DNA of 64,000 bases from Rhodothermales bacterium (GTDB taxonomy: Bacteria; Bacteroidota; Rhodothermia; Rhodothermales; UBA10348). The translations under genes and the position numbers were made by a program. The notes below the pieces were generated by a model. It had not been told where the DNA came from and made no database searches. It saw only the letters and a list, made by a program, of their open reading frames with translations. Location: contig CBDFGO010000002.1 in the NCBI GenBank assembly GCA_965247125.1, positions 964,472-1,028,471 on the forward strand. Reading direction: 5' to 3'. Positions 1 to 64,000 of this stretch are shown in pieces; the first letter of the stretch is position 1, and the number at the start of each line of letters is the position of its first letter.

Positions 1-159
1 GGTCTGAGCGACCTTCCCGACACCCGAGACTGGGCGATCCGGATGCAACAGTTTTTCGATTACTACCTCATGGATACACCTGCTCCCGTGTGGCTCGAAG
101 AGGGCGTCCCGGCAGTCGATAAAGGAAAGACCCTCGGCCTGGAGTTAATTGACAAATGA
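1..159 (+). CDS. 3' end of a probable S9-family (prolyl oligopeptidase-like) peptidase, partial at the window edge
   Basis: Frame 1 reads ...DWAIRMQQFFDYYLMDTPAPVWLEEGVPAVDKGKTLGLELIDK*, resembling the C-terminus of Bacteroidota-type S9 peptidases; stop TGA at 157-159. Confidence 0.6.
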   Translation, partial: GLSDLPDTRDWAIRMQQFFDYYLMDTPAPVWLEEGVPAVDKGKTLGLELIDK

Positions 160-163
160 TTCT

Positions 164-1420
164 ATGACAGACCGCAGATCTTTCATCAAGACGGCAGCAC
201 TGGCTGTGCCCGGGCTGGCTGTCCTGGGTGCATCCAAGCCTGGATGGGTCCCTGTTTCTACGATTCCGGACGAGGAATACTGGGAAGAAATTCGCCAGCT
301 GTACGCTCTTCCCGAGACTCGGACCTACTTGAACACGGGCGGCCTGGGACCCAGTCCTACGCCTGTGATGGCACGCTTTCAAGAACTGACTGCTGAGCTT
401 CAGACCATTTCTGAAACGGGTCACCGCCACATCGAGGAGGCGCGCGCGCCCGTGGGTCAGTTTCTGGGTGCGGACGAGACAGAAATATCGTTCACTCGCA
501 ATGCCACCGAGGGCAATGCGACGATCGCCTCCGGTCTTCGCCTTTCGGCAGGCGATGAAATCGTCATCGACGCACACGCACATCCCGGAGGTGCTATTCC
601 CTGGCTGAATCTCCTCAAAGAGCGAGGTGTGGTTGTCAAACTGTTTGAGCCTGATGCTGCCACACCCGAGGGGATTATCAAGCGAATTGCCGATCAGATC
701 ACACCACGAACACGGGTGATTCAGATCAGCCATGTGACTGCACCAACTGGGATCTTGCTTCCAGCCCGAGAAATAGCGCTACTGGCGCACGATCGGGGGT
801 GTTGGTTTCACATTGACGGGGCCCAATCGGCGGGTATGCTTCCAATAGATCTGCACGATATCGGGTGCGACTCGTATGCAACGAGCGGTCACAAGTGGCT
901 TGGCGCACCTCACGGAACCGGAATTCTGTACATCAGGACGGATCGCCTTGACGACGTCTTTCCGACTGAGGTCGGCGCCTATTCGGATGATGGGTACAGC
1001 CTGCCGGATCGGCTCGAGTACATCGCTAGCTCCCGCCGCCACGAGAGTGGAACGCGAAATGCACCGCTAGTAGAAGGCATCCGAACAGCGTGTGCGTTCA
1101 TGGGTGATATCGGAATGGAGCGCGTTCGCGAACGCGGCCTCAAACTCACGGAAATGCTCAGATCTGGCCTTGAGGAGATTGAATCGATCGAAGTTCTTTC
1201 GCCTGATCGACGCGAGCTTCGAGGATCGATATTGACGTTCAAGAGCTCACGCGTGGATTTCGCGACATTGAACCGCGAGCTGGGCTCGACTTACAAGCTG
1301 CGTCTACGCGTCGTCACCGAACGCGATTTGAACGCCATCCGCGTTTCGCTTCACGTGTTCAATACGCCTGCGGAGGTCGCCAGAATAGTCGAGAGCGTTT
1401 CGAATGCACTCACAACGTAG
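164..1420 (+). CDS. Class V PLP-dependent aminotransferase / cysteine desulfurase-like enzyme with Tat signal peptide
   Basis: N-terminal DRRSFIK twin-arginine motif plus hydrophobic stretch; YLNTGGLGP, DGAQSAG and SGHKWLGAP (PLP lysine) motifs; start moved to ATG 164. Confidence 0.85.
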   Translation: MTDRRSFIKTAALAVPGLAVLGASKPGWVPVSTIPDEEYWEEIRQLYALPETRTYLNTGGLGPSPTPVMARFQELTAELQTISETGHRHIEEARAPVGQFLGADETEISFTRNATEGNATIASGLRLSAGDEIVIDAHAHPGGAIPWLNLLKERGVVVKLFEPDAATPEGIIKRIADQITPRTRVIQISHVTAPTGILLPAREIALLAHDRGCWFHIDGAQSAGMLPIDLHDIGCDSYATSGHKWLGAPHGTGILYIRTDRLDDVFPTEVGAYSDDGYSLPDRLEYIASSRRHESGTRNAPLVEGIRTACAFMGDIGMERVRERGLKLTEMLRSGLEEIESIEVLSPDRRELRGSILTFKSSRVDFATLNRELGSTYKLRLRVVTERDLNAIRVSLHVFNTPAEVARIVESVSNALTT

Positions 1421-1509
1421 CCCTGGCCTTGCGCATGGGGCGAATGGGCCGCATCCTATTACCGACCCGATCTTGTCCTCAAGCCGGTCCTGTCACCGCC
1501 TGGACTTCC

Positions 1510-2322
1510 TCACATTCCGGCTTCAAACTGCAAACCATCGAACGCCGGAGCCATGCCTTCGGGTAGACGGGCTTCCAACTCTGCGTGCAGAATGTCGTGA
1601 GACATGTGGGTGAAATAGGTCTTCCCGGCGCCAATTGATTTTGCCAGCGCAATGGACTGCTCGATCGTCATGTGCATAGGATGCGGTCGGTCACGAAGAG
1701 CATCCAGAACCAACACATCCAAATCTTCCAGCAAACCCATACTGGCGTAAGGGATCTCGCTTACATCCGTCATGTAGGCGAAACGGCCGATTCGAAATCC
1801 GAGAACGTGAATGGAGCCGTGCACCGCAGGAATTGGAATAACTTCAACCGACTGCCCATTGTCAGATCGGTTCGGCACGACAAAGGGGCCTTCGACCTCG
1901 TGCAGTTCCAACCTGGGTACGCCAGGATAACTGCCATCTCTGAAGATGTAACTGAACGTATTTCGCAAGATCGTCGCGGAATTACTGACCGCGAAACACG
2001 GTATTTTTGCGCGATTATGGAAGAGAAATGGCCTCAGATCGTCAAGTCCGACTACGTGATCGAAATGATGGTGGGTAATCAGAACCGCGTCGACCTGATT
2101 GATGTCCGCGCGCATGGCTTGCTGCCGAAAATCAGGGCCTGCGTCAATCAGCAGGTGCACATCACCGACGCTTACATAACACGAGCAACGAAGTCTTCGA
2201 TCCTTCGCATTGCTTGATGTGCACACCTCGCAATCACATGTCAGGACCGGCACACCTGTGGAAGTGCCGGTTCCCAGGATGGTAACACGTACCGTCCTCG
2301 AATCAGTCACCTTGCTCGGCAT
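1510..2322 (-). CDS. Metallo-beta-lactamase-fold hydrolase (PhnP-like)
   Basis: LGTGTSTGVP...CDCEVC, THHHFDHVVG (HxHxDH), THMSH; start uncertain. Confidence 0.9.
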   Translation of the reverse strand: MPSKVTDSRTVRVTILGTGTSTGVPVLTCDCEVCTSSNAKDRRLRCSCYVSVGDVHLLIDAGPDFRQQAMRADINQVDAVLITHHHFDHVVGLDDLRPFLFHNRAKIPCFAVSNSATILRNTFSYIFRDGSYPGVPRLELHEVEGPFVVPNRSDNGQSVEVIPIPAVHGSIHVLGFRIGRFAYMTDVSEIPYASMGLLEDLDVLVLDALRDRPHPMHMTIEQSIALAKSIGAGKTYFTHMSHDILHAELEARLPEGMAPAFDGLQFEAGM

Positions 2323-2593
2323 CAATCTCAACGACGTCATTTCTGACCCAGGCATCTTCGAGGGCCTGTCGAACGACGGGCCTCAGGTAGACGGAATCAA
2401 TTTTCATCGATTTGAGGGTGTCGGCGAGAACCGCAAGGTGGACTTCGGGAGAATGAACCCGATTGAGCATGAGAAACTCTTCATCGTCGCGCACGCAAAA
2501 ACCTCCCCGGAAATTTCCCTTCTCGCGGCGCACTCTCAATCCCAGCTGCTCCGCAGCCGACTCCAATTCCTTTACGATCTGAATCGTTTTCAT
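2303..2593 (-). CDS. Small conserved hypothetical protein
   Basis: MKTIQIVKELESAAEQLGLRVRREKGNFRGGFC...VYLRPVVRQAL; co-oriented with and slightly overlapping the downstream gene. Confidence 0.7.
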   Translation of the reverse strand: MKTIQIVKELESAAEQLGLRVRREKGNFRGGFCVRDDEEFLMLNRVHSPEVHLAVLADTLKSMKIDSVYLRPVVRQALEDAWVRNDVVEIDAEQGD

Positions 2594-2672
2594 ATCGGGA
2601 AAATACACCGCTGGCCAGGGGAAAGAAAATCGGGCCCGTTCGATAAGGTCAGAATCCCTTCCTCCGCTTCGG

Positions 2673-3407
2673 TCAGAAGGTGATGCCGACTTGAAACGAA
2701 TGATGAGAGCCTTCATACTTGAAATCACCCGCATCCGCAGCGCCCGGGAGTGATAACGCGCTCAATGTCCACTTCTGCCAACGGTAGCCATATGAGAAGA
2801 ACACTCCAAACCGGTCGTTGATGAGGCCAGACGCCCATTCAACATCGGCTGTAAGCACGGCTGATGAGCCCGTATCGTTACCAAACGATCTCGACGCGAT
2901 GCCGTAAGACGGCATCGCCCTCACCAGTAGATCACTCCCCGCTATTCCAGTCGAAATTCCCAATCCTGCTCCGATGGCCAACACGGTTACTTCGAAAACA
3001 TCGGCATCTGTGGGTCCGCCTTTCTTCGTCATTTTTCTGTAGTCACTGCTAATTCCTACAGGGAAGAAAACATCTAGTGATTTATCTTCAAGATCTTTGA
3101 ACGGCCGAATGCTGACCCAACCGGCTATCGCTCCGCCCAGGAGTATCAGATCTTCGTCGTCTCCGACGCTCGACACACCTCTCATCAGCGAGACGGAAAA
3201 ACCAGGCCGACTGTAAAAAACACCGTACGCAGGGTCTTCAAAGGAGAAACTCGCATCGATGGCACCATCACGCACGAAGGCGAAATCTATCATCGAGTAC
3301 GAGATACCGACCGTGGTGGTCGGTGTGCGAGACGCGCCGTAATTAAGTTGTGCAGAAGATGTCCCCGCAAACAGGACAGAGGCGACTACAAAGACAATAA
3401 TCTTCAT
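2673..3407 (-). CDS. Hypothetical outer-membrane beta-barrel protein
   Basis: Signal peptide, alternating amphipathic strands, C-terminal beta-signal ...SFQVGITF. Confidence 0.65.
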   Translation of the reverse strand: MKIIVFVVASVLFAGTSSAQLNYGASRTPTTTVGISYSMIDFAFVRDGAIDASFSFEDPAYGVFYSRPGFSVSLMRGVSSVGDDEDLILLGGAIAGWVSIRPFKDLEDKSLDVFFPVGISSDYRKMTKKGGPTDADVFEVTVLAIGAGLGISTGIAGSDLLVRAMPSYGIASRSFGNDTGSSAVLTADVEWASGLINDRFGVFFSYGYRWQKWTLSALSLPGAADAGDFKYEGSHHSFQVGITF

Positions 3408-3570
3408 TTATTTGGCCGACTGGAGTCTGTTAGTACGATCTGAACACGCGATACCGAAGTCAATTTTGGGGTTCGGCGAGACGGGGGACGCGCAGAAGTG
3501 AATTACAAAAATACAGTCCGAGCTTCACCCTCGACAGGCCATTGAGCGTAACCCATGACTCTATTTTCGG

Positions 3571-6195
3571 CTACTCCATTCCCGAATCCGAGCTATCGTC
3601 GGGTCCCTTTTCAACCCGGAAATCGAGTTTCTGGAATCGATTTCCACCCGATTTCCGCTCGATCACCTTCTCTTCTGTCTTGGGAGAGGTTTTTCGTGAC
3701 TTCGGAGCGCTGGCTTCAGACGTAGTCCTCGTGGATTGAGAGGCATCGTCCCCCTCTTTTACCTTTGAAGGAGTCGACTTGCTAACTGCCCTCTTCACCG
3801 CCGGCTTTTTTGCCGCCGGCTTTTTTGCCGCTGGCTTCTTGGCCACTGGCTTCTTGGCCGCTGGCTTCTTGGCCGCTGGCTTCTTGACCGCTGGCTTCTT
3901 GGGCGAGGATTTCCTCGGTGTCGGCGAGTCATCTACCGGTAATTCTGCGCCTCTCTCATCAAATCTCTTTGGAGCTTTCACGTCCTCGTTTTTCTCCTTC
4001 GACCGTGTAGGCCGCGCACGAGAGGATGGTTTTGTTGCCCCAGAGCGCGGTTCAGAGCTCGACCGAGTGCTTCTACCTCGATCCTGGCTTCCTGATTTCT
4101 TACTATCGGCTCTTGAGGGTGCTTCTCCGGATTCCGATTTTCGTCTTCCCTGAGAACGACTTGTCCGTCCCGGACCTTCATTCCGGCTTTGTCCGGACCT
4201 TGAAGAGCCTCTTCGGGTCTCCTGGGTACTTCGTCCCCGCTCACCGCGTGAATCTGATTTTCCTCGGCCATCCTTGGAGTCTCCATCCCCTCGTCTTGTA
4301 GAACCCGATGAAGAACGCCGTTTCCGATCATCACCTCTTCCTTCACTCCGGCCGCCCCCGCGACCCCCGCGACCTCCGCGTCCATCTCTGGATCGACCTC
4401 CCTCAAACTTAGTTTCCTTGGCAGGCCTTCTCGGTAGCCTTGTAATCTCTGTGGAGGACTTTGCATCAAACATCTTAAAGGTCATCGGATCAACCTTGGG
4501 GTCAGATTCGATTTTTAGTCTCACACTAAAGCGGAGGTACCAGCGAAGAGCCTGACTCGGAAATCCACCTTGGAGATATGAGGCCGTAAAGGGATGTACG
4601 CAAAGCTTGACTTTTCCAGTGCGACCGGATTTTTTGAAATTGGTGATCCACCGCTCAATCTTTGAGATCAGATCTTTGGGATTCGTCGGAGCAGATGCGC
4701 GCGCAGAATATCCAGATTGCCTACGCTCACTTGAGGATGCGGCGCCCTCCATCTCTTCCGTTAGAGAAAACGTCTTGGTAATGCTTGGCCGTAATCGTTG
4801 TCTTGTAATCTGAATCAGCCCAAAGTCTGTCATCGGTAGGATTTTGGTGACGGCGCGATCACTATAAAATTCTTTTCGCAACGCGTCGAACACCTTTCTC
4901 CGATTTCGTTCATCGCGCATGTCAATAAAATCGACCACGATGATCCCGCCCAGATCTCGAAGGCGAATCTGCTTACCCAATATTCGGGCCGCTTCGAGGT
5001 TTACTCTTAACGAGCTTTCTTCCTGCGAGAGTCCACGTCCTGCCCGACCGGAGTTCACATCGATCACGTGCATGGCTTCCGTCTGCTCTAGAAACAGATA
5101 TCCACCAGATGGAAGGTTCACACGGCTTTGAAACGCTTCTTCAACGGCCAGAGCGATTCCGGCCTCTTCAAAAACAGGAACGTCCGAAGACTGGAGCTGA
5201 ACGTCTCGAACCATGTCGGGTGCGATTGCTTGAACGTACCCCTTGATATTTCTGTACAGCTTTTGATCGTCGATCAAGATGCGATCATAGTCTTCCGTGA
5301 AGAGGTCCCGCATGATGGATGACACCATGTTTACGTCTTCATGCACGACCACTGGCGGGGCGGGTCTGCCCTTTAATCGCTCTTCAAGTTTTTTCCACTT
5401 GCTGATGAGAAGTTTCAGATCGGTATCCAGGGCTTTTGCACTGCGACCATCTGCAACTGTCCTGACAATGACGCCGAAGCCCTCGGGCAGCAAACTGCGT
5501 GCTAGTGCGCGGAGTCTTCGACGCTCCTTGAAAGACAGGATTTTTTTAGAAACGGCAACATAATTGGCCATCGGGACCAGAACCAGAAAACGCCCTGCGA
5601 GAGAGATATCCGTCGTGATACGACTGCCTTTATTTGCGATGGGCTCCTTGCTGATTTTAACGAGCATCAGCTGATCCTTCTTCAGGACTTTCGTTGGATC
5701 GATCTGTGGAGCCGAATCTCGATCATCGCTCCTGCCCCGGCTTTCGTGGCTGGAGTGCTGACGCTTCTGGGCAGACTTGCGACGATCCTTCGAGTTTTCG
5801 TCCGCCACGTGGCGGTGTTGGTCGGAGCCGCTTCCGGAATTGCGCCCTCGACGGTCGTTCTGGCCACTTGGATGCCGCCGCTTCTTTCCTGCGGGCCGCG
5901 TCGTGTAGTCGCCCTTGAACTTTCCGATGACCGGTACATCTTCCTTGGCGTACCCGATCCACGATTCAACATTTTCGATAAGATCGGAAAAGTGCAGGAA
6001 CGCATCCTGCTTCTGTCCGATATCTACAAACGCGGCCTGGATACTCGGCATAATTCGCCGTATCCGCCCCAGGAAGATGTTTCCTATCGTGCGTTCGTGG
6101 TCTTGATTTTCGATAAACAGCTCTGAAAGCTCGCCGTTATCGACGATGGCAATGTGAGTCTGTTTTCCCTGGTTAACAATGATTTCTTTCGACAT
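3571..6195 (-). CDS. rne: Ribonuclease E/G family (Rne/Rng) with long disordered C-terminal extension
   Basis: GNIFLGRI...QAAFVDIG S1 domain, IDVNSG, RLRDLGGIIVVDFIDM, FGLIQITRQR; ~290-aa R/S/G/K-rich tail. Confidence 0.9.
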   Translation of the reverse strand: MSKEIIVNQGKQTHIAIVDNGELSELFIENQDHERTIGNIFLGRIRRIMPSIQAAFVDIGQKQDAFLHFSDLIENVESWIGYAKEDVPVIGKFKGDYTTRPAGKKRRHPSGQNDRRGRNSGSGSDQHRHVADENSKDRRKSAQKRQHSSHESRGRSDDRDSAPQIDPTKVLKKDQLMLVKISKEPIANKGSRITTDISLAGRFLVLVPMANYVAVSKKILSFKERRRLRALARSLLPEGFGVIVRTVADGRSAKALDTDLKLLISKWKKLEERLKGRPAPPVVVHEDVNMVSSIMRDLFTEDYDRILIDDQKLYRNIKGYVQAIAPDMVRDVQLQSSDVPVFEEAGIALAVEEAFQSRVNLPSGGYLFLEQTEAMHVIDVNSGRAGRGLSQEESSLRVNLEAARILGKQIRLRDLGGIIVVDFIDMRDERNRRKVFDALRKEFYSDRAVTKILPMTDFGLIQITRQRLRPSITKTFSLTEEMEGAASSSERRQSGYSARASAPTNPKDLISKIERWITNFKKSGRTGKVKLCVHPFTASYLQGGFPSQALRWYLRFSVRLKIESDPKVDPMTFKMFDAKSSTEITRLPRRPAKETKFEGGRSRDGRGGRGGRGGGRSEGRGDDRKRRSSSGSTRRGDGDSKDGRGKSDSRGERGRSTQETRRGSSRSGQSRNEGPGRTSRSQGRRKSESGEAPSRADSKKSGSQDRGRSTRSSSEPRSGATKPSSRARPTRSKEKNEDVKAPKRFDERGAELPVDDSPTPRKSSPKKPAVKKPAAKKPAAKKPVAKKPAAKKPAAKKPAVKRAVSKSTPSKVKEGDDASQSTRTTSEASAPKSRKTSPKTEEKVIERKSGGNRFQKLDFRVEKGPDDSSDSGME
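3796..3900 (-). repeat. Seven tandem 15-bp units encoding KKP(A/V)(A/V) within rne
   Basis: Plus-strand units such as ggccgctggcttctt repeated 7 times with synonymous variation. Confidence 0.95.
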
Positions 6196-6788
6196 ATACG
6201 ATTGTCGTACAGGAAGAAATCGCCCAGAAGAAGTCCGTTTCGGGAGGATGATGTTTGATCGGTTGGGGGGCCAGTATCATAAATGGCTGCCAGGCTGAAA
6301 GAATCCTTGCCTGCAATAAAATCGCCCCAATAATTCCTCACCGACGGCGCTGAAGTCTGAGCGACCGTCCTGAAATACTTGGAAAAGTGAGTGTAGCAAA
6401 TAGACGTTCCGACGACACCGAGTCTGGTGGTATCTAAGCGTCTGGGTAACTCCGTCCGGAATAACATTTCATTCGCGACGACAGTGTCCATCCACATTAA
6501 AAAGCGTTCAAGAACGCTTCCAAGGGTGTAAAGGATAGAAACGAGATTAACCGTTCCCTGGGTAGATGGCTGAAGCCGAGTGCCTTTCATCAACAAGAGA
6601 TAAGCAGGAATAGCGGACGGGAGATTTTGCCGGTGCACCAAATTTTTCGGTCACCGGATTTCAAATTCGAATCTTTAAATCACCTGAGGGTACGAAATGA
6701 TCCCGTATAAACCCCTACTTTGTCAGGTGTCCCCACGGTCGATTAAAAGTAAAATCGACCAAAAAGATCAGTCACTTAAATCCTTGTC

Positions 6789-7931
6789 ATGAGCGAAAGC
6801 AATAGCAAACCTGAACCTCCTGCCACGGGAGCGGGTCTTGAGGGAGTGGTCGCTCTGAATACGGAGATTTGCGACATTGACGGTCAAAAGGGAAAGCTGG
6901 TGTACAGGGGGTATGAGATCGAGGACCTCGCTCGAAACTGCACGTTCGAAGAGGTCGCTTACCTGTTGTGGAACAAAGAATTACCGAATCGAGAGGAACT
7001 GTCACAGCTGAATCACGCCCTGGCAGCAGAGCGGATACTGCCTCCCATGGTTCACGATGTCCTGGCCATGACCCCAGAAGACGCCAATCCCATGGCGGTC
7101 TTGCGAACCACCTTGTCAGCCCTTTCACTGTTTGACTCGCAGTCCGACGAAATGTCACCAGCGGCCAACTATCAGAAAGCGATCCGCCTGACCGCTCGAA
7201 TCCCGACCATATTGACCGCGTTCGACAGGAGGCGTCGAGGCCTGGAGCCCCTTCATCCGCTGAGGGACCGATCGACCGCGGCGAATTTCCTGTACATGCT
7301 TCATGGTGAAGAGCCGGGAGAAGCCGCCGAGCGCACTTTTGATGCGTGCCTGGTGCTCCACGCCGAGCATGGACTCAATGCATCCACCTTTGCGGCAAGG
7401 GTGATTGGAGCAACACTTTCAGACGTCTATTCGGCTATTTCTGGTGCGATTGGAGCGCTCAAGGGTCCTCTTCACGGTGGAGCCAACATCAAGGTCATGG
7501 AGATGCTTGCTGAAATCGATCGGTCGGGGTCGGATCCGGCACAGTGGGTTCTCGAGAAACTCCGAAACAAGGAGCGGATCATGGGATTCGGGCACAGGGT
7601 TTACAAGACGCTTGATCCGCGCGCCGCAATCCTACGAGAGATGACAGATGCCCTGTCGTCGGAGCGAGGCAGTCGCAAGTGGTACGACATGAGCATCGTC
7701 ATCATGGAGACAGTCGAAAAGGAAAAGGGCCTGTATCCTAATGTCGATTTCTTTTCCGCCTCTGTGTATGGGACGCTGGAAATCCCAACAGATCTGTTCA
7801 CCCCCATCTTCGCACTCTCGCGGATTACCGGGTGGACCGCGCATCTGCTCGAACAATGGATGGACAACAGGCTTATCCGCCCACGCGCAGCCTATTCGGG
7901 CCCGACGGGCAAGTCGACTGGCCGAGGCTGA
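6789..7931 (+). CDS. gltA: Citrate synthase (short type; 2-methylcitrate synthase not excluded)
   Basis: GLEGVV, HAEHGLNASTF, GPLHGGAN, MGFGHRVYK, YPNVDF; adjacent to sdhCAB. Confidence 0.9.
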   Translation: MSESNSKPEPPATGAGLEGVVALNTEICDIDGQKGKLVYRGYEIEDLARNCTFEEVAYLLWNKELPNREELSQLNHALAAERILPPMVHDVLAMTPEDANPMAVLRTTLSALSLFDSQSDEMSPAANYQKAIRLTARIPTILTAFDRRRRGLEPLHPLRDRSTAANFLYMLHGEEPGEAAERTFDACLVLHAEHGLNASTFAARVIGATLSDVYSAISGAIGALKGPLHGGANIKVMEMLAEIDRSGSDPAQWVLEKLRNKERIMGFGHRVYKTLDPRAAILREMTDALSSERGSRKWYDMSIVIMETVEKEKGLYPNVDFFSASVYGTLEIPTDLFTPIFALSRITGWTAHLLEQWMDNRLIRPRAAYSGPTGKSTGRG

Positions 7932-8120
7932 TTTAGCGACAGGACGCCCTCTGACGAGTCGCTTTCTCGGAATATTACACGCCGAACCGCTCCTTCTGGA
8001 GCGTGGAAAGTTGTTCGGACGTACCTTGCGTTCGGTCAGATTTTACCACCCAACTACCGATGGTGTTGATGACGAATTGGCCATGATGATAGATATATCA
8101 ATCCGGTTCCTACCGCAGAT

Positions 8121-8819
8121 ATGAATACTCCCAGCGCCTTGCGCTCCCCCATCGGAAAAAAATTGCTCACTGGTCTGACCGGACTGGCCCTGGTTGGCTT
8201 CGTGTTGATGCACATGATCGGCAATCTGGCCATGTTCTCGGGCGATGCGGCGTATAACGAGTACTCCCACTTCCTGGTCAGCCTCGGGCCGTTACTCTGG
8301 GCTGTCGAGGCCGGCCTCGTTCTCTTTTTTGTTACTCACACCGTCGTCGGCGTGCAAATATGGCTCAGAAAACGGCGGGCCCGTCCTGTCGGGTATGACA
8401 CCTACAAGAGTGCGGGTGCTCCCAGCCGTCAGTCGGTGAGCTCGCGGAGCATGATCGTGACGGGTGTCATCATTCTGGGTTTCCTCGTCTTCCACCTCTA
8501 TTCGTTCAAGTATGGACCTGGAGGGCCCGGCAACGGCGACGAAGCTTATCTGACTTCTATTGGAGGGGAAGAAATGCGCGACCTTGCCCGACTGGTTCGC
8601 GAACGATTTACTGGCGCATTCTATACCTTCGGCTATACCTCGATCATGCTGCTTCTCATTCTGCATTTGCGCCACGGTGTATGGAGCGCGCTGCAATCTC
8701 TGGGAACTCTACGCCCGTCTTGGAGCCCGATTATATACACTCTTGGGGGGTTGGTTGGCCTGGGAATCGGACTCGGATTTATTGCTATGCCACTGGCCAT
8801 TTATTTCGGAATCATTTGA
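8121..8819 (+). CDS. sdhC: Succinate dehydrogenase cytochrome b subunit
   Basis: IGKKLLTGLTG, heme-ligand His motifs HMIGN and LHLRHG, multiple TM helices, upstream of sdhA. Confidence 0.9.
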   Translation: MNTPSALRSPIGKKLLTGLTGLALVGFVLMHMIGNLAMFSGDAAYNEYSHFLVSLGPLLWAVEAGLVLFFVTHTVVGVQIWLRKRRARPVGYDTYKSAGAPSRQSVSSRSMIVTGVIILGFLVFHLYSFKYGPGGPGNGDEAYLTSIGGEEMRDLARLVRERFTGAFYTFGYTSIMLLLILHLRHGVWSALQSLGTLRPSWSPIIYTLGGLVGLGIGLGFIAMPLAIYFGII

Positions 8820-8882
8820 AGAACCCTGTGATGCTTCCTCTTCCTCCATGCTCCCACCTTTGAAGCTTTAGATTCGTTCACC

Positions 8883-10796
8883 ATGTCATCCTTCCTTGAC
8901 TCCAAAATTCCTAAAGGACCTCTTCACAAAAAGTGGGACAACTACAAGAACTCGATCAATCTTGTAAATCCCGCCAACAAGCGGAAACACACGATCCTGG
9001 TCGTGGGCACCGGGTTGGCTGGCGGATCTGCGGCGGCAACCCTGGCAGAACTCGGCTACCAGGTCAAGAGCTTCTGCATACAGGACTCTCCCCGGCGGGC
9101 ACACTCGATCGCGGCCCAGGGCGGCATCAACGCAGCCAAGAACTATCCCAACGACGGGGACACGGTTTGGCGTCTCTTTTATGACACGATCAAAGGGGGG
9201 GACTACCGATCGCGCGAGGCCAATGTCCACCGGCTGGCTCAAATCTCGAACAACATCATCGATCAATGTGTCGCGCAGGGCGTGCCATTTGCGCGAGAAT
9301 ATGGAGGTCTCCTGGACAACCGCTCGTTCGGTGGAGCCCAGGTTTCCAGAACTTTCTACGCGCGCGGACAGACCGGACAACAATTACTGTTGGGTGCCTA
9401 TCAGGCCATGAGCCGGCAGATTGCGAAGGGGAGCATCGAAATGTTCTCCCGGCGGGAAATGCTCGAGTTGGTCAAAATAGATGGACGCGCCAGGGGCATC
9501 ATCACCCGGAATCTAGTCACCGGTGAAATTGAGAGGCACGTGGGCGATGCAGTACTTCTGTGTACGGGTGGTTACGGAAACGTGTACTATCTCTCTACAA
9601 ATGCCAAAAACTCAAACGTGACGGCCGCCTGGAGGTGTCACCGCGAGGGGGCGTATTTCGCCAATCCGTGCTTCACGCAGATTCACCCTACCTGTATTCC
9701 TGTTTCGGGCGATTATCAGTCCAAATTGACGCTGATGTCTGAGAGCCTTCGAAACGATGGCCGCGTCTGGGTGCCAAAGAAAATTGGCGACGCCAGAGAC
9801 CCTCAAGACATCCCGGAAGACGAGCGGGATTACTACCTCGAACGCCGCTATCCAAGCTTCGGCAACCTGGTTCCCAGAGATGTAGCGTCAAGAAATGCTA
9901 AAATGGCATCTGACGAAGGCCGGGGTGTCGGCACTACCAAACTGGCCGTCTACCTTGACTTTTCGGACGCCATCAAACGCCTCGGACGTGAGGTCATTGA
10001 AGAGCGGTACGGAAATCTTTTTGAAATGTATGAACGGATCACGGCGGAGAATCCGTACGAGGTCCCCATGCGCATTTATCCGGCGGTCCATTACACGATG
10101 GGAGGGCTGTGGGTAGACTATGATTTACAGAGCACGGTACCTGGATTGTTCGTTCTAGGAGAGGCCAATTTTTCTGATCACGGCGCAAACCGGCTCGGAG
10201 CCTCGGCTCTCATGCAGGGCCTGGCCGATGGCTACTTCGTCATACCGTACACTTTGGGCAACTACATCGCAAGCACCAGATTTGGAGCCGCCACGACGGA
10301 TGATCCATCCTTCGCCGGGGCAGAGGCTTCGGCAAAGGCGCGCATTGAAAAATTGCTTTCCGTCGAGGGCACCAAAACCGTGACCGAGTATCACCGAGAA
10401 CTCGGAAAGATCATGTGGAATTTCGTCGGGATGTCGCGAAATGCGGAGGATTTGAAAAAGGCCATCGATGAAATCACGGCTCTCCGAGAGGATTTCTGGC
10501 AAAATGTTCTCGTAGCTGGTGAAAAAACGACGCTCAACAAGAACCTCGAATTTGCAGGCCGGGTCGCCGACTTCCTGGAACTGGGAGAGTTGATGGCCCG
10601 CGATGCACTGGATCGGGAAGAATCATGCGGGGGACATTTTCGCGAAGAACATCAGTCTACAGAGGGCGAAGCGGAAAGAAATGACGATGATTTTACCTAC
10701 GTCTCGGCCTGGGAGCATCTCGATTCCGGCCACGAATTGCACAAAGATGACCTGACATTCGAGTACGTGGAATTGACCACCAGGAGCTACAAATAA
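8883..10796 (+). CDS. sdhA: Succinate dehydrogenase/fumarate reductase flavoprotein
   Basis: [46 protein letters not shown]. Confidence 0.97.
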
Positions 10797-10839
10797 TAAC
10801 CGCGGCGCCTACTATGGACGGGCGTCTTTTCCGTGAGAT

Positions 10840-11598
10840 ATGGCAGAAAGCATGAACATCAAACTGAAAGTGTGGCGTCAGGCAGGGCCGACCGAACCCG
10901 GAAGATTTGAGGTCTATTCTGTCCCGGACGTCAATCCCCACATGTCCTTTCTCGAGGTTCTTGACGTACTGAACGAGCAGCTCATTAAAGACGGTGGAGA
11001 TCCCATAGAATTTGATAACGATTGTCGGGAGGGAATTTGCGGGTCCTGCGGGGTCGTAATAGATGGAATCGCTCACGGGTCTCAAAGACGGACTGCCTGC
11101 TGTCAGCTCCACATGCGTCACTACAATGACGGCGACATGATCGTGATCGAACCGTGGAGGGCAGGCGCCTTCCCTATAATCAAAGACCTCGTTGTCGACC
11201 GCTCGTCTCTTGATCGAATCATTTCAGCTGGCGGATTTATCTCTGCGAAAGCAGGCTCCGCTCAGGACGCGAACAGTCTTCCGATCCCGAAGACGAGTGC
11301 AGACCTGGCAATGGATTATGCGTCCTGTATTGGATGTGGAGCATGTGTTGCCGCCTGTCCGAATGCCTCGGCATCATTATTCACGGCTGCCAAAATTTCC
11401 CACCTTGCGATGCTGCCCCAGGGTGAAGTAGAGGGTGCCTCGCGCGTGATGTCCATGGTCGATCAGATGCGAGATGAAGGATTTGGAGACTGCTCCAATC
11501 ATGCAGAGTGCGAGGCGGTTTGTCCCAAAGGGATCTCGGTTTCGTCCATCACGATGATGCGACGGGAATACGTGAAGGCTCTTCTGGACCAAGTCTGA
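10840..11598 (+). CDS. sdhB: Succinate dehydrogenase iron-sulfur subunit
   Basis: CREGICGSC, CIGCGACVAACP, CEAVCPK. Confidence 0.97.
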   Translation: MAESMNIKLKVWRQAGPTEPGRFEVYSVPDVNPHMSFLEVLDVLNEQLIKDGGDPIEFDNDCREGICGSCGVVIDGIAHGSQRRTACCQLHMRHYNDGDMIVIEPWRAGAFPIIKDLVVDRSSLDRIISAGGFISAKAGSAQDANSLPIPKTSADLAMDYASCIGCGACVAACPNASASLFTAAKISHLAMLPQGEVEGASRVMSMVDQMRDEGFGDCSNHAECEAVCPKGISVSSITMMRREYVKALLDQV

Positions 11599-11633
11599 CC
11601 ATCGGGAGGCCATCAGGAGACTATCGTGAGGCC

Positions 11634-12338
11634 TCAGACACTCATTTGAAGGGCTTCAACAACCGATTCAAAGAGAGGGGCGCCATCTGCTCGTCCAAGG
11701 AGGACCTCAGAACACCGTTCTGGGTGGGGCATCATTCCCAGTACATTGCCACCTTCGTTCAGCAATCCGGCGATTCCGGCCGAAGAGCCGTTTGGATTGG
11801 CTTCGTCGGTGACATGCCCCGATTCATCACAGTAGCGAAATGCGACCCGTCCCTCGTTCTCAATGCGATCGAGCACTTCGTCTGACGCAAAGTAATTTCC
11901 CTCGCCGTGCGCGATGGGCATCCGTAGGACCGCTCCTTGCTGCAAGCCTCCCGTGAATGGGCTGGCTGTATTTTCTGTCCTCAGGAATACGTTCTTGCAG
12001 ACGAACCGAAGGGATTCATTGCGCATCAGTGCCCCGGGTAAAAGGCCTGATTCGCAGAGGATCTGAAAGCCATTACAAATTCCGAGAACCAGGCCACCAC
12101 CGCTGGCAAATCGTACAACATCCTTCATGATGGGAGAAAATCTCGCAATGGCTCCGCTACGCAGATAATCGCCGTATGAGAAGCCTCCTGGCACGATGAT
12201 CATGTCGACGTCGCCGATACTCGTTTCCTTGTGCCATATGAATCTCGCATCCTGGCCAAGAACATGCTTGACAACGTGATAGGCATCGTGATCGCAATTA
12301 GATCCAGGAAATACAATAATTCCGAAGCGAACTGACAT
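11634..12338 (-). CDS. purQ: Phosphoribosylformylglycinamidine synthase subunit PurQ
   Basis: [37 protein letters not shown]. Confidence 0.97.
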
Positions 12339-12600
12339 GGATCTTATTTGAGAAGTGTGGATGCTGGGGCTCACCTGGGCGCTTTCAAATATACCTCAAT
12401 CGGTTGTGCTTTAGCCATCACACAGAGCGTGTGTTTGTTGATTCATCGTGAGTTTGTCGGCGCCCAGAATTCAACTCCAGAATCCAACTCCAGAATCCGA
12501 CCCCAGAATTCATGCAAAAGAACTGACCGGATGGCACAACAACATCGTATTCTTGGCCGTTATATCTTTCCGGGCCCGAAATTGCTCAGAGAAGACAAAT

Positions 12601-13479
12601 ATGATCCCCAAAGAGTTATTCAAAAAGATCAAGCAGATCGAAATCCGAACGAAGGGTTTGGTGAGCAACATCTTTGGGGGTGAATACCATACTGCGTTCA
12701 AAGGCACTGGAATGGAATTCGCCGAGGTTCGGCCCTACCAGTTTGGTGACGATATCCGAAATATCGATTGGAATGTGTCGGCGAGGTACCCGGATACGTT
12801 CGTCAAAATCTTCGAAGAAGAGCGAGAGCAGACGGTCATCTTAGCCGTCGATGTATCGGGTTCGGAAAATTTTGCTTCGAGCGGCATGTTCAAAAAGGAG
12901 ATTGCGGCCGAAATCTGTGCGGTCGTGGCGTTCAGTGCCATCCAGAATAACGACAAGGTCGGTCTGCTGCTGTTCTCTGACCAGGTCGAGTTGTTTGTAC
13001 CGCCGAAAAAGGGACGCAAACATGTACTCCGACTGATCAGGGATCTTTTCGCGCATGAGCAGCAGTCTACCGGAACTGACTTGACGACCGCTTTGAACCA
13101 TCTGGTTCACGTGCTGCATCGGCGATCCATCGTCATGGTCCTCAGCGATTTTATGGATGACCATTTCGAGTCGGCACTCCGAGCGGTCGCACGGCGTCAC
13201 GACACGATTGCGGTACACATGATCGATCCGGTCGAAGTCGCGCTACCAGAGGTTGGCCTTTTGGAGGTGACCGACGCAGAATCGGGAGCCCAGGTATTGA
13301 TAGACACTTCGAGTGAGCGAATACGCGACCTGTACGAGGAGGAGGCGGCCGCCAGACATCGATCGATCGACATGATTTTTCGCAAATTGAAGGTCGACAA
13401 GATTCCCATTCTAACGGACGAGAGTTACGTGGAGCCACTGATCCGATTTTTCCGGCACCGCAACCGATTCGCGAACTAA
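12601..13479 (+). CDS. DUF58 (vWA-like) protein of the bat locus
   Basis: G-Y-T-FKG-GMEFAEVRPYQFGDDIRNIDWNVSAR, FEEERE, SDF. Confidence 0.92.
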   Translation: MIPKELFKKIKQIEIRTKGLVSNIFGGEYHTAFKGTGMEFAEVRPYQFGDDIRNIDWNVSARYPDTFVKIFEEEREQTVILAVDVSGSENFASSGMFKKEIAAEICAVVAFSAIQNNDKVGLLLFSDQVELFVPPKKGRKHVLRLIRDLFAHEQQSTGTDLTTALNHLVHVLHRRSIVMVLSDFMDDHFESALRAVARRHDTIAVHMIDPVEVALPEVGLLEVTDAESGAQVLIDTSSERIRDLYEEEAAARHRSIDMIFRKLKVDKIPILTDESYVEPLIRFFRHRNRFAN

Positions 13480-13486
13480 GGCCCTA

Positions 13487-14557
13487 ATGATCCGACCCTT
13501 CCGACATATTCTGTGGCTGATCGTGCTGATGATGGCTCGACCTGCATCGGCACAGCAGTACGAAAGCTATGTTTCGACGGATTCTGTGACCATTGGCGAT
13601 CGGTTTGCACTCACGCTCATCGTCGGTCATGACGGCTCGCGTAGCGCCGTCTTTCCACACGAAATGCTGCCCGATTCTTTGGGGCTGGAGCCGGTTTTCG
13701 GCCTTGGCGACTTCGAAATAGTCCGGACGATCAGCCAGGGAGGCAGAGCCTACGATCTTGGTGGACGAATCGATTCGGTGGTTTATGAAGCCACGACATT
13801 CGCGCTTGATACGGCGCGCGTCGCCGGCATTCCCATCGGGTTGGCGACCGGGGCAGACACGCTCATGGGATTTGCACCACCTCTCTTCCTACAGATCGGA
13901 TCGTTGGTACCCCAGGAGGCCGAGGAAATCAAGGATCTCGCAGACCTGGCACAATTTGACCGATCGTTGTGGCCATGGATTGCAGGCATCCTGGCTCTAC
14001 TGGCCGTGATATACGGCCTCTGGTGGTGGCGAAGACATGGACTGGAGGAATCGGGCGAAGAATCGACTGCCGTGGAGCCAACAATTCCGCCGTACGAGGA
14101 GGCGCTCGAGCGACTCGCAGCCCTTCAGTCGATGGACCTGTCGGACGCGGAGAACATCAAGCCCTTTTATGTAGAACTCACGGCCATTCTACGCACATAC
14201 GTTGGACGTAGAGCCCATCTGCCGGCTCTCGAGTCTACCACGCGCGAACTACTTTTGCGCCTGCGCGCTTCGCTGGCTGGAGGCGTGCTTTCCGATGATG
14301 TGGTCACCGAAATCGACCATGTGCTCACACACGCTGACCTTGTAAAATTCGCAGATCTACGACCCATACTGGAGCAGACCCGTGCAATGGTCGCTGAAAC
14401 CAAAGAGGCCATTGAAGGGAGTGAGTCAGCGTACCGCCAGGAAGATGAGCGAATGGAACAGGAACGACAGGCATTCCTCGAACAGCAACAGTTTGCTCCT
14501 TCAGAAATTGAATCGGAAACCGAAACGGCAACGGACTCTGTGGAGGAGGAAGTATAA
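13487..14557 (+). CDS. Bat-associated membrane protein (signal peptide, single TM, DUF4381-like C-terminus)
   Basis: Position between DUF58 and batA; ALESTTRELL and ADLVKFA motifs. Confidence 0.75.
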   Translation: MIRPFRHILWLIVLMMARPASAQQYESYVSTDSVTIGDRFALTLIVGHDGSRSAVFPHEMLPDSLGLEPVFGLGDFEIVRTISQGGRAYDLGGRIDSVVYEATTFALDTARVAGIPIGLATGADTLMGFAPPLFLQIGSLVPQEAEEIKDLADLAQFDRSLWPWIAGILALLAVIYGLWWWRRHGLEESGEESTAVEPTIPPYEEALERLAALQSMDLSDAENIKPFYVELTAILRTYVGRRAHLPALESTTRELLLRLRASLAGGVLSDDVVTEIDHVLTHADLVKFADLRPILEQTRAMVAETKEAIEGSESAYRQEDERMEQERQAFLEQQQFAPSEIESETETATDSVEEEV

Positions 14558-15541
14558 ATGTCTTTTTCTCAGCCGTTGTGGCTCATTTTATTGGTACTCG
14601 TTCCACTCGTCGGTTGGAGATCCTGGCACGCGACCCGCACCCGGGCCGGCATGAGATTCAGTTCAATATCAGCCGTGACTGCCGCTGGTGCTTCCCTGAA
14701 AACACGACTTCATTTTCTACCCGCGGTTTTCAGGGTTGCCGGCCTCACCCTGGCCATCCTGGCCATGGCTCGGCCTCAAGACCGGAATGTCGTCCGCGAA
14801 CGATTTGCGGAAGGCGTTGATATAATGATGGTGCTCGATACCTCGACATCGATGCGTGCCGAAGACTTTACACCGAACAGATTTGAAGCCGCGAAGGTTG
14901 TCGGGTCCGAGTTTATCAGTGGCAGAACCTCTGACCGAGTCGGTCTCATCGTATTCGCGGCCGCAGCCTACACCCAGGCTCCGTTGACCCTCGACTACGA
15001 CTTCCTCCTGGAGATGCTGAGAGAAGTCGAAGTCGGTGTTATCGAAGACGGCACGGCCATAGGAACTGCCCTTGCCATGGCTGTAAATCGACTGAAGGAC
15101 ACTGAGGCCAAGAGCAAGGTTATCATTCTTCTGACGGACGGTCAGAATAATCGGGGTGAACTGAGTCCGGAAACTGCGGCGGAAATTGCCCGAACGCTGG
15201 GAGTACGGATTTATGCCATCGGTGTCGGCCAGCACGGGGAAGCTCCGTTTGTGGTCGACCATCCGTTTGCCGGACGTCAACGTCGCATGGTCCCGGTCGA
15301 GATTGACGAGGAAATGTTGCAGGCCGTCGCTGACATGACCGGGGGAGAATACTTCAGAGCAACCAGCAATGGGGCGCTGAGAGAGATCTACGATCAAATT
15401 GGTGAACTCGAAAAGACCAAAATTGAGGAGCGTATGTACGTCGACTACGAGGAGAAGTACGCTTCTCTTCTCCTTCCCGGGTTGATGCTCCTTTTTTTCG
15501 AAATACTGCTTTCAACCACCCTGTTCAGACGATTTCCCTGA
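14558..15541 (+). CDS. batA: BatA vWA-domain protein
   Basis: N-terminal TM, ARPQ, MIDAS DTSTSM, APLTLD, GTAIG, LLTDGQNN. Confidence 0.92.
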   Translation: MSFSQPLWLILLVLVPLVGWRSWHATRTRAGMRFSSISAVTAAGASLKTRLHFLPAVFRVAGLTLAILAMARPQDRNVVRERFAEGVDIMMVLDTSTSMRAEDFTPNRFEAAKVVGSEFISGRTSDRVGLIVFAAAAYTQAPLTLDYDFLLEMLREVEVGVIEDGTAIGTALAMAVNRLKDTEAKSKVIILLTDGQNNRGELSPETAAEIARTLGVRIYAIGVGQHGEAPFVVDHPFAGRQRRMVPVEIDEEMLQAVADMTGGEYFRATSNGALREIYDQIGELEKTKIEERMYVDYEEKYASLLLPGLMLLFFEILLSTTLFRRFP

Positions 15542-16599
15542 TGGATTGGCTTAACCTACAATATGCCTGGACGCTTGTCGCTCCCGCCCTTGCCGTCTTG
15601 CTGTTCGTGATGGCAGCCGTGAGGCGTCACCAGTTGGGAGAGCGCTTTGGCGATGTGAAGATCATCGCCCGACTCGCTGAATCGGTGAGCAGGAGGAGGC
15701 GTCGGTGGAAAGCAGCGCTCACGTGTGCAGGAATTCTTCTGCTCGCCGTCGCTCTCATTGGGCCCCGGTTTGGGACTCGTCTGCGGGAAGTCAAGCGCGA
15801 GGGAATTGATCTTGTTGTGGCTCTGGACGTGTCAGCTTCCATGATGGCGGAAGATGTGGCTCCGAATCGATTGGAACGATCGAAGAATGAAATCAAGGGG
15901 CTTCTGGATCAGATGAGAGGTGATCGGATCAGCCTGGTCACCTTTGCCGGGGACGCGTTCATTCAGTGCCCGTTGACAACGGATTATGGCGCTCTACGCC
16001 TGTTCCTGGATGTGGCGGATCCCTCGCTAATTCCAACTCCTGGTACCGATTTTGGGGCCGCTTTGAAAATGGCGATGCAGGCATTCGAGGCTCCTACGGG
16101 GGACCCAGATACGGAAAATCGTACCCGGGCTGTTCTCTTCGTTTCGGATGGCGAAAATCACGTGGCCGATCTGGAGTCCATCATCGATACGGCACGTGAG
16201 GCCGGAATAATTCTCTACGCCGCGGGTGTCGGTGAGACCCAGGGTTCGCCCATCCCGATTTATCGAAATGGTCGAAGGGTCGATTACAAGAAGGATCGCA
16301 CTGGAAGTGTGGTTACGACCAGGTTGGAAGAAGACGCGTTACAGGAACTGGCCAGGGATGGCAGCTATTTTCGAATCGCAAGAACATCCAGCTCTCTGTC
16401 CCAGATAACGGCCGCTTTGGATCAACTCGACAAGACCGCCTTTGGTCAGGACGAGTTCGAGGAATACCAGGAAAGATATCAGTGGCCGCTTCTCCTGGGC
16501 TTGATCATGCTCCTCGGAGAATGGTTCATACCTGAACGCAGAAAGCAACGAGCAGCCGATTCAGGCGTAGACCTGTTCCATCAATCCACAGGCAGTTGA
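15541..16599 (+). CDS. batB: BatB vWA-domain protein
   Basis: DVSASMMAEDVAPNRLE, FAGDAFIQCPLTTDY, SDGENH; 1-bp overlap with batA. Confidence 0.92.
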   Translation: MDWLNLQYAWTLVAPALAVLLFVMAAVRRHQLGERFGDVKIIARLAESVSRRRRRWKAALTCAGILLLAVALIGPRFGTRLREVKREGIDLVVALDVSASMMAEDVAPNRLERSKNEIKGLLDQMRGDRISLVTFAGDAFIQCPLTTDYGALRLFLDVADPSLIPTPGTDFGAALKMAMQAFEAPTGDPDTENRTRAVLFVSDGENHVADLESIIDTAREAGIILYAAGVGETQGSPIPIYRNGRRVDYKKDRTGSVVTTRLEEDALQELARDGSYFRIARTSSSLSQITAALDQLDKTAFGQDEFEEYQERYQWPLLLGLIMLLGEWFIPERRKQRAADSGVDLFHQSTGS

Positions 16600-16603
16600 T
16601 CTC

Positions 16604-17344
16604 TTGATACTCATTTTCAGCATATTGATTGCGACTTTTCAGGTCGGCGGCCCCGGGGACGCGAAGAAAAATGGCAGAAAGGGGAATGCTCAATACACGC
16701 AAGAGCAGTATTCTGAAGCCATCACGTCTTATCAGAACGGTGTCCAATCGGTCCAGGAGGAAGGCCCTGGTGCGGTTCATTCAGGCCTGTTGAACAATCT
16801 TGGCGCAGCACTTTTCCGTAGCGGAGACTCGGAACAGGCTGAAATCGCGTTTTCGAGTGCGGCAAGAATGGCCAATACCCCAGCAGATCTTGTCCGCGCC
16901 AGTTATAACGCCGGAAACGCGGCATTTACGGCTCAGGAGCTGGAAACGGCGCTGGAAAACTATCGTCGAGCACTTCTGAACGACCCATCCAATCCCGATG
17001 CGAAATTCAATTATGAGTTCGTGAAGAGACAGCTCGATCAGCAGGAGCAGAATGGTGAGGGTGGGGACCAAAGTGAGGAACAGAATGAGGATCAAGAGGG
17101 AGAAAACCAGGAAAATCAAGAAAATCAGGACCAGCAGCAGGACGAGCAGGATTCCGATAACCAGAATCAACAAAACCAGGATCAGAATCAGCAACAGGAG
17201 CCCCAAGAACGGGAAGACCCAACCAAATTGAGTGAAGAGGAGGCGCAGCGAATTTTACAAGCACTCGAGAATGATGAACAACAGCTCCTCAGACAGGTCC
17301 AGAAGATGAAAACCAGGCCGCGGCGCGTCGAAAAAGATTGGTGA
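16604..17344 (+). CDS. batC: BatC TPR protein with Q/E/N-rich linker
   Basis: TPR motifs (YNAGNA, ALLNDP..DAKFNYE), acidic Gln-rich region, C-terminal EKDW. Confidence 0.88.
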   Translation: MILIFSILIATFQVGGPGDAKKNGRKGNAQYTQEQYSEAITSYQNGVQSVQEEGPGAVHSGLLNNLGAALFRSGDSEQAEIAFSSAARMANTPADLVRASYNAGNAAFTAQELETALENYRRALLNDPSNPDAKFNYEFVKRQLDQQEQNGEGGDQSEEQNEDQEGENQENQENQDQQQDEQDSDNQNQQNQDQNQQQEPQEREDPTKLSEEEAQRILQALENDEQQLLRQVQKMKTRPRRVEKDW

Positions 17345-19209
17345 TGCAACTATCTGTCCGGCGCATCTCCATTTTGCTGACGATGTGCTTACTTGCGATT
17401 GCAGGAGGCGAGAAGCTGAACGCCCAGACGATTCGCGTCCAGGCATCCGTCAGTTCGAACACTGTGGGTACCGAGGACGCTGTGTCCTATACACTCCTGG
17501 TACAGGGATCCGATGGCTCGAATATCCTGGTCCCGACCGCCCCCGGTGCCGACGGAATGACGCTGCTGCAATCGGTCCCCGGTACGCAGCGAAGCGTCTC
17601 CATCACCAATGGTCAGATGTCTCAGAGCTTCTCTTTTACCTGGACGTTTCGGCCCACCAGAGAGGGTGCCACCAGAATCGGAGCGACGACCGTGAACGTT
17701 GGGGGTACAGACTATCACTCCCAGCCCATAGAACTGAGGGTCGTACCGCAGTCGCAAATTCCGGCCCGTCGACCAACGGGCAACCCTTTCAGTCGCCTGT
17801 TTAGTTCTCCAATCAACACACCGCAACCGCAGCCGACGGAGCTTAACGAGAACGACATCTTTATCCGGGCTATCCCTACTTCTCGTACTGCGTTTCAAAA
17901 CGAGCAGATCATTGTCGAGTACAGACTTTACTTCAAAGAAGGCATTCAGCTGAGGCAGAGCCGACTGACCGACAGTTGGGATGCTGAAGGCTTCTGGAGG
18001 GAAGAATTGGACGTTGAGACGAGACCGATTCCGAGGATTGCCATCGAGAATGGCCTGCGTTACAACATGATTGTACTAAAACGGGCTGCGGTATTTCCGA
18101 CGCGGGCTGGCGCCATGAGTATCGACCCGCTGAAGATCGAAAGCGAGGCATTGCTTCCGTTCGCATCTCGCGACCCGTTTCAATCTCTGTTCTCGCTTCG
18201 GACGCGGTTCACCCCTGTTCAGCTGGCTTCTTCGACGGTGAATGTTGAAGCGCGCCCGCTTCCAGCGGGCGCGCCAGCAAGTTTCAACGGCGCCGTCGGA
18301 TCGTACACCATGACGGTTGTGCCGGATCGTACACAGCTGGAAGTCGGTGAGTCCATTCAACTTACCGTCACTGTCTCCGGCCGGGGCAATCTTGCGACGT
18401 TGGATGCACCAGTGCTGGATATTCCCGCCGCGTTCGAGTTATATGATCCCCAGGTAACAACGACGCTGGATCGATCAGGCTCTCGGCTTTCAGGTAGGAA
18501 GACCTTTCAGTACGTGCTCATCCCCCGCTCCAACGGAACGTTCGAGATTCCAGCAGTCGAATTCACTTTTTTTGATCCGTCCGGCCCGCGCTTTCGAACA
18601 AGATCCTCCTCTGGAGTCACGATCACGGTAACGGGGACGGCGAGCACCCCCGACATAGTTGTGGCGACCACCAATGGAATGCCCGTCAATGATTTCGCCC
18701 CACTCTTTGTGGCTTCCTCGAATTGGAAGCGCGTCGAGACGCACCCCTTGCACAATCGCCTCTGGCCCTATTTGATGGTCCTCCTGCCCCTTCTGATGCT
18801 GGGGGGTGCTGTCATGTACCAGCGCCGCAGAGACAGGTATGATAGAGATGTCACATGGGCGCGCGGTCGACGGGCACACCCGTTGAGCAGAAAAAATCTG
18901 AAAAGGGCAATGGTGTTGCTGAAAAGCGGCGATACGACCGGATACTTCGAAGAGCTGGAACGAGCAGTGCTCGGATTTATCGGAAATCGTTTGAATGTGG
19001 CCGAGCGCGGACAGACTCGTGAACAATTGGGTCAGGTTCTGTTGGCTGCAGGAGTTGACCAATCGCTTCGTACCCGATTAAGAGTCCTTCTCGACACCTG
19101 TGACCAGGGCCGGTTTGCTCCGGCTTCCATCTCTCCGGAAAACAAGGAAGAAGCGTTCGATGAAGCGTCGGCAATCATTCCTGACATCGATGAACAGGTG
19201 TCTGAATGA
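17338..19209 (+). CDS. batD: BatD oxygen-tolerance domain protein
   Basis: Signal peptide, repeated Ig-like BatD domains, FNGAVG, GRGNL, C-terminal TM. Confidence 0.9.
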   Translation: MVMQLSVRRISILLTMCLLAIAGGEKLNAQTIRVQASVSSNTVGTEDAVSYTLLVQGSDGSNILVPTAPGADGMTLLQSVPGTQRSVSITNGQMSQSFSFTWTFRPTREGATRIGATTVNVGGTDYHSQPIELRVVPQSQIPARRPTGNPFSRLFSSPINTPQPQPTELNENDIFIRAIPTSRTAFQNEQIIVEYRLYFKEGIQLRQSRLTDSWDAEGFWREELDVETRPIPRIAIENGLRYNMIVLKRAAVFPTRAGAMSIDPLKIESEALLPFASRDPFQSLFSLRTRFTPVQLASSTVNVEARPLPAGAPASFNGAVGSYTMTVVPDRTQLEVGESIQLTVTVSGRGNLATLDAPVLDIPAAFELYDPQVTTTLDRSGSRLSGRKTFQYVLIPRSNGTFEIPAVEFTFFDPSGPRFRTRSSSGVTITVTGTASTPDIVVATTNGMPVNDFAPLFVASSNWKRVETHPLHNRLWPYLMVLLPLLMLGGAVMYQRRRDRYDRDVTWARGRRAHPLSRKNLKRAMVLLKSGDTTGYFEELERAVLGFIGNRLNVAERGQTREQLGQVLLAAGVDQSLRTRLRVLLDTCDQGRFAPASISPENKEEAFDEASAIIPDIDEQVSE

Positions 19210-19970
19210 GGATCTTTCTACTCACACTATTTCTCGCCGCGAGCCTTTCGACCCCGACTCCGACCGCTGCTCAGGACAGTGAGATCTTGGGTTTCTTCGA
19301 CGCTGGAACGGCATTGTTGGTTGATGGTCAGTTTTCCGGGGCGTTGGAGCAGTTTCAACATGCGGAGAGACTGGGGTGGGGTTCTACCGAACTCTACTTC
19401 AACATTGGACTTGCCTACCACAGGCTCGACAATCTCGGCCAATCCATCCGTTACCTGGAACGGGCCAGAGTTCTTTCACCACAGGATCCAAAGGTAAACC
19501 ACTCTTTGAATTTGGCGAAAAGCCGGCGAGTCGACAACTTCTCAGAACTTCCCAAACCATTCTGGCGCCGAGCACACTCATGGATCGCACGTGTCATCCC
19601 TATCGATGTGTCCTTCTGGACCGGTTTTGTAGCGTATGCGATCCTGATTGCTCTGCTGTTGGCCAGAATCATCCTGAGGCTTGACGGGTCGTGGTGGCGA
19701 CGCGGCAGATTTGCTGCCGGGATGGTGGGAATGGCGCTGCTCGTTTATGCCTTTGCGACTTCAGCCTGGCCGCCTCAGGATCAAAAAGCAGTTGTATTGG
19801 CCAGTGAGGTAGCGTTGCTCGAACAGGCAGATGCTCAGTCGAACGAGGTAATTCGAGTGCATGAGGGGGTTGTCGTAATCATGCGCACTGAAGCGTCTGA
19901 CTTCACCTTTGTCCAAATCCCAAATGGAGGACGTGGCTGGGTGCCGTCATCCGTACTCGGGACTATCTGA
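19206..19970 (+). CDS. batE: BatE TPR + SH3-like protein
   Basis: LYFNIGLAY TPR, two TMs, HEG...GWV SH3-like end. Confidence 0.88.
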   Translation: MRIFLLTLFLAASLSTPTPTAAQDSEILGFFDAGTALLVDGQFSGALEQFQHAERLGWGSTELYFNIGLAYHRLDNLGQSIRYLERARVLSPQDPKVNHSLNLAKSRRVDNFSELPKPFWRRAHSWIARVIPIDVSFWTGFVAYAILIALLLARIILRLDGSWWRRGRFAAGMVGMALLVYAFATSAWPPQDQKAVVLASEVALLEQADAQSNEVIRVHEGVVVIMRTEASDFTFVQIPNGGRGWVPSSVLGTI

Positions 19971-20063
19971 GTTCTGCGGGCCGGGTGGTGGGTTGCGTAG
20001 ACCGCCTCGCTTCGATTCCGTATCTTCGATTTCCTCGACAATCATCGCACTTCTGTATCCACC

Positions 20064-20741
20064 GTGGAACCTCACGTACTGACACGATCACGACGAACCG
20101 GCTGGATTGAGGTCGTCTGCGGTTCCATGTTCAGTGGCAAAACCGAGGAATTAATCCGCAGGATGAAGCGCGCCCGGATCGCAAAACAGCGGGCTGAAAT
20201 CTTCAAACCAGCCCTTGATACCCGGTTCGGAGAGGTAGAGGTCGTCTCTCATGACGAATCCACCTTACGATCGACCCCCGTAGCCACCGCGTCTCAAATA
20301 CTACTCCTGGCAGCGGACGCCGATGTCGTAGGAATTGATGAGGGTCAGTTTTTCGATTCCGATCTCGTAGGAGTCTGTCAGGAACTCGCGACGATGGGAA
20401 AGAGGGTGATTGTCGCAGGACTCGACCAGGACTATCTGGGACAGCCGTTCGAGCCGATACCCCAGATCATGGCCATCGCCGAATATGTGACCAAGCTGCA
20501 TGCCATATGCGTCGTTTGCGGCAGTCCTGCCAATCACTCGCAGCGACTGGTCTCGGGAGGCCCCAGGGTACTGATTGGAGCTATCGAATCGTACGAACCT
20601 CGGTGTCGAGATTGTTTCGATCTGAGTCTCTCCGCCGGTACCGATCCTGTCGATCAGCCAGACGAGTCTTCCGAGAGCGGACCTGCGAAAGCTGAAGAAG
20701 AGAACCGCGCCGCGAAACTCCGGTCAGAAAAATCGTCCTAG
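20064..20741 (+). CDS. tdk: Thymidine kinase
   Basis: GSMFSGKTEEL, IDEGQF, AGLDQD, CVVCG, YEPRCRDC. Confidence 0.97.
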   Translation: MEPHVLTRSRRTGWIEVVCGSMFSGKTEELIRRMKRARIAKQRAEIFKPALDTRFGEVEVVSHDESTLRSTPVATASQILLLAADADVVGIDEGQFFDSDLVGVCQELATMGKRVIVAGLDQDYLGQPFEPIPQIMAIAEYVTKLHAICVVCGSPANHSQRLVSGGPRVLIGAIESYEPRCRDCFDLSLSAGTDPVDQPDESSESGPAKAEEENRAAKLRSEKSS

Positions 20742-22084
20742 GCTTCAACCCCGACTTCTTCTTTTTCAGAAACGTTAGCCTCAGCTGCTACCGCTGACGC
20801 GGCTCCTGCGGAGGGCTCGACTTTCAGCAATTCTACTTTTTTTTCTTCGGCGGAGGCGCGTGAACGGTAGAGCAATTCATCGAGCGAAAACAGCACGGCT
20901 CCCATCCCCGCAAACACGATCAGAGCCGGCAGGGGCTGCCAGATTACGAGACCACCAATTGCGCCAAGCGCTCCACCGAGATATTTGATATAGTTGAGCT
21001 GCTCGTTGCTGGAGTTCTTTATCAGGTCCTCCAGCCGACTCTCATCGTACTCCATCATGTTGCTCATGACCATGTTGTACACGTCGAGATTCTCGACGAA
21101 TCCAAGTACAATTCGAGTGGCAAATTCTTCTATGTCTTCGGCGCGGGCCTCGATTTTTTCGGGAATCTTGTCGAGCAACTGGTCCATTTCGTCCAGCACG
21201 CCATCGAGCTGTCCCGGAATTCCGTGGATCGCCTTGTCGATACGTGCCTTGAAATCGTCTTCATTCAGGTAGCGATACGCCTTCAACGCCATTCCCCCCA
21301 CGCCTTCGCCTACATATGATTCGATCTTTTCGACCACATATTCGACGATTCTTTGTCGTACCTGATCGGAGGTGAGAACGGTCTCGACATAGTCAGCCGT
21401 CATCTTTTTCAGGTCCGAACGAAATTCCTGGTCTTCAAGCACTCCCCGGGTGACCGACATCGCCAATTCGCGGTACTTGGGGATGACATCGTTGTCCTTG
21501 ATTTTCTGCTTGATGATCTCCTCATTGATGAGCTCCTCGCTCACCGCCGTCGCCAGTCGGTAAATGACGCGCTCTCTCTGGGCAGGAATCAACCCCTGGC
21601 CAAAAACAGGACGAGCTTGGCGCGGATTGAACAACATGGTGATGGCAACCCAATTGGTTAGAAATCCAATCAATCCGCTCACCGCAACAATCCGCATCAG
21701 TCCTTCGAGGACGAACACGCGAGAGAAGAGTGTCGTCTGCATTCCCGGAAAGTCCCACATGAACGAAGCTCCAAAAAGCAGAAGGAGTGCCCAGGGAATG
21801 ATCTGCAGCAGAGGAAGCAGGTTGCTGTGTGACCCAGACATCGTGGGTATTTGCTTCTCGACATCACCTCTGGAAGGAGAGGAGGGCAGGTGTCTGCGGA
21901 TGTACTTAGCTACCAGTTTCCGAAAGTCCGCCGCTCGAGCACGAGTAACATTTTTGGCCTCTGTCACCGTGACGCCCGATGATTTCACCTTCGAGACAGG
22001 GGCACCCGAGTCGACTCCTTCCGTGAACCCATCGCCTTTTTCCGACGGGCTACTCGATTCTACTTTTGCTCCTTCGTCTTCCAC
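20738..22084 (-). CDS. DUF445-family membrane protein
   Basis: GLIGFLTNWVAITMLF, GLIP, EQLNYIKYLGGALG; start uncertain. Confidence 0.85.
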   Translation of the reverse strand: MEDEGAKVESSSPSEKGDGFTEGVDSGAPVSKVKSSGVTVTEAKNVTRARAADFRKLVAKYIRRHLPSSPSRGDVEKQIPTMSGSHSNLLPLLQIIPWALLLLFGASFMWDFPGMQTTLFSRVFVLEGLMRIVAVSGLIGFLTNWVAITMLFNPRQARPVFGQGLIPAQRERVIYRLATAVSEELINEEIIKQKIKDNDVIPKYRELAMSVTRGVLEDQEFRSDLKKMTADYVETVLTSDQVRQRIVEYVVEKIESYVGEGVGGMALKAYRYLNEDDFKARIDKAIHGIPGQLDGVLDEMDQLLDKIPEKIEARAEDIEEFATRIVLGFVENLDVYNMVMSNMMEYDESRLEDLIKNSSNEQLNYIKYLGGALGAIGGLVIWQPLPALIVFAGMGAVLFSLDELLYRSRASAEEKKVELLKVEPSAGAASAVAAEANVSEKEEVGVEA

Positions 22085-22137
22085 AGATCAACACTATTGG
22101 GTGATAAGATGGGTGATTCCTTCCTCCTGCCAGGGCG

Positions 22138-22701
22138 CTACTCGGACGTAGAAAACCCCAATCGGGTTGCATCCGCCTGCATTCCGGCAATCACATTCGC
22201 GATGTGCTGGGGCAGTTCAATCCCGAGATCTTCGGCTCCATTCCGAATATCATCCCGACTGACAGCGGCCGCAAACGCCTTGTCCTTGAGCTTCTTCGTG
22301 ACCGATTTCGGCTTCATTCCCTCGAGACCAGTAGGCCTCACATAACCTACAGCCGTGATAAAGCCCGCGAGTTCGTCAACTGCAAAAAGTGTCTTTGCCA
22401 TCAGCGACGTCCGCTCAACTCCCGTGTGATTTCCGTGTCCGAGGATGGCCTCGCAGATATCTTCTGGATATCCGAGCTCTCGAAGCACGGTGACCCCGAC
22501 ATATGGATGCTCATCCATCGTCTGATGTTTTTCGTAGTCCATATCATGCAGAAGCCCAGTAACACGCCATTTCAGTGTGTCTGCGTCATACTTTTTGGCG
22601 TAAAACGCCATCGCTGCCTCCACCGCGTACGCGTGTCGACGCAGACTGTCTGATTCGGTCCACTCGTGAAAAAGCTCCAGCGCTTCGGCATATGACTGCA
22701 T
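22138..22701 (-). CDS. HD/HDIG-domain phosphohydrolase
   Basis: LRRHAYAVE, GLLHDMDYE, AVDELAG, KKLKDKAFAAAVSR. Confidence 0.9.
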   Translation of the reverse strand: MQSYAEALELFHEWTESDSLRRHAYAVEAAMAFYAKKYDADTLKWRVTGLLHDMDYEKHQTMDEHPYVGVTVLRELGYPEDICEAILGHGNHTGVERTSLMAKTLFAVDELAGFITAVGYVRPTGLEGMKPKSVTKKLKDKAFAAAVSRDDIRNGAEDLGIELPQHIANVIAGMQADATRLGFSTSE

Positions 22702-22712
22702 ATTGGAATCTC

Positions 22713-23645
22713 TTAAAAAAGATCGACCAGCTTCATCTCCTTGAGATATTTGGCCGGATTGTTTTGAAAATCTGTCATGAGATTGTTGAGACCCGTCAAC
22801 GTTGAGTCCAGTTTGTTGTACAAGCTGGCGTCATTGATCAGCAAGCCCAACGTACCCTCACCGTCATTCAGCTTGCGAAGAAGAATACTCAGTTGGTCGT
22901 TGGTTTCGGCCAGGCTCTCAATTTCCACGTTCAGGTGATCCAACGTTTCGCTGACTCCTGTCAAGAGCTCTGATACGGCTGCTCCATCCTCTCCCACGGC
23001 CGTACTGATCCCGGCCGTCACTGACTCAACGTTCCCGAGAATTCGACCCAGGCGATCCCGTTCAGACTGTAGCAGATCTTCCAGCTCCGAAACACTCGTC
23101 AGCATGGCGTTGAGTGTCTTCCTGAAATCAGACTCAGGCTGGGATAACAAGTCTCCCGTCTCATCCAGAACAGTTTCGAGTCCAGCGAGCACCTTGTCCA
23201 CTTGATCTACGATCTCCGGCGCCCGGGCGCTCAGGCTCGCGAACAAATCTTCCGCCGCGCGGCCGTCTACCATTCCACCTTCTTCGATGATGGGCGCTGC
23301 GGGATCACCCAGAAATACGTCCAGGCGTACGACTCCGAGGGCATCGAATCCAGCGACCGATGCAGTGGCACCCTGCGTGATCTGAATCTCACGGTTTACA
23401 TGGAAGTGAACTCTCACACGCCCCGTTTCCGAATCGATAAAGACCGCATTGACCGAGCCGACCGTAACCCCGCGAACCCGTACAATATTACCGGCGATAA
23501 GACCCCCTGCATCATCGAATTCCGTCACCAGATCATACGTGGAGGTGAACAGAGGGAGATCTTCGAAGTACCGCACCCCGAAAATGAAAACGACGGCCGC
23601 CACGATGATGGTCAGCCCGACTTTGATTTCGTTGGAGAATTTCAC
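22713..23645 (-). CDS. mlaD: MCE/MlaD-family protein
   Basis: EIKVG N-terminal TM, MCE domain GL..GNIVRVRGVTVGSV, helical tail GEGTLGLLIND..LY. Confidence 0.88.
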   Translation of the reverse strand: MKFSNEIKVGLTIIVAAVVFIFGVRYFEDLPLFTSTYDLVTEFDDAGGLIAGNIVRVRGVTVGSVNAVFIDSETGRVRVHFHVNREIQITQGATASVAGFDALGVVRLDVFLGDPAAPIIEEGGMVDGRAAEDLFASLSARAPEIVDQVDKVLAGLETVLDETGDLLSQPESDFRKTLNAMLTSVSELEDLLQSERDRLGRILGNVESVTAGISTAVGEDGAAVSELLTGVSETLDHLNVEIESLAETNDQLSILLRKLNDGEGTLGLLINDASLYNKLDSTLTGLNNLMTDFQNNPAKYLKEMKLVDLF

Positions 23646-23683
23646 GTCTTGGAGGATGTTGATTCGCGGGTGGTATTCATTCG

Positions 23684-24424
23684 TCAGACACCAATTTTAT
23701 ACTCGTTCGCCTTTACAAAATCGTTGAGCACGGTGTCGGTGCTCGCGTGTAAATCGTCAATGCTTCCGGTCCAGTGCATTCGCCCCTCAAAAATAAAAGC
23801 AGCTCGGTCGGCGATACTCAACACGGAATGCATGTCGTGAGTTATAACGATGCTGGTGACGTTGAGCTGATCGGCCAGCCCTTTGATCAGAAGGTCGATC
23901 GTGTTGGATGTTTCGGGATCGAGCCCACTTGTGGGTTCGTCATACAGAATGTAACGAGGCTTGAGAGCCACCGCTCTGGCCAGAGCGACACGCTTTTGCA
24001 TCCCGCCGGAGAGCTCCGCGGGCATCTTGGAGCCAACGTCCGAAAGCTCGACCACGTGCAGACACTCATGCACCACTTTTTCAATTTCTGTCTCCGCCAT
24101 CTCGGTAAACGTTCGCAGTGGAAAAGCCACGTTGTCAAACGTATTCATCGAATCGAAGAGAGCGCCCCCCTGAAAAAGGACTCCAAAACTTTGTCGGACC
24201 CGACGAAGCTCAGTGTAGGAAATCGCATTGATGTCGATGCCGTCAACCGTTACGTGTCCCGAGTCGGGTTGAAGCAATCCGATGATGTGTTTCATCAGTA
24301 CACTCTTGCCTGAACCAGATCTTCCAATGATCGCCAGGGTTTCGCCTTCATAGATATCGAGCGAAACATCGTTCAGGACCAGCTTGTCGTCGAAGCTCTT
24401 GTCGATATTTTTAATACTGATCAT
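23684..24424 (-). CDS. mlaF: MlaF-like ABC ATP-binding protein
   Basis: GRSGSGKS, FQGGALFDS, LSGGMQKRVALARA, DEPTSGLDP. Confidence 0.92.
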   Translation of the reverse strand: MISIKNIDKSFDDKLVLNDVSLDIYEGETLAIIGRSGSGKSVLMKHIIGLLQPDSGHVTVDGIDINAISYTELRRVRQSFGVLFQGGALFDSMNTFDNVAFPLRTFTEMAETEIEKVVHECLHVVELSDVGSKMPAELSGGMQKRVALARAVALKPRYILYDEPTSGLDPETSNTIDLLIKGLADQLNVTSIVITHDMHSVLSIADRAAFIFEGRMHWTGSIDDLHASTDTVLNDFVKANEYKIGV

Positions 24425-24425
24425 A

Positions 24426-25190
24426 TCAGAGAAGGGTAGCCGCTAGAATCAAATCTGCGATCAGTAGAAACACGCAGCTGGCAACAGCAGCCTGCGTTGT
24501 GGCTCGTCCCACACCTTCTGCTCCTCCTTGCGTGAAGTAGCCCTTAAAGCATGAAATGGAGGTGATTATGAATCCGAACACCAGTGACTTGATCAGGCCA
24601 AATACTGGATCAAATGGTTGAAAAAATTCGCGGGCGCCGTCCATGAACTCTCCTATCGGCACAAATCCACCGTAATGACCCACGAGCATGCCTCCTCCGA
24701 TGCCCACAAAACAAGCGGCTACATAGAGGACAGGAAACATGACCACTCCAGCGATGACCCTGGGTAAAATGAGATAGCCGATCGAATTGAGACCCATCGC
24801 CTCAAGAGCATCGATTTGTTTTGTCACGCGCATGGTACCAAGTTCAGCCGCAATGCGTGCCCCGACACGGCCAGCCAAAATGAATCCGGTGACGACCGCT
24901 CCCAGCTCGAGAATCATCGAAGGCACCACGATGGAGCCGATGATGGTTTTAGGAATTAGAGGAGATACCAGTTGGTACGAGGTCTGGACGGTGGTTACTG
25001 CACCGGAAAAAGCCGCGGCGAGCATCACAATCGGCATCGATTCGATTCCGATGTGTACCATTTGCCGCCACAGATTGTCTCGATACGTGCTGAATTCCGG
25101 AAGCGCACCAAACGCGTGGAACAGCAACTTACTGTATCGTCCCAGGGCCCCCACGGGGACCATCATCATTTGAGTGGTGTAGTGCAGCAA
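24426..25190 (-). CDS. mlaE: MlaE-like ABC permease
   Basis: ILELG, AGRVGARIAAELGTMRVTKQIDALE, GGAEGVGRATT. Confidence 0.92.
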   Translation of the reverse strand: MLHYTTQMMMVPVGALGRYSKLLFHAFGALPEFSTYRDNLWRQMVHIGIESMPIVMLAAAFSGAVTTVQTSYQLVSPLIPKTIIGSIVVPSMILELGAVVTGFILAGRVGARIAAELGTMRVTKQIDALEAMGLNSIGYLILPRVIAGVVMFPVLYVAACFVGIGGGMLVGHYGGFVPIGEFMDGAREFFQPFDPVFGLIKSLVFGFIITSISCFKGYFTQGGAEGVGRATTQAAVASCVFLLIADLILAATLL

Positions 25191-25404
25191 GGAGTGGTAG
25201 AGGAGGGTTTGCTCCCTTCCATTTACGACGGTTTACGAGAGATTGTCGGTTTCATCTTCGGCAGTTGCGTCAAAGTACGTTCTCTCAATCAATTGGTGCC
25301 GTTGAAGGTCATTTTGTCACAGTGTTTTCATGGCTGGCAGGTAGGTACGTATTAAGCCGATCCGTGTCACACAGTTGTCACATGTCCCCTCTATATTTCG
25401 GCTG

Positions 25405-26796
25405 ATGGCTAAAGTGAAGTCCATATTTTTCTGCCAGGATTGCGGGAATGATTCTCCTCGTTGGATGGGTCAGTGTTCCGCCTGTGGCGCGTGGAACACG
25501 ATGGTGGAAGAGAGAACGACGTCTTCGCGACATCGCCTCGGTTCATCTAACGTTGGATCTTCTAGCAAAGGCTCTCTTCGTAGAGGAAATGGCTTTTCTG
25601 TAGAGCCCCTGAGGCTGAACGAGATTGAAAGTGGCTCAGAGACTCGCCTGAAAACAGGAAACGTCGAGATGGATCGGGTTCTCGGAGGCGGCATCGTGAA
25701 GGGCTCGGCCGTCCTGGTCGCCGGAGATCCTGGCATCGGCAAGAGTACGCTGATGACAGAGTTGGCGAGCCTTATCAAGGATCAGAAAATCCTGTATGTG
25801 ACTGGAGAGGAATCACCTTCTCAGGTTAAAATGCGGGTAGAGCGGATGGGGATTGAATCTAATGACTTTCTACTGCTGGCAGAGACCGATGTGGAATCAA
25901 TTATTCGCTGCGTTCAGGACGAAGAACCCGCTTTGTTGATCGTTGACTCTATTCAGACCGTTTTCAGATCTGATCTTGAAAGTGCGCCGGGCTCCGTGGC
26001 GCAGGTGCGTGAAAGCGCTGCAGCGCTGATTCAGATGGCCAAATCGACTGGAACGTCCACATTCATTGTGGGTCACGTCACAAAGTCAGGCACCATCGCC
26101 GGCCCCCGAGTTCTCGAGCACATGGTTGACACAGTCCTGTACCTGGAGGGGGATCAGCATCACGTTTATCGGATCCTGCGGGCAGTGAAGAATAGATTCG
26201 GCTCGACCAACGAGATCGGAGTGTTCGAGATGAGAACCATGGGGCTCGTCCCCGTCGAAAATCCGAGCGAACTATTTTTGTCAGATCGAAATATGCTCTC
26301 TCCGGGTTCGGTCGTCGCGTGCTCGATGGAAGGATCGCGGCCCATGCTTGCGGAAATACAGGCACTCGTGACCACGACGTCCTACAGCAATCCACAGCGT
26401 ACCACAACTGGATTTGATGCGAGACGACTCCAGATGTTATTGGCAGTCCTTGAGAAACGCCTTGGGCTCCCCCTCTCGGAATGCGACGTATTTATCAATG
26501 TAACTGGAGGGCTGAGACTCACTGAACCGGCAGCTGATCTCGCGATTGCTGCGGCCGTCACTTCCTCCTATCGGGAAATCCCTCTCCCCTCGCAGGCCAT
26601 GATTACGGGAGAAATTGGTTTGGGGGGTGAAATTCGGGCCGTTTCTCAACTGGAAACTCGGCTGGGTGAAACGTCTCGTCTGGGATTCACCCAAGCTTTT
26701 GTACCGAAACGTGGATTGAATCCAGAAACGGCCCCCAAAAAGCTTGAATGTGTTGGGCTCAGCACCCTCGATGATCTCGTAGATCTGTTATTCTGA
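25405..26796 (+). CDS. radA: DNA repair protein RadA/Sms
   Basis: CQDCG...CSACG zinc finger, GDPGIGKST, KNRFG, Lon-like C-terminus GEIGLGGE. Confidence 0.97.
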   Translation: MAKVKSIFFCQDCGNDSPRWMGQCSACGAWNTMVEERTTSSRHRLGSSNVGSSSKGSLRRGNGFSVEPLRLNEIESGSETRLKTGNVEMDRVLGGGIVKGSAVLVAGDPGIGKSTLMTELASLIKDQKILYVTGEESPSQVKMRVERMGIESNDFLLLAETDVESIIRCVQDEEPALLIVDSIQTVFRSDLESAPGSVAQVRESAAALIQMAKSTGTSTFIVGHVTKSGTIAGPRVLEHMVDTVLYLEGDQHHVYRILRAVKNRFGSTNEIGVFEMRTMGLVPVENPSELFLSDRNMLSPGSVVACSMEGSRPMLAEIQALVTTTSYSNPQRTTTGFDARRLQMLLAVLEKRLGLPLSECDVFINVTGGLRLTEPAADLAIAAAVTSSYREIPLPSQAMITGEIGLGGEIRAVSQLETRLGETSRLGFTQAFVPKRGLNPETAPKKLECVGLSTLDDLVDLLF

Positions 26797-26818
26797 GATC
26801 GCAGAGAATGGCTTGGGC

Positions 26819-27517
26819 CTAGTCGCGCGTCAGTACGTCAACTTCGCCATCTGATCTGCCCACCAGCACAGTGGTCGCCAGGCCCAGAAACAAGCCGTGA
26901 TCGACAACACCCGGGGTCATCAATAACCGCCGATTCACATGCTCGGGATCAGTGATTTCTTTGAACGTGGCGTCGATAATCCACATGCCCTGATCAGAGA
27001 CGACCGGACCGTCCTTTTTCAGCCCCATCCGGATCTCCGAATCGGCGCCGAGCGAGGACAGAACCTGCATCACCGGAACAGCGGCCATCGGAACCACTTC
27101 CACAGGAAGGGGCATACGGGTGCCCAACTTGTCCACCATCTTGCTTTCATCGACCAGCACAATGAACTTCGCGGCCTGCGCGGCCACAATTTTCTCGCGC
27201 GTTTGCGCGGCGCCACGGCCTTTGATCAGATTGGAATCGGGATCTACTTCATCCGCCCCATCAAAGGCCAAATCGAGCCGTGGTGATTCGTCGAGTGTGG
27301 TCAGCCGGATGCCGTGCTCACGCGCGAGACGCTCTGCGGAGAAGGAGGTCGCTACACCACTGATTTCGAGTCCTTCGTCTCGAACACGAAATCCCAGCTC
27401 TTCAATGGCCAGTGCAGCCGTAGATCCGGTTCCAATCCCGAGCTTCATTCCAGACTCAATCATGGATGCGACGTGTTTACCCACGGCGCGTTTCGCGGCC
27501 TTTTGTAATTCGGACAT
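26819..27517 (-). CDS. rpiA: Ribose-5-phosphate isomerase A
   Basis: GIGTGST, DGADEVD, KGRGAA..REK. Confidence 0.96.
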   Translation of the reverse strand: MSELQKAAKRAVGKHVASMIESGMKLGIGTGSTAALAIEELGFRVRDEGLEISGVATSFSAERLAREHGIRLTTLDESPRLDLAFDGADEVDPDSNLIKGRGAAQTREKIVAAQAAKFIVLVDESKMVDKLGTRMPLPVEVVPMAAVPVMQVLSSLGADSEIRMGLKKDGPVVSDQGMWIIDATFKEITDPEHVNRRLLMTPGVVDHGLFLGLATTVLVGRSDGEVDVLTRD

Positions 27518-27621
27518 GCGTGACCCGATTGTGGTGCTACGGCTGTTTCAATCGACGTAATCTACGTCGCCCCGTTCGAACCTTCCTGTCCTCAGGGAAA
27601 GCCTCGCCAAGATTGCCCAGA

Positions 27622-28851
27622 TTACTCGTAACGGAGAGATTCGATCGGGTTCAGGCGTGCGGCTTTAAACGCAGGATATCCACCGAATAGCAGGGCGATC
27701 CCGGTAACCATGATCACAGAGATAATGGCCCAATTGACTGGAAACGCTGCAGATATACCGAAGTAGAGCGCCAGACCATTCCCAACGAGGGCACCCAGCA
27801 TGATGCCGACAAAACCGCCAAGCTGGCAGAGGAAAAACGCCTCGAACAAAAACTGCCTGAGAATATCTTTTCGTCGAGCGCCAATAGACTTCCGAATACC
27901 GATCTCTCTGGTTCGTTCGGTTACCGAGACGAGCATGATGTTCATTATGCCTATGCCGGCTGCAAACAGGGATATCAGGCCAATACCCGCACCTCCCGCC
28001 GTGAGAGTCCCCGTAAAGGCCTCAAATATGGCCTGCATGGAATCGTTCGTCGATATCTCGAAATTATTTCCCTCGCCCGGCTCCACTTTTCGAATAACAC
28101 GCATCCTGCCTGTGACTTCATCGATCGCTGCATTGATCAGAACGGCATTGTGGACGCGAACGCTGATGTTAGCAATATTTCGGTGCGTGCCGCCGTAGAG
28201 CGTAAAGCCCCTGGTGATGGGGATGTAAATGCGATTATCCTGGGAGAAGCCCAGGAAATTTCCTTTGCTCTTGAGGACACCGATAACTTCGCAACGAGCA
28301 CCCGATGCTTTAATTACTTTCCCAATCGGATTTTCGGTAAGAAAAAGTTCATTGGAAACGTCAGTGCCCAGAACGCAGACGGGACGCGCATACTGGATGT
28401 CGTTCTGCGTGAAAAAGCGACCCAGATCCAGCTCGTAGGAAAGATTCCCGAGCATGTGTTCGTCCACTCCCATCACAAAAATGTTCGGTTCGGTCTCCCG
28501 ATCACTGTAGACCACCTTGCCCATCGTGAAGTCTTCCAACGTAGAAATGGTAACCGGAAGGGTCACCTGGGATTTAAGCCTTTGAATCTGTTCAAAAGTG
28601 ATGGCCGGGCGATTTCGAACGCTTCTGTCCGTGTTGCCGGTCTGAATCATGGGTGTTCGCGTGACCGAAAACGTTGAGGCGCCCAGGAACTGCAGTTTGT
28701 CCTTGAAATAGACGTCAATGACTTCCACGGCTGTGACCGAGACGATGATGGCAAAGACACCAATCACCATCCCGAGCAGGGTCAAGGACGATCTCATTTT
28801 GTGTGCACGAAGGGCATCTACCGCCATTCGCAGAGCTTCAATGATGCCCAT
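27622..28851 (-). CDS. ABC transporter permease, MacB/FtsX family
   Basis: RSSLTLLGMVIG, GIGIMNIMLVSVTERTREIGIRK, PIESLRYE. Confidence 0.92.
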   Translation of the reverse strand: MGIIEALRMAVDALRAHKMRSSLTLLGMVIGVFAIIVSVTAVEVIDVYFKDKLQFLGASTFSVTRTPMIQTGNTDRSVRNRPAITFEQIQRLKSQVTLPVTISTLEDFTMGKVVYSDRETEPNIFVMGVDEHMLGNLSYELDLGRFFTQNDIQYARPVCVLGTDVSNELFLTENPIGKVIKASGARCEVIGVLKSKGNFLGFSQDNRIYIPITRGFTLYGGTHRNIANISVRVHNAVLINAAIDEVTGRMRVIRKVEPGEGNNFEISTNDSMQAIFEAFTGTLTAGGAGIGLISLFAAGIGIMNIMLVSVTERTREIGIRKSIGARRKDILRQFLFEAFFLCQLGGFVGIMLGALVGNGLALYFGISAAFPVNWAIISVIMVTGIALLFGGYPAFKAARLNPIESLRYE

Positions 28852-28853
28852 TC

Positions 28854-30119
28854 TTACTCGTACCTCAATGCTTCAATAGGTGCAGATTTCGCGGCGGTCC
28901 AGGCCGGAGCAAGGCCGAAGACAACTCCAATAAAGACGCAGATTCCAAATGCCATCGCGACAGTGCCCATCCCAAGAACCGCCGGTAAGACGGCCGCTAT
29001 CAACATGGAGAGCGGAAAGGCAAGCCCCACACCGATCAGTCCGCCAACCATGCAGATGACAATGGCTTCGATCAGAAATTGCAACAGGATGGTTGCTCTT
29101 CGGGCGCCAACGGCTTTTCTGATTCCAATCTCGCGTGTCCGCTCTTTGACGGTTACGAACATGATGTTCATGACACCAATTCCTCCGACCAGGAGCGCCA
29201 GGGACGTCAGTCCAATTCCGATAGCGAAAATCGCGTTCTTTATCGGTTCGATGGTGGCGCGAAGCGTCTCCTGTTCATTGATCTCAAAATTGTCTTCTTC
29301 GCCCACTTTGAGTCGACGTGCCAGCCGAATTACTCCGCGAAGCTCATCTTTCGCGTCTACCAGCGCGATACCGCTCGAGACCTTGGCACGAACCGAGACG
29401 CTCCTCCAGCGGACACTGAACTGGTGTTTGAATGTGTTGAAGGGAATCTGAATCAACCAGTCCTCGGATGTGCCTCCTTCCTGGCCCTGTCCTTTTTTCG
29501 CCGTAACGCCGATCACTCTGTACTTGGAGCCAGAGATCTTCAGCTCTTTACCCAGTGGTGATCCATACGGGTACAGTTCCTCAGCAATCTTGGCCCCGAT
29601 GATCGCTACGTTTCTAGCACCCTGATCGTCAAAAGCGCTCAGAAAGTAGCCATCGGCCAGATCGACCTGATGCACATCCGGATAATTGGCCTGCACACCC
29701 ATAATCCGAGCGGGCGTGACTGACTCGGCAACAGATTTCACGGGCCGCGAAGTACTCACTACCGCCGTCGCAGCAGTAACTGTCCTGGAATGATCGTTGA
29801 TGGCTTCTGCCACATCAGCCGTGATATTCGGACGATTGATGTAGTTCCACCATTTGAATCCGGGGCCATTCACCCAGGGCCACTTCTCGATATAGATCAC
29901 ATCCGTACCAAGCGTGGCTATGTCATTTTCGAAACCCTGTTCGATTCCGTTGACAATGGTCGCCATTCCTGTAACCGAGACGATTCCGATAATGATGCCA
30001 AGCGTCGTAAGAACGGCGCGCATTTTATTGGTCCATACCGAGCGAAAGGCGATCAGCATGGATTCGAAGAACTCAAATGTGAAGCGACGCACGTTTTGGG
30101 AGGGTTGGTTAGCAGACAT
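28854..30119 (-). CDS. ABC transporter permease, MacB/FtsX family (tandem paralog)
   Basis: RAVLTTLGIIIG, GGIGVMNIMFVTVKERTREIGIRK, PIEALRYE. Confidence 0.92.
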   Translation of the reverse strand: MSANQPSQNVRRFTFEFFESMLIAFRSVWTNKMRAVLTTLGIIIGIVSVTGMATIVNGIEQGFENDIATLGTDVIYIEKWPWVNGPGFKWWNYINRPNITADVAEAINDHSRTVTAATAVVSTSRPVKSVAESVTPARIMGVQANYPDVHQVDLADGYFLSAFDDQGARNVAIIGAKIAEELYPYGSPLGKELKISGSKYRVIGVTAKKGQGQEGGTSEDWLIQIPFNTFKHQFSVRWRSVSVRAKVSSGIALVDAKDELRGVIRLARRLKVGEEDNFEINEQETLRATIEPIKNAIFAIGIGLTSLALLVGGIGVMNIMFVTVKERTREIGIRKAVGARRATILLQFLIEAIVICMVGGLIGVGLAFPLSMLIAAVLPAVLGMGTVAMAFGICVFIGVVFGLAPAWTAAKSAPIEALRYE

Positions 30120-30233
30120 CAGAATCCGACCGGTAAATGGCTACGAAGTCTGTTGCACAGTGTTGCGCGAATCGTCTCTATTCAGAGAGTATCCATAAAG
30201 CAGAACCGCTTTGGAATCTTCCACATCGTGCCT

Positions 30234-30731
30234 TCAGATCGTGGAAACGGGCCCCAGTTTGGACTCAAATCTGAGTCGGTACTCGCGATAGAGTGTGTTG
30301 TAATCCGATTTGACGAGTCGAAATTGGCGGGCGAGGGCCAAGATGGTCATTCCCGGGTGCAGATTAGGAAACGTATCGAAGGCAAAACGCCTGTACCCGC
30401 GTTCCTGAACGATGCGCATCATTTCGTCCATCAGGGCCAGCGCTATGCCCTTCCGGCGATATTCTGGCATAACGCCTCCCTTTGCGCTATAAAAAGTGAG
30501 TCTGTTTTCTCGGTAGCCGATTTTAAATCCAACGGGCTCGCCATGCAGTTCTGCCAGCAAAATGAGCAGATCATCACGCTCGAACGTATTGATCACCCGC
30601 TCCTCGCGAAAAATTACTTCGTTCATCTTTCGAATCGTGCCCAACTGCTCCTGATTGACTTCGCGAATAGTCAATCCTGGAATGTCCGGCACGTCAAGAT
30701 GCATCGGTGGTGTGTAATCAAATCGTTCCAT
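30234..30731 (-). CDS. GNAT-family N-acetyltransferase
   Basis: VGFKIGY, GGVMPEYRRKGIA acetyl-CoA motif A. Confidence 0.85.
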   Translation of the reverse strand: MERFDYTPPMHLDVPDIPGLTIREVNQEQLGTIRKMNEVIFREERVINTFERDDLLILLAELHGEPVGFKIGYRENRLTFYSAKGGVMPEYRRKGIALALMDEMMRIVQERGYRRFAFDTFPNLHPGMTILALARQFRLVKSDYNTLYREYRLRFESKLGPVSTI

Positions 30732-30742
30732 CTTCCCCCATA

Positions 30743-32812
30743 CTACGAATCAACCAACGATGGAGGAAGGGACTTTGGCTGCCCGGCTTCGATTTCTCCG
30801 GGTCCATTCTGTGAATCTGAACCAGGATCGGAATCAGCCTCGACCAGCGTACACGGTTCCAGAATCCGTTCCGGGATGTCCGCCAGAAAGCGGCTCGGAT
30901 TCGTGAAGTATTGACCCTCATATCGACGATGTCCGATCATGGGATAGGAAATGAACAGGTGATCTGCGGCGCGCGTAACGGCTAGATAGATCAGACGCAG
31001 TTCTTCATCGAGTGCGTCGTCGCTCCCCACCGAGTAAGAAGAGGGCATCACTCCGTCGAGGGCCTGGATCAGAAATACAACCCTGAATTCCAGACCCTTC
31101 GCCGAGTGAATGGTTGACAGGACAAGCGGCGGTTCATCGCCCGATTCCGGCAACGACTCCAGGGCAGTTAAATCAATCGGGTCAAGTGCCAACGAATCGA
31201 GAAGACTTGATCGATCCGCAAAACGAGTGACCAGGCCAACAAGATGCTCCAGGTCCTGCTCCCGCTTGGGATAATCATCTGGATATGCCCTCCGCAGGAC
31301 CGGAGCGTAATAGGTCAGAATGATCTCAAGTTGCTCTGAAGGAGCTATATCAGACGAGTGAATCTGGCGCAGCGTGGTAAAGAGTGTGCGAAGCGAATCG
31401 ATGTATGAAGACGAAAAGGGTCGCTCATTTAAAATAAATGGTTCTTCGGTCTTCGCGTCCAGCCAATCGACTATTCGGCCGGCGGTTTTTGGACCCACGC
31501 CCTTCAGCAGTTGGAGAATTCGATTCCAGGCAACCGTGTCCCGCGGATTTTCCACGACCTTGAGGTGTGCCAGCACATCTTTTATGTGCGCAGCCTCACT
31601 CAATCTCAAACCACCGTGCTTTACAAACGGAATATTCTTTCGATTCAGTTCAACCTCCAGGTCGTAAGAGTTGTGGCCGTTGCGAAAGAGAACAGCCATG
31701 TCATCTAGCGGGATTCCCTGCTCTCGGAACTGCAGGATCATCTGAGAAACGAAGCGGCTTTCGAAACGCACATCAGGCGCAGGAACGAAGGCCGGCCGAT
31801 CCCCCTTCAATTTCTCGGAGAACAAGTCCTTGGAATATTGCTGCCGTGCGGTAGACAGGAGGTGATTGGCCAGATCCAGGATACTCTGCGTTGAGCGATA
31901 GTTGTGCTCCAGCTTCAGGACGTGAGCCCCGGAATATTCGTCCGAAAAATTCAAAATATTTCCGACGTCCGCCCCTCGAAATCGATAGATGCTCTGCGCA
32001 TCATCTCCCACAACCATCACGTTGCCGTGGACAGAGCTCAGTGCCTTTACTAGAAGGGCTTGTGCTCTGTTCGTGTCCTGATATTCATCGACCAGCACAT
32101 GACGGATGGCTGATGAAATGTCCCTGAGCACGTCGGGCTCTTGCTGGAAAAGCATCAGCGTCATCACCAGTAGATCGTCGTAATCCATCAATCCCTGCTC
32201 CTTCTTATAGGAGGAGTAGGCCAGAAAAAGTCGCTCCATGGTTTCGGAGAACTCCAGAAACTGCGGATAGGATTTTTCCACCAACTCGGAAATTGGTACC
32301 CCCCGATTTCGAATGGCCGAGAACATGGTCTGCAGGGTCCGTTTTCGAGGAAATCGTTTTCCTCTTGTGTCGACAGAAAGTCTACCGCGCAACACGTCGA
32401 TCACATCGGCGGAATCAGATGCGTCAAGAATGGTAAAATTGGAAGGAAAGCCAATCTTGGCGGCATATTTCTTAAGAATCGTCAGATAGAATGCGTGAAA
32501 CGTGCCTCCACGAACTCGATTACAACGGCCATCGAGCAGGAGAGTCGCTCGAATGAGCATCTCCGAGGCTGCCCTCCGGCTGAACGTCAACAGAACGACG
32601 GATTCCGGAGGGACCCTCGTTTCCACTAGATAGGCGACCCGGTAAACGAGGGTCCTCGTTTTTCCCGTTCCTGCACCTGCCACGACCAACACCGCGCCTC
32701 CTCCCCAGGTAACTGCTTCCAACTGCTGGGCGTTGAGTTCATCGGCATAGGCGATGTCCATCCCGTGAATGGCAGGGAGTGCTTCCGATTGAATGATGAA
32801 CTGACGGGCCAT
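30743..32812 (-). CDS. UvrD/PcrA-family ATP-dependent helicase
   Basis: AGAGTGKT, TFH, VDEYQD, VGDDAQSIYRFRGA, NYRS, STIHSAKGLEF, AVTRA. Confidence 0.93.
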   Translation of the reverse strand: MARQFIIQSEALPAIHGMDIAYADELNAQQLEAVTWGGGAVLVVAGAGTGKTRTLVYRVAYLVETRVPPESVVLLTFSRRAASEMLIRATLLLDGRCNRVRGGTFHAFYLTILKKYAAKIGFPSNFTILDASDSADVIDVLRGRLSVDTRGKRFPRKRTLQTMFSAIRNRGVPISELVEKSYPQFLEFSETMERLFLAYSSYKKEQGLMDYDDLLVMTLMLFQQEPDVLRDISSAIRHVLVDEYQDTNRAQALLVKALSSVHGNVMVVGDDAQSIYRFRGADVGNILNFSDEYSGAHVLKLEHNYRSTQSILDLANHLLSTARQQYSKDLFSEKLKGDRPAFVPAPDVRFESRFVSQMILQFREQGIPLDDMAVLFRNGHNSYDLEVELNRKNIPFVKHGGLRLSEAAHIKDVLAHLKVVENPRDTVAWNRILQLLKGVGPKTAGRIVDWLDAKTEEPFILNERPFSSSYIDSLRTLFTTLRQIHSSDIAPSEQLEIILTYYAPVLRRAYPDDYPKREQDLEHLVGLVTRFADRSSLLDSLALDPIDLTALESLPESGDEPPLVLSTIHSAKGLEFRVVFLIQALDGVMPSSYSVGSDDALDEELRLIYLAVTRAADHLFISYPMIGHRRYEGQYFTNPSRFLADIPERILEPCTLVEADSDPGSDSQNGPGEIEAGQPKSLPPSLVDS

Positions 32813-33086
32813 TAAAGAATCGTATCTGCCACTAAGGAATCGTGTCTACGTGTCTATGTAACGATCCCGCGGGTGCAAATGGTTCTCCGATCCGATGTCG
32901 AAAGGGGCTGGTGACCTGGCCCTGTTCGTGGATAACTTCGTGGCCCCATGGGCTGCGATTCCTGGTACGGAATTGACCTTGTTCATAGATTGCGACTACC
33001 GCTTCGTGACCGGTGGAACAACGTGGGCAGATCTCCTATTTCACCGGTTACAGAAGCAATCGCACAACTTTCACGCGAAAACGTCT

Positions 33087-33902
33087 ATGGGAAAAATCAT
33101 TGCAGTGGCCAATCAGAAAGGCGGAGTCGGAAAAACAACGACGGCTGTTAATCTGGCGGCTTCTTTGGCTGCGATGGAACACCCTACGCTCCTCGTGGAT
33201 TTTGATCCACAGGCAAACGGGACGTCTGGAGTTGGAATCGATCCGAGGACGGTTACCTCTTCCTCCTACGAGATCTTGATCGGCTCCATCGCGACCCAGG
33301 ACGCAGTACTGGAGACGGAGACGCCGTATCTGTCGCTGATTCCAAGCCACATTAACCTCGTCGGTGCCGAGATCGAGATGGTTGAGGTGACGGATCGGGA
33401 GCGCATGCTGGCCAAGTCCCTATTGTCGGTCCGCGACAACTACGACTTCATCATAATCGATTGTCCCCCATCACTTGGGCTCCTGACGCTAAACTCGCTG
33501 ACGGCTGCGGACTCGGTGCTGATCCCGGTTCAGGCCGAATACTTCGCGCTCGAAGGTCTGGGGCAGCTGCTTAACACGATCAAGCTCGTCAGGCATCACT
33601 TGAATCCTCCACTGGAAATCGAGGGCGTCGTGTTGACGATGTTTGACTCGAGGCTCAGATTGGCGAATCAGGTGGCTGCAGAGGTTCGTCGGTATTTCGG
33701 CGAAAAAGTTTTCCAGACGATCGTGCAGAGAAATGTTCGATTATCTGAGGCTCCCAGTTTTGGAAGGCCTGTGCTGATGTATGATGCAACGAGTACAGGG
33801 TCTCGCAATTACATTGGGCTAGCGCGAGAAGTACTTCTCGCAAATCAAGATTACCTTGAACAGCTCGCCACAGAGTCGGCAGGTGGGGATCCGGTACACT
33901 AA
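33087..33902 (+). CDS. parA: Chromosome partitioning ATPase ParA/Soj
   Basis: [39 protein letters not shown]; start moved to MGKII. Confidence 0.96.
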
Positions 33903-33915
33903 CTCGGGCACTTTG

Positions 33916-34845
33916 ATGACCAAACAGAAAAATGTTCTGGGAAGAGGCCTGGGAGCGCTGCTTCCCGACCCTGCAGAAAACACGTCCGTCGCAAGGACAG
34001 GAATTGAGCATACGAAGCTCTATAATTTCGATGAACGAATTCGTTCGGCAAGATCGATCAACGATGTCGACGTAGCCTCCGTTTCACCCAATCCGTATCA
34101 GCCTCGAGAACATTTCGACGAATCGAGCCTTCTGGAACTGAGCCTCTCCATAAAAGAGTTGGGCATCATTCAGCCCATTACGGTTCGTCGCAAGGGCGAA
34201 GAAGCGTACGAATTGATATCGGGAGAGCGGCGTCTCAAGGCCGCCATCATGGCCGGGCTGAGATCCATACCCGCCTATGTGCGCGAAGCAGATACGGAAG
34301 CCATGTTGGAAATGGCGCTGGTAGAAAATGTCCAACGAGAGCAGCTGAATCCGATGGAAATCGCCCTCGGATATCGGCGCCTGATCGACGAATGTGATCT
34401 TACGCAGGAGCAGGTCGCTACCAAGATTGGGAAGAACCGGTCGACGGTGGCCAATTTCTTACGTCTCCTGCGGCTGCCGCCCCTTATTCAAGCAGGACTC
34501 CGAGATGCAGTTCTCACCTCCGGGCATGCGCGGGCATTGCTCGCTATCGAGGATGAGGCCTTGCAGAAGCAGGTTCTGGATGAAATTGTTCGAAACGGCC
34601 TCTCCGTCAGGGAGGTTGAGAGGATGGTGAAGCAGTTACTGACTCCGAAAAGAGCTCCAAGGGTGGTCCAGAAGTCACCCGTGAGCGCAGAATCCATCGA
34701 GTTGACCCGCCTTGCGGATCGCGTCCGTCATGTTCTGGGGACGAAAGTGACCATAAAGCCTTCGTCGAAGGGTGGAGGAGGACGAATTGAACTCGAATAC
34801 TATTCGAACGACGATCTCCAACGAATCATAGATCTTCTTGACTGA
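33916..34845 (+). CDS. parB: Chromosome partitioning protein ParB/Spo0J
   Basis: LGRGLGALL, PNPYQPR, GERR, ENVQRE, HTH RSTVANFLRLL, GHARAL. Confidence 0.96.
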   Translation: MTKQKNVLGRGLGALLPDPAENTSVARTGIEHTKLYNFDERIRSARSINDVDVASVSPNPYQPREHFDESSLLELSLSIKELGIIQPITVRRKGEEAYELISGERRLKAAIMAGLRSIPAYVREADTEAMLEMALVENVQREQLNPMEIALGYRRLIDECDLTQEQVATKIGKNRSTVANFLRLLRLPPLIQAGLRDAVLTSGHARALLAIEDEALQKQVLDEIVRNGLSVREVERMVKQLLTPKRAPRVVQKSPVSAESIELTRLADRVRHVLGTKVTIKPSSKGGGGRIELEYYSNDDLQRIIDLLD

Positions 34846-34854
34846 TTTCGGCAC

Positions 34855-35493
34855 TTGATGACATCTTTCGTCCGGAATTTTTTGCTTGCTTGTGGCCTGT
34901 GCGCTCTGATTTCGCCGGGTCCGGCTGAGGCTCAGATCGTAGCGGCGGATTCTGTATTCGCTGTATCCCCTTCGGCTCACTCTCCTCATGGTGCTCTTCG
35001 GCGAAGCGCTGCTCTGCCCGGGTGGGGTCAGATCTACAACAAACAGTACATCAAATTGCCGTTCTTATATGCGGCCCTCGGTGGGTTGATTTACACGGCA
35101 GTCGTCAAACATGACGACTATATCCTTTACCGTGAAGCATTTCAGTACAAAGCGTTTCAAGAGCGCGTCGATTCCGGTATTCTGACGGAAAACCCAAAAA
35201 TCGGCTTTAAGTCGTCGTATGACGAGATCGCGAAGGAATTTGGAGCCGTATCGTCTCGGCCCCTGGAAAACCAGCGAAATAATTTTCGCCGTTCGCGTGA
35301 CCTTTCTCTCATTGGCATCGGCCTAGTATATAGTCTGGCTATGCTGGACGCTTTTGTAAGCGCGCACTTACTCGATTTCGACGTTGGGGAAGACCTGAGT
35401 ATTCAGGTTGCTCCCCAACCAGGCGGACTCCGCCTGTCTGCCCAAATCCACATAGGATCTTCGGGAGGGCGCGGTCTATCTACTAGTAGATAG
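34855..35493 (+). CDS. DUF5683-like membrane protein
   Basis: SAALPGWGQIYNKQY, DAFVSAHLLDFDV; usual position after parB in this group. Confidence 0.8.
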   Translation: MMTSFVRNFLLACGLCALISPGPAEAQIVAADSVFAVSPSAHSPHGALRRSAALPGWGQIYNKQYIKLPFLYAALGGLIYTAVVKHDDYILYREAFQYKAFQERVDSGILTENPKIGFKSSYDEIAKEFGAVSSRPLENQRNNFRRSRDLSLIGIGLVYSLAMLDAFVSAHLLDFDVGEDLSIQVAPQPGGLRLSAQIHIGSSGGRGLSTSR

Positions 35494-35726
35494 ACCGCTT
35501 GACCTAGTTTATCGAGAGAGCAACTACGAGCGTTTTTGTGTGGTCAGGACCAGATAAGGGTCGAATTCGTAACAATGCGGGACTCTGCAACGTGTCCACA
35601 CTTTGTAACATAACGCGCCCCTCACCACACCAAAACATTATGGCTTTGTCTCACGATTTGCCTTACGATTTTCGTCACGAAGCAAATCGGGTCCAAAGCT
35701 GATGCTCAGAACACGGGGCTCCGCAA

Positions 35727-37010
35727 ATGTCTGACAGGTACAGCAAATCGGCGGGATCACCTGAGATCTCGACCGCCACCGAGCAGCCCGCTCTTTTTGA
35801 CAAGTGTGATCGATTCTTCGACCCGGAAGGATTGTATGCACAGGTCAAAAAGGCCGATCTGTATCCCTACTTTCGTCCCATCGAAAAGAACGATGGTACG
35901 CGTGCGATTATCCACGGCCGTGAGATCATCATGGCTGGATCGAACAATTATCTGGGATTGCTCTCCGATCCACGCGTCAAGAAGGCATCCGAGGACGCCG
36001 TTGAACAGTATGGCTCCGGATGCACTGGTTCGCGATTTTTGAATGGTACCCTCGACCTTCACATCGAACTCGAGGAGCGGCTCGCAGAGTTCATGGGCAA
36101 AGAATCGTGCGTCTTGTTCTCCACGGGATACATGACCAATCAAGGCGTACTGGAGTCCTTGGCGGGCAGAGGCGATATCATTTTTTCGGATAAGGACAAC
36201 CATTCCTGTATCGTAGCCGGAACGAAGGTTGCGTTAGCCGACACAGTACGATTTCGGCACGATGACATGGCTCATCTCAGGACTCTACTGGTCAAGGCAT
36301 CTGAGAGTAATCCGGATGCAGGTAAGTTCATCGTCTGCGATGGCGTCTTTTCCATGAGCGGCGCAATCGCGAAAGTCCCCGAGCTCGTCGAGCTCGCAGA
36401 AGAATTTGGGGCAGCACTCATGCTGGACGACGCCCATGCGGTCGGCGTAATCGGGCCGGGAGGAAAAGGAAGCGCAGCACATTTTAATCTGCTTGACCGC
36501 GTTCACCTCGTCACCGGGACGTTTTCAAAAAGCTTCGCTTCTCTTGGTGGATTCGTTGTGGGCAGCAAAAACGTGATCGAGTACATTCGGCACACCGCTT
36601 CGACTCACATCTTCAGTGCATCTATGCCTCCTTCGGCCGTTGCAACCGTTCTGAAGTGTCTCGAGATTCTGCAGGCTGAACCCGAGCGACTGGATAGATT
36701 GTGGGAGATCTCAGATTATATGCGCGAGGGCTTCAAGAACGCTGGATTCAATGTGTTGAAGAGCCAGGCTCCCATCATTCCCGTCATGGCGCACAATATG
36801 CGCACCTGTCTCGAAATGGGGCACGATCTCCTTGAGGAGGGCGTTTTTGTGAACGCGGTCGTTCCCCCTGCGGTACCCAAGGGTCAGTCCCTGCTTCGCA
36901 CTTCCTACATGGCTACGCACACTAATGAGGAACTGGACTTCATCCTGGAAGCGTTTCAAAAAGTGGGCAAAAAACACGGAGTGTTTTCTACCAACGGCAC
37001 TGCGGCTTAA
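35727..37010 (+). CDS. spt: Serine palmitoyltransferase (alpha-oxoamine synthase family)
   Basis: YPYFR, GSNNYLGL, GSGCTGSRFLNGT, DDAH, GTFSKSFAS (PLP Lys), IFSAS; motif pattern resembles bacterial SPT more than BioF. Confidence 0.8.
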   Translation: MSDRYSKSAGSPEISTATEQPALFDKCDRFFDPEGLYAQVKKADLYPYFRPIEKNDGTRAIIHGREIIMAGSNNYLGLLSDPRVKKASEDAVEQYGSGCTGSRFLNGTLDLHIELEERLAEFMGKESCVLFSTGYMTNQGVLESLAGRGDIIFSDKDNHSCIVAGTKVALADTVRFRHDDMAHLRTLLVKASESNPDAGKFIVCDGVFSMSGAIAKVPELVELAEEFGAALMLDDAHAVGVIGPGGKGSAAHFNLLDRVHLVTGTFSKSFASLGGFVVGSKNVIEYIRHTASTHIFSASMPPSAVATVLKCLEILQAEPERLDRLWEISDYMREGFKNAGFNVLKSQAPIIPVMAHNMRTCLEMGHDLLEEGVFVNAVVPPAVPKGQSLLRTSYMATHTNEELDFILEAFQKVGKKHGVFSTNGTAA

Positions 37011-37049
37011 CTTCCTACACAGCCGTTAGCCACCACCTGCCGTTCAATA

Positions 37050-38186
37050 ATGTCGCATCCAGTAGTCGCGCCCGTCACATCAAGACGAGACAGGAAGGCA
37101 TTTATTCAGTTTCAGTACGATCTGTACTCTGATACCGGAGTGTGGGTGCCACCTCTACGAAGGGATACCTCGAAATCCATCAATCCGAAAAAGAACGCGT
37201 TTTTCGAACACGGCGAAATTCAAACATTTTTAGCTCGAGAGTCTTCGGGTGGAAAAGTAGTAGGTCGAATTGCAGCCATCAAAAATGGAATGCACCTGAA
37301 GAAGTTTGACGACGGCGTCGGTTTCTTCGGATTCTTTGAGTGCATTGATGATGTCGACGTTTCCAGCGCGTTGTTCGAAGCGGCAGCCGACTGGTTGAGG
37401 GGTAGAGGCTTGACTACCATGCGCGGCCCGACCAATCCGTCCATGAACGACGTTGCGGGCCTACTTGTCGGCGGTTTTAACAAGCAGCCTGCGATCCTGA
37501 TGCCCTACAATCACGGGTACTTCGAGCGCCTGCTTGTGGAGAATGGGTTCGAGCGAGTCATGACGATGTGGGCGTACTACACCAATTCAAAACTGATCAA
37601 GTCAGAGAAACTGAGGCGCGGTACCGCCCTGCTGATGCGACGCTACCCGGGGCTTAGCGTCCGGAGAATGGATAAGTCGATCTTCGAACAGGAAGCGAAG
37701 ATCATTCTCGACATCTACAACGACGCCTGGTCCGATAACTGGGGTCACGTCCCCATGACGGATAATGAATTCTCCCAGCTGGCCAAAGAGTTGAAGCAGA
37801 TTGTCGACGAACGCCTGGTGGTAATCGTAGAGGACGAAGGCGAACCGATTGCTTTTGCCATCACGTTGCCAGACCTGAATTTCGTGTTCAAGACACTGAA
37901 GACAGGCAGGCTGCTACCCACTGGAATTTTGAAGCTTCTCTTTCTGGCTTCCTCGGGCGTCATCCGGGAGGTACGTATGCCGTTGATGGGCGTCAGAAAG
38001 TCCCATCAGCGGAAAGGCATCGATGCAATATTGGTCCACCACACCATCGAGAATTCTGCGGAGCTGGGCGTCCTGGGGTGTGAAATGAGCTGGGTGCTGG
38101 ATGAAAATATGGCTCTTCGTAACTCTCTGGAGACCATGGGTGGGATCAAGGACAAAGAATATGCGATGTTGGAGCGGGGGATCTGA
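37050..38186 (+). CDS. GNAT-like N-acyltransferase, probable bacterial ceramide synthase (YghO/bCerS-like)
   Basis: FIQFQYDLY..WVPPL, GRIAAI, GFFGFFE, MRGP, MPYN..Y, WGHVP, EMSWVL; directly downstream of spt. Confidence 0.72.
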   Translation: MSHPVVAPVTSRRDRKAFIQFQYDLYSDTGVWVPPLRRDTSKSINPKKNAFFEHGEIQTFLARESSGGKVVGRIAAIKNGMHLKKFDDGVGFFGFFECIDDVDVSSALFEAAADWLRGRGLTTMRGPTNPSMNDVAGLLVGGFNKQPAILMPYNHGYFERLLVENGFERVMTMWAYYTNSKLIKSEKLRRGTALLMRRYPGLSVRRMDKSIFEQEAKIILDIYNDAWSDNWGHVPMTDNEFSQLAKELKQIVDERLVVIVEDEGEPIAFAITLPDLNFVFKTLKTGRLLPTGILKLLFLASSGVIREVRMPLMGVRKSHQRKGIDAILVHHTIENSAELGVLGCEMSWVLDENMALRNSLETMGGIKDKEYAMLERGI

Positions 38187-38192
38187 TACCTT

Positions 38193-38897
38193 ATGATCGA
38201 CACCGGCGCGATCCGCTTCGTCTATTTTGATCTTGACGATACCATCCTGGATCATGCAAGGGCTGAAAAACTGGCTCTTCAAGACCTGCACAACCAGACC
38301 CCTTCCGTTTTTGACGGACGCTCATTTGATGCGGTACTTTCAGCCTATCGTGAAATCAACCCGATAGTCTGGAAGTTGTATTCTGAGGGCAACTTGACGA
38401 AGCAGCAGGCCAAGGTCGGTCGTTTTACTCAGCTTCTTGAGAAGCTGGATATCGAATCGCAGGCAAGCGACGTGCTTCTCGCAGACGCGTATCTCTCCTG
38501 CTACGCTGATCACTGGAGTCTTATCTCCGGCGCAATAGAGGGCTTTCTGAGAATTGCCAGGTCCTATCCCGTGGGTATTCTCACGAACGGATTCTCTGAA
38601 GTGCAGCGAGCCAAGTTAAACCAGTTTCCACAACTGGAGAGCGTTTCCAGCGCCGTCATCATCAGCGAAGAAGTGGGCGTTCTAAAGCCGGATCCAGTGC
38701 TTTTCGAGCATGCTGCCGCCGCCGTCGGAGTCCCTCCCTAAGCCATTCTGTACGTCGGCGACTCCCTCCGCTCCGACGTCGGCGGCGGTATCGGGGCAGG
38801 TTGGAAGGTGGCGTGGTTCTCGACGCGATCTCACGAACACGAAGATGTCTGGAGCTTCTCTGAGTGGTCCCTTTTGATCGACCTGTTGGACGCGTGA
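38193..38897 (+). pseudogene. HAD-family hydrolase (YjjG-like) interrupted by in-frame TAA at 38739-38741
   Basis: Motif I FDLDDT, TNG, KP; after TAA the same frame continues AILYVGDSLRSDVGGGIGAGW (motif IV) to TGA at 38895-38897. Confidence 0.8.
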
Positions 38898-38944
38898 CGC
38901 GAGAAGGGCGAAATGATCAAGATCTATCTCACTGACTGAACGGC

Positions 38945-38981
38945 AAAAAAAAAAGCCGTCCTTAAAAGGACAGCTTCTTTT
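38945..38981 (-). terminator. Intrinsic terminator ending the minus-strand RNA (possibly bidirectional)
   Basis: Minus strand AAGCTGTCC-TTTTAA-GGACGGCTT running into a 10-T tract; the stem contains a U-G pair that is favourable only on the minus strand. Confidence 0.88.
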
Positions 38982-39712
38982 CCTGCTCCCAGACACGTGA
39001 ACCCCCCCTGGTTTGGTTCGCTCGCCGAAGCCAGCTCTCCCCGCCAGTAGCGGGAGGTTCGAGTCTCATGGATTCCTCCGACCAGGACGAATCCGGGTCT
39101 TCGGTAACACGTGCATCCGTTTCCAGTTGCTCGTGTCGTCTCCATCGTATGGGCACACGATAAAGACTATAGCCCTCAGGTCTTTCGGTCATCGTCTTCC
39201 GTTCCCCCTTGCGGGTTCACTTCCCTCGTTGACCGGCTGCACACTCCTTGCATCTTCCCCTCCGAGGAGGTTCTTCTACCTATCTGTGCGCGGCATTCGC
39301 CTACTGGTTTTGAACATTCTTGTCTTCGGCCGAAGCCGTTTCCTTTCCTATCCCTCCTGGTTTGCGGTGCGTCCACTTCCCGAGCGAAACGCCGGGACGT
39401 TTATGCTCTTTCCGTGGTCGCCTTCCTTTCCCGTCCTTTCTTAGCCTAACCGAAGTTCGACTCTTACATTCCGTTCAGCCCTTCCCGGTCCGGGGATCAC
39501 TTGTTTTCCGTTCCAACCCTTGCGAGTTTTTCCTTCAAACATCCTCCCGTCTCGTTCTGGACTCAGCACCAACTCCAGCAGCTTTCTCTTTTGAAGAACC
39601 CTGCTTTCATCGCCGATGCGAAGGAAACCTTTTTCTACTCTTTCGAGCAGTGGGGCTTGCCTCATGCAGCCTAGAGACTCAGTCGCGTCAAGGAACCGTG
39701 CCGTCAGGCACT
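38945..39712 (-). ncRNA. Candidate large (~770 nt) structured non-coding RNA of unknown family
   Basis: Bounded by a consensus promoter and a terminator; no credible ORF; purine-rich; multiple GAAA/GCAA/UUCG-capped hairpins on the minus strand; ~35 GGA triplets. Confidence 0.75.
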
Positions 39713-39718
39713 GCGACT

Positions 39719-39747
39719 ATTATATGCCGACTTGGGAGCGGAGTCAA
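39719..39747 (-). promoter_or_regulatory. Sigma70-type promoter of the candidate ncRNA
   Basis: Minus strand TTGACT (39747-39742), 17-bp spacer, TATAAT (39724-39719). Confidence 0.85.
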
Positions 39748-39765
39748 TATTAGGGGAGGTAGTTT

Positions 39766-39810
39766 CCATCCACAAGAAATTCACAGGGATGTGCACATCA
39801 GTGTGGATAA
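39766..39810. promoter_or_regulatory. DnaA-box-like array
   Basis: Perfect TGTGGATAA (=TTATCCACA) at 39802-39810 plus 2-mismatch boxes CCATCCACA (39766), AAATTCACA (39777) and TGTGCACAT (39790). Confidence 0.45.
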
Positions 39811-40071
39811 CGATCAGGCGAACACCCGGGAGAACTGGCTGGGCCGTACGCGCAAAAAGCCCGGTCATTGAAGACCGAGCTTTTTGGTGCCCATAGTCAC
39901 TACGCGACTGAGCGCCCTCACAAGAGGACACAATCTCAGGCGGCATGAGTGACATAAATATAAGAGGTTCTGATCGAGCTCGCAAGTGTGCAATAACGGA
40001 CTCTATCAACTTCTATCGTATTGCAGGGTGTATTTATGCAAAAAAACCCGCAGGTTCAATCGCAATAACGG

Positions 40072-40689
40072 CTAAAAGCCGAGTTGATTCAGAAATAATT
40101 CCAGCGACGAGGGTTCTACAATCAGAGTCAAAATGATGCCCCCGAGTGCTCCGCCGAGGTGCGCCTCATGGGCAATTCCGCCTCCTCGAGTGTCTCCTTT
40201 CCGCCTCATCGCCACTACCGAAAACACGACAAATCCAGTGGCGAATATCCACGCGGGAATGCCGATTGGAATTAAAAACAGATAAATTCTGTGCAGCGGA
40301 TAGAAAAGACTGAAGGAAAACACCACACCGGAAATCGCACCGGATGCTCCTACGGCCGAATAAGAGACTGAATCTCGATGCATCCAGGTCGTCAGAAGGT
40401 GTGCGGATAGCTCAGCGCCGAAGAAGATTACGAGGAAGAGTGCCGAGCCGAGCCTGACTTCCAGTACAGGCCCAAAGAAAAACAACGTGATCATATTGAA
40501 CGCCAGGTGTCCCATACTGCCGTGCACAAATCCCCCGCTGACCAGGCGATGAAACTCCCTGTTCTTCAACACACGATGCGGTTTGAATGCGAGCTTGTCG
40601 ATCAGATGACGATCGAAGTACAGTGCATATCCACTCACCAGGACGTTGATGAGTAGTAAGAAGAGAGTAAAGGGAGAACTAGAAAACAC
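40072..40689 (-). CDS. Rhomboid-family intramembrane serine protease
   Basis: HLAFNM, GASG (catalytic Ser), AHEAHLGGA (catalytic His). Confidence 0.93.
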   Translation of the reverse strand: MFSSSPFTLFLLLINVLVSGYALYFDRHLIDKLAFKPHRVLKNREFHRLVSGGFVHGSMGHLAFNMITLFFFGPVLEVRLGSALFLVIFFGAELSAHLLTTWMHRDSVSYSAVGASGAISGVVFSFSLFYPLHRIYLFLIPIGIPAWIFATGFVVFSVVAMRRKGDTRGGGIAHEAHLGGALGGIILTLIVEPSSLELFLNQLGF

Positions 40690-40774
40690 TTTGCCACGCG
40701 ATATATTGAGATCATATTGAGTGCGTGGTGTACGTACCGGGCGATCCCCGGATTCGCTTCAATGATCCAAATTT

Positions 40775-41434
40775 TCAGTTGCAGCTACCATATTCCTGGC
40801 CTCTTTCGCGAGACTCGAAATCGACTCGGACCGATCTGCAGAATCGAGCCATTCTCATTCTCAGCGCAGCTTCTTTCATTCCGGTCAATTGCTCTATTTC
40901 TCGGTAGGTCATGGGCTCGGCAGCGACTCGAAATGATAGTATGGTACGTGTCAGGGAATCGCACTCGCACAACCGGCGAGTAGCCGTCCGTAGCTGGCGC
41001 AATTGATAATCGCTCATCTGGCCCCGGCCAATAAATTCTTTTGTATCCGACGCCAACGAATCGGGATCCCGAATGCCAACATCCTCATGGAAGGGCTCTC
41101 GCAGTTTGCGTTTCCGACTTCGCGTCAGATGGCGCACGAGATTGTTTCTGAACATTCGCCGGGTGTAGCGATCCAGACAGCGAACGTGCATCCAGGATTT
41201 TTGAAATTCGACCAGAGACTCTCCCGCGAGGTCGTGGGCGCAGTTTAGGTCCAGGTTTCGTTCTACAGCCACCTTTCGGCCGAAGTACATCTGTCCCCGA
41301 GCATAAACCAGATGAAACAGACTGGCCCGAGCTCGCGTGTCGCCAGCCTGAGCTGCGTAGAGCAATCGGTCAGAATTCTGAGAGGGGTCATTTGGCCGGG
41401 ACGACCGGTCGGGGGCGCTGCTTGTGGGAAACAT
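40775..41434 (-). CDS. Divergent ECF-type sigma factor-like protein
   Basis: AAQAGDTRARASLF (region 1.2/2), AHDLAGE, region-4 HTH MTYREIEQLTGMKEAALRMRMAR; start moved to ATG 41434. Confidence 0.65.
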   Translation of the reverse strand: MFPTSSAPDRSSRPNDPSQNSDRLLYAAQAGDTRARASLFHLVYARGQMYFGRKVAVERNLDLNCAHDLAGESLVEFQKSWMHVRCLDRYTRRMFRNNLVRHLTRSRKRKLREPFHEDVGIRDPDSLASDTKEFIGRGQMSDYQLRQLRTATRRLCECDSLTRTILSFRVAAEPMTYREIEQLTGMKEAALRMRMARFCRSVRVDFESRERGQEYGSCN

Positions 41435-41558
41435 GGTCCGGTGCTTTTCACTTTGGACACCTATGCACCCTACCCGTAACCTGACGCTGTAGAATTCTCG
41501 TGATGCGATACAAAATTGCTGCCAGCGCGGCAATCAGATACAAGCAGATCCGACCGTT

Positions 41559-43583
41559 CTAGTCGCGCAAGCTCCTGAAGTCTTCCAGGCCACCGTTGAG
41601 AAATTCCAAAAATTCGTCCATATCCATTAGCGCACTTTCCCGGGCCAGAAGAATTCTTCCTCGGGGTGCCACGATCGCAAAGGTCGGAAGTGCAGGAGTG
41701 CCGGTGAGACCCATCTGAAACTCGTGAAACTCGTCGCCCATCTCCAGATCGTCGGTGTACAGACGAAGCGCGACAAACTCTTCCGTGAACAATGATGCTA
41801 CCTCGGGTTGCGGAAATACGTTTGCCTCCATCTCCCGGCAATTGGTACACGTCCAGCCAGAAAAGTCCACCATCACGGGCCTTTCAAGTGAGGTGGCTTC
41901 GGCGAAGGCACCATCAATATCGTCCACAAACCAACCCTCGTCCGAATCGACGACCTGACCTGAATCTGCGCCAATCAATGAGTAGATGCTCACATCCGTC
42001 CCGAGGCGGGGTGGCAGGTAAGCATCGAGTGCATTGAGGGGGGCCCCGAGCAGCCCAGGAATCAGATAGAGTGAAAACACGAAAAACCCTCCAGCCACCA
42101 GAAGTCTTCCCACACCTATCGATTCGACTTCCGGCTCATGCGGGAATCGTAGTTTCCCCAACAGATAGAGTCCAGTCATCAGAAATACGACCAGGATAAA
42201 CGCGATTCCAAGCGTTCTGGATAGCAGTCCGAAACCCCAGACCAGATCCGCGTTTGAGAGAAACTTTACAGCTGCAGCGAGCTCAATGAACCCCAGGACA
42301 ACTTTCACGGAGTTCATCCAGGCACCCGACCGGGGAAGCGACTCGAGGGCTCGAGGGAACAGAGCAAGCAGAACGAAGGGTAGCGCAAACGTGGTACTGT
42401 AGACGACCATTCCGAACAGCGGATAGATCCACGTTCCTGCTGAGGCCGCCGCCAGCAGTCCTCCCACAAACGGTGCCGTGCACGAGAAAGACACGAGGGT
42501 CAGCGTAAGACCCATAAACAGAACTCCGGCCCATCCCCGTTCTTCAGTGCCGCGTTTTCCGACTCTGGTCAAAAACGAGGAAGGCAGCCGAAGCTCGTAC
42601 AGACCGAGCAAAGAGAGCGCAAATCCGATGAGCACAACGGCGATCATCAGATTCACCCACGGATTGGAGGCGATGGTCTGAGCACCGGCCGCGCCAACCA
42701 ACACAGACATCACCACCCCGATTCCGGTAAACGTTACGACGATCGCAGCACCGAACACCAGTGCCATCCGGACAGCTCTGGATCGGCTGTGCCCCTGCTT
42801 GGTGAAGTAGGAAATCGTCAGCGGTATCATCGGGAATACACACGGCGTCAGCAAGGAAATCAATCCCGCTGCAATGGCCAGCAGTAGGAACGGCCACATG
42901 CCTCCTACCCGATAAGATTCCAGATCCGTCGTGAGTGAGGCCATCATCGCTCCACCGTCCGCGTTCACTTCACGTGTGCGCGAAATATCCGCTTCAGTGG
43001 CGCTGCAACCGCTGCAGGTTGGATCCACAAAGAGCGTGAGAGGGAGACTGATGGTTGCCGGACGGAGACAGGTCCCGAAATCGTCACTACATACTTGATA
43101 CCGGACGTCAGCGAAAAATTCGTGCGTGACGGCAATTGAATCAACCACGCGCACCCCCGCATAAAACGTCGCCTGTGTATGGAAATACCCCAACTCCATA
43201 TCAAACGTGATGTCGTATCCGACTTCGGGTGGCGATTGCCCGACATCCCCCAAAGCTTCGAGAGCAGGGCCCACGTTAGGCAGTGTCACCACAACCCCAT
43301 ACGGCCGGCTCAGGACGTCGTCACGAGAAGGCAGCGTCGTGTCGAGCGCGTACATCTTCCAGTCCCCGTTCATCCGGGCGGTCAACTTTATGACGCTCAC
43401 ACCATGGGGCCCAATGGTGGACGGCACCGCTCGAGATGTCCAAGAGACAATATCCTCTGGACCCTTGATCTCGTCAAGGCTGAGAACGACCTGCGGCTCA
43501 ATTGAAAACTGAGCAACGACTCCTTGGGCCGGCAAGAACAGCAGGAAGAGAAGCCAGATATATAGAGAGTTTCTGGAGGTCAT
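41559..43583 (-). CDS. dsbD: Thiol:disulfide interchange protein DsbD
   Basis: N-domain C-x6-C (YQVCSDDFGTC), TM domain TPCVFPMIP and FSCTAP, thioredoxin WTCTNCREME. Confidence 0.92.
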   Translation of the reverse strand: MTSRNSLYIWLLFLLFLPAQGVVAQFSIEPQVVLSLDEIKGPEDIVSWTSRAVPSTIGPHGVSVIKLTARMNGDWKMYALDTTLPSRDDVLSRPYGVVVTLPNVGPALEALGDVGQSPPEVGYDITFDMELGYFHTQATFYAGVRVVDSIAVTHEFFADVRYQVCSDDFGTCLRPATISLPLTLFVDPTCSGCSATEADISRTREVNADGGAMMASLTTDLESYRVGGMWPFLLLAIAAGLISLLTPCVFPMIPLTISYFTKQGHSRSRAVRMALVFGAAIVVTFTGIGVVMSVLVGAAGAQTIASNPWVNLMIAVVLIGFALSLLGLYELRLPSSFLTRVGKRGTEERGWAGVLFMGLTLTLVSFSCTAPFVGGLLAAASAGTWIYPLFGMVVYSTTFALPFVLLALFPRALESLPRSGAWMNSVKVVLGFIELAAAVKFLSNADLVWGFGLLSRTLGIAFILVVFLMTGLYLLGKLRFPHEPEVESIGVGRLLVAGGFFVFSLYLIPGLLGAPLNALDAYLPPRLGTDVSIYSLIGADSGQVVDSDEGWFVDDIDGAFAEATSLERPVMVDFSGWTCTNCREMEANVFPQPEVASLFTEEFVALRLYTDDLEMGDEFHEFQMGLTGTPALPTFAIVAPRGRILLARESALMDMDEFLEFLNGGLEDFRSLRD

Positions 43584-43670
43584 AGGAAGAAAGAAAAAAG
43601 GGTATCCGTCGGCGGTGCGCTAACGAATACCCTCTTCTAAGGTTGCCCGCATGTGGCGGTGCAGAGAGAC

Positions 43671-44126
43671 CTACCCCTCGGCGACTTCAGGCTCGACTCG
43701 AATCTTGATTTCTGCCACAACTTCGGGATGGATTTTCACCGATGCCGTGTAGACGCCCAAAAGACGGATCTCATCTTCAATTTCGATCTTGCGACGATCA
43801 ATCGCGATGCCGTGCGAAGCCAGTCCGTCCGCAATCTGTTGCGGCGTGACCGAACCAAAGATGCGGTTTTCCTCGCCAACTTTGGCGTGAATTACCACTT
43901 CCACGCTGGCCATTTCCTTCGCCAGTGCTTCCGCATCTTCCTTTCTCTTTGCGATCTTGCGCGAGGCCTGACGGCGCTCTTCCTCCCAGGCCTTGACTAC
44001 GCCCCGGGTCGCCAGTCTCGCCAATCCCTTCGGAATGAGAAAATTTCGACCGTAACCGTCTTTGACGGACACGATGCTTCCCTCATCGCCCAGGTTTTCG
44101 ACGTCTTCAAGAAGAATGACTTTCAT
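43671..44126 (-). CDS. rplI: 50S ribosomal protein L9
   Basis: MKVILLEDVENLG...VKDGYGRNFLIPKG, IFGSVT. Confidence 0.98.
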   Translation of the reverse strand: MKVILLEDVENLGDEGSIVSVKDGYGRNFLIPKGLARLATRGVVKAWEEERRQASRKIAKRKEDAEALAKEMASVEVVIHAKVGEENRIFGSVTPQQIADGLASHGIAIDRRKIEIEDEIRLLGVYTASVKIHPEVVAEIKIRVEPEVAEG

Positions 44127-44166
44127 GATAGTGTCGTTCTATGACGGGAAACCCGTCAGTTTCTAA

Positions 44167-44373
44167 TTACTTGAGTGAGTCCGCAACGAAAGGAATCATG
44201 GCCATGTGACGTGCGCGTTTGACCGCACGGGTCAGCTGACGCTGAAACTTTGCAGATACGTTCGTTATGCGACGGGGCAGAATTTTACCCTGCTCATTCA
44301 AATATCGTTTAACCAGCTCGATGTCTTTGTAATCGACGTACTCCGGCTCTCTGAATGGTGAATTCATTGACAT
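44167..44373 (-). CDS. rpsR: 30S ribosomal protein S18
   Basis: [33 protein letters not shown]; start moved to ATG 44373. Confidence 0.97.
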
Positions 44374-44377
44374 AATT

Positions 44378-44773
44378 CTAGTTGTCGGTTTCGGTTGCGG
44401 GTTCCGGCTCTGCGTCTGCAGCTGCGGCTTCTTCGACACGACGGGCACGAGACTCCTCGTAATGGCGAATCATTTTCGCATCCATTCGAAGCGTCATATA
44501 ACGGAGGATGTTGTCGTCGATCTCCAGGGCGCGCTCGAGGCGAGTGATAATCGTACCCGAAGAACGGAAATACATGTTGACGTAATATCCGTTGCGTTTT
44601 TTCTGGATAGGATAAGAAAGGCGGCGTGCGCCCCATTCATCCACTTCGATAATCTCCGCGCCGGTTTCCGAGATGTATTTGGTTACCCTGGAAACAAGGT
44701 TTTTTACCTGCTCATCGGAAATAACCGAATTGACGATGTACGAAAGTTCGTACGTGTTTTCATTTGTAGCCAT
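44378..44773 (-). CDS. rpsF: 30S ribosomal protein S6
   Basis: [22 protein letters not shown]. Confidence 0.97.
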
Positions 44774-44930
44774 TGATCCCCTTGGAATGTTGATGGGCTA
44801 TGCCCCGCGAAACGACTTCTATATGATGCCGCGCACGAAGTAGGGATTGTACAGAACCGCAAAATAAGGATTCGAATTCCTAAAGCCACCCACGGTGGAC
44901 GCATTCGTCGAATTTACACACGAGCACGGA

Positions 44931-46007
44931 TTACAGATTCGCCAGACGATCTGCATTTTCGGCAGTACGAAGGGCCTTCAAGATGTCTTCAAGCTCTCCG
45001 TTCATAATCTTCTCGAGCGCGTGATTCTTGTTGTCACCCTCCAGTCGATGGTCTGTGACGCGCCCCTGCGGCCAGTTGTACGTTCGAATCTTTGCACTCC
45101 TGTCGCCTGTCGACACCTGGGATCGCCGAGCTTCACTCCGCTCTGATTCAATTTCCGCCAGTTTCACTTCATACAGTCTGGACCGGAGCACTCTCAGAGC
45201 CTTTTCCTTGTTCTTGTGCTGGCTCTTCTCGTCCTGACAGGTAACCACGAGACCCGTGGGAATGTGTGTAATACGCACGGCTGAATCGGTTGTATTCACG
45301 CTCTGCCCTCCCGGACCACTGGAGCGGTAGACATCTATTTTCAGTTCGTTCGCCTGGATGTCGACGTCCACTTCTTCGGCCTCTGGGAGAACCGCGACGG
45401 TAGCGGCTGAGGTGTGAATCCGACCACTCGACTCTGTGGCCGGTACACGTTGCACGCGATGCACACCACTCTCATACTTCATCGCCCCGTAGGCATCCGC
45501 ACCGCTGATGCTGAAGATGATCTCCTTGAAGCCGCCTTTCGTGCCCTGGGAGCTGTTCATCAGATCGATTTTCCAGCCTTTTTTTTCCGCAACCTTGCCG
45601 TATAGCCTGAACAAATCGCCGGCAAAGAGAGCCGCTTCATCTCCGCCCGTCCCGGCCCGAATTTCGATGATGGCATCCTTAGTGTCCTCCGGGTTCTTTG
45701 GAATCAGCATCAGCCGGAGATTGTCTTCCTTGATCGGGAGATCGGATTCCAGGTCCACCAATTCACCCTTCGCCATCTCGACCAGATCGTCTTCGCCTTC
45801 TAGAGTGATGAGTTCCTTCAGGTCCGCGATCTCTTTCAAAAGGCTCAGATACTCGTCAATGTGACGAACAATATCCCTTAGAGAGGTGTGCTCCCTACCG
45901 AGCTTGGCCATCTTTCGCGGATCGGTTGCAACCGCCGGGTCAGACATCTCAGTGGTGATGTCTGAAAATCGATTTTGTATGCCGTCCAGAACCTCTGAAT
46001 TGATCAT
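44931..46007 (-). CDS. prfA: Peptide chain release factor 1
   Basis: EIRAGTGGDEA, HRVQRVPAT (PxT), GGQ, RTYN. Confidence 0.97.
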   Translation of the reverse strand: MINSEVLDGIQNRFSDITTEMSDPAVATDPRKMAKLGREHTSLRDIVRHIDEYLSLLKEIADLKELITLEGEDDLVEMAKGELVDLESDLPIKEDNLRLMLIPKNPEDTKDAIIEIRAGTGGDEAALFAGDLFRLYGKVAEKKGWKIDLMNSSQGTKGGFKEIIFSISGADAYGAMKYESGVHRVQRVPATESSGRIHTSAATVAVLPEAEEVDVDIQANELKIDVYRSSGPGGQSVNTTDSAVRITHIPTGLVVTCQDEKSQHKNKEKALRVLRSRLYEVKLAEIESERSEARRSQVSTGDRSAKIRTYNWPQGRVTDHRLEGDNKNHALEKIMNGELEDILKALRTAENADRLANL

Positions 46008-46285
46008 GAGATGCTAAAATTGGAGAAAGTGGGGCGAATTACGCAGCGACTTCTGATTGGTTCGAAATCAGGGACGAGGATCAGGGTGAGACTCGTATTC
46101 GCAGAGTGAGACTCACCACAGGAATCTATTTGACCCAAAGAACGCAAATCGGACAGATACGGACGTAATTAACCCCGAGCCTCACGAGAATTCTTCGAGG
46201 TTCAAACATGGCACGCTTTCTGTAATCGAAGTAGCAAATCCCGTTTAGAATTCTCCCGAACTATTCTACAGCCTCCCTTTCCAAT

Positions 46286-46666
46286 ATGCTAGCATCCCCC
46301 TACCATCGCATTACCAGTTCGAATTCGGTTCGCGGAATCGTCCTATGGGTTGTGACCTGCTTTACCGTTTTCTATGTGATTGATGGCCTGGCTACGCGTC
46401 CGAGACCGGTAGAGGTCGAATCGTTCAGAGAAACCGGGATGAACGACGAGCAGGTTTTATCGATGGCCCTCCAGAACGCGAATGAATCGCGCTCGATTTC
46501 GTGGTGGATCCATGATCGAGAGGCCTATCTCGTGTTCGACAAAGATCGCAACTACCTCATCAGCGAAGCTACTTATACGATCTTCGATCTGAAGCCGGAG
46601 CAGGATGCTTCCGGAACTCCGATCCGGGTCTTCCGACAGAACGTCGCCGGGATACAGGCTCCTTAG
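46286..46666 (+). CDS. Hypothetical protein with N-terminal TM helix
   Basis: 126-aa ATG ORF filling the gap between prfA and glmS; hydrophobic segment GIVLWVVTCFTVFYVI. Confidence 0.55.
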   Translation: MLASPYHRITSSNSVRGIVLWVVTCFTVFYVIDGLATRPRPVEVESFRETGMNDEQVLSMALQNANESRSISWWIHDREAYLVFDKDRNYLISEATYTIFDLKPEQDASGTPIRVFRQNVAGIQAP

Positions 46667-46752
46667 AACTCCGAAGAACGTAAGCTCGTCTGTGGAGCGG
46701 CTAGAAACGAAACCATCTGAAGCACTCGCTCAGAGTTCGTGTAGATCTCGGC

Positions 46753-48585
46753 TTATTCGACGGTTACACTCTTGGCCAGATTCCGAGGCTGATCTACGTC
46801 ACAGCCGCGCATGACCGCGATGTAATAGGACAGTAGCTGGAGCGGAATGACGGAAAGAAGTGGACTTAGCAGCTCTTTCGTCCGGGGAATTCGAATCACG
46901 TGTTCGCAAAGACCGTCGAGGTCGCCATTGGTAGCGTCCGTCACTGCGATCACGATTCCGTCTCGCGCGACCACTTCTTCGATGTTCGAGAGAACTTTCT
47001 GATATGAACTGTCCTGCATTGCCAGAAATACTACCGGCATGGATTGGTCGATCAGTGCAATCGGGCCGTGCTTCATCTCGGCTGCCGGGTATCCTTCCGC
47101 GTGGATATAAGAAATCTCTTTCAGCTTGAGTGCACCTTCAAGTGCGACTGGAAAGTTCGGCCCGCGTCCGAGGTACAAAAAATTGGAAGCGTGCCCGTAG
47201 ATCTGCGAAATCTCTTTTACGTAGTCTGCCGAATCCAGCACCTGTTGGATCTTTGCGGGAATCGCTTTCATCTCAGCGACATATTCTTTCAGTTCATCAT
47301 CCCCAAGGGTCCTACCCTGGGACAATTTCAGGGCCAGCTGGGTCAGGACGCTCACCTGAGCCGTGAATGCCTTGGTAGAAGCAACACCTATTTCAGGACC
47401 AGCGTGCAGATAGACACCCGCATTGGTTTCTCGGGCGACGGTCGACCCAACCGTGTTACATATCCCGTAAACGGGCACGTTATTTTTTTGGGCTTCTTTC
47501 ATCGCGGCCAGTGTATCGGCCGTCTCGCCGCTCTGAGAAATCACGATCACCGCATCACCATCACGCAGTATTGGATTCCGGTAGCGGAATTCAGATGCGT
47601 ACTCCACTTCGACTGGAATGCGGGCGAGCGATTCGATGAGATACTCGCCAACGAGGGCTGCATGCCAGGACGTGCCGCAGGCGCAGAGAATAATTCGGGA
47701 GGCATTTTTGAGGTCTTCGATCGAATCCATCATCCCACCAAGCTGGACGAACGGATCGTGATCGAGCATTCGGCCCCGCATTGAATTTTCGACCGCAGAA
47801 GGCTGCTCCATGATCTCCTTGAGCATGAAATGCTCGTATCCGCCCTTTTCAATCTGTTCGAGATCCCATTCCAGCTCGTGGACGGTCTTATCGAGCGCCA
47901 CGTCCGCCACTGAGAAAACCTTGAATCCACTACGCCGGACGATGATCAATTCACCATCGTTCAGGTAGACAACTTTCTTCGTGTACTCGATAATCGGCGC
48001 GGCATCAGAGCCCAGAAAATACTCACCTTCGCCAATTCCCAGAAGCAAAGGGGATCCCTTCCTGGCAGCAATGAGCATGTCAGAATCTTCACCCGAGACC
48101 AAAGCAATACCATAGGCGCCTTCAACTTGACTGAGTGCTTGCCGAACAGCTTTCCCAAGTGAGAGACCCGTGTTTTTTTGGACATCCTCGATCAGACGAA
48201 CGAGCACCTCGGTGTCCGTCTGAGAGGTAAATTTGTATCCTCTCGACGAAAGACTTTCCCTCAGAGCGCTATAATTTTCGATAATTCCGTTGTGGACCAG
48301 GGCAAACGTTCCGTCCGAACTGACGTGAGGATGGGCATTGACATCATTCGGCGTGCCGTGCGTCGCCCACCGGGTGTGTCCAATTCCGATCTTTCCGGAA
48401 ATGCCGGCGCGCTCAAGATCGTTCGAGAGATGGACGATTTTGCCCTTTTTCTTCCGAACCTCGAGCTTTCCATTGGCAATTGCGATGCCTGCGGAGTCGT
48501 ATCCACGATACTCAAGACGAGACAATCCCTTGATCAGGATGTCTGACGCCTGTCGTTCACCGATGTATCCAACTATTCCGCACAT
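46753..48585 (-). CDS. glmS: Glutamine--fructose-6-phosphate aminotransferase
   Basis: MCGIVG, RGYDSAG, GHTRWATHG, SQSGET, PRNLAKSVTVE. Confidence 0.98.
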   Translation of the reverse strand: MCGIVGYIGERQASDILIKGLSRLEYRGYDSAGIAIANGKLEVRKKKGKIVHLSNDLERAGISGKIGIGHTRWATHGTPNDVNAHPHVSSDGTFALVHNGIIENYSALRESLSSRGYKFTSQTDTEVLVRLIEDVQKNTGLSLGKAVRQALSQVEGAYGIALVSGEDSDMLIAARKGSPLLLGIGEGEYFLGSDAAPIIEYTKKVVYLNDGELIIVRRSGFKVFSVADVALDKTVHELEWDLEQIEKGGYEHFMLKEIMEQPSAVENSMRGRMLDHDPFVQLGGMMDSIEDLKNASRIILCACGTSWHAALVGEYLIESLARIPVEVEYASEFRYRNPILRDGDAVIVISQSGETADTLAAMKEAQKNNVPVYGICNTVGSTVARETNAGVYLHAGPEIGVASTKAFTAQVSVLTQLALKLSQGRTLGDDELKEYVAEMKAIPAKIQQVLDSADYVKEISQIYGHASNFLYLGRGPNFPVALEGALKLKEISYIHAEGYPAAEMKHGPIALIDQSMPVVFLAMQDSSYQKVLSNIEEVVARDGIVIAVTDATNGDLDGLCEHVIRIPRTKELLSPLLSVIPLQLLSYYIAVMRGCDVDQPRNLAKSVTVE

Positions 48586-48747
48586 ATCGTGGGTGTCGCA
48601 TTAGCCCATTTCAGGCGAAATGGGAGGTTTTTTTCTAAAAACGCGAAACTGGGAGTAGAATTCAGCGCAAAACACTCAAAAATCCTGCCGGTTTCCTCCT
48701 TTCCATGATCCTGCCGATAAATTGGCCGCGCGGAAAGTGCCGAAAGT

Positions 48748-48785
48748 GCGGAATTCAAGCCGGGGGCGGAATTCAAGCCGGGGGC
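48748..48785. repeat. Exact 18-bp tandem duplication GCGGAATTCAAGCCGGGG
   Basis: Copies at 48748-48765 and 48766-48783; degenerate copy near 48805. Confidence 0.85.
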
Positions 48786-48811
48786 AGAACATAGGCAATC
48801 GATGGCGGAGT

Positions 48812-49849
48812 TCAGCCGGTTTCTACCGCCGGGTCCATTACCGACCGGCCAACGGCAGAAGCAATCATTCGTACTTGATCCATCATCTCCGTGAGCTCGT
48901 CAAACACCAGTGATTGTGGTCCATCACTCAAGGATCGTTCGGGTGCAGGATGCACCTCGATCAGCAGTCCGTCTGCACCGGCCGCGATGGCTGCTCGGGC
49001 CATGGGTACTATCTCGTTTCGGGTTCCGACACCGTGACCGGGATCCACGATCACAGGAAGGTGGCTCTTGGCCTTCACGACCGGCACCGCCGAGATGTCC
49101 AGCGTGTTTCGGGTGGACGGTTCGAATGTGCGGATGCCCCGCTCACACAGAATTACATTGGGGTTATTTTCGGCGAGGATGTATTCGGCACTCATGAGCC
49201 ATTCTTCAATCGTGGCTGACATTCCTCGCTCAAGAAGTATCGGAAGACCGGTTTGTCCGACTGCTTTCAGGAGCGGATAATTCTGCATGTTGCGCGCCCC
49301 GATCTGAAGCATGTCCGCGTATCTGGCGATCAGCTCCGTCTGAGGAGGTTCGATGATCTCAGTCACCACTGCCAGACCATTCCTGTCAGCCGCGTCGCGC
49401 ATCATAACCAACTCGGGCTCTCCGAGTCCTTGAAACAAATGGGGAGCAGAGTGAGGCTTGAAGGACCCGCCGCGAAGGATGGTCCCCCCGGACTCGGAAA
49501 CCATTTTCGCACACTGCTCAATACGCTCCTCAGATTCCACGGAGCAGGGTCCGGCCATGACAACCACCCGATCTGCACCTACCGTCTCATTGCCGACCTT
49601 CACCTTAGTGAGGTCCTGTTTCCAAGCCCGACTCGCGAACTTATATGGATCGGTAACCCGGTGAACTTCCGATACACCATCCAGGAGTTGCAGATGTCGA
49701 ACGTCAAACTCGGGGTTCACGCCCACCGCGCCCAGAACCGAGCGTTGGCTCCCACTGGAGCGGTGGACATCAAAACCGTATTCATTGAGCTCCGAGATGA
49801 CGGTTTCAATTTGACCTTCGGAGGCCCCAATATTCATGACTACGATCAT
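48812..49849 (-). CDS. aroF: DAHP synthase type I-beta homolog with N-terminal ferredoxin-like regulatory domain; atypical active site
   Basis: AGPCSVES, QIGARNMQN, CERGIRTFE, RNTLD, EVHP..SLSDGPQSL; ATGA overlap with the tyrS stop. Confidence 0.85.
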   Translation of the reverse strand: MIVVMNIGASEGQIETVISELNEYGFDVHRSSGSQRSVLGAVGVNPEFDVRHLQLLDGVSEVHRVTDPYKFASRAWKQDLTKVKVGNETVGADRVVVMAGPCSVESEERIEQCAKMVSESGGTILRGGSFKPHSAPHLFQGLGEPELVMMRDAADRNGLAVVTEIIEPPQTELIARYADMLQIGARNMQNYPLLKAVGQTGLPILLERGMSATIEEWLMSAEYILAENNPNVILCERGIRTFEPSTRNTLDISAVPVVKAKSHLPVIVDPGHGVGTRNEIVPMARAAIAAGADGLLIEVHPAPERSLSDGPQSLVFDELTEMMDQVRMIASAVGRSVMDPAVETG

Positions 49850-51144
49850 GACTTGTCCTCCGAACCAATCCGAACGATGTGATAGGTTCGCTTTCCTTTT
49901 CTCAACACAATCAGCTCGCCCTCTACACAATCGTCGATGGTCAGCCGACGGTTTTCGTCTTCGCTGCGGGCATTGTTCACGAACAGTCCACCTTGCCTGA
50001 TGAGGCGCCTCGCTTCACCGTTGGAAGCCGTGATGCCCGTTTCTCTGCATAAATCGAGAATCCCAATTCCCTCGCCGTCGAGTTCTCCCGCAGAAAGCAC
50101 CGTCGAGGGCACATCTTCAAAAATATCTATCAAATCCGTTACGCTCAGAGAGTCCATCGACCCCCCGAAAAGAACTTTTGAGGCTGATTCTGCCTTGTCC
50201 AGTTCGGTCTCGCCATGAACCATCGTCGTTACGAGCCTCGCGAGCGACCGCTGAGCTTCCCTGGAACCCGGTCGCTGAACGAGTTCTTCCTCGAGGCCGG
50301 CAATTTCCGTTTCCGACAACCATGTAAATGACTTCAGGTAGGGGATTGCGTCATTATCGTCCGTGTTCATCCAGAACTGATAAAATCGGTACGGAGAGGT
50401 CCTCTCCTTATCCAGCCAGACCGTTCCCGATTCGGTTTTACCGAATTTCGTTCCCGATGAGTTGGTGACCAGAGGGAAGACGAGGCCGTGGACCTTGTTT
50501 CCGTTCACACGTCGGATCAGGTCCGCTCCAGCCAGTATGTTTCCCCATTGATCACTTCCGCCCAACTGCAAGGAACAATCGGCCCGGCGATTGAGCTCGA
50601 GAAAGTCGTACGCCTGCAGCATCATGTAAGAAAATTCCGTATACGACATTCCATCTTCAGACTGCAGTCGCCGCTTTACAGATTCCTTCGCCATCATGTA
50701 ATTGACGGTAAAGTGTTTTCCGACGTCACGCAGGAAGTCAATCATCTGCAATTCTCCAAGCCAATCGAGATTGTTCACGATTTTTGCCTGGTTGCCCTTG
50801 CGTTCAAAATCCAGAAAGCGGGTCAGCTGATTCCTGATGCCCTCGAGATTTTCCTGGACGAGATCACTGGTCAGTAATTGCCTCTCGGTCGCCTTCCCGC
50901 TTGGATCGCCGATCAGACCCGTACCTCCGCCAACAAGGGCAATCGGGGTGTGTCCGAATCGCTGCAGTCGAGCCAGGCCCATGATGGGCAGCAAGGATCC
51001 GACATGCAGACTTGAAGCCGTGGGGTCGAATCCGATGTATGCCGTGATTGACTCTTTTCCGAGAACTTTCTCCACACCGGGTGTCGAATCATAGAGTAGC
51101 CCGCGCCACTCGAACTCATCGTAAATGTTGCCCTGAATGCTCAT
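49846..51144 (-). CDS. tyrS: Tyrosine--tRNA ligase
   Basis: GFDPTASSLHVGS (HIGH), QLGGSDQWGN, KFGKT (KMSKS), S4-like C-terminal domain. Confidence 0.98.
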   Translation of the reverse strand: MSIQGNIYDEFEWRGLLYDSTPGVEKVLGKESITAYIGFDPTASSLHVGSLLPIMGLARLQRFGHTPIALVGGGTGLIGDPSGKATERQLLTSDLVQENLEGIRNQLTRFLDFERKGNQAKIVNNLDWLGELQMIDFLRDVGKHFTVNYMMAKESVKRRLQSEDGMSYTEFSYMMLQAYDFLELNRRADCSLQLGGSDQWGNILAGADLIRRVNGNKVHGLVFPLVTNSSGTKFGKTESGTVWLDKERTSPYRFYQFWMNTDDNDAIPYLKSFTWLSETEIAGLEEELVQRPGSREAQRSLARLVTTMVHGETELDKAESASKVLFGGSMDSLSVTDLIDIFEDVPSTVLSAGELDGEGIGILDLCRETGITASNGEARRLIRQGGLFVNNARSEDENRRLTIDDCVEGELIVLRKGKRTYHIVRIGSEDKS

Positions 51145-51249
51145 TTCTGAATGTTTTGTCGGGTCACAGCCCGATTCAGTATTAAAGGGGGTTATCAGTC
51201 AAATCGATTGAAAAGGGCCTTGTAGACCCTTTCGATGTAGGCCTGTTCC

Positions 51250-52314
51250 TCAGCGGTACCGCTCCAGACGGAACCGTTCTCCAAGGTAACGGCGACGTAC
51301 CTCAGGATCAGAAGCAAGTGCTTCCGCCGTTCCCTGTTTTAGAATCATGCCTTCATACAATAGGTATGCGCGATCCGTAATGGCCAGTGTTTCGTGCACA
51401 TTGTGGTCCGTGATGAGAACTCCAATTCCCCGCTTCTTGAGTCGGTTCACGATATGCTGGATATCTTCTACCGCGATGGGATCGACACCCGCAAAAGGCT
51501 CATCGAGAAGGAAGAATGAGGGCCTGGTCGCCAGTGCTCTAGCGATTTCAGTCCGGCGTCGTTCCCCTCCCGAAAGAGTGTATCCTTTTGAGCGTCGAAC
51601 CTTTTCAAGTCCGAATTCCTCGATTAACTCCTCCACCCGAACCTTTCGTTCTGAGCGAGAGAGGGACTGATATTCCAGAACCGCCGCGAGATTGTCTTCA
51701 ACGCTGAGTTGTGCAAAAATGGACGCCTCCTGAGCCAGATAGCCGATACCCCTGCGGGCGCGCTCATACATGGGGAGGTTCGTGATATCCTCATTTCCTA
51801 AAATGACCCTTCCACCATCAGGCCGCACCATTCCCACTATCATATAGAAGGTTGTCGTTTTTCCCGCACCATTGGGTCCCAGCAATCCGACGATTTCCCC
51901 CTGCCGGACCTCTATTTCTATGGCCTTCACAACGGACCGTTTTCGGTACCGTTTCACCAGGCCATCTGCCCTCAGCACCAGATCACCCAGTTCCACCTCA
52001 CTACCGGCCCCGTTTTCTTCGTGCGAGATCTGAGTCGCTTTTCGGACAATCTCATCGATGAATGGGTCGAGGGATTCATCTTCAGCGTCTGAGGCGGGTA
52101 AGACAGGGCTGTTTGGAATCATCCTGTAAGCTTTGTGCCAGGCCTTCACCGCGTCAGCTTCCTGCAGGTTCGCTTCATATGCTTGAGCCAGAAGCACGTG
52201 CGCAATGACGAACGTCGGCACGAGTTCGACGAGGTCTTCAAGTAAGGGAATCACCAGCTGGGGCTGGCCCTCCTTGAACAACTCCAGTGCCTTTTCTATT
52301 TCCTGTAGTGCCAT
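51250..52314 (-). CDS. lptB: LPS export ABC ATPase LptB with N-terminal TPR-like extension
   Basis: [53 protein letters not shown]. Confidence 0.93.
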
Positions 52315-52323
52315 AGTTACCGA

Positions 52324-53715
52324 TCAGTTCTCGCCGGTGGTCACCGCCGAAGCGATATGCATCCGACGATCAATTTCATTCCAGAACTCCGATGCGATCG
52401 CGTCGCGATCTGGTTGCTGGTCTGGCTCCCAAATATAACCCGCCAGGTTGGAGAGTCGATCGAATAGATGTTCCGGATAGTACGTCCCCTCGACACCCGT
52501 ATAAAACGCTACGTCATTCAGCATGCCCCGAACAAAGTCGAAGCGCATGCCATCTCCGGATCCTCGGTATGCTGCCAGCTCTCCCCCTTCCTCGCGCTCG
52601 AGAAAAAAGACCGATTCTGCACTCTCCTCAATCAACATCGAACGAAGGGAAACCTGTCGCGTCACGAGCGTTAAGTGCTGTCCCTTCAATTGCTGAATTC
52701 GGCCCGAAAGAGAGTCCCGGCTCGCGACAAATACGTTTCCAATCCCGAAGATCGAGTCCACCTCAGCCGATGAGATCAGATCGAGAGAATCCGATATCAA
52801 CTGGGTGTCGGTCAACCACGCGATCGGACTTCCGCGAACACTGGTACGTTGGTTGTCATCTCCATCTGTAGTCGTGGACAGTGAGTCGCCCGTCACAGTG
52901 TAGGAAGAGGTGGATACCAGGACTGAATCAGTGGCGATCAGCGAATCCTCTCCTTGCAGATACAGCGACTCAGCAGAGACATAGAGGGTATCTGCATCCG
53001 CAGGTTCGATAACTGCCATTTTCGCACCTCCTCCCACGAATATCGAGTCTGCGGCCGCGTCTCGATAGAGTCTTTCACCTAGTAGGTAGGTCTGCTTCGA
53101 CTCACCGAGCTTGGAACGGATTACAATGATATCGCCCCAAGCACTCGCTTGTCGCTCTTCGCGTCTGTACCTCACCGAATCCGCATACAGTGTCAGGTCA
53201 TCCTGGACCAGCCTCACGTTTCGGCTGAACACTGCGATATTTGCATCGGTACGATAGACAGCCCTGTCTGCAAACAGAACTGTCAGGCTGTCCGTGTATT
53301 GAACGCCCTCGTCAAATACCGTCCTGTCCTCATCTGAATAGTGTATAGCGTTGGGCGATCTGAGCACAACTTCGCCATCTGACAACTGAACATTTCCCTC
53401 GGCTACGCTCACTTTGGAAGCCTTCTCGTAGCGGAGCCGATCCGTTCGGAGCGTGTCTCCTTCTTCCACGACAACGACATCACCCCAGAATCGGATGTAT
53501 CCATCCCCTTCATCCCTGCCGAAATTGGCCGTCAGTTTGGAACCCTCAGAGGTCAGAATGGGGCGTACCAACTCAGAAACAGATCGTCCGTCAATCTGGC
53601 GGATGATGAGAGAATCAGACTCCAGCTGAACTTCCCGTTGATCCTGTGCGGAGGTAATCGACACGAGAGTGAATGTCAATGCGCTCAGAAGCAAGATCTT
53701 TCTACTCATCTTCAA
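52324..53715 (-). CDS. OstA/LptA-like multi-repeat beta-jellyroll protein
   Basis: Signal peptide, repeated A.GNV / L.AD beta motifs, between lptC and lptB. Confidence 0.75.
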   Translation of the reverse strand: MKMSRKILLLSALTFTLVSITSAQDQREVQLESDSLIIRQIDGRSVSELVRPILTSEGSKLTANFGRDEGDGYIRFWGDVVVVEEGDTLRTDRLRYEKASKVSVAEGNVQLSDGEVVLRSPNAIHYSDEDRTVFDEGVQYTDSLTVLFADRAVYRTDANIAVFSRNVRLVQDDLTLYADSVRYRREERQASAWGDIIVIRSKLGESKQTYLLGERLYRDAAADSIFVGGGAKMAVIEPADADTLYVSAESLYLQGEDSLIATDSVLVSTSSYTVTGDSLSTTTDGDDNQRTSVRGSPIAWLTDTQLISDSLDLISSAEVDSIFGIGNVFVASRDSLSGRIQQLKGQHLTLVTRQVSLRSMLIEESAESVFFLEREEGGELAAYRGSGDGMRFDFVRGMLNDVAFYTGVEGTYYPEHLFDRLSNLAGYIWEPDQQPDRDAIASEFWNEIDRRMHIASAVTTGEN

Positions 53716-54277
53716 TCACCACCACACCGCTGACTCGTGCTAGAGAGAAATCGTTCAGGTCTTCGTCAGCATCCAGCCCGTATCCGGAAAAAGTCTGGGT
53801 GGGAGTTGTGATGGTCGCGAAACCAGCGGTGCCGATTCGCGAAGTAATATCGGACCAGGAGAGGTGCTCGCTGAAGAGCCACCGCTCAGCTCTTGCCTCT
53901 ACGATCACGTCGCCCTCCGCGACAAAGCGGCCCTGCCTCTCGAAGTAGGTAATGGTTTGCGACGTGACCACAGCCGATGTATCTCCGAGAGTATCAAAAA
54001 TAAAAACCTGGACTCGCTCTGATTCTTCGTTGAGGGCTGACATAACCAGGTAGGTACTGTCGGGCGTCTCGTAGCGCGCCATAAACGCGGCTTTCATATG
54101 GATTCGTCGAACACCCCCATCATTGATACGCATGTCAGGATTCCAGCTTTCCGACGTCGGACCTTCATCTTCCAGCAGGGTCTGAATTGTCACGCCAGAT
54201 TCGTGAGACTGACAGCCGCCTGCTAATACGGTGGCGATCACGAAGGTCAATATCAGGTGCGGGAGCTGGAAGCGCAT
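53702..54277 (-). CDS. lptC: LPS export protein LptC
   Basis: Lipoprotein-like N-terminus, AEGDVIV, L.SE.L.W, GYGLDADEDL; first gene of the lpt cluster; start uncertain (54319 possible). Confidence 0.75.
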   Translation of the reverse strand: MRFQLPHLILTFVIATVLAGGCQSHESGVTIQTLLEDEGPTSESWNPDMRINDGGVRRIHMKAAFMARYETPDSTYLVMSALNEESERVQVFIFDTLGDTSAVVTSQTITYFERQGRFVAEGDVIVEARAERWLFSEHLSWSDITSRIGTAGFATITTPTQTFSGYGLDADEDLNDFSLARVSGVVVIEDE

Positions 54278-54601
54278 TGTATATGCGTGTGTGCGAATGC
54301 CAAATGATACGATGGGCATATATTCAAAACCGAGCTGATTCTCCCGCCATCAGTATCGCCTTTCTGGTCTGACATTTTCGGCGTAAACAATTCCGAGTCT
54401 CAAGCTTTCAGGACCCGAGTGGCTGAGTTCCATTTCGATTCAGTTGATTATATTCGATTCAGGGTGTTTCAGTGGGGGTACGGTAGCGGGTATCAATCCT
54501 GAATTATCCGGCATAAAACGCCCGATTAAGCGCTTTAGTTTGGATCTGGTCAGCCGATAACCAAATCGAGTTCAGCATGTACAAACAACACAATACTGGT
54601 C

Positions 54602-54955
54602 ATGGAAGCGACAACAATGAACTTTAAAGTCGAACCGGTCACGAACGAAACCGTCGTGATCAGGATCGGCAAGGCGTTGGATTTCCGCAACGCAGCAGAC
54701 TTCAAAGCAGCAGCACAGACGCAGGTCCGTGCTGGTATTCGAAGCTTTATTCTCGACTTTACCGATACAGGCATCCTGGATTCGACAGGGTTGGGATCCA
54801 TATTTTCACTCTACCGCCAGGTCTCTCCTATAAACGGCCAGGTAGTATTTGCTTCAGTTTCACGTCCTGTTCAGGTCGTGGTGCAGTTGACGCGCACGTA
54901 CAAGGTGTTCAGACAGTTTTCGACCGTCGAAGCCGCACGTAAAGCCGTTAATTAA
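54602..54955 (+). CDS. STAS-domain anti-anti-sigma factor
   Basis: LDF, ILDFTDTGILDSTGLG (phosphorylatable Ser motif). Confidence 0.9.
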   Translation: MEATTMNFKVEPVTNETVVIRIGKALDFRNAADFKAAAQTQVRAGIRSFILDFTDTGILDSTGLGSIFSLYRQVSPINGQVVFASVSRPVQVVVQLTRTYKVFRQFSTVEAARKAVN

Positions 54956-54992
54956 TCCGTTACTCCAGGAACGTATCCTCTGACTCAGAGAT

Positions 54993-55448
54993 ATGGAAAT
55001 CACCCGCCAAAGATTCAGTCGGCTGGACGTCGTCATTGATGAGCTTCACGCGCTGTTTGAAGAGTGGGAGCGCGATGACGCGCTTCTCGCACACCTCGAT
55101 CAGCATACTGTGGAGCTTTTACGTCTGGCCGTTCACGAGTGGATAGCCAATCTCGTCCAGCACGCAGATTTTGCAGGCCGGAGCCCTGAGGTAATTCTGG
55201 ACGTGTATCCCAATGGGAGGCGCGTGCGGTGTGTCATTGAAGACAATTCGGAAGGATTTCCTTTCCCAGAACAACTTTACGTCCAGCAAGACGCCCTGAC
55301 CCCTTTTCCAGAACGTGGAATGGGTCTCCTCATGCTGAACGCCGCTACCGAGTACTTTGAGTACTCTGTTACCCAAGAAGGTATGCGTCGTTTAGAATTC
55401 ACCGTTTCAGCAGATAAAGACTCATGGCTCGACATTCCATTCTCATAG
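54993..55448 (+). CDS. Anti-sigma factor / Ser kinase (RsbW-like HATPase)
   Basis: LAVHEWIANLVQHA (N box), IEDNSEGF, ERGMGL. Confidence 0.85.
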   Translation: MEITRQRFSRLDVVIDELHALFEEWERDDALLAHLDQHTVELLRLAVHEWIANLVQHADFAGRSPEVILDVYPNGRRVRCVIEDNSEGFPFPEQLYVQQDALTPFPERGMGLLMLNAATEYFEYSVTQEGMRRLEFTVSADKDSWLDIPFS

Positions 55449-56608
55449 TAGAGGACGAGCATACTCTGAGGAGGCTGCTCGAATACCGGCTTGGTATGCT
55501 CTACGACGTCCAAACGGCGTCGAATGGCGAGGAAGCCATTGAGCGTCTCGACGAAGAGCTGCCAAATCTGATCATTTCGGACATCATGATGCCGAAAATG
55601 GATGGATTTGCGTTGCAGGCCAAGCTGCAGGACCGCAAGGATACAAGAAACATTCCTTTCATTTTCCTGACTGCCAAGGCCGACGAGGCGAGTAAGCTTA
55701 AAGGCCAGCGCACCGGTGTTGACGATTATATCACAAAGCCATTTGATATCGATGGGCTACTCTCACGAGTTGAGAGGCTGCTCGAGCGTACTGCTCAGTT
55801 CCAGGCTCAGCTCGATGCAAAAATCGGCCTGGATTTCTCGCAGAAATTGATGCCGAAAGACCTTCCAGATGTAGCGGGATACCGCGCATTTTTCCGCAGT
55901 GATCCTCGTGAACACGGTGGTGGGGACATTTTTGATTGGACAGAGTCCCGTCCAGGCACCTATCTCATCACCATCGGAGATGTCATGGGAAAAGGGCTTC
56001 AAGCAAAATTTTACGCATTCAGCTTCCTCGGCTATATCAGGAGTACCATCCACACCATGCTTGGTACGACGAATTCGCCTGCAGAGATGATGAAGCGAGT
56101 GAATCAGATCCTGGTAGACGATCCTCCCCTCGAAGACACGTTTGCCTCCCTCCTCCTCATGCGCTGGGAACCGGCTCGAAATCTCGTCACCTATTCGAAC
56201 GCGGGGCATTGCCGTCCTGTGCTGGTGGGTCCACGAGGAGCCGAAATTGTCAGTCACTCTGACATGATTCTCGGTCTTGACAAGGGAGCGGAGTTCAAGG
56301 ATACATCTATCGTACTCTCTCCCGGGTCAGCCATCGTAACTTATACGGATGGCCTCCTCGAGCAGCAGATGGAAGCGGGTGAGCAACTGGGAGAAGAAGG
56401 AGTCGTCGATAGCATCATGAAGGCGTATGGAACTGCGGATCCCGTAGACCTACTCCTCAAGAACGTGCTGGAAGACAGCTCGGTCGATGAGTTCAGCGAC
56501 GATATCCTGTTGTTCTGGCTTGAACGAGAGACGACTCGCGATCGAAAAACCCCTCGCTGGTTCTCACCCTACGGTGAAGGATCTGAATCCGGCCAAGGCA
56601 CAGTCTAA
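55424..56608 (+). CDS. Response regulator receiver + SpoIIE/PP2C phosphatase (RsbU/RsbY-like)
   Basis: IVED, SDIMMPKMDG, KPF; GGD, GDVMGKG, NAGH, YTDG, DD. Confidence 0.92.
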   Translation: MARHSILIVEDEHTLRRLLEYRLGMLYDVQTASNGEEAIERLDEELPNLIISDIMMPKMDGFALQAKLQDRKDTRNIPFIFLTAKADEASKLKGQRTGVDDYITKPFDIDGLLSRVERLLERTAQFQAQLDAKIGLDFSQKLMPKDLPDVAGYRAFFRSDPREHGGGDIFDWTESRPGTYLITIGDVMGKGLQAKFYAFSFLGYIRSTIHTMLGTTNSPAEMMKRVNQILVDDPPLEDTFASLLLMRWEPARNLVTYSNAGHCRPVLVGPRGAEIVSHSDMILGLDKGAEFKDTSIVLSPGSAIVTYTDGLLEQQMEAGEQLGEEGVVDSIMKAYGTADPVDLLLKNVLEDSSVDEFSDDILLFWLERETTRDRKTPRWFSPYGEGSESGQGTV

Positions 56609-56641
56609 ATTGCACACAGTCTAAAGAAGGCACTGCCTGCC

Positions 56642-57760
56642 TCAGTTCGAGCGTAGGATGATTGCCAGTTCCGTCAGGAACCGTTCGATATCCGATACAG
56701 AATTGTAACCGTGAGCAGAAACTCTGAGTCTGCCGTCGCGGGCGGTCGTCCATACACGCTGCTCTCGAAGTGTCGTACAAACTCGAGCAGCATTTTGGAC
56801 GTCAACAAGAAGAATTCCAGATCCGTATTCCACGGAAGAATGTGATCGAATCGGTAGGTCCAATTCCTGAAGTCCCGATCGAATAGACTGGATCGATGAC
56901 AGAATTCGGGACTTCATATTTTCAACGCCAACCTCAGAGAGCAAGCGCAGGGCCTCTCCCATCGAAAATATTCCCGAAAATGCGGGGTGTCCCATCTCGT
57001 GCCCGATTCCTGCAGGCCACAGATCGAGTCGATCATTTTCGAGTGCGTACGCATTTCTTGCGCTGCGCCAACCTACCAAAGGAGGATCCCCTATCGGCCA
57101 ATTGAATCCTGTGGCCAGGACCGCCACACCGTAACCCGCAGTTGCCCACTTGTACCCGCTGAAAATCAGCGCGTCTATGTAGTCATCTTCAAGGTTTATG
57201 GGAAAGGCTCCGATCGACTGAGTGGCATCGACGATAAACAGAACATCATTTTCCCGGCATACCCTTCCTAGCTCGCGAATGTCAGAACGGAAGCCATTTG
57301 CATACTGTACTGAACTCAGCACGAAAGCCCGAGGACGAGGGTCCAGATTTCGCGAGAGTATATCTGCATCGACATATCCGGTGGAATCAGTCGGCATGAA
57401 CTTCACCTCCCACCCCGCCCTGATAAACGGCGTGGTGCAGGAGGGAAATTCCTTGTCGATGGCAAGTAGTGTTGCGCCTTCGCCCAGCGAACGAGCCGCG
57501 ATATTAAGGCCCAGAGAAGCATTCTGCAGAAACGCGATTTGATGCGCGGCTGCGCCGACGAATTTGGCGACATCATTTCTGTCCAACTCGGCGCGCTCAA
57601 TCCATTCATCCCACGCCGTGTCGCCCTTTTCAAGAGCTTCCTGATAGTATTGCTGACCCGCCCGGGCAACTCGATACGACATCACTCCACCGCCGGCGGT
57701 GTTTAAATATGTTCGATCCTCGAGGGCAGGAAACTGCGATCTGAAGGTGGTCCAGTCCAT
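56642..57760 (-). CDS. Class V PLP-dependent aminotransferase / cysteine desulfurase-like enzyme
   Basis: FRSQFP, YLNTA, DATQSIG, SGYKW, LRVSAHGYN; start moved to MDWTTF. Confidence 0.85.
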   Translation of the reverse strand: MDWTTFRSQFPALEDRTYLNTAGGGVMSYRVARAGQQYYQEALEKGDTAWDEWIERAELDRNDVAKFVGAAAHQIAFLQNASLGLNIAARSLGEGATLLAIDKEFPSCTTPFIRAGWEVKFMPTDSTGYVDADILSRNLDPRPRAFVLSSVQYANGFRSDIRELGRVCRENDVLFIVDATQSIGAFPINLEDDYIDALIFSGYKWATAGYGVAVLATGFNWPIGDPPLVGWRSARNAYALENDRLDLWPAGIGHEMGHPAFSGIFSMGEALRLLSEVGVENMKSRILSSIQSIRSGLQELDLPIRSHSSVEYGSGILLVDVQNAARVCTTLREQRVWTTARDGRLRVSAHGYNSVSDIERFLTELAIILRSN

Positions 57761-58030
57761 CACGGTAAATTTAGAAATACTGGTAGAAGTTATCTCAATG
57801 CCTGTTGACAGGCGATTGTCGAACGGTAAACCGGCCTGCGGAGGGCGCACGTTAATATATTGTCACCCCAAGATATTCAGTTGAACCCCTCTGGCACACC
57901 TCTCAAACACAATTAGAGCTGGGTTGGAGGAATGCCTTGCGATCGGATCAAAGATTTACGTTAATTCGTTGTGACGGGGTGCATATGGAGACATATCGCC
58001 GCAGAACGTAGATTTTTGTGTGCTATTGAT

Positions 58031-58510
58031 ATGCGAATCAGGACTGCAATTCTTATTCCGACGTTGATCTGTCTGCTGACAGGTTGCCGGGACTATGGCG
58101 TCGACTCGAATCCCGACGGAAGCCCGGCGCCTGGGCAAAAAGAAATCGATGTCCAGCCAAATGTACCGTTTGAGCTTGTTCTCGGGGGCACGGCACGGTT
58201 AGAGGGAACCGACCTGCAGATAGAATTTTCGTTTGTGAACGAAGACAGTCGATGCGCATCAAATGTAACCTGCATCCATGCCGGAAGGGCGATCATCCTT
58301 CTGACCATCACGGACGGTCAGTTCGCCCGCCATCAATTGGTAGCGCATATTCCGGGCCTGGTGGCGACGCCGTATCGGTTGAACGACATCATTCAGTTTG
58401 ACAATCATCGCTACCGGCTGCTGCGTCTGAACCCTTATCCCGTAGACGGGGTACCGATTGATGATTCCGATTATCGAGCCCTTATAGATATTGAAAAACT
58501 TTTTGATTGA
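58031..58510 (+). CDS. Hypothetical lipoprotein
   Basis: Lipobox LTG-C, EDSRCASNVTCIHAG motif, LNPYP. Confidence 0.75.
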   Translation: MRIRTAILIPTLICLLTGCRDYGVDSNPDGSPAPGQKEIDVQPNVPFELVLGGTARLEGTDLQIEFSFVNEDSRCASNVTCIHAGRAIILLTITDGQFARHQLVAHIPGLVATPYRLNDIIQFDNHRYRLLRLNPYPVDGVPIDDSDYRALIDIEKLFD

Positions 58511-58633
58511 AGGCCTGCGTTCGCTCTCGTGAACGATTCACATCTTCTTCCCCTCTACAGTGAACGATAAATCTGTGTTCACTCGTATTTTTTAGGCTCT
58601 CAATTTATCCGTTTCTTTCGATCAAGAGGAGTC

Positions 58634-59065
58634 ATGGCTCTCGAGCGCACACTTGCAATTCTAAAACCGGACTGCGTCCGAAAAAATCTCATTGGCGAAG
58701 TTATCCGCAGGATTCAGGAAGCGGGTTTTACAGTTCGCGCCCTCAAGATGATCAATCTTTCGAGAGTCGATGCGGAAGGGTTTTACGCCGTACATCGCGA
58801 CCGCCCCTTTTTCGGTGAACTAACGGAATTCATGTCGTCAGGTCCCTGTGTTCCTATCGTTCTCGAAAAGGAAAATGCAGTGGCCGATTTTCGTACTCTG
58901 ATCGGAGCGACGGATCCTGCAGAGGCCGATGCTGGTACGATTCGAAGAGATTTCGCTGACAACAAAGGGCAGAACATCGTCCATGGATCTGACTCTCCTG
59001 AAAATGGTCTACTCGAATCGAATTATTACTTCCCGGAAGTCGAGATCGTCAGCAACGCTGGCTAA
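58634..59065 (+). CDS. ndk: Nucleoside diphosphate kinase
   Basis: [29 protein letters not shown]. Confidence 0.98.
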
Positions 59066-60329
59066 GCTATTTATAGTCGTCGCGCTCGTTCTAACCGCGA
59101 GCGGATGTGAAGGCATTGGTGGGCGGGCAGATCGAGAGATCCACCCGCCCACTCCAGTTTCTACGGGTGCCGATGAGCTCGTAAAATCTGGCTTTGAGGC
59201 GCTTGACGGCATGAACGTGGCCTTGATTGTCAATCATACGGCCAGAACTGGGGGCCGTCATCTGATTGATCTGATTCATGAAGCCCAGAATGTGAAGCTC
59301 CACGCATTGTTTGGCCCCGAACACGGTATTCGCGGCGATGAAGATGCGGGGGCCCGAATCGATGATGGGCTCGACGATGCGACCGGCGCCCCCGTGTACA
59401 GTCTTTACGGAGAGATTCGGCGGCCGACACCCGAAATGCTTGGGCAGGTGGAAGCCCTCGTGTTTGATATTCAGGATGTTGGCGCGCGCTTCTACACGTT
59501 CATCTCGACCATGGGTCTTTCCATGCAATCGGCCGCGTTGGCCGACATACCGTTCATCGTACTGGACCGGCCGAATCCACTTGGAGGCGAGCGGGTCGAG
59601 GGATTTATTCGCGACTCCAGCCTGGTCTCGTTCGTCTCCCGGTATCCGATTCCTGTTCGGCATGGACTCACCGTCGGAGAACTGGCACGGATGATCAAGG
59701 GCGAAGCCTGGGTCGACGGCCTCGAGAATCTGGATCTACGGGTTGTAGAGATGTCCGGGTGGGAGCGAGACATGATGTGGCCGGATACGGGCCTTGAGTG
59801 GATTCCTACCAGTCCAAATATCCCAACATTCGAAACCGCCCTGGTCTACGCCGGCACCTGCTTTTTCGAGGCTACGATAGCCAGCGAGGGAAGGGGCACC
59901 CCTTCCCCATTCTTGACCCTTGGAGCGCCCTGGCTTGACGCAGAGTCTCTGGCGGAAGACTTTAACCGGTGGGAATTTCCCGGCGTTCAAGTCTCCGCCG
60001 GAACGACCACCCCCGTGAGCATTCCGGGAACTGCGACCCATCCGAAGCTTGAAAACATTCCAATTCAAACGCTGATTGTCGAGGTAACAAATCCTGATTC
60101 AATTCAGTCGGTAGCGCTGGGGCTCGACCTAGTTGGTCGATTCTTTGCCCAGGCTCCGGATTCGTTGAAGGATTCGTTTTTCAACGAAAGATGGCTTGGG
60201 CTGCTTTCTGGGTCTGCTGAAACCCTCGACATGGTTCGGGGAGGTATGGACTACGCGGCGTTCGAATGGAAGTGGAGGGACGAGGTGGCTGCATTCAAAG
60301 ACCTGAGCGGTCCCTATCTCCTGTATTGA
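59004..60329 (+). CDS. DUF1343 / NamZ-like exo-beta-N-acetylmuramidase, lipoprotein
   Basis: [54 protein letters not shown]; start uncertain and overlaps ndk. Confidence 0.88.
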
Positions 60330-60417
60330 TCGGACTGGAAGCCGTCGAGTATGACGAGATCATCTTCTTGAAGGATAACCCCGGCAGTTACACGTACGGC
60401 CAGGCGACTGCCTTCGC

Positions 60418-60687
60418 TCACGAATCCGCTTCGGCCGGCCGCCACATCACGGCGTAAATGACTTCCAGGTAGCCAGCCAAAAGAATGATGGGTGCGATGT
60501 AGAGCGAGATGAAGCCATCCACGTCATTTTCCATCCTCATGATGATGTATCCCACGACGATCATCGCCAACCCAGACAGCAATAGAACGTAGTTCTTGCG
60601 CGTGAACACCATCACGCGGTGCTTGCGCGCCTGACGCGAGCGTGATCCTCGGTTGCGTCTCGATTTTCTTGCTGCTTGCGCTGCCAT
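60418..60687 (-). CDS. DUF3098-family small membrane protein
   Basis: MVFTRKNYVLLLSG...GY, APIILLAGY. Confidence 0.8.
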   Translation of the reverse strand: MAAQAARKSRRNRGSRSRQARKHRVMVFTRKNYVLLLSGLAMIVVGYIIMRMENDVDGFISLYIAPIILLAGYLEVIYAVMWRPAEADS

Positions 60688-60835
60688 CGACAGAAAAGTA
60701 AAGATGAATTCGGCGAATGAGCACTCCGAAAAAGGTCCACTTCCGAACACGTAGGCGTTTCGCAGGTTCCTCTTTCGAAAATCCGTTTCGCCGTCAATGC
60801 ATGCTTCGTAGATTGACGCTTCAACTCTCGAATCC

Positions 60836-61306
60836 ATGCCGGCACCCATTCGCACATTTCTGATTGGACTTGGCATCTTCCTGCTTCAATGGCTGATGCT
60901 GGGTCGACTCACATTGTGGGGAGCATACCCGGATGCGGTTCTGCTTTTTGTTGCTTGGCTTGGAGTCCGAAAAGGCCGTCAGTGGGGTGCCATCGGTGGA
61001 TTTGTCTTCGGCTTCCTGATGGATGTGGTCTACAACACTTGGGGCCTCCACATGCTCGTCAAGACCCTGATTGGATTTTTGCTGGGTCTCTTTCCAAGTT
61101 CGGAGCGTGAAGGTCTGCTTATATTGCCGCGTCAGGCTCTTCTTGGCGGCTTGGTCGTAGCCCTGGTTCACAACGGCATTTTCGTAACAATGCTGGCTCT
61201 CCAAGCAGGCGTCCGAAATTCGTTCCTGGTTACTGGATTGTGGATTGGATCGGCCCTGTACACTGCGTTTTTGGGTACCTTCGCATCGCTTTTCAGCTCC
61301 CGATAG
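60836..61306 (+). CDS. mreD: Rod shape-determining protein MreD
   Basis: LQ...YPDAVLL, GFVFGFLMD, GLHML..TLIG; all-TM protein. Confidence 0.8.
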   Translation: MPAPIRTFLIGLGIFLLQWLMLGRLTLWGAYPDAVLLFVAWLGVRKGRQWGAIGGFVFGFLMDVVYNTWGLHMLVKTLIGFLLGLFPSSEREGLLILPRQALLGGLVVALVHNGIFVTMLALQAGVRNSFLVTGLWIGSALYTAFLGTFASLFSSR

Positions 61307-61425
61307 GATATGAATTGATTGTGGATCGGGGCCGACCCTACCGACCGCGTGTTGCTTGAGCGTCGCCCAGCGCCGTATTTTCGACGCTCGATCAGGGTGA
61401 CGCTCGCGATATTCTGGTCTGGAAA

Positions 61426-61498
<73 letters not shown>

Positions 61499-61507
61499 CA
61501 TAGGAAT

Positions 61508-61550
61508 ATGCCCCGTATTCGCTTGTTTATAGCGATTACGGGGCATTTTT
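61508..61550 (+). terminator. Hairpin/terminator after the tRNA, at the element junction
   Basis: ATGCCCCGTA...TACGGGGCAT inverted repeat followed by TTTT. Confidence 0.75.
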
Positions 61551-61668
61551 CGTATATTCAAAGTGATGAGTGATACGAATTATGTCCGGTTGTTTCGGCA
61601 AGTTTGGGGGGTTTTTCGTAGTACATACGTAGTACGGTCGCAACTTTGATGAGCCGCAGGGACAATAC

Positions 61669-62910
61669 ATGAATATTCGTTCACGGAAAGCACCAACCCT
61701 GATTCAAAATAGGGTTGGTCAGTGGTATTGCCGGTTCAGAAGAGATGGTATTGACCTTCCCATAGGTATTCAAACTCCTAAACGTTCAAAATCAGACCCT
61801 CCACCTGATGGTACGCTTGAGTGGATTCAGGTTGGTAGGTACTGGTATCCAAAACATGTCTACGACAAGTTCACGGTTGACTTTGAAATGCCATACTTGA
61901 GAGGTGAGTTTACTCCCTCAAAGAGAAAGGAAGATGTACTGGTATCTGACGCTGTAGAAGAATTCATTGAAAGAGATGGATTGACGAAGAGTACTAAGCG
62001 GAGCTACAAAGGAGTTCTTCATTTGTTTGTAAACCGGCTGGTTGATGGGCGAATGTATATGCGAGAACTCCGCTCGGAAGACATGACGCATTTCATGGAG
62101 TTATGTAAGCATAACTCTCCCCACACTCGGTTTAGTTACGGTAAAGGGATCAATGTATTTTTAAACTGGGCGGATGAAAAGGAGCTCCTAGACGCGGAAG
62201 ATTTGCAGATTGAAACCGGACGCACCGCAACGGGAAGACTTGGGCGAAAAATTTTTCTGACTCCTACGGAATTCATAAATGTGCGAGCATCAATTGCCCG
62301 TGATGCTCTATTGCTTCCTCTAAAGCAGAGGAAACTCAATCATCTGTCATGGGTGACTGATGTTCTAGACCTCGGTATTTCAACTGGACTTCGGCTCAAT
62401 GAACTTGTTCATCTTCAATGGCAAGACATCAAACTGGAACGGGGTATTCTTGAGGTAAGACCCAAGACTAAGGAGCGCGATAAAATTGATTTTATGCCGA
62501 AAGGCAAACGTGCGCGATTTGTTGAACTGCAACCACTCGCCATTGAAGTATTGAGCCGAAGCCATGTGAAAGTGGGACAGTCAGATCCACATGGACGAGT
62601 ACTGAAAGGTGCTCTTTTTAATGACCTCCGAGATGTGCCATTTAACCCAAACCGAGCATCTAAGAATTGGCGGAAGCACAGAAAGATTGTCAATATTTCT
62701 GACCCTGTGCCTCTTCACGGTCTTCGGCATGCCCATATAACGTTCATGCTCATTCTGGGTTGGGAAATTTTTTATGTACAGCAATTTGCTGGTCATTCTA
62801 GCGTAACGACGACGCAGCAATATGCTCAATTTGCACGTCAACTCTGCTCCCGAAAGGAGCGTGAAAGGCTCATTGAAGAAATTGTTGGTCTTGGATTTGC
62901 TCGCCCCTGA
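61669..62910 (+). CDS. Tyrosine recombinase/integrase
   Basis: TGLRLNEL (R), PKGK (K), HGLRH (HxxR), AGH, TQQY (catalytic Y); SAM-like core with T.RSY. Confidence 0.93.
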   Translation: MNIRSRKAPTLIQNRVGQWYCRFRRDGIDLPIGIQTPKRSKSDPPPDGTLEWIQVGRYWYPKHVYDKFTVDFEMPYLRGEFTPSKRKEDVLVSDAVEEFIERDGLTKSTKRSYKGVLHLFVNRLVDGRMYMRELRSEDMTHFMELCKHNSPHTRFSYGKGINVFLNWADEKELLDAEDLQIETGRTATGRLGRKIFLTPTEFINVRASIARDALLLPLKQRKLNHLSWVTDVLDLGISTGLRLNELVHLQWQDIKLERGILEVRPKTKERDKIDFMPKGKRARFVELQPLAIEVLSRSHVKVGQSDPHGRVLKGALFNDLRDVPFNPNRASKNWRKHRKIVNISDPVPLHGLRHAHITFMLILGWEIFYVQQFAGHSSVTTTQQYAQFARQLCSRKERERLIEEIVGLGFARP

Positions 62911-62925
62911 GATTGCTACTCTCCT

Positions 62926-64000
62926 TCACGATGGGCTCTTTTTACTCTTTTTTCTGATTTTCCCTCGTCGCGCTGGTAACGGCGCTTCGTTCATTTGTCG
63001 AACGAGATGGCGTATATGACCGATGGTCACATAGAGCTTACTATTGCGTCCGCTCTTGGTAACGATTGGTCGTAGTTTTTTCTCTTTTCGGAGTCTCTCG
63101 GATACGTCTCTGCTTATGCCAAGTGCCTGCATAATATCTGTTAGCGGCACAACGGCATCATTATTTAGTGTGTTTAATAGCACTGCTTGTCGAAGCGCTG
63201 GTCCGGTAAGGTTGGTGATGATTTCCTCAACCTGCTCCGTAATGTCTTTCGCGATTGTGCTTGCGATTTCTTTAGCGGGAAGGGCTGAATCTTGCGCAAA
63301 GTTGTTAGGCTCGGTAGCCCTTTTGGCCGAAGTCACTACTGAATCAAGAGATGATTTTGTGGTAGGGGGAATTGAAATGTATTCAACGGGCATTAACTCA
63401 TTAGAGTGAGAGCGTGGAGGCGGAATCTCAGACCGGCTCCGCAGCTTGGGAATTTCATAATATGCTTTCATTCGGAGCTTCATCGCGGGATGCCGCCCAG
63501 TGATAAGAATCCCAGAATCCTGGGGAAGTGTTCGGACTGCATCTGGTTCTAAGAGTGATCTTGTGACTATTCTCTCTTGACCATTGCGACGATCAATACA
63601 CATTGTCTTCCCGAGAGAAGCTGAAACATCCTTGCACATCGAGTGAGATAGCCCCGGAAGAAAAATGCGCGTCGCACAGCCTCCATTGGCTAGGATATGA
63701 GCATCCTCACGCCCGTAGAGACGCTTCAACTGCTCCAAATCTTGGCAAGACGCAATTATGCTGACCCTCCTCCTGCGGATCGCTGTCATGATGGTTGCCA
63801 GTTCTGGGATCGGGGCGCTGTTACCGAGCTCGTCGAGTATGGCGAAAATTGAAAGCTCATCTTCTTCTGGCGTCTGCATACAGAACGAAAATACCTGAAA
63901 GAAGAGAAGAGCCCCTATGACCGAATAATGCTTCGCGTGAATCTCAGGGAAACAGAAAAAGATTGCTGTCTTCTCGGTTCTAAGTGACTCAAAGTTTAAA
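62926..64000 (-). CDS. VirD4/TraG-like type IV coupling protein (3' part) with a C-terminal excisionase-like HTH
   Basis: Frame stays open to the window edge (LNFESLRTEKTAIFF...); Walker B ILDELGN, R.R.VSII...QDLEQL..LYG, S..LG..T, R.LL.PD.VR.L. Confidence 0.8.
   Translation of the reverse strand, partial: LNFESLRTEKTAIFFCFPEIHAKHYSVIGALLFFQVFSFCMQTPEEDELSIFAILDELGNSAPIPELATIMTAIRRRRVSIIASCQDLEQLKRLYGREDAHILANGGCATRIFLPGLSHSMCKDVSASLGKTMCIDRRNGQERIVTRSLLEPDAVRTLPQDSGILITGRHPAMKLRMKAYYEIPKLRSRSEIPPPRSHSNELMPVEYISIPPTTKSSLDSVVTSAKRATEPNNFAQDSALPAKEIASTIAKDITEQVEEIITNLTGPALRQAVLLNTLNNDAVVPLTDIMQALGISRDVSERLRKEKKLRPIVTKSGRNSKLYVTIGHIRHLVRQMNEAPLPARRGKIRKKSKKSPS

Follow-up and report, generated by a model that had tools for sequence, protein, structure and literature searches.

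What kind of gene occupies the roughly 770 nucleotides of minus strand between a rhomboid-family protease gene and a convergent hydrolase gene, in which no credible protein can be read? This is the question raised by the locus within the window, by which we mean the whole 64,000-nucleotide stretch of DNA that was analysed. The initial annotation had proposed a structured non-coding RNA, possibly of a new class, and this proposal is supported by the absence of any Rfam match and by the conservation of base pairs. The gene is that of a large structured non-coding RNA of 770 nt (38945..39714, minus strand; RNA position p corresponds to window position 39715-p), present as a single copy in its own genome. 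The minus-strand promoter TTGACT-17-TATAAT claimed at 39747-39719 does match 11 of the 12 consensus positions, with its -35 box TTGACT at 39747-39742, its -10 box TATAAT at 39724-39719 and a 17-bp spacer between them. A 3-kb scan returned five promoter-like sites, versus 1.9 ± 1.5 expected, and a promoter of the form TTGnnn-N16-18-TAnnnT is found at the same place in 62 of 80 large-RNA loci, 58 of these having the 17-bp spacer. The stem-loop with a T-run described at 38981-38945 is also present, as an intrinsic terminator (38945..38981, minus strand) that faces the 3' end of the convergent gene. An equivalent terminator closes 64 of 65 homologues (T-run in 64 of 65), and its helix (helix 10) is 98.3% paired over 65 sequences, with two-sided change at 7 of 10 pairs. 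Transcription likely starts at 39712-39714. Ends at about 39712 (5') and 38945 (3') agree with the conserved promoter spacing and with the terminator; contigs do not reveal where a transcript begins or stops, so that both ends remain unmapped.

The upstream neighbour on the same strand is the rhomboid-family protease gene (40072..40689; Pfam PF01694, E 4e-25), which is found at 53 of 81 large-RNA loci, and the convergent plus-strand gene is that of a HAD-family hydrolase (38193..38904, with an in-frame TAA at codon 183), found at 40 of 81. A conserved block lies upstream of the promoter (39762..39810, minus strand), formed by TTATCCACA at 39810-39802 and then TGTGAATTTCTTGTGGATGGAAAC at 39784-39762. 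The first element agrees with TTATNCACA, which we take to be the DnaA-box consensus, and one divergent locus, L138, carries three perfect copies of TTATCCACA at the same place. A replication origin at the locus was considered and rejected: the site is not a GC-skew extremum, and it has one DnaA box (with at most one mismatch) per 150 bp versus 3-4 at other sites.

The novelty of the RNA was examined against the 4227 models of Rfam 15, including OLE, ROOL, GOLLD, HEARO, raiA, IMES and the group I/II introns, and positions 37500-41500 gave no match at E ≤ 1, in keeping with what had been proposed. Searched alone, the large RNA matched no Rfam 15 model at E 0.1; the best scores were 13.7-20.9 bits versus cut-offs of 39.8-55, and five of the eight sub-threshold matches, including the best one (20.9 bits), fall on the terminator. 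A group II intron was discarded, since RF00029 has no match on the locus. The genome does hold a genuine intron elsewhere (RF00029, 65.7 bits), but its similarity to the 5' motif is limited to 15 identical nucleotides, where we estimate that chance would give about 0.2 such matches; pairwise blastn finds nothing longer. In the part of the literature available to us, no large RNA or partner small RNA of Rhodothermales was found, and supplementary lists could hold candidates. The terms 'Rhodotherm', 'Salinibacter' and 'Bacteroidetes' do not occur in the accessible text of PMC11109978 and PMC8632094, supplements excluded.

Three more conventional identities have to be weighed. The window's copy has sense ORFs of 66-76 aa and antisense ones of up to 143 aa, so that a protein-coding or small-peptide gene might be envisaged, for instance the 74-aa ORF (39665-39441) that begins at the invariant AUG of GCAUGAGG. 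Nevertheless, no ORF is conserved across 14 aligned family members, as the claim of no credible protein requires. The 74-aa frame is frameshifted and stopped after 19 codons in a same-genus homologue and stopped after 2 codons in several genera, the longest ORFs of 65 homologues begin at unrelated places, and segment-length differences are not multiples of three. What relatives conserve are base pairs and not a reading frame, and we think that a coding gene has practically no chance of being the answer. A divergent or expanded universal RNA (6S, RNase P RNA, tmRNA or SRP RNA) would be in line with the pairing of the 5' and 3' ends, which those RNAs share, and neither RF00013 nor RF01685 detects a 6S RNA in the own genome (the control for RF01685 matched in no genome, which makes the search with that model uninformative). 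However, the genome encodes its RNase P RNA (C2:670153, 237.8 bits), a standard one-piece tmRNA (C1:318331, 170.6 bits) and its SRP RNA (C3:267752, 60.9 bits) elsewhere, so that the earlier exclusion of these three holds. Besides the lack of Rfam matches already described, ARAGORN returned nothing on the locus, neither a tRNA-like nor a tmRNA-like element, and the 6S models do not match it. Of the 151 genomes of the order, 8 have weak sub-threshold 6S matches elsewhere, and the large RNA is present in four of them too. The two thus do not exclude each other, and a replacement of 6S was dropped as well. We consider a universal RNA very improbable, and the same degree of doubt applies to a protein-sequestering RNA of the CsrB/CsrC/RsmZ type, in which many GGA motifs would titrate a CsrA-like protein. 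The window's copy is purine-rich (62% purine, as noticed beforehand for its interior) and GGA-rich, with 35 GGA in 770 nt, and the sole Rfam match among 17 homologous loci is CsrC (RF00084) in the 3' half of L138, at 28.1 bits versus a cut-off of 61 (E 1.2e-4). Yet the purine richness is local to this genus and is not a family trait (family median about 55%), and GGA is not enriched family-wide against dinucleotide shuffles (median z 0.7, with 12 of 65 sequences above z 2 and a median of 27 GGA per kb). Moreover, the own genome, which is 95.9% complete, yielded no CsrA domain (PF02599), although the search detected it in the controls E. coli, B. subtilis and T. maritima, and the conserved parts of the RNA are helices and three pairing motifs, not GGA loops. 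The missing domain and the lack of GGA enrichment largely refute this identity.

The fold of the large RNA is well supported by comparative data. Its minus-strand minimum free energy is -295.4 kcal/mol (z -5.5, with 0 of 20 shuffles equally good), which is far below that of shuffled sequence, whereas the plus strand reaches only z -1.9, so that the proposed minus-strand reading of the hairpins is sound. On 65 full-length sequences, the 70 tested pairs are 87.2% paired versus 43-45% in slid controls, compensatory (two-sided) change is observed at 41 of them, and 403 cells are changed on both sides versus 87-117 when slid. None of 500 shuffles reached any of five structure measures. The six tetraloop hairpins named in the initial annotation were all found where it had placed them, and each maps to a helix with compensatory pairs in the RNAalifold consensus of 14 family members: RNA positions 64-70/75-81 (compensatory at 4 of 6 pairs), 182-189/198-205 (5 of 5), 256-261/264-269 (5 of 6), 375-380/385-390 (5 of 6), 501-502/507-508 (1 of 2) and 681-685/690-694 (4 of 5).

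As predicted from these alignments, the large RNA is a closed architecture in which the 5' and 3' ends are paired via two long-range helices, P1 and P2. The molecule begins with a 5'-terminal hairpin, H0 (GUGCC-UGAC-GGCAC, 39698..39711; helix 1, 95.4% of cells paired), which is followed by the 5' strand of P1, GUUCCUUGACGCG (39684..39696), whose partner is the 3' strand CGUGUCUGGGAGC (38985..38997). P1 (helix 2) is 87.2% paired in 65 sequences, with changes on the 3' side only (G-U wobble); two-sided P1 changes were read by eye in the divergent members L138 and L122. P2 (helix 3) joins GAGUCUC (39674..39680) to GAGACUC (39061..39067) and is 87.8% paired, with two-sided change at 4 of 7 pairs. 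Between the two strands of P2 lies a variable central domain (39168..39659), a series of hairpins with GNRA or UUCG tetraloops at their tips, which includes five of the six hairpins mentioned above. Its length differs widely among genera, many of its helices have compensatory pairs in the 14 family members, and in L013 its hairpin modules are duplicated in tandem. On the 3' side of this domain comes the hairpin Ha (39138..39167; helix 5), with two-sided change at 10 of 11 pairs and a conserved loop, which is absent from some members (L101, L044, L047 and L138), and then the long 3' hairpin Hd (38999..39060; helices 6-9), of the form GAACCUCCC...GCUUCGGC...GGGAGGUUC. All nine pairs of Hd helix 6 are changed on both sides, with AU:GC at about 25:25 at two of them. 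In the predicted structure, Hd, P1 and P2 form a three-way junction that encloses the variable chain of tetraloop-capped hairpins. All of these elements are read on the minus strand.

Homologues are confined to a single order in our sampling. A model of the 5' part, R1, finds the large RNA in 88 of 151 sampled Rhodothermales genomes, with one match per genome at one syntenic site, and this single-copy, syntenic placement across carriers bears out the core-chromosome position that had been inferred. It was matched in 36 of 41 relatives and in 24 of 24 within the same family, and the 65 complete loci range from 401 to 1240 nt. No homologue was found in 76 genomes of other orders of the class Rhodothermia; four marginal R1 matches there were put down to chance, as they lie in coding-looking DNA without promoter or 3' domain. 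In four genomes (G026, G027, G063 and G025), the 3'-end model R2 detected only ordinary terminators behind protein genes and no homologue; in these genomes, protein genes lie directly downstream of the rhomboid gene. An association with phages was ruled out by the absence of large-RNA matches among viral contigs (0 contigs matched). Among 185,579 species genomes there are 72 exact-motif stretches, which are labelled as Rhodothermales, Rhodothermia, Bacteroidetes/Bacteroidota, Flavobacteriia or plain 'bacterium' MAGs, with the exception of a single cultured strain. This strain is Roseithermus sacchariphilus MEBiC09517, a carrier whose genome is complete (record CP030158).

The transcription and abundance that had been inferred for the RNA find support in contigs of RNA libraries, which cover it. 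Twelve runs recorded as RNA contain 24-41% of the sampled words of the large-RNA stretch. The contigs of four RNA runs, from four metatranscriptome studies, fall on 38985-39719, with the strand not being given by contigs. One run alone accounts for 1227 contigs on the large RNA, whose word depths add up to 2e5-6e5. In the four runs there is no cover of the flanks 38300-38938 and 39720-40400, the latter including the small-RNA gene described below, except for one contig of depth 3.7 at 38469-38620; lack of cover should not be taken as evidence. The large RNA is thus present in RNA libraries and apparently very abundant in them. It meets the description of a large structured bacterial ncRNA, i.e., non-coding, longer than 400 nt, with multiple covarying helices and expressed.

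The large RNA has a neighbour that was not part of the initial annotation. Between the rhomboid gene and the large RNA, about 140 nt upstream of the latter, lies the gene of a small RNA of about 99 nt (~39852..39950, minus strand). Its promoter region (39957..39999) comprises CCGTTATTG at 39999-39991, a -35 box TTGCGA at 39985-39980 and a -10 box TATATT at 39962-39957; the promoter matches 9 of 12 consensus positions, and the block is present in the consensus of a 60-locus alignment. The small RNA carries three motifs, A (ACUCAUGCCGCC, 39950-39939), B (CUCAGUCGCG, 39912-39903) and C (AUGGGCA, 39894-39888), and closes with a terminator (39885-39854) in which covariation is seen. Its minimum free energy is -45.4 kcal/mol (z -4.96), and in this fold the 5'-most 9 nt stay single-stranded. 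The MAFFT alignment of its inner hairpin is poor (61% paired), and we do not claim that hairpin from the count. The best score of the region against Rfam is 19.7 bits, which is no match. The small RNA is kept in 60 of the 78 large-RNA loci having at least 250 nt of upstream sequence; the locus L137 (G085) is too divergent for it to be read by eye. With the small-RNA model R3, a match upstream on the same contig and strand accompanies the large RNA in at least 76 of the 88 R1-positive genomes, at a gap of 89-1100 nt (median 135). For the remaining 12 there is no adjacent small-RNA match among the matches listed; only one of the 12 was traced to a contig break (G068, having the small RNA without the large RNA). 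These counts take only R3 matches adjoining R1 matches, and the raw R3 tally of 104 of 151 was left unused, as many weak matches (E 1e-4 to 1e-6) are plain terminators, which was checked in G026. No experiment exists for the ends or the strand of either transcript, or for a duplex between them.

The three invariant segments of the small RNA are complementary to invariant motifs of the large RNA over 12, 10 and 7 nt (about 29 positions). Motif A is complementary to site A' (GGCUGCAUGAGG, 39660..39671), in the region of the hairpin H1; motif B to site B' (CGCGACUGAG, 39678..39687), which runs from the inner end of P1 through the junction ACU into the outer end of P2; and motif C to site C', UGCCCAU (39155-39149), in the Ha loop. 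Of the 12 positions of helix A, one is a constant mismatch and 10 form canonical pairs in at least 51 of the 57 loci; one position is CG in 42, UG in 8 and UA in 5 loci, and never C-A. For helix B, canonical pairs are formed at 9 of the 10 positions in at least 55 of the 59 loci, and one position is CG in 46 and UA in 8. Switches from CG to UA between the two genes are thus observed at 5 loci for helix A and 8 for helix B. In a contiguous alignment, helix A is 95.0% and the inner helix B 95.8% paired, versus 33-43% when slid, and none of 46 loci has lost the 6-bp core of helix C. When each motif is compared with the whole large RNA of its own locus, the best duplex falls on the expected site in 44 of 47 loci for A, 40 of 44 for B and 34 of 42 for C. 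Divergent members add to this picture: L039 has a multi-base compensatory change in helix A, and L138 shows by eye two further double changes in helix B (G-C to A-U and C-G to U-A), with motif C and the Ha loop missing together. Conserved complementarity with compensatory change between genes is a criterion for a small RNA having a base-pairing RNA partner, and it is met here at the level of sequence, no duplex data being available. The three-site pairing explains why the ACU junction, GCAUGAGG and UGCCCAU, all predicted to be unpaired, are the most conserved nucleotides of the large RNA. With respect to the stand-alone RNA of the initial annotation, its own promoter and terminator stand, but the RNA is not strictly independent, given the conserved partner with covarying complementarity at three sites.

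The strength of this complementarity has its bounds. Against simple shuffles, the motif duplexes reach only modest z-scores of -2.0 to -2.7, most positions paired between the two RNAs never vary, and the inner pairs of helix B vary on one side only. In 20 of 59 loci there is a mismatch at helix B position 9, and in 21 of 57 at helix A position 0. The free small RNA can also pair its own GCCUG with UGGGC, which could be the source of part of the conservation of motifs A and C. As a separate observation, the cross-gene covariation concerns few positions in few lineages, and related genomes are not independent.

In our opinion, the locus probably encodes a lineage-specific two-RNA system in which pairing of the small RNA with the large RNA acts as a switch or clamp. 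A sigma-70-type promoter of its own serves the large RNA, which ends at the intrinsic terminator. The small RNA has its own promoter and terminator and can also be reached by read-through from the rhomboid gene, since the stretch from the rhomboid stop codon to the small RNA shows no terminator. Its single-stranded 5' end would pair with the H1 region (A), a second segment with inner P1, the ACU junction and outer P2 (B), and a third with the Ha loop (C). Helices A and B are incompatible with the H1, P2 and inner P1 helices that the large RNA forms by itself, so docking should rearrange the 5' domain or clamp it, and link it to the Ha loop far away in the sequence. Pairing of the two RNAs in the cell is an inference made without duplex data; it is inferred, too, that this pairing is a conformational switch or a step by which a stable and abundant particle of RNA (or RNA and protein) is assembled. 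Any statement on what such a particle does would be inference as well, as nothing indicates a role.

Two other relations between the RNAs deserve attention. The small RNA might be a conventional trans-acting regulator of mRNAs and the large RNA chiefly its abundant sponge or decoy, or the small RNA might trigger decay of the large RNA. The small RNA is built like a classic regulator, its single-stranded 5' seed being accompanied by hairpins and a rho-independent terminator; complementarity to one abundant RNA at several sites is typical of sponges, and the apparent abundance of the large RNA in RNA libraries would suit that role. We nevertheless hold this to be unlikely, although still plausible: a sponge does not need an order-wide closed three-way junction, Hd or an invariant P1 5' strand, and each site binds a different part of the small RNA, which speaks for a 1:1 complex instead of multivalent capture. 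There is also no sign of further targets, with 2 perfect complements of motif B elsewhere in the genome versus about 8 by chance; further small-RNA targets were rejected on this lack of excess, imperfect matches being outside the scope of the count. We give even less credence to the possibility that the large RNA functions without a partner, be it as scaffold, as ribozyme or as an RNA-only assembly of the OLE, ROOL or GOLLD kind, with the upstream element being merely the 3' end of the rhomboid gene plus its terminator, or with the complementarity mattering only intramolecularly in a read-through transcript. The fold needs no partner to be well supported, read-through cannot be excluded for the reason given above, and the Ha loop is absent in the four members already named. 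Against this stand the three separate complementary blocks with compensatory changes across genes, the conservation of both the promoter-like block and the terminator of the small RNA, and a conserved large-RNA promoter between the two genes. The two-RNA system might be extended to a bipartite RNA machine, in which the large RNA would be an undescribed catalytic or scaffold core and the small RNA its obligatory guide or activator, clamping the 5' junction to the Ha loop. The output of the large RNA would be tied to the replication initiator DnaA via the conserved TTATNCACA boxes ahead of its promoter, in an abundant, cell-cycle-linked RNP or RNA-only particle specific to Rhodothermales; we regard this extension as rather doubtful.

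Only a handful of large ornate bacterial ncRNAs are known, most of them without known function. Like OLE, ROOL, GOLLD and the raiA-motif RNAs, the large RNA is long and ornate with many covarying hairpins, lineage-restricted, non-coding, apparently very abundant and of unknown biochemical function. It differs from them in having no sequence or structure match to their Rfam models, in belonging to a different phylum (Rhodothermales), and in being chromosomal, single-copy, syntenic and not phage-associated (0 viral contigs). Furthermore, a dedicated small RNA, complementary to it at three sites, accompanies it; as far as we know from the part of the literature accessible to us, no such partner has been described for those RNAs. 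In the sponge pairs GcvB-SroC and RoxS-RosA, two ncRNAs pair via the conserved seeds of the small RNA, sometimes at more than one site. The putative pairing here likewise goes through conserved segments of the small RNA, but the 'sponge' would be 0.4-1.2 kb long with its own conserved closed architecture, the two genes are in adjacent tandem and co-inherited across an order, and three segments with about 29 positions are involved with no other small-RNA target evident. In the U4/U6 snRNAs, crRNA-tracrRNA and two-piece tmRNA, a short and a longer RNA are joined by several conserved intermolecular helices. These compete with intramolecular ones, as predicted in our case; unlike those systems, the present one shows no homology to them, has no associated protein gene known, and has separate promoters instead of being cut from one precursor, and the genome has a standard one-piece tmRNA. 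RNAs of the Staphylococcus RNAIII type have several hundred nucleotides and many hairpins, possess their own promoter and terminator, and act by base pairing. The large RNA resembles them in its multi-hairpin form, its own promoter and terminator and, putatively, base pairing. It has, in contrast, no conserved ORF, its sole evident pairing partner is the neighbouring small RNA, and its 5' and 3' ends pair and close the molecule.

We think that the large RNA represents a new class in a phylum with none described before. Its partner, whose pairing sites account for the best-conserved nucleotides of the large RNA, makes the question of function experimentally addressable. Given the apparent abundance in marine, sediment and vent metatranscriptomes, large-RNA reads are probably going unassigned in environmental RNA data.

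The large RNA, a structured non-coding RNA of ~770 nt, is encoded at 39714–38945 on the minus strand (position p corresponds to window coordinate 39715-p). The promoter that the initial annotation had placed at 39747–39719 on this strand, TTGACT-17-TATAAT, was borne out, with 11 of 12 consensus positions matched, and the proposed stem-loop with T-tract is found in the sequence at 38981–38945, where it closes the gene ~770 nt downstream of the promoter. The upstream neighbour, a rhomboid gene (40689–40072, Pfam PF01694), has its own terminator region, and the downstream one, a HAD hydrolase gene (38193–38904, plus strand), is convergent. Given these flanks and its own promoter and terminator, the stretch is, judging from its sequence features, an independent transcription unit. 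Of the 81 homologous loci, 53 have the rhomboid gene upstream and 40 the HAD gene downstream, many of the loci being too short for their neighbours to show. Codon 183 of the HAD gene is an in-frame TAA (38739–38741, plus strand), past which the reading frame runs on through the conserved ILYVGDSLRSDVGG motif; nonsense mutation, sequencing error and read-through are all possible explanations.

The large RNA is single-copy in its own genome and was found by BLAST in 36 of 41 relatives, including all 24 of the same family. Searching one genome from each of 185,579 species for exact copies of the conserved 5' motif turned up 72 stretches; their labels read Rhodothermales, Rhodothermia, Bacteroidetes/Bacteroidota, Flavobacteriia or plain 'bacterium', and one stretch belongs to the cultured Roseithermus sacchariphilus; the motif was absent from viral contigs. 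After removal of duplicates, 81 distinct loci remained, in 68 of which the 3' domain could be located. The 65 complete RNAs measure 401–1240 nt, and 64 of them end in a T-run. R1, a covariance model covering the 64 positions at the 5' end, had a single match in each of 88 genomes out of the 151 sampled in the order, with 13/13, 12/13, 10/10 and 12/13 in the best-represented families. It found no match in four families of the order (0/7, 0/3, 0/10 and 0/13), which could carry versions too divergent for the models used, as the divergent loci L137, L138 and L122 suggest. Marginal R1 matches in 4 of 76 genomes from the rest of the class were judged to be due to chance.

Folding of the minus strand gives -295.4 kcal/mol (z -5.5 versus shuffled sequence), and the plus strand has no comparable excess over shuffles (z -1.9). 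The six tetraloop hairpins proposed initially are all present, each as a helix with compensatory changes among 14 family members. For a wider test, 70 pairs in 10 helices were written down and scored on a MAFFT alignment of 65 full-length large RNAs; they include the 5' hairpin H0, P1 and P2 between the two ends, H1, Ha, the long 3' hairpin Hd in three segments, and the terminator. Standard pairs occupy 87.2% of cells, against 43–45% with the partner slid, and both sides change in 41 of the 70 pairs, the cells changed on both sides numbering 403 versus 87–117 in the slid controls. None of 500 shuffles matched the real alignment on any of five measures. P1 varies on its 3' side only, through G-U wobble, the 5' strand being nearly invariant; in L138 and L122, two divergent members read by eye, both strands are altered in concert. 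Hairpins with GNRA or UUCG loops follow one another in the central domain, a variable chain whose length differs by genus. In a 1079-nt homologue (L013, from the relative's genome G009) this domain contains several near-identical, UUCG-capped hairpin modules in tandem, which suggests growth through module duplication. A coding gene is rejected, in agreement with the non-coding reading made at first: the 74-aa frame is disrupted in a same-genus copy, the remaining frames are interrupted in most genera, and no conserved ORF was found among the homologues.

When the DNA upstream of the large-RNA promoter was aligned, another conserved gene came to light, which is a new finding with respect to the initial annotation; it has the same orientation and sits in the interval that separates the rhomboid stop codon from the large RNA. 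A promoter scan places its -35/-10 pair at 39985–39957 (minus strand), followed by a transcript of ~100 nt at about 39950–39852, with unmapped ends and a covarying terminator (96.9% paired; both-side changes in 9 of 13 pairs). This small RNA is found in 60 of the 78 loci with enough upstream sequence, has no match in Rfam, and alone gives a fold of z -4.96 in which the first nine nucleotides stay unpaired. Of the 88 genomes that carry the large RNA, 76 also have a match to the small-RNA model upstream of it, in the same orientation and on the same contig; for the other 12 no adjacent match is among the matches listed.

The small RNA has three invariant segments, each the reverse complement of one of the large RNA's three most highly conserved motifs, which are predicted to be unpaired. 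Helix A would join (A/C)CUCAUGCCGCC to GGCUGCAUGAGG (positions 44–55), helix B CUCAGUCGCG to CGCGACUGAG (positions 28–37), and helix C AUGGGCA to UGCCCAU in the Ha loop. Ten of the 12 positions of helix A are canonical in at least 51 of 57 loci with both genes, one is a constant mismatch, and the variable one reads CG 42, UG 8, UA 5 and UU 2 times, never C-A. Helix B is canonical at 9 of 10 positions in at least 55 of 59 loci, its variable position being CG in 46 and UA in 8, with 5 non-pairs. On the contiguous alignment, pairing reaches 95.0% in helix A and 95.8% in the inner portion of helix B (slid controls, 33–43%); the six-pair core of helix C is kept in 46/46 loci, and its flanks switch partly in step. 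The best duplex of each motif on the cognate large RNA falls at the expected site in 44/47 (A), 40/44 (B) and 34/42 (C) loci. In the divergent L138, helix B has undergone two further double changes, and motif C and the Ha loop are missing together; in locus L039, several bases of helix A have changed in a compensatory way. The complementarity thus appears, from comparison of sequences, to be under selection. Since most paired positions are invariant, the covariation between genes rests on few sites and lineages, and relatives are not independent. Moreover, parts of motifs A and C can pair mutually in the free small RNA, which could explain some of the conservation of these two motifs; neither a duplex nor the ends or strand of either transcript has been observed.

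Helices A and B would occupy nucleotides otherwise engaged in H1, P2 and the inner end of P1, so that the free and bound forms of the 5' domain would be mutually exclusive, and helix C would tie the Ha loop, ~500 nt away, to this domain. We infer from this that the two RNAs form one particle, of unknown role, with the small RNA serving as its switch or clamp. The chief competing reading treats the large RNA as a sponge that titrates a small RNA directed at other targets; no excess of perfect target sites for motif B of the small RNA was found.

Known classes offer no better explanation of the large RNA. The expectation of novelty held, as cmscan against Rfam 15 gave no match at E<=1 in 37500–41500, and only terminator-type noise (up to 20.9 bits) with the large RNA alone. 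Among 17 homologous loci there was one weak match, to CsrC (RF00084, 28.1 bits, E 1.2e-4), in the 3' half of the shortest divergent homologue (L138:2367-2564), probably an effect of base composition and terminator; a CsrB-like sequestering role is rejected, no CsrA gene having been found in the window's genome (95.9% complete). RNase P RNA, tmRNA and SRP RNA are all encoded elsewhere in the genome, and ARAGORN found nothing at the locus. A 6S-like role was tested and rejected. The Rfam 6S model (RF00013) itself reaches only 29–41 bits, under its 46.4 cut-off, in 8 of the 151 Rhodothermales genomes (e.g., L148–L153) and matches none of the others; a 6S RNA of this order, if present, is poorly covered by that model. 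Group II intron ancestry was also rejected: there is nothing beyond a 15-nt identity between an intron domain I region and the large-RNA 5' motif, with ~0.2 estimated to occur by chance. The genome does hold eight identical copies of a group II intron (RF00029, 65.7 bits, 508-aa intron-encoded ORF), of which L128 (G000:C1:322500-324800) adjoins an IS3-type frameshift element (ALIL, 110.4 bits). Full-text literature searches and term look-ups in genome-wide ncRNA surveys, supplements not included, yielded no such RNA in Rhodothermales.

The suggestion of an abundant RNA is supported in part. In 12 runs recorded as RNA, some very small, 24–41% of the sampled words of the stretch occur, and contigs from four runs of four studies cover the large RNA, one marine run contributing 1227 contigs with a summed word depth of 2e5–6e5. 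As such contigs give neither strand nor transcript ends, and depth is a poor measure of abundance, we take the RNA only as present and probably abundant.

Upstream of the large-RNA promoter, ~55–60 nt from the -35 box (39762–39810, minus strand), lies a conserved motif matching the DnaA-box consensus (TTATNCACA); a TGTGAATTTCTTGTGGA(A/T)GGAA block, also conserved, comes after it. One perfect box of this type is present in the window, and L138:1970-2030 contains a run of three perfect TTATCCACA copies. The locus does not coincide with a GC-skew extremum, and the genome has a denser DnaA-box cluster elsewhere; the boxes look like promoter control rather than oriC. Immediately before the small-RNA -35 box stands CCGTTATTG (39991–39999, minus strand), conserved in at least 85% of 60 aligned loci. 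GTTAT is common to it and to the box before the large-RNA promoter, so both genes may share one regulator.
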